Positions 1 to 17,394 of a stretch of 17,394 bases of DNA are shown piece by piece. Under the pieces are notes generated by a model. That model saw only the letters and a list, made by a program, of their open reading frames with translations, ran no database searches and was not told the DNA's origin. The position numbers and the translations under genes were made by a program. Each line of letters starts with the position of its first letter. The stretch's first letter is position 1. Source of the stretch: Promethearchaeota archaeon (GTDB lineage: Archaea; Asgardarchaeota; Lokiarchaeia; Sigyniarchaeales; SOKP01); the NCBI GenBank assembly GCA_048941265.1, contig JBHLNT010000081.1:1-17394 (forward strand), written 5' to 3'.

Positions 1-123
1 CCAGAAAAAGATTAAAAATGTCAAATCCAGGATTAAAAAACTGTATAAAAAAATCCAAAACATAAAACTAACAGAAATTATCAACCCAATAACATAAAGA
101 ATTTCAGATTTTTCGAGTTCCAT
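1..123 (-). CDS. Membrane protein, N-terminal part only (runs off the window)
   Basis: Manual translation from ATG at 123: MELEKSEILYVIGLIISVSFMFWIFLYSFLILDLTFLIFFW. Open to position 1 and strongly hydrophobic. Not in the ORF track. Confidence 0.6.
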   Translation of the reverse strand, partial: MELEKSEILYVIGLIISVSFMFWIFLYSFLILDLTFLIFFW

Positions 124-403
124 ATATATTCTAAAGTATTTTTATATTTATGTCTTTTTAAAAATTTAGAAAACTAAAATAAAAAAGTTTTAAAGAACCC
201 AAAAGGCTTTTAAACATTCAATACTCAAATTATCCAAATTCAATGGTTCCTCTCCAAATTTAAGTCTTAATTGAATAGCAACTATTTCCGTTTTAGCAGG
301 ATTAATCAACGGTTCTATTGAATTAATAAGCAAAATTGTAAAAATTTATATAAAATAAAGAAGAAATTTTATTTTAAAATAGACATTTTTTTGGCGAGTT
401 TAA

Positions 404-541
404 ATGAAAAACAGAGAAAAAGCTCCAGCTTTAAGTAAAAGGGCAAAGAGACGGATTTAGTTCGTATTTTTTGTAGGAGTTATTGTAGGAGTTATAACAC
501 TCGCTGTAATTATATCAATACATAATTCTATTGGTAATTAA
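404..541 (+). pseudogene. Small basic-tail, single-TM ORF interrupted by an in-frame TAG
   Basis: MKNREKAPALSKRAKRRI*(TAG 458-460)FVFFVGVIVGVITLAVIISIHNSIGN*. A basic N-region is followed in frame by a hydrophobic helix. Confidence 0.35.
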
Positions 542-648
542 GTATATAATCACAATTCAATTTACCAATTTTTTTATTAAGATTGCTCATGAAGTCTCTC
601 TCATTTAATTAGAATGGAGTAGTTCATTAATTTAAAACGGACAATTAT

Positions 649-1107
649 TTAACTTACCTTATAGGTTCCAAATTCTCTATTTCTGTGAGTAAATTTAAAA
701 TGTTCTAAGTACTGCTCTACTTCACTATGAATCTCTTTTAGATTTTCATTTTTAAGAATACTTTTAAGAAAATCAAGAGATGAGAGATAAACTTCTCCTA
801 TAAACGTGTCTGTATTACTTATTCGGTAAGCTAATTCTAAAATAGCATCGGAATGTAAAGTTAAATCTACTGTTTGCTTGTAATTTTCTATAATTCTTTT
901 TTTAGTAATAAAGTTAGTCCAGAAAATTTCAAATATGAAATAATTTGCAAATTGTACTGCTTCAGTAAGTATAGCTACACCTATAGCTATTGCTACATCT
1001 CCTGTGATGATATATGCGGTTGTAAATCCCAGAAAAACCGTAATTATCCTATAAATAATACTTTTAAAAAGACTTTCTTTCCAGTCTAAATTTTCAACTT
1101 TTTCCAT
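649..1107 (-). CDS. DUF2061-like membrane protein with a soluble C-terminal extension
   Basis: The N-terminus ESLFKSIIYRIITVFLGFTTAYIITGD...IAILTEAVQFANYFIFEIFW fits the DUF2061 pattern (S..K...YR....AY..TG....E....Y...E..W). Two TM helices. Confidence 0.7.
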   Translation of the reverse strand: MEKVENLDWKESLFKSIIYRIITVFLGFTTAYIITGDVAIAIGVAILTEAVQFANYFIFEIFWTNFITKKRIIENYKQTVDLTLHSDAILELAYRISNTDTFIGEVYLSSLDFLKSILKNENLKEIHSEVEQYLEHFKFTHRNREFGTYKVS

Positions 1108-1725
1108 GATGCAAACTCCATTTTAGATTTAAGTAAATATTTTCTCAATTTGTTGATTTTAATCAAATTTAATATTAAATCTTTGTTAAAATTAAGTCAA
1201 AAAATCAATCCCGTCATTTATTTTATGCTTTAAATGAGCTTGAATTCAAAAAATTTAATGAAAAGTTGAAAGAATTGAATTCCTTATTAAATGAATTAGA
1301 AATTAATAAAAGTACTCAACCTAATGCATTTAAAAGTCCATACTTATTTACAACATTTTTTTTATTTTAAACAACTTACTTAAAATAAAAAAATGGGAAT
1401 TAGATTTAATTATTCTTTCACAATTCTGGCCGATATTAAGAATATTAAATATTAATTATTATATTATTTTGTTAAAAACTTCCGCGAGATGAAGAAATAG
1501 TAGAAAATAGAACTGAGAAATATATTGAATAGAAAACCAATAAAAATTAATTTTATTAAAACGAGCTATATATATAAAGAAGCATACTTTCATAGGAAAA
1601 TTGAAGAATTGCTTTTTATTATATAAGACTAATATTTTTCTTTTTGAATTAGCATTATTCAGATGGAAATAATTCAAGGAATTAATATTTTAAAAACATC
1701 AAATTATATCAGACAATAACTATTT

Positions 1726-1730
1726 GAGGA
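1726..1730 (+). promoter_or_regulatory. Shine-Dalgarno-like GAGGA upstream of the candidate ATT start of tfb
   Basis: GAGGA at 1726-1730, 10 nt before the in-frame ATT at 1741. Confidence 0.4.
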
Positions 1731-1740
1731 AAATAATAAA

Positions 1741-2652
1741 ATTAATAAATTAAGAGAAAGAATTAAATACAATAAGGGTTGTGATGATTTAAATCATTGT
1801 TGTTCTAATCCATCTTTTATAATTAAAAACGGAAATGAAGTATGTTTAAACTGTGGAACGATTATTGAACGTCGTTTTGTTGGAAACGAAAGACGAGCAT
1901 ATACTTCTGAGGAAGTTAATGAAAGAAGACAAAATGAACCTTTATGGAGAGATTTTGGACCTAGAACTATTTTTTCAACTAATAAACTTGATTATAAGGG
2001 TGGAACACTTAATGCTAAGAAAAGGCTTTTGTTTTCAAGATTATCAAAGATACAGCGGTCTTTGGTTAATTCATTAGAAAGGAATCTATGGGAGGCAAAA
2101 CCGAAATTAAGATTACTGGCTTCAAAACTTAACATTCCCGATTTTATTAAAGAAACAGCATGGAGAATATATTGCGAAGCAGCAAAAAATAAATTAACTA
2201 TGGGAAGGACTATTGATGGGTTTATAGCAGCTTCATTATATGCAGCTATTAGAATACATGAATTTCCAAGATTACTTGAAGATTTAGTAGATGCATCCAT
2301 GACTCCTAAACATACCATTTTTCGATCTTTAGGTTTGATTATCAAAGAAATATTACCTGCTTTAGATCTTAAATATCATCCAATTACAGTAAAACAACTA
2401 GTCTATCGCTTTGGTTATGAGTTAGGTTTACCTATGAATGTGCAAAAAAATGCAATTGACATGCTTTTAAGCTCCTCCAATAATAAATCAAAGTGGATTG
2501 GGAAGGATCCTAAAGGTTTAGCTGCTTCTGTTTTATATTTAGCAGCAAAAAATAATAATTTTAAAAAAACCCAAAAACAGGTAGCTGAGGTAGCAAATAT
2601 CACCGAAGTTACTTTAAGAACCAGATTAAAAGAGATAAAACATATGAGATAA
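1741..2652 (+). CDS. tfb: Transcription initiation factor IIB (TFB); start codon uncertain
   Basis: Two cyclin repeats with LTMGRTIDGFIAASLYAAIR, GKDPKGLAASVLY and TQKQVAEVANITEVTLRTRLKE. The frame of ORF 2029-2652 stays open back to 1720 and encodes the Zn-ribbon (CCSNP...EVCLNCG) and B-reader (ERRAYTSEE...EPLWRDFGPRT). 1741-2652 gives 303 aa, a normal TFB length. Confidence 0.92.
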   Translation: MNKLRERIKYNKGCDDLNHCCSNPSFIIKNGNEVCLNCGTIIERRFVGNERRAYTSEEVNERRQNEPLWRDFGPRTIFSTNKLDYKGGTLNAKKRLLFSRLSKIQRSLVNSLERNLWEAKPKLRLLASKLNIPDFIKETAWRIYCEAAKNKLTMGRTIDGFIAASLYAAIRIHEFPRLLEDLVDASMTPKHTIFRSLGLIIKEILPALDLKYHPITVKQLVYRFGYELGLPMNVQKNAIDMLLSSSNNKSKWIGKDPKGLAASVLYLAAKNNNFKKTQKQVAEVANITEVTLRTRLKEIKHMR

Positions 2653-2909
2653 CGTCGTTGCTATGAAAAATTATGTATTAACACTAATTTATTGTTTCTA
2701 ACAATTTCATACTAATATTTTTAGTCCTATTTTTAATTTATTGAATTTAAATCCCATTTTTAATATTTTAAAAATGAATTTAATTTAACTTTTAATTTTA
2801 CAAAATATAAAGTTTGAATTTATAATAAAGCATTATCCAAAAAAATATTGGATTAAATTTAGTTATATTAACTTAAGTTACTTCAATAAATTGGAGTGTG
2901 GAAAAAATT

Positions 2910-3242
2910 ATGAATGAAAAAAAATCAAAAACGAAAGAAAGAAGAACGGGAAGAAAAAAGATATTTCCACCAATTATTTGTACATCTAATGATGAAAACG
3001 ATAATAAATATATCATTGACGTAACCTTACCAGGGGTAAAAAAAGAAAATATTTCTTTAAGATTAAATGAAGATCGACTCTATATTGAAGGAGAAAGTAG
3101 CAAATACAAATATTTAGGAGGTACAGAATTTTGCTGTCAAATAAATCCCGAAAAAGCAGGGTTCACTTATAGTGATGGTTCCGTAAAGATATATGCCCCT
3201 TTTAAAGAAATTGAAATAGATACTTCTAAAATAGAGGCTTAG
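2910..3242 (+). CDS. Small heat-shock protein, Hsp20/alpha-crystallin family
   Basis: YIIDVTLPGVKKENISLRLNEDRLYIEGE...INPEKAGFTYSDGSVKIYAP is the alpha-crystallin signature. ATG 2910 follows GGAG at 2893-2896 (the track uses GTG 2898). Confidence 0.88.
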   Translation: MNEKKSKTKERRTGRKKIFPPIICTSNDENDNKYIIDVTLPGVKKENISLRLNEDRLYIEGESSKYKYLGGTEFCCQINPEKAGFTYSDGSVKIYAPFKEIEIDTSKIEA

Positions 3243-3396
3243 GCTTAACGAAATATCTTTTTATTTTTTTTTAGCCAGACGAAATGATAAATATTAGGAG
3301 ATCTTCAATTGATTATGTTAATCCTTAAACTGTAGTGGAAGTAAATTTACCTATGTTATTTTTAAGCATTATTAAGATTTAAAATAAAATCTTAAA

Positions 3397-4326
3397 TCAT
3401 TTATCTTTTTCTGATCTTTTTCCAAAATCGCCAAGATGTTTGAATCTTCCGCCTAAAATATTTACCATATCAGAAGGAACTATAATCCAACCACCTTTCT
3501 CTTTCATCGATTCATAAAGTATATTCATAGCTCTTAAATTTAAAGCAATTTCATCACTTTCGTAAATGCGTGCAGCATTAAGAAATCTATTAGCAATTTG
3601 TTCCTCAGAACCAGCTAAAATTACTCGTGCTTGGCGTTCTCTTTCAGCTTGTGCTTGACGACTCATTGCATCCTGTAAAGCTGTTGGTATAATCACATCT
3701 CTAATCTCAACAGATATTGATTTTACACCCCATTCTTCTGTTCGCTCATCTATTATCTTTTCAAGATCATGAGATAATTCTTCACGTCCTGCAAGCATTT
3801 GACTCAGTTCGGTTTTTCCAATAATATCACGAAGTGATGTTTGGGCTGCCCATGAAATTGCTTTTTGATAATCTTGAACTTTAAGTGCTGCTTTATAAGA
3901 GTCAAGAACTTGCCAAAATAAAACAGCATCCACATTAACCGGCACATTGTCTTTAGTTAAAGTTTGTTCAGCAGAAAAAGTAGTCGTTATTATTCTAATA
4001 TCTAAGGAAAAAGGTATTTTGTATAGAAATGGAAATATCCACATTACCCCCGGACCTCCCATTTTTTTATATTTTCCTAACCGTAAAGTCGGAACTCGTA
4101 TCCACTCGGGGATTATATATAAACCCATTAAGATAAAGCCTATTACTGTGATAAACGCTAACCCTATAATTAGCCCTAAACTTATGGGAATTCCTAAAGT
4201 TATGAAAACGATCAACATTACAATTATAGAAAATAATCCCACAATGAAGAAAAAATAGCCTATACCACGTAGAGAGCCTCCTCCGATTTTGCTTCCATAA
4301 TTAATATTTGTAGACATGATTATCAT
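3397..4326 (-). CDS. SPFH/band 7 (stomatin/slipin-like) membrane protein
   Basis: N-terminal TM helices, then LTKDNVPVNVDAVLFWQV, AQTSLRDIIG, WGVKSISVEIRDV and AMSRQAQAERERQARVILA. Confidence 0.95.
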   Translation of the reverse strand: MIIMSTNINYGSKIGGGSLRGIGYFFFIVGLFSIIVMLIVFITLGIPISLGLIIGLAFITVIGFILMGLYIIPEWIRVPTLRLGKYKKMGGPGVMWIFPFLYKIPFSLDIRIITTTFSAEQTLTKDNVPVNVDAVLFWQVLDSYKAALKVQDYQKAISWAAQTSLRDIIGKTELSQMLAGREELSHDLEKIIDERTEEWGVKSISVEIRDVIIPTALQDAMSRQAQAERERQARVILAGSEEQIANRFLNAARIYESDEIALNLRAMNILYESMKEKGGWIIVPSDMVNILGGRFKHLGDFGKRSEKDK

Positions 4327-4421
4327 TTTTTTTAATATAATTAATATACTAACACTCTTCTTCGGTTTATATTCTTTTCATTAATATTTCATTAATTTTT
4401 TTTTAAATAATTAAAAAAAAA

Positions 4422-4550
4422 ATAAGTCAAGATAATTGAAAAAATTTGATGATATCCTCCCTTCTTTTGCTGAGCTTCAATTCAAATTGTTTTATAACAG
4501 AGAGCAGATCTTTCTGCGCTACATGCAACTATTCCAATATGTTTAACCAT
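4422..4550 (-). pseudogene. N-terminal remnant of an aspartate/amino-acid racemase family gene
   Basis: MVKHIGIVACSAERSALCYKTI*IEAQQKKGGYHQIFSII resembles the racemase N-terminus KHIGIVACSAEGAALCYRTIC. There is a TGA at 4482-4484 and no room for the remaining roughly 190 aa before the SPFH gene. Confidence 0.65.
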
Positions 4551-4642
4551 AGATGGTGCCTCTATTTACTAATATATTGCAGTTTTTTATTAGATTAGTG
4601 AGCTGTTTCTTATAAAAAATTCATATTTTTATTTTTTCATAC

Positions 4643-5464
4643 TTAGGTTATATTTTCAATTCTGTCTAACCATTCACCAACTAAGGAATTAAAAAGCTTT
4701 TCTTTTTCAATTTGAAGTATATGCCCTGCTTGATCCAATATCACAAATGATGCACGTGGATATTGTTCAATAATTTTCCAAGCGTCACGATATCCGACGA
4801 TAGAATCCTGTCTACCCATCAGAAATAATGCAGGTTTATCAAATTTTCCAATCATTATGTCAACATTAAATGAATAAGGATATCCCATGTTCCACATTGA
4901 TTCTAGAAAACTCTTATCAGAAACTTCTACTCCAGAAAAAAATTCATTCCTATATTTTTCCCATATTCTTCGATTTTGAATAACTGCGATATTTTCAAAA
5001 TCTTCTGCTTCAAATTTAGTCAAATTTGATAAAAGCTCAGGATCCTTCACTAAAATAACATGTTTTGGAAGATTTCGAGCATTAGGCCTAGCAAAAATTA
5101 CTGGACAAATAAATAAAACACCCTCTACAAATTCATATTTTCTAAGTATTACCCCTCTCGCCAAATAACTGCCATAAGATTCACTCACTATTATAAATGT
5201 TTGATTTGGAATTATTTTATCAATGAATTCAATTACAATATCAAGCATCTGGTCAGAGTTTTTAATCCAACTTTCTCCAGCAGTTTTTCCCATACCTGGT
5301 AAATCAAAATAAAAACGTTTATACCTGGGTTTATGATCGAATATTGGCTCCATACATCCCTTTAAAACCCGATGATCCACCTCAAATCCATGGAGCATTA
5401 AAATTGGATGCCCTTCACCATAAACTTCATAATAAATTGTAACTTTTTTAAGTTTACATTGCAT
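4643..5464 (-). CDS. Alpha/beta-fold hydrolase
   Basis: LMLHGF oxyanion motif, DLPGMGKT, nucleophile elbow SESYG (GxSxG variant), acid GRQD and catalytic His in AGH. Confidence 0.92.
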   Translation of the reverse strand: MQCKLKKVTIYYEVYGEGHPILMLHGFEVDHRVLKGCMEPIFDHKPRYKRFYFDLPGMGKTAGESWIKNSDQMLDIVIEFIDKIIPNQTFIIVSESYGSYLARGVILRKYEFVEGVLFICPVIFARPNARNLPKHVILVKDPELLSNLTKFEAEDFENIAVIQNRRIWEKYRNEFFSGVEVSDKSFLESMWNMGYPYSFNVDIMIGKFDKPALFLMGRQDSIVGYRDAWKIIEQYPRASFVILDQAGHILQIEKEKLFNSLVGEWLDRIENIT

Positions 5465-5597
5465 TTTATTTTAACTCTATTATGATAAATATTGATAACC
5501 TTCATAATATTCGGCAATAATGGAAAAAATTATTAATAAGGTTTGAATTTTTTTTTAAAATATACTAATTAAAATTAAGTAAAAAAGATGATAAATT

Positions 5598-5894
5598 ATG
5601 AGTAATGAAGAAGAACGGGAAGAGCGAGGCATTTTAGATAAGCTTAACAAATCATTTAGCGAGTTCGTTGGTAGTGTTTTCGGTGAATCCGGTAAGAATT
5701 TTATAGATGAAACGTCTGAAAAAATAAAAGAATTCTCTAACACCTCAATTAAGAAATTCATGGAATTTTCTGATGATTTATTAGAAAAACTGAACCTTAA
5801 TGAAAATGAGCAAGTTGTTAAAGCAAGGGATAGTGTTGAAGATCTGTTAAAGCAAACGGGGCTCTTAATAGAAGACGATGAGGAAGAATTCTAA
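5598..5894 (+). CDS. Hypothetical acidic helical protein (98 aa)
   Basis: ATG start, amphipathic helical pattern, acidic tail EDDEEEF and plausible codon usage. Confidence 0.7.
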   Translation: MSNEEEREERGILDKLNKSFSEFVGSVFGESGKNFIDETSEKIKEFSNTSIKKFMEFSDDLLEKLNLNENEQVVKARDSVEDLLKQTGLLIEDDEEEF

Positions 5895-6040
5895 TTAAAA
5901 GTATAATATGTTTTTATAAAACTAAGTTTATTTCTTAATTCTTTTTATTTTAAAATTATTGAATTAAAAAAGATAGATATAATGTCTTTTTTGCAAAATT
6001 TTCTATAAATGTTAGAAAAACTATACTTATACGTTTTTGT

Positions 6041-6080
6041 GTAGTGGTTTTTTTAATTTTATAAATAAAAGACCCACTAT
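6041..6080. terminator. Imperfect hairpin between convergent genes
   Basis: TAGTGGTTTTTTT...AAAAGACCCACTA forms a stem of about 13 bp with one mismatch and one G-U pair. Confidence 0.3.
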
Positions 6081-6327
6081 AAAATCGATTATTATATAGA
6101 TACTAGTTATAATCCCGGTTAAAATTTTTAAATCAGATAGATCAGATAACGTACAGAGTGACATCTATAATATTAGAATTCTTAAATGATATTGTGCGGT
6201 TATCGTTTATAAAACTTGCCCTACTTAATAAATTTGAGAGAATTAATTGTCATTAGAATTTCATAAAGTTCCCAAAATTTTATTAAAAATTGTTCAATGT
6301 TATTAAATAACGTGTAAAAAAAGAAAC

Positions 6328-6573
6328 TTATAATGAATCAGTCTTTTCAAGATATTCTTTAACATCACTTATAGGCTGATTAAAAAGTTCAGATATAACC
6401 ATCAAAGACATTTCCTGAGACATGCCCATAGAAGTATAATCTTTATATAACTGGATCCAAGTCTCATTTTTAGCATACTCACTTGGATGAAGTGATTGGA
6501 CATGCTGCCAATAAGGATGATGCAATAGCTCTCCACAATATGGGCAAGTTCGAGTTTCTTTGTCTTTAGTCAT
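6328..6573 (-). CDS. Small C2H2-type zinc-finger protein with a helical C-terminus
   Basis: CPYC-x10-HVQSLH motif followed by three short predicted helices. Confidence 0.75.
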   Translation of the reverse strand: MTKDKETRTCPYCGELLHHPYWQHVQSLHPSEYAKNETWIQLYKDYTSMGMSQEMSLMVISELFNQPISDVKEYLEKTDSL

Positions 6574-6817
6574 ACTTTTTCACAATTTTACAGATTGATG
6601 ATAAATTAAATTTTAAAATAATAATTATAATAAAATTTAGAAAAAATTATAATTTAAGCTTTTAGCTTTATATTGGATTTTATTGTCTTTTTATAAAGAA
6701 ATTCGCAAAGATTCTTAACATTATCAAAATTAATTATAGATTTGGTCTTCTCATTTTTAAAAAATTTTTTTATTTCTTTCACTATTTTTATCAATAGATA
6801 GTAAACAAAATGATATC

Positions 6818-7504
6818 ATGTCAGATCTTTCCTTTGATATAAAAATTGTCTATGATAATTTATGTCATGAAAAAGACTTCCTTATGGGATTCGGTTTTTC
6901 AGCATTAATATTTAATCACTTTACTCAGAATTATTTACTATTTGATACAGGTGCTAAGAGCGATGTTTTGTTTAATAATCTCGAAATGTTCAATGTAGAT
7001 ATAACAGATATTAAAAAAGTTGTTATTTCTCATTCACATCTAGATCATGCTGGAAGTTTAAGAGAGATTTATAATTTAAATCCTAAAATTGAGATATATG
7101 TTACAAAAGGCGATGAAAATGCATTTAAGAGTGCCTATTTGAATGCTAAAATTTACGGTACCTCGAGTTTAATGGAAATTGAAAAGAATATATATTCTTC
7201 GGGTCATTTTGATTGGTCGCATATAAATGAACATGCTTTATTTCTAAAAACAATTAAGAATGAAATTATTATAATTGTAGGATGCGCCCACCCCGGCTTA
7301 GAACAGTTCATTTTAAGAGCTAAAGAACTGAATGGCCGTATAAAAGCCGTTATAGGGGGATTTCATGGATTCAGGAATTTTTCTTATTTAGAAAACATCG
7401 AACTAATCGCAGCGTGCCACTGTACAAGATATAGAGAGGAAATTTATCGAAAATTCCCAAAACAATTTAAAAACCTCTGTGTTGGGCAAAATTTAACTTT
7501 CTAG
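6818..7504 (+). CDS. Metallo-beta-lactamase-fold hydrolase (COG1237 / MJ0301-like), paralog 1
   Basis: GFGFSALI, LLFDTG, HSHLDHAG (HxHxDH), GCAHPG, IGGFH and CHCT motifs. Confidence 0.92.
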   Translation: MSDLSFDIKIVYDNLCHEKDFLMGFGFSALIFNHFTQNYLLFDTGAKSDVLFNNLEMFNVDITDIKKVVISHSHLDHAGSLREIYNLNPKIEIYVTKGDENAFKSAYLNAKIYGTSSLMEIEKNIYSSGHFDWSHINEHALFLKTIKNEIIIIVGCAHPGLEQFILRAKELNGRIKAVIGGFHGFRNFSYLENIELIAACHCTRYREEIYRKFPKQFKNLCVGQNLTF

Positions 7505-7574
7505 ACAATTAATTCCCCTTTTTCACGCGACAAAGAGGAAAAACCTTTTATATGAAAGTATTATAAAAAATTAT

Positions 7575-8261
7575 ATGGAATCCATTTCAGTCACGTTTGA
7601 AGTTAAAATTGTTTTTGAGGGGACTCAAGGATATGAGGGATTTATAAGTGGACGGGGCTTTTCAGTATTAATCTACAATCATTTCACAGATAATTACTTA
7701 TTATTCGATACGGGTTCGGAAGGAGAAGCTTTAATACATAATATAGGAAAATGTGGAATAGAGCTTTCAGATATTAAAAAAGTAATAATCTCCCATAATC
7801 ATCAAGAACATTCCGGTGGTTTAGAAGAATTATATAATAGAAATCCTAAGATTGAAATTTACGTACCTATTGAGAATTTTATAACATATAATAGAAAATA
7901 TTCAAAATCTAAAGTGATGGGTGTTTTAAAATTTACCGAAATTGATACCAATATTTATTCTACTGGACAACTTGGAAATTATTTAAAAGAACAAGCATTA
8001 TTCTTAAAAACATATGAAGACAAGATAATAATCCTTGTAGGTTGTGCACATCCAGGACTAGACGAAATAATTATGATGGCTAAATCAATAGCACCAATAA
8101 AAGCCATAATCGGAGGCTTTCATAATTCGAGAAATTTAATATCTCTACAGAATATTGAATTCATAGGAGCTTGTCATTGCACTCAGAATTTAGATTTAAT
8201 AAAACAAAGATATCCCGAGCAATTTAATGATATAAACGTAGGAAAAGCTATAGAGTTTTAG
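7575..8261 (+). CDS. Metallo-beta-lactamase-fold hydrolase (COG1237 / MJ0301-like), paralog 2
   Basis: Same length (228 aa) and motifs as paralog 1: LLFDTG, HNHQEHSG, GCAHPG, IGGFH, CHCT. Confidence 0.9.
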   Translation: MESISVTFEVKIVFEGTQGYEGFISGRGFSVLIYNHFTDNYLLFDTGSEGEALIHNIGKCGIELSDIKKVIISHNHQEHSGGLEELYNRNPKIEIYVPIENFITYNRKYSKSKVMGVLKFTEIDTNIYSTGQLGNYLKEQALFLKTYEDKIIILVGCAHPGLDEIIMMAKSIAPIKAIIGGFHNSRNLISLQNIEFIGACHCTQNLDLIKQRYPEQFNDINVGKAIEF

Positions 8262-8473
8262 AAGATCTTTCAATTAGAATGTTGCGAAAGATGGATAGTA
8301 TATATATTTATCCTTCCAAAGATTACTAAGTTTACAAACTAACTCGTTATTCACAAATTAAAATAAGGTTAAAAGATTAAATAGCAATAATGATTTGTTA
8401 AATCTTAAGAACAAATTTTCTTGTATTTATCTAAATAATAAAAAGTAGAACTAAAACAAGTATAGAGCCAACA

Positions 8474-8926
8474 TTGAAAGAGGTTTACGATGTAGGAATT
8501 GTTTTCAGAGGATTTATATTGGTAAACAGTGAATTTAGAAAACTAGATACCGATAAGAACTCTGAAAGTAAAAGAGATATGAGAGGGGCCTTTATCAGTG
8601 CCATTAATTCATTTGCAGAAAGTGCCTTTATTAATAATCATTTAGAATATTTAGAATCAGGGAATTATCTCTTTATATTCAAGATGGGTGAAGTTAAGTC
8701 ATGTGACAATAATTCGAATGAACCTATCATTTTATATGGATTAACTGAGAAAAAAAAAAAGAATCCGAATAAAACTGTACGAAAATTTCTTGGAAAAGCA
8801 GAATTAATTTTAGAATCATTCATTCAAAAATTTAATGATAGGGATTTTACAGAACTTAACCAATTTGAACCCTTTAAAGAAGATTTAAAAGATTATTTCA
8901 TTAAAAAGCAGGAATCAATTATTTAG
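8474..8926 (+). CDS. Putative longin-like domain protein
   Basis: Pattern of two beta strands, a helix (GAFISAINSFAESAF), three beta strands (LEYLESGNYLFIF, IILYGL) and two helices ending FIQKF...FEPFKEDLKDYF. This is typical of Asgard longin-like ORFs. TTG start. Confidence 0.6.
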   Translation: MKEVYDVGIVFRGFILVNSEFRKLDTDKNSESKRDMRGAFISAINSFAESAFINNHLEYLESGNYLFIFKMGEVKSCDNNSNEPIILYGLTEKKKKNPNKTVRKFLGKAELILESFIQKFNDRDFTELNQFEPFKEDLKDYFIKKQESII

Positions 8927-8961
8927 ATCGAATTATTTACAAGTATAAAGAGATTTTAATC

Positions 8962-10344
8962 TTATTTTTTTTCGAGATCTATATCATCTATTTCATTCTT
9001 TATTACATTAGCAATCTCTTCATTAGCTAAGCTCCACGCATGTACATCTACCTTTCCAAACTGCATAGTCTTTTCAGTTTTCATCGATTCAATCTCTTCT
9101 TCGATCTCATCTTTTTTATATCCTTTTTTGATTAATTTTTCAATTAACAAATCTAATGTTAGTATGAATCCTTTTTTCTCTAAAAGATGAATAATGTGGT
9201 CTCTTAAATTCGTAGGAACTGTTTTGATTTTTTCTAAAGTTTTTTTTATAGAGATTTTAGGAATTCTAAAGTGCTTGGGGATTTTAAGAGATTCTTTTTT
9301 ACCCCATTCGAAATCTGTGATATTTCTTATTGAACGTTCATAACCACCTATAATAAGATGTTTAAGATTGCTCTCCTTGTCTAGAAATGTACCGATGGCA
9401 TTAATTGATGATGAAAAATTTGCTTTCCATTTCAATTTGTAATTGTTCGAATCCACTTTAGTATTATGAAATACTCTTAAGGACCCATCCGCACAACCTG
9501 CAATAATTTCTTTTGCGTTATCTCCATCAATATCCTCTAATAATAATGATTTAGCTCGATTTAATGTTTTTAGCCCTTTTTTCTTAGATTTAGTTTGCTC
9601 TTTTGTGATCTTGATAAATCTTAAACGTTTACCCTCACTATTATATATTTTAATGTAAGAATCATCGGCGGCAACGATAATTTCGTTATTACCATCATTT
9701 GTAACGTCTCCTATCTTTATATCATTGATTTGAGAATATACATTTTGTTGCCATATGATGTCTGGCTTATTATTTTTAATTTGAATCAATTGGAGCGTTC
9801 CTTTTTTTGTTCCAACTAATAAACCATATAGTGGTATAGAAGAATTTGGAAGTTTTAAATATCCCAAGGTACAACTAGTGACCCAAGAATCATAGTATAA
9901 TGTAAATAACGGTTCTTTAGAGAGCAAACTTTTGAAAACTTTTAAAGTTTTATCTTCTCCACCAAAAAGTAATTCTATATTACCATCTCTATAAAAATCT
10001 CCAGCAACGCAGCATACTACCTTTCCGTCAGATTTATAATTCATTATTCCTACTAATTTTTCCTTTTCTTTATCTAATTTCAAGACCAAAAATCGACCAT
10101 CTCCAGTACCTACTAATAATTCATCGCAGTTATCTCCATCTATGTCAATAGAAAAGGAACAGCGAACCCATCCATCAAAAATAATATCATCGAGAATCAT
10201 TAGATCCTGATTCATCAAATAAAGAGTTTTATCGTGTCCCCCAAAAGTTAAGTATATCTTATTAGAGCATTTTAATATTGAGCAAGTTAAAACAGCCTCA
10301 GGACTTTGAAATACCCAGTGTTGATGATATCTCTTTGTTATCAT
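8962..10344 (-). CDS. FG-GAP/VCBS-type beta-propeller protein with a possible C-terminal winged helix
   Basis: Repeated loops DIDGDNCDELLVG, GDFYRDGNIELLFG, GDVTNDGNNEIIVA and DIDGDNAKEIIAG with WD40-like GxDxxLxVF strands. No signal peptide. The C-terminal roughly 70 aa read as helix-helix-helix-beta-beta. Confidence 0.75.
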   Translation of the reverse strand: MITKRYHQHWVFQSPEAVLTCSILKCSNKIYLTFGGHDKTLYLMNQDLMILDDIIFDGWVRCSFSIDIDGDNCDELLVGTGDGRFLVLKLDKEKEKLVGIMNYKSDGKVVCCVAGDFYRDGNIELLFGGEDKTLKVFKSLLSKEPLFTLYYDSWVTSCTLGYLKLPNSSIPLYGLLVGTKKGTLQLIQIKNNKPDIIWQQNVYSQINDIKIGDVTNDGNNEIIVAADDSYIKIYNSEGKRLRFIKITKEQTKSKKKGLKTLNRAKSLLLEDIDGDNAKEIIAGCADGSLRVFHNTKVDSNNYKLKWKANFSSSINAIGTFLDKESNLKHLIIGGYERSIRNITDFEWGKKESLKIPKHFRIPKISIKKTLEKIKTVPTNLRDHIIHLLEKKGFILTLDLLIEKLIKKGYKKDEIEEEIESMKTEKTMQFGKVDVHAWSLANEEIANVIKNEIDDIDLEKK

Positions 10345-10454
10345 AATTTATAAGTGAAGATTAGAACTTGATAAATCTATTTAATATTTAGAGATTTGTT
10401 ATTTAATTTACTATTTTCTTATAAAATTAGACACAATAAGTCTATTTATTTTTG

Positions 10455-10634
10455 ATGAAATCCATAAAAAAAAGAAAAAGAAATTTAATTTCTGAAATTC
10501 TTTCAACAAATCTGAGTTATAATTTATTTTAAGACAAAGAACTTTCAGAGAATGAAATAAAAGAACTATATGAATTATTAAAAGATAAGATATCTGAAGC
10601 CTCAGACTTAGTTAAAAATATTCATAAACTCTAA
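10455..10634 (+). pseudogene. Degraded ORF remnant, possibly a histidine-kinase dimerisation helix pair
   Basis: MKSIKKRKRNLISEILSTNLSYNLF*DKELSENEIKELYELLKDKISEASDLVKNIHKL* with an internal TAA at 10530-10532. Confidence 0.3.
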
Positions 10635-10718
10635 AACCTACTGTAAGATTTAAAAAAAAGAATTTAACAAAAAAATAGATATAAAAAAATAAAATATTTT
10701 AAGATTAGATTTGTTTGC

Positions 10719-10956
10719 TTAAAGAGCTAATTGTGCGTCTGATGGTTTATATTCTCCTTTACCATGAATCTCATAGGAGATTTCTAATTTCTCCGCTTCT
10801 GTTAATTCTTCAATTTCCCATTTGAGAGTATCTGAACCAACCTCATCAGTGATCTCCGGAGTCATACTATAATCCCCATACTCAAAATTATCTGGAACTT
10901 TATCCAGAAGAGTTAAATTTTTAAGTGGTTGATCGCCGATGTTTTCAAGGATTAAT
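10719..10956 (-). repeat. 238-bp direct repeat, copy 3 (attR-like): silent 3' end of the 729-aa gene encoding ...EELTEA...DAQLAL*
   Basis: Differs from the gene copy at 10 positions (10938, 10875, 10805, 10802, 10776 and 10723-10727). An in-frame TAA immediately precedes it. Confidence 0.95.
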
Positions 10957-11014
10957 TAGTTATATAAAAAATAATTTTACTATGTTTTAATTAAAATTTT
11001 ATTCTACTAATTCA

Positions 11015-11320
11015 TTAACTAGATGTTCCACTTAAATCAAATTTAAGTAGTTCTATGTTTATTGTTTTATTACAATTTTTACATGAAAGATTTACTATAG
11101 GTAAAGCCCCAATTTTTTCATAATATTTCTTTAGAATGTGATATCCTATTTCTCCAGTAATTTTAGATAACATTCCTCCTAAAGGCTTAGAAGTTGCAAG
11201 TGCTTCATAAAATCTCTCGTATGCTTGTATAACACCGTTTTTAAAATCTTTATCAATCTCTACATTTAACAGTGATAGTTTTAAATCAAGCTCAGTTTCA
11301 CAATATGGACATAATGACAT
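11015..11320 (-). CDS. 101-aa protein with a split zinc ribbon (CPYC ... CKNC), copy 1
   Basis: ATG start with a strong GGTGA SD at 11325-11329. Two CxxC motifs flank a helical insert of about 70 aa. Confidence 0.8.
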   Translation of the reverse strand: MSLCPYCETELDLKLSLLNVEIDKDFKNGVIQAYERFYEALATSKPLGGMLSKITGEIGYHILKKYYEKIGALPIVNLSCKNCNKTINIELLKFDLSGTSS

Positions 11321-11377
11321 TAAATCACCCTATTTTGTTTTTATTTATATAATATTAGACTATTTAAACAAAAATAA

Positions 11378-11719
11378 TGTTTAATATTAAATATATTCAT
11401 TGATTTATTTAATGTATTCTTTCAAATTGGTTTGGAATTTCAAGGTTATCAACATTTTATATTTCCTAATATTTATCATTCTAATATTAATGAATTTTTA
11501 TATGATATTTTTACAGACGAAATTAAAGTTGAGATTGCAAAATTAAGTAATATTCATTTAATCATTTTTCCTTATTTTATAGATATTAAAATGAATAATC
11601 CTATTGAAATCCAACAAGCAATTATTGACCAATTGGAAGAATTATTAAATATCAATATTTCTAACTCAATCCCACAATTTAATCATTTAGAAGATTATAA
11701 TTATTATCATTTTGAATAA
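11378..11719 (+). pseudogene. Vsr/DUF559-like PD-(D/E)xK-type nuclease domain, probably 5'-truncated, copy 1
   Basis: The frame is open from 11378: ...FIDLFNVFFQIGLEFQGYQHFIFPNIYH...DEIKVEIAKLSNIHLIIFPY. This matches D-x(n)-E-x-x-G-x-x-H ... D-x-x-K ... I-x-L-I-x-x-P-Y. The track starts at TTG 11432, after the candidate catalytic Asp. Confidence 0.55.
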
Positions 11720-11732
11720 AAATATATTGTTC

Positions 11733-11752
11733 GATTCATATGAGTATGAATC
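11733..11752. repeat. Perfect 8-bp inverted repeat GATTCATA-tgag-TATGAATC, copy 1
   Basis: Read directly from the sequence. It lies between the convergent nuclease-like ORF and the host-gene 3' end. Confidence 0.7.
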
Positions 11753-11799
11753 ATAAAAATAAGATAAAAAAAAATTTTTAATAGATTATTTATTAAAGT

Positions 11800-12037
11800 T
11801 TAATAGCTTAATTGTGCGTCTGATGGTTTATATTCTCCTTTACCATGAATCTCATATGAGATTTCTAATTTCTCCGCTTCTGCTATTTCTTCAATTTCCC
11901 ATTTGAGAGTATCTGAACCAACCTCATCAGTGATCTCCGGAGTCATACTATAATCCCCATACTCAAAATTATCTGGAACTTTATCCAGAAGAGTTAAATT
12001 TTTAAGTGGTTGATCGCCGATGTTTTCAAGGATTAAT
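11800..12037 (-). repeat. 238-bp direct repeat, copy 2 (attP-like mosaic): silent 3' end encoding ...EEIAEA...DAQLSY*
   Basis: Matches copy 3 at 12019 and 11956 but matches the gene at 11886, 11883, 11857 and the last codons. Confidence 0.95.
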
Positions 12038-12095
12038 TAGTTATATAAAAAATAATTTTACTATGTTTTAATTAAAATTTTATTCTACTAATTCA

Positions 12096-12401
12096 TTAAC
12101 TAGATGTTCCACTTAAATCAAATTTAAGTAGTTCTATGTTTATTGTTTTATTACAATTTTTACATGAAAGATTTACTATAGGTAAAGCCCCAATTTTTTC
12201 ATAATATTTCTTTAGAATGTGATATCCTATTTCTCCAGTAATTTTAGATAACATTCCTCCTAAAGGCTTAGAAGTTGCAAGTGCTTCATAAAATCTCTCG
12301 TATGCTTGTATAACACCGTTTTTAAAATCTTTATCAATCTCTACATTTAACAGTGATAGTTTTAAATCAAGCTCAGTTTCACAATATGGACATAATGACA
12401 T
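12096..12401 (-). CDS. 101-aa split zinc-ribbon protein, copy 2
   Basis: Identical translation to 11015-11320. Confidence 0.8.
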   Translation of the reverse strand: MSLCPYCETELDLKLSLLNVEIDKDFKNGVIQAYERFYEALATSKPLGGMLSKITGEIGYHILKKYYEKIGALPIVNLSCKNCNKTINIELLKFDLSGTSS

Positions 12402-12458
12402 TAAATCACCCTATTTTGTTTTTATTTATATAATATTAGACTATTTAAACAAAAATAA

Positions 12459-12800
12459 TGTTTAATATTAAATATATTCATTGATTTATTTAATGTATTC
12501 TTTCAAATTGGTTTGGAATTTCAAGGTTATCAACATTTTATATTTCCTAATATTTATCATTCTAATATTAATGAATTTTTATATGATATTTTTACAGACG
12601 AAATTAAAGTTGAGATTGCAAAATTAAGTAATATTCATTTAATCATTTTTCCTTATTTTATAGATATTAAAATGAATAATCCTATTGAAATCCAACAAGC
12701 AATTATTGACCAATTGGAAGAATTATTAAATATCAATATTTCTAACTCAATCCCACAATTTAATCATTTAGAAGATTATAATTATTATCATTTTGAATAA
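12459..12800 (+). pseudogene. Vsr/DUF559-like nuclease domain, probably truncated, copy 2
   Basis: Identical to 11378-11719 shifted by 1081 bp. Confidence 0.55.
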
Positions 12801-12813
12801 AAATATATTGTTC

Positions 12814-12833
12814 GATTCATATGAGTATGAATC
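12814..12833. repeat. 8-bp inverted repeat, copy 2
   Basis: GATTCATA-tgag-TATGAATC. Confidence 0.7.
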
Positions 12834-12880
12834 ATAAAAATAAGATAAAAAAAAATTTTTAATAGATTATTTATTAAAGT

Positions 12881-13118
12881 TTAATAGCTTAATTGTGCGT
12901 CTGATGGTTTATATTCTCCTTTACCATGAATCTCATATGAGATTTCTAATTTCTCCGCTTCTGCTATTTCTTCAATTTCCCATTTGAGAGTATCTGAACC
13001 AACCTCATCAGTGATCTCCGGAGTCATACTATAATCGCCATACTCAAAATTATCTGGAACTTTATCCAGAAGAGTTAAATTTTTAAGTGGTTGATCGCCT
13101 ATGTTTTCAAGGATTAAT
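12881..13118 (-). repeat. 238-bp direct repeat, copy 1 (attL-like): the in-frame 3' end of the 729-aa gene
   Basis: Identity with the other copies stops after GGATTAAT at 13118. Private alleles at 13100 and 13037. Confidence 0.95.
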
Positions 13119-15070
13119 ATAATCTTGTAATTTCCAAGATCCCCAATAGCAAGAACTTCCTTTCCAACTCTGAATTTTCTTCTGATGTGAATTGCTTCAA
13201 TTGCAGGAACATCAGGTCTTACTTCAATTTCATTGGATAATGGATAAGTATTAGCAAGATAAAGAACTTCAGATTCGAATCTCGAGGCTTGAGCTGGACT
13301 CATGCAGTGAATTGGGTATTGAACTTCTAACTTCGATTCAGGTTCAAACATTCCAGTACTGCTCTCCTTTAAATCTTTAAGCTCTATTCTCAGAGAATTA
13401 CCATCAACACTGACAGCAGAAGAATCAATTTCTATTTCACTTCCATCCCATAATACTTTTATCTCATCAGCATTAGGAGGTTGATATTCATCTGAAAAGA
13501 CTTCTTGTTGGACCACAATTTCATTTAACGGGGCAGAACCATTATTTTCAAGTTTGTGTACCGCAATAACATCGGTTTCCTTGAAAGTTGGAACTTGTAT
13601 AAGCATTTCTTCGATTTCTTTTGCAGTGGGTTCTGCAGTTTCTGAAAGCGTATAAAGAACTTGTCCAGTGATACTTGCTATGGCTAATTCAACATCTGAA
13701 ATTTCCATGGTACCACTTACCTGAGTTACAAAATCAGGCATGACTCGAAATTCAAGTAATTTTCTAAATTGCGGATAATCCTCACTTTCATACTGCCATT
13801 TTACAGAATGCCATTCGGCACCAGCAGGTAGAACTGGAACATCATTAGGATCAATATCTACAAGTTTAGTGCTCTCAGCATCGGGAGCATAAACGTCTGC
13901 ATTAAATAATTGAACTAAAAACTCTGAAGAATTATCGAACACTAATTTGCAATCCCATACATTCGGTTCTTCGTCTCTTTCAACTATATCCACATAAAAT
14001 CTATTAGTGGTATAAGCATCAAATTTATCAATACCTAATCCTTCTGCGAAAGAGGAGGCTGCTTCATATGTGACTTCAATAGTCCCAGTTTTTCGAGCTT
14101 CAATATCACTAACCATAATCTCTGAGGTGAATGTACATAATACCGTGGTTTCCGGATCTAACGCATCGATTGTCCAAATTAATTGATCTCCCTTTAATTC
14201 TGTATTGCCTATTGTATTGTCTGTAACTCGCGTTTTCGAAAACTCAGCGGGAATGTTCTTAATTACTTTAACATTTTTGATAGGTTTTTCAAAAAGACTT
14301 AATAAACCAATGGCAAATGTCACAGTATTTTCTGTATCGATTGAAATACCAAACGATTCTAAACTGTATTCTTCTGCTCCGGCGTCTGTATCTTCATCTT
14401 CGTCTTCTTCTTCCTCCTCTTCTTCCTCTTCTTTTTTTACTTTCTTTTCGGGTAATTTTCCGGCTTTGGCAGTTTTATCCTTTAATTTCATTAAATCCGA
14501 TTCAATATCATTAACATTTAGGATTCTATCTGCATCAGGTAAGGTATTGATGTATTCTCTTACTAAAAGTAGACTCTTAGCTTCACCAGAGATTTGAAAT
14601 TCACGAGAGTCAACATTATCATCGTCTGTAACCCCTAATTCCTGAATACTAATCTCTGCAGATTTTAAATTAGTACTTTTAATATTTTTAAGAGTAATGT
14701 CAACATCCCATAATCTATCTTTTTTACTAGGATTTTCTACATTTAATTTACCAGAAAAGCCTAAGGATTTAATGTTTGCCTCATGATCTTGTTCTACATT
14801 TACTTCTTCTGCGATTCGAACAACTGCTAATAAGCCTTCGCGATTGCCGTCTTTAAGCAAGATTGAGCCCTCAAGCTCGCCCGTATCCTCGTCATAAGTC
14901 TCAATATAAGGGGTGGATGTATCTCTATCGACTAATTCAGCCCTCCCTACATCCATTTGAGTTCTTTTTAAACCTTCTGCTTCTAAAGCCTCCTCTCTGT
15001 CTTCTTCATCCCATCCATAGCCTTTCTTTTTTTCAGGTTTCTTCTTTTTTTCTTCCTTTTTTCGCGCCAT
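12881..15070 (-). CDS. Large acidic cytoplasmic multi-beta-sandwich protein (mu-homology/DUF11-like segments), function unknown
   Basis: 729-aa ORF with a Lys-rich N-terminus, a poly-E/D linker and no signal peptide or TM helix. Ig-like motifs: LENNGSAPLNEIVVQQ, LENIGDQPLKNLTLLDKVP, IKNVKVIKNIP...LIWTIDAL, LKWEIEEI. Confidence 0.85.
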   Translation of the reverse strand: MARKKEEKKKKPEKKKGYGWDEEDREEALEAEGLKRTQMDVGRAELVDRDTSTPYIETYDEDTGELEGSILLKDGNREGLLAVVRIAEEVNVEQDHEANIKSLGFSGKLNVENPSKKDRLWDVDITLKNIKSTNLKSAEISIQELGVTDDDNVDSREFQISGEAKSLLLVREYINTLPDADRILNVNDIESDLMKLKDKTAKAGKLPEKKVKKEEEEEEEEEDEDEDTDAGAEEYSLESFGISIDTENTVTFAIGLLSLFEKPIKNVKVIKNIPAEFSKTRVTDNTIGNTELKGDQLIWTIDALDPETTVLCTFTSEIMVSDIEARKTGTIEVTYEAASSFAEGLGIDKFDAYTTNRFYVDIVERDEEPNVWDCKLVFDNSSEFLVQLFNADVYAPDAESTKLVDIDPNDVPVLPAGAEWHSVKWQYESEDYPQFRKLLEFRVMPDFVTQVSGTMEISDVELAIASITGQVLYTLSETAEPTAKEIEEMLIQVPTFKETDVIAVHKLENNGSAPLNEIVVQQEVFSDEYQPPNADEIKVLWDGSEIEIDSSAVSVDGNSLRIELKDLKESSTGMFEPESKLEVQYPIHCMSPAQASRFESEVLYLANTYPLSNEIEVRPDVPAIEAIHIRRKFRVGKEVLAIGDLGNYKIILILENIGDQPLKNLTLLDKVPDNFEYGDYSMTPEITDEVGSDTLKWEIEEIAEAEKLEISYEIHGKGEYKPSDAQLSY

Positions 15071-15259
15071 AATTCATTACCATTTAATTTTTTATTAGAT
15101 TAATTTTTAATAATAGATTAATAAAAATTTCTTAGTAATATAAAATTAAAATACACTAATTAAAAAACATTATTTCTCTAAGATATTGATTCATATAAAA
15201 AGTCTTTTTAGAAAAAGTTCCATTTAAATACTTTTATAGACAGTAGTGGAAAAGAGATA

Positions 15260-15430
15260 TTAAGTTATTCTATTATCAAAGTTATTCCTATTTTTAGGTA
15301 AAATATCTGGATCGGTTAATTTATAGCCACACATTGGGCAATTTTTCAGTTTTCTTCCTGTCTTTGGATCAAAAGTTCTAAAAGAAAATCCACACGCAGG
15401 GCATACGCTTATAAAATTATCAGCTGTCAT
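15260..15430 (-). CDS. 56-aa CPxCG-type zinc-finger microprotein
   Basis: Manual translation: MTADNFISVCPACGFSFRTFDPKTGRKLKNCPMCGYKLTDPDILPKNRNNFDNRIT*. Two CPxCG motifs, 33 bp downstream of glycerate kinase on the same strand. Confidence 0.8.
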   Translation of the reverse strand: MTADNFISVCPACGFSFRTFDPKTGRKLKNCPMCGYKLTDPDILPKNRNNFDNRIT

Positions 15431-15463
15431 TATATCAATTACTTTTTAGAAAATTTCATTTAA

Positions 15464-16885
15464 TTAAGTTTTCTTTGATATTAAAATCAAAATGAGATCG
15501 TTTACATTACATCCAGTTGGACCTGTAATTATCTCACTATTTATGATTTTGAAAAAACTATTTGAATCGTTATTATCTAAATATTCCTTTGTATTTAATT
15601 TTCTCTCTGCTATTTGCTTTAAAATAAAGCTATCTACTAACGCGCCCATTGCTTTGCTATTCCCTTCAATACCATCTAGATTTGCTGCAATAATTAAAAA
15701 ATTATCTTTCAATTCTTTATTGTCTAAGAAATCAAGAAAACTTAAAAGCATCTCTTGATTTCTGCCCCCAGTTCCAGTTCCTTTAATAGTCACAGTTAAT
15801 TCACCAGTACCAATAAGAGCAACATTTTTTTGGAGATTCTCAAATTCATTTTTATTCATTCGTTCAGAAATAATACTATTTAGTTTCTTTCCAAAATCCC
15901 TAGCTTCACCCATAATATTATCAGAAAAATAATTTGTAATAAAATCTTGTTTAAGAGATGTTATAATTTCTTGGACTGCTGTTTTTACGCTCCCTATTAA
16001 ATAATTGTGAATACTTTTAAAACAAGGATGGTTGGTTTTTGGATTTTCTAAACTATTATCGCTAAATCCTTGTTCTAATGAATTTATAATTGATTTTGGA
16101 ACTTTAAAATAAATTCCATATTTCTTTATTATATCTATTGCATCTTTAAATGTTGTTTGATCCGGAACAGTTGGTCCTGAGGCAATTGTATCTAAATTAT
16201 CACCAATTACATCTGAAATTATTAATGAGATTAAAGTAGCGTTGCTGGAGTTAAAAAGGATTTTTGCAAGGTTGCCTCCTTTAAAGTCCGATAAATGCTT
16301 TCTAACGGCATTAATTTCATGAATAGACGCACCTGATGCTAAAAGCAATGAGTTTACATCCTGCAAATCCATTAAAGATATTCCCTCTTTAGGTAAGGGT
16401 AATAACGCTGAACCGCCTCCGGAAATTAAACAGATAATTAAATCTTCTTTCGAAGAATTCTTAATATAATTCAACATTTTTTTGGTTCCGTATACACCAT
16501 TTTCATTAGGGATGGGGTGGGTTGCATAGTTCAACTCGATTTTATGTGTTTTCTCAGAATCTTTTATATTTAATCCTTCGGGAATGTTTATTATTCCTTC
16601 AATATCAATAGGGCCATTAATCATCAGTGTTTCCAAAGCATAAGCCATTTCTGCTGATGCTTTACCTCCCCCAATAATAATTATTTTATGAAATCTGTTT
16701 AGGTTAAAAATCTCATCATAAATGATTAATTTAGCATCCCGGACTTTAACGGAGTTTGCTATTAAATTTTTTGGTTTAACCGCATTTAGAGCTTTTTCCA
16801 AACAATTTAATCCTATTTCTCTTAAATATCTCTGCGACTTATCTAAATTTCCAGAAAGTAATTGAGAAGTATTTTTAATAAACAT
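15464..16885 (-). CDS. gck: Glycerate 2-kinase (DUF4147 + MOFRL family)
   Basis: GGGKAS, ATHPIP, LISGGGSAL, VRKHLSDFKGG, SDVIGDNLDTIASGPT, GELTV, GGRNQE and TGPTGCNVND motifs. Confidence 0.93.
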   Translation of the reverse strand: MFIKNTSQLLSGNLDKSQRYLREIGLNCLEKALNAVKPKNLIANSVKVRDAKLIIYDEIFNLNRFHKIIIIGGGKASAEMAYALETLMINGPIDIEGIINIPEGLNIKDSEKTHKIELNYATHPIPNENGVYGTKKMLNYIKNSSKEDLIICLISGGGSALLPLPKEGISLMDLQDVNSLLLASGASIHEINAVRKHLSDFKGGNLAKILFNSSNATLISLIISDVIGDNLDTIASGPTVPDQTTFKDAIDIIKKYGIYFKVPKSIINSLEQGFSDNSLENPKTNHPCFKSIHNYLIGSVKTAVQEIITSLKQDFITNYFSDNIMGEARDFGKKLNSIISERMNKNEFENLQKNVALIGTGELTVTIKGTGTGGRNQEMLLSFLDFLDNKELKDNFLIIAANLDGIEGNSKAMGALVDSFILKQIAERKLNTKEYLDNNDSNSFFKIINSEIITGPTGCNVNDLILILISKKT

Positions 16886-17203
16886 AAAACAACATTAAAG
16901 GAAATTAAGAGTTTAAAATTTTAATCATGAATTGATATAAATATTTATTGAGTTTTATGCTATTTAAATCATATTTTACCTCTTTTTCACTATTTCAAGT
17001 TATTCTTGTAGCAAAAAGGATCTTACTAATAACTGTGTATTTGGGAAGATTGGAAGTATTTTATAAGAAATTCTCTGAATATTCCTTTCTAAGCCTCATG
17101 CTTTCAATGAAACATTAAATATCACTTTTTATAAGATTGAAAATAATTATCATATTATAGTATAAAAATGCTTAACAATTGAAAAATTCAAAATGTCTTT
17201 ATA

Positions 17204-17394
17204 ATGGATATAAAACCATATCGCATTGATATTCATCATCATATTCTTCCTCCTGAGTATCTCTCATCGTTAGCGAAATTAGATATTACTACGGTTGATA
17301 ACACCAATTTCCCTCCTTGGAATCCAGAACAAAGTTTAGCACTCATGGATCGCCAAAATATTGCAATCGCAGTAACCTCTATCTCTTCTCCCGG
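17204..17394 (+). CDS. Amidohydrolase family 2 protein (ACMSD/aromatic decarboxylase-like), N-terminal part (runs off the window)
   Basis: Manual translation: MDIKPYRIDIHHHILPPEYLSSLAKLDITTVDNTNFPPWNPEQSLALMDRQNIAIAVTSISSP. It has the IDxHxH metal motif and the W.PE..L..MD...I..A..S.S.PG pattern. Not in the ORF track. Confidence 0.85.
   Translation, partial: MDIKPYRIDIHHHILPPEYLSSLAKLDITTVDNTNFPPWNPEQSLALMDRQNIAIAVTSISSP

Follow-up and report, generated by a model that had tools for sequence, protein, structure and literature searches.

A stretch of archaeal chromosome 17,394 nucleotides long (the window) carries, at the 3' end of a conserved protein-coding gene, an insertion that we read, on balance, as the decayed remains of a free-standing homing endonuclease gene that brought with it a replacement 3' end for its target. 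The genome is a metagenome bin of 361 contigs, 91% complete, in which no archaeal SSU rRNA was found; RadA is what marks it as archaeal. On the minus strand, a 238-bp segment that forms the end of a 729-aa gene is present in three copies with a start-to-start spacing of exactly 1081 bp, separated by two 843-bp inserts that show 0 differences between them (Table 1). The resulting exact repeat of 1150 bp at an offset of 1081 is far beyond chance. The three ends are 96–99% identical: copies 1 and 2 differ only at positions 13100 and 13037, copies 2 and 3 differ only at the equivalents of 12967, 12964 and 12938 and at 5 bases of the final two codons, and copies 1 and 3 differ at 10 of 238 positions (96% alike). 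With the upstream marker states denoted G or Y and the downstream states X or Z, copies 1, 2 and 3 read G+X, Y+X and Y+Z, around an identical core of 69 bp (12968–13036). When coordinates, spacing and inserts were recomputed, the layout of three 238-bp copies and 1081-bp units proposed in an earlier reading of the letters (hereafter the sequence-only reading) was borne out, and the marker comparison agrees with the mosaic described there, in which the switch falls inside the core.

Table 1. Features of the insertion locus and its neighbours, in window coordinates
Feature	Position	Strand	Remarks
Beta-propeller gene	8962..10344	-	460 aa; downstream synteny anchor (Pfam)
Spacer, copy 3 to beta-propeller gene	10345..10718	.	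374 bp; corresponds to native intergenic region
Copy 3 of gene end (Y+Z)	10719..10956	-	Apparently displaced end, at the ancestral position; ends ...AQLAL*
Insert, unit B	10957..11799	.	Identical to unit A (12038-12880)
zn101, unit B	11015-11320	-	0 differences from unit A in 843 bp
Nuclease remnant, unit B	11351-11719	+	0 differences from unit A in 843 bp
Spacer, unit B	11720-11799	.	80 bp; same sequence as unit A spacer (12801..12880)
Copy 2 of gene end (mosaic Y+X)	11800..12037	-	No gene body attached
zn101, unit A	12096..12401	-	ORF, intact, 101 aa; two CxxC pairs (C4, C7, C80, C83)
Putative zinc-finger plus Vsr-like nuclease gene remnant, unit A	12432..12800	+	Family profile and matches of relatives
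Spacer, unit A	12801..12880	.	80 bp; from gene stop codon to stop codon of convergent nuclease remnant
Copy 1 of gene end (G+X)	12881..13118	-	In frame with the 729-aa gene; ends ...AQLSY*
Host gene	12881..15070	-	729 aa; Lys/Glu-rich N-terminus, DUF11-type repeats; last 79 codons are copy 1
DUF4147/MOFRL gene	15464..16885	-	Upstream synteny anchor (Pfam)

The product of the host gene matches Pfam DUF11 with an E-value of 1e-6 and, weakly and below the cut-off, an adaptor mu-homology family; homologs are encoded in 38 of 41 related genomes. The gene stands in a conserved order (MOFRL gene, 729-aa gene, beta-propeller gene), with the DUF4147/MOFRL gene preceding the ortholog in 11 of the compared loci and the beta-propeller gene following it in 11 compared loci; in genome G006 the beta-propeller gene follows a 46-aa relic of the 729-aa gene's end. 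The insertion is absent from 11 syntenic loci in relatives, and no compared locus of a relative has the zinc-ribbon gene or the nuclease family described below within 1.5 kb of the 729-aa gene. The ortholog and the beta-propeller gene are 131–314 bp apart in 10 relatives, and 683 bp apart in an eleventh; the window has the beta-propeller gene 2536 bp after the end of the live gene and 374 bp after copy 3, a spacing that puts copy 3 at the ancestral place. The closest ortholog (82% amino acid identity) ends in ...EEL..AQLAL*, the type of copy 3, unlike the ...EEI..AQLSY* of copy 1. With copy 1 in frame and copy 3 lying beside the syntenic gene with an ortholog-type end, the native end appears to have been displaced. 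Both the synteny spacing and the end of the ortholog support the earlier claim of an insertion into the 3' end of a gene that supplied a replacement end; the sequence-only reading had regarded an SY* end in cargo-free relatives as evidence against itself, and the end found in the closest ortholog is the AL* one. Marker polarity does not tell which copy came in, as, of the 10 informative sites, the outgroup shares the state of copy 3 at 5 and that of copy 1 at 3 and matches neither at the remaining 2, too weak a split for this purpose. The sequences downstream of copy 3 and downstream of the ortholog have a 16-mer in common, which is AT-rich and could be due to chance.

The insert, treated as anonymous cargo in the sequence-only reading, contains what appears to be the relic of a homing-endonuclease-like gene, truncated and interrupted by a stop. 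Of the nuclease domain, just the C-terminal ~120 residues survive; its first ~35 positions and all zinc fingers are gone, and an in-frame TAA is present at 12456–12458. The open part, a 95-aa ORF at 12513–12800, matches the C-termini of frames of 378, 219, 506 and 485 aa in relatives, with E-values of 3e-13, 1e-12, 1e-11 and 1e-9, respectively; in a reverse search, a full-length protein from the related genome G019 matches the window at 12504–12779 with an E-value of 2.8e-11. A family profile aligns to the remnant over model positions 35–160 of 166, or 38–157, reading through the TAA to 12432; its E-values are inflated because the profile contains the window's own row, the searches with the 95-aa ORF and the G019 protein being independent of it. 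When longer proteins were searched by word index for the 95-aa ORF, nothing matched, the relatives given above having come from searches of genomes, and no data set examined has an intact nuclease gene at the site of the 729-aa gene. The place of the missing 5' part of the nuclease gene is occupied by an intact small zinc-ribbon gene, zn101, which belongs to no family in Pfam, NCBIfam or PADLOC and has matches in PHROGs only at E 0.065 or weaker; its structure model (pLDDT 68.5) is too weak for a fold search. Homologs of zn101 with 28–47% identity, in an alignment with invariant cysteines, are encoded in 5 of 40 relatives, and none was found in 9 genomes of the same genus; a word-index protein search returned one relative with 61% identity, on a contig of 965 bp, and one metagenome scan yielded a single weak partial locus.

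Members of the nuclease family were found in 17 of 41 related genomes, at 0–6 copies per genome, and intact paralogs are encoded on contigs C305 and C88 of the same genome as the window. Stop codons are present in 6 of the 38 family matches listed, two of these six being the window's own two copies. The database relatives are labelled Promethearchaeota, an Asgard lineage; the family is annotated as 'hypothetical protein' in every named source, and our literature search found no description of it in archaea. Full-length members contain repeated DUF4379 treble-clef zinc fingers (E 5e-20) and match PHROG families annotated as HNH endonuclease (E 7e-29), endonuclease (E 7e-21) and homing endonuclease (E 2e-4). 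For the full-length relative from G019, the model of the C-terminal domain (pLDDT 82) predicts a nuclease domain with a Vsr-like fold: the best structural match is FASTKD4 RAP (Z 9.8, rmsd 3.3, 113 aligned), and the Vsr endonuclease (1cw0; Z 9.5, rmsd 3.3, 121 aligned) and the catalytic domain of I-Bth0305I (3r3p; Z 9.2, rmsd 3.0, 98/98 aligned, 13% sequence identity) are matched as well, VIA Z-scores of 9–10 being little above the 7–8 typical of unrelated models. Foldseek with the same model returned nothing at E <= 0.001, and a PDB sequence search with the full-length nuclease returned nothing below E 0.09. The residues D57, E74, G77, Q79, H80, D101 and K104 are invariant in the family alignment.

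A family member is present in one of 16 moxR-vWA loci (in G019; moxR ends 10–18 bp before vWA in the 4 loci with moxR in view) and in one of 14 loci of a radA paralog (in G021). At 4 of the 26 family loci, the end of a host gene is repeated directly on either side (z 8–70 against shuffles), 21 of the 26 having z below 2.1 and one a z of 3.8. The repeats consist of 85 bp of a 5' end in G019 (~75% nucleotide identity, with 21 of 22 codons specifying the same residue), 74 bp of a 5' end in G001, ~400 bp of a 3' end at 68% in G021 and 31–53 bp in G006; repeated gene ends are 68–80% alike around full-length members versus 96% in the window. Patchily distributed and flanked by diverged duplications, the full-length relatives appear, from these comparisons, to behave like free-standing homing endonuclease genes, the homing activity of all members being putative.

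These observations suggest a possible course of events. A DNA segment from a very close relative would have entered the last domain of the gene via break repair or homologous recombination, bringing replacement last 79 codons together with a convergent zinc-finger plus Vsr-like nuclease gene; the homing-endonuclease-like remnant in the cargo points to double-strand-break repair, that is, homing, as the probable route of entry. The small zinc-ribbon gene would have joined the segment at entry or later. The incoming end would have been kept in frame as copy 1 and the native end pushed downstream, to become the present orphan, copy 3. Subsequently, the nuclease gene would have been shortened by its 5' two-thirds and would have acquired a stop codon, and a unit with a nuclease gene in this state would no longer be able to promote its own spread. 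Counting against the homing-insertion reading are the presence of only the wreck of a nuclease gene, an arrival of the zinc-ribbon gene that the proposed course leaves unexplained, the much closer likeness of the repeats here than around full-length members, and the small share of family loci (4 of 26) that have flanking duplications.

Under a different reading, the locus is a non-mobile patchwork, derived from sister-strain DNA or a local rearrangement, in which a duplicated gene end was combined with two unrelated pieces and the nuclease remnant is accidental. Orphan fragments of the 729-aa gene's end are indeed found in relatives without an adjacent nuclease gene (G006 contig C25, G013 contig C51 and G001 contig C6), pseudogenes are common in the nuclease family, and no single mechanism accounts for the breakpoints of the insert, of which there are at least two. 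Nevertheless, 80 bp separate the remnant from the replaced gene end, and the same arrangement of gene end, nuclease gene and second gene-end copy surrounds four full-length members, including the ~400-bp 3'-end case; we regard an accidental patchwork as unlikely.

Still less probable, in our view, is the model put forward in the sequence-only reading, in which a non-autonomous circle of 1081 bp (cargo with attP = Y+X) entered attB = G+Z, either in two integrations or in one that was followed by another, by means of a recombinase acting in trans or of RadA-type recombination. Integration by a single crossover does yield the G+X, Y+X, Y+Z mosaic and the closest relative has the Z-type end, and the markers as such do not separate the pair attB = G+Z and attP = Y+X from an incoming copy 1 and a native copy 3. 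Furthermore, RadA (2 matches over the cut-off) is encoded in the genome, as are three tyrosine recombinases (PF00589, on contigs C132 and C31), on contigs other than that of the window. Against the model, no recombinase is encoded in the unit or adjoining it: the ORFs of the insert match no Pfam family, and no recombinase was found there, in line with the description of the module as integrase-less. The search for recombinases elsewhere in the genome, proposed along with the model, had a divided outcome, with the three tyrosine recombinases on the positive side and, on the negative side, nothing beside the unit and no serine recombinase (PF00239) in a genome that is 91% complete. The cargo has no replication or integration function and contains a nuclease pseudogene, 238 bp at 96% identity is not an att site, the identical sequence is obtained by unequal crossover or an assembly loop, and contig depth (see below) fits at most one unit. 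A search for other cargo flanked by the same 238 bp had also been proposed, and no second site or cargo exists in the genome beyond the window locus; a genome-wide search with the unit returned otherwise only a match of its gene-end stretch to a 69%-identical paralog end and a separate 43-bp match at 84% on contig C341. A circle, site-specific recombination of the att type and two successive integrations are unsupported, and a site-specific integrative element is not borne out, there being no recombinase in or beside the insert, no other site in the genome and, in other genomes, no more than the sparse zn101 homologs noted above. A polymorphic toxin locus of the Rhs or CdiA type was likewise considered and rejected, the ends being near-identical throughout (96–99%), with no variable domain and no hits to toxin or defence families.

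A second unit with a mosaic middle copy is the expected product of an unequal crossover or of an assembly loop. The 238-bp direct repeats would serve as substrates for ordinary homologous recombination, and an unequal crossover in the 69-bp core that pairs copy 3 on one chromosome with copy 1 on a second would create a second unit with Y+X, whereas an assembler walking the loop of the graph twice would write the identical sequence. Unequal crossover, mentioned as an alternative in the sequence-only reading, explains copy 2 at least as well as its main model, and so does the assembly loop. A mosaic resembling attL, attP and attR needs neither an integrase nor a circle. An exact repeat of 1150 bp is not spannable by short reads. 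The public sequencing data consulted are Logan contigs (k=31) for the repeat-free stretch 9800–11799; such contigs break at repeat borders, and k=31 does not phase markers that are 69 bp apart (G/Y with X/Z). The junctions of X-end and insert, insert and Y, Z-end and flank, and gene and repeat are present in Logan contigs of four runs from two studies, and the insertion is therefore not a chimera of one assembly. The idea that the structure as a whole arose when mixed strains were assembled into a chimera, with the insertion in no cell, might draw on the 361 contigs of the bin and on the at least two strains visible in the public runs, but in view of these independently recovered junctions we give it almost no credence. 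Run X2 gives a depth of 7.08 for the insert contig (605 letters, 0 differences) and of 6.7 for the exact-match flank contig, the gene and far-flank contigs being at 13; in run X1, the insert contig is at 6.7 and the gene contig at 11.3. These depths, each a single figure per contig rather than a copy number, from runs that may not be the source of the assembly, fit at most one insert per genome. We lean somewhat against two units being really present in the cells. Other marker combinations are seen as well: X4 has cargo with the X end, Z markers and the G marker, and X3 a gene-linked combination of the Y marker and Z markers, either of which may be a graph chimera. Run X1 also has a joint that 'skips 1097', set aside because there are only 23 letters on one side, and no contig representing an empty site was recognised.

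Several known systems bear a resemblance to the locus. In the cited sections on fungal mitochondria, mobile endonuclease ORFs (mORFs) insert together with a foreign copy of the C-terminus, the native copy remaining downstream, as in the hybrid atp6, atp9, cox2 and nad3 genes of Glomus with their duplicated C-termini (PMC3630166). As far as those sections go, the likeness extends to the order of parts (gene body, in-frame incoming 3' end, endonuclease gene, displaced native 3' end downstream), to the resemblance of the native end to that of close relatives and to the presence or absence of the element among relatives. The atp6 gene of Allomyces macrogynus is reportedly a further case. The window differs in that the host is an archaeal chromosome and not an organelle, in that the nuclease is zinc-finger plus Vsr-like and not LAGLIDADG or GIY-YIG, in that its gene is convergent with the target, truncated and stop-containing, and in having an extra zinc-ribbon gene and the unit twice; moreover, the two ends are 96% alike, versus 64–81% in the Glomus examples given (PMC3630166).

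As regards the nuclease itself, I-Bth0305I is presented in the cited part of its description as the prototype of the EDxHD, or Vsr-like, homing endonucleases, residing in a group I intron of a phage recA gene (PMC3239194). Structural comparison superposes the C-terminal domain modelled for the full-length relatives on its catalytic domain and on Vsr; in contrast to this intron-borne phage enzyme, as there described, the archaeal family genes are free-standing in chromosomes, and the N-terminal part of their products is a DUF4379 zinc finger array. An intron-borne homing endonuclease at the locus was rejected, there being no Rfam match at E <= 1 in 10300–13300. Islands moved by tyrosine recombinases into tRNA or protein genes share with the window the insertion at a 3' end, the duplicated end and the gene left intact, whereas the window has no recombinase, its repeats are long and nearly identical where such islands have a short att core, and no element functions are encoded in its 843-bp cargo. 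In phages, free-standing homing endonuclease genes, according to the cited portion of the source, sit at boundaries of genetic exchange (PMC10055350), comparable to a nuclease gene beside a conserved gene where marker mosaics change; they belong to phage genomes and to other nuclease families, and gene-end duplication is not part of the description in that portion (PMC10055350).

It is conceivable, although we consider it improbable, that the unit is still mobile despite the dead nuclease, through loop-out of 1081 bp and RadA-dependent re-entry into sister chromosomes or through drive in trans by the paralogs on C305 and C88. Were this so, arrays of variable unit number would be expected in a probably polyploid archaeon, the unit would amount to a minimal hitch-hiker that lacks an integrase and descends from a decayed homing endonuclease gene, and undescribed free-standing zinc-finger/Vsr-like homing endonucleases would be swapping chromosomal gene ends in Promethearchaeota-like archaea. 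To our knowledge, gene-end swapping by free-standing homing endonuclease genes has so far been reported mainly from fungal mitochondria and phages. If the reading of the locus as a decayed homing endonuclease insertion is true, the process would also occur in archaeal chromosomes. Such elements would shift short stretches of conserved genes from strain to strain, generate orphan gene ends and leave behind long direct repeats that seed tandem amplification as well as assembly errors.

Sequence comparison confirmed the three-copy layout and the marker mosaic that the sequence-only reading had described at the end of the 729-aa gene (Table). The two inserts between the copies show no differences; copy 2 departs from copy 1 at two upstream sites only; its departures from copy 3 are confined to three downstream sites and the final two codons, with the marker switch falling inside a 69-bp identical core. 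The window is one complete contig (17,394 bp) of a metagenome bin (5.0 Mb, 361 contigs, 30.5% G+C, 91% complete), and two RadA matches above a cut-off reached only by four archaeal control genomes indicate that the host organism is an archaeon.

Features of the locus and of related loci (contig of the window unless another is named; G, C and L numbers denote related genomes, contigs and fetched loci)
Feature	Position	Strand	Description
729-aa ORF	12881-15070	minus	3' end is copy 1
238-bp segment, copies 1, 2, 3	13118-12881, 12037-11800, 10956-10719	minus	spacing exactly 1081 bp; markers G+X, Y+X, Y+Z
Inserts	12038-12880, 10957-11799		843 bp each
zn101	12096-12401	minus	intact 101-aa protein, two CxxC pairs
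95-aa ORF	12513-12800	opposite to zn101	similarity to C-termini of larger genes
In-frame TAA	12456-12458		
Palindrome	12447-12486, 11366-11405		AT-rich, imperfect
Beta-propeller gene	8962-10344	minus	
Adjacent tandem paralogs	6818-7504, 7575-8261	plus	228 aa each, metallo-beta-lactamase fold
Nuclease-family members, same genome	C305:138-2309, C88:801-2822		long open frames, 723 and 673 aa
Nuclease gene between moxR and vWA gene, with duplicated vWA codons	G019:C47 4470-5981 (L052)		full-length, zinc-finger/Vsr-like
Split radA paralog, nuclease gene and second 3' copy	G021:C120 1391-4529 (L083)		paralog split into 283-aa and 138-aa ORFs
C-terminal relic	G006:C25 4159-4296 (L045)		46 aa, 72% identity; same genus
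ORF directly downstream of zn101 homolog	G012:C145 1055-1363 (L027)		102 aa
ORF of two tandem zn101-like halves	G037:C1 1486-2199 (L031; also L033)		237 aa; 28-29% identity each

Homologs of the 729-aa gene occur in 38 of 41 related genomes, and the order MOFRL gene, 729-aa gene, beta-propeller gene is repeated across the fetched loci. The spacer from the stop codon to the beta-propeller gene measures 131-314 bp in ten relatives and 683 bp in one; in the window it is 2536 bp from the live stop codon and 374 bp from copy 3, which shows an insertion, with copy 3 occupying the old place of the gene end. The nearest ortholog, from the same genus (G008; 82% amino acid identity), ends ...EEL.E...AQLAL*, as does copy 3, while copy 1 terminates in ...EEIAE...AQLSY*. 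Cargo-free relatives lack the SY* end, an allele whose presence there the sequence-only reading had named as incompatible with its integration model, so the model survives this test. At ten informative marker sites, the outgroup was matched by copy 3 at five, by copy 1 at three and by neither at two; as far as these sites tell, recombination of a native G+Z end with an element Y+X, and a copy 1 that is wholly incoming beside a wholly native copy 3, are equally possible. In G006 the 729-aa gene itself is lost from this place, and its relic remains between an unrelated gene of >1269 aa and the syntenic beta-propeller gene, directly upstream of the latter; contig C192 begins with another gene end. 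The beta-propeller and 729-aa genes form a syntenic pair across a family of genomes, the former with eukaryote-type matches (BBS7 propeller, E 1e-24; BBS2 middle region; FG-GAP) and the latter weakly resembling the adaptor mu-homology family, at a score below the cut-off.

Besides zn101, each insert holds the C-terminal remnant of a far longer gene rather than a small gene. The 95-aa ORF matches within frames of 378, 219, 506 and 485 aa in relatives (E 3e-13 to 1e-9), and a reverse search with a 366-aa G019 protein recovered the window at E 2.8e-11. A family profile extends the similarity through the in-frame TAA back to 12432 (model positions 35-160 of 166); because this profile includes the window's own row, the independent evidence consists of the ORF matches and the reverse search. 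According to the family alignment, the remnant has lost the zinc fingers as well as the beginning of the nuclease domain. The palindrome lies where the remnant breaks off and precedes the start codon of zn101 by ~45 bp. The long members on C305 and C88 of the same genome are distant from the remnant, scoring E 0.07 and 0.015, respectively, against the 95-aa ORF.

Full-length members of the family carry several zinc fingers of the DUF4379 treble-clef type (E 5e-20) and match PHROG entries for HNH endonuclease (E 7e-29), endonuclease (7e-21) and homing endonuclease (2e-4). When the last 170 residues were modelled (pLDDT 82), Foldseek returned weak rows only, several of the better ones being PD-(D/E)xK nucleases. 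A wider structural comparison matched the model to FASTKD4 RAP (Z 9.8), to Vsr endonuclease (Z 9.5, rmsd 3.3, 121 aligned) and, through its catalytic domain, to the homing endonuclease I-Bth0305I (Z 9.2, rmsd 3.0, 98 of 98), the prototype of a Vsr-like 'EDxHD' homing family as characterized in PMC3239194. The named database relatives, labelled Promethearchaeota, are all 'hypothetical protein'.

In its distribution the family acts like a mobile gene: 17 of 41 related genomes have it, with 0 to 6 copies per genome, and 6 of 38 listed matches contain stop codons, two of these being the window's own copies. The moxR-vWA site is occupied in G019 only, one of 16 orthologous loci, the distance from the moxR end to the vWA gene being 10-18 bp in the four loci where moxR is visible; the G021 gene, which lies within the 3' portion of a radA paralog, occupies one of 14. 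When flank-to-flank similarity around the nuclease gene was scored against shuffled flanks at 26 loci, four stood out (z 13, 19.5, 70 and 8), one was marginal (z 3.8) and 21 showed nothing. All four are duplicated host gene ends: the initial 22 codons of vWA on both sides in G019 (~75% DNA identity, 21/22 residues the same), the initial ~25 codons of a ribD-like gene in G001, ~400 bp of the radA paralog's 3' part in G021 (68% nucleotide identity) and a short repeat of 31-53 bp in G006. Because one serine codon differs between codon families (AGT vs TCA), the two G019 copies may derive from diverged lineages. The radA paralog, a single frame of ~410-424 aa at 12 of 13 other fetched loci, is split in G021 and followed there by a full-length nuclease gene and then by a second, more diverged copy of its 3' end, the layout of the window with the nuclease gene intact.

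Nothing in Pfam, NCBIfam or PADLOC matched zn101, and in PHROGs its matches reached at best E 0.065. Homologs occur in 5 of 40 relatives (28-47% identity) and in none of nine same-genus genomes; their four cysteines are invariant, and those of two genomes in one genus share a chromosomal neighbourhood. By its motifs, a MerR-like helix-turn-helix followed by ..YGRVSS.., the 102-aa ORF in G012 looks like the N-terminal portion of a putative serine recombinase of the IS607 type; the sister genome G024 lacks it at the corresponding syntenic locus (L028).

In mobile endonuclease ORFs of fungal mitochondria, in the cases described in PMC3630166, the insert carries a foreign C-terminal copy that is kept in frame, and the native C-terminus, resembling that of close relatives, is stranded downstream. 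Because the window shares this pattern, we regard a decayed insertion of the homing-endonuclease type as the best explanation and a somewhat probable one. The insertion would have entered the last DUF11-type domain of the 729-aa gene, from a donor that, given the 96% likeness of the two gene ends, would have been very closely related; the nuclease gene would have decayed afterwards, and the zinc-ribbon gene would have been added or carried along. Homing itself, the cleavage of an empty allele and its repair from an occupied one, is a step that we infer.

A pair of 238-bp direct repeats flanking 843 bp favours unequal crossover, which may have produced the second unit. If copy 3 and copy 1 recombined inside the core, the product would be exactly copy 2, with an empty site and a 1081-bp circle as reciprocal products. 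Alternatively, an assembler may have walked a graph loop twice, which yields identical sequence; the repeat runs for 1150 bp without a mismatch, exceeding short reads and usual insert sizes. The insertion junctions are present in k=31 contigs of four public runs from two studies, and the insertion is therefore real. Contig depths, which are not copy numbers and come from runs that are possibly not the assembly's source, speak against two units per genome in run X2 (insert 7.08, exact-match flank 6.7, gene and far flank 13) and run X1 (insert 6.7, gene 11.3). That most cells carry two units we consider doubtful.

Of the integration proposed in the sequence-only reading, the insertion with a replacement end is retained, given the conserved spacer and the place of copy 3, and the circle with att sites found no evidence. 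The insert contains no recombinase, the three tyrosine recombinases of the genome all lie on other contigs, no serine recombinase was found in the 91% complete genome, no tRNA was found at the locus, and the genome has no second site for the unit. No Rfam family matched at the locus, which therefore holds no intron; no defence family matched, and a variable toxin tip was rejected across the three gene-end copies.

Free-standing homing endonuclease genes that bring along a replacement gene end are already known as a kind of element. In the limited collection of literature searched, no description of this nuclease family in archaea was found; a paper on Asgard mobile elements names other, HNH-like candidates in viruses (PMC11529989). 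What would be new is the host, namely the chromosomes of Promethearchaeota-like archaea, the nuclease architecture of a free-standing zinc-finger array with a Vsr-like domain, and the decayed, possibly amplified state.
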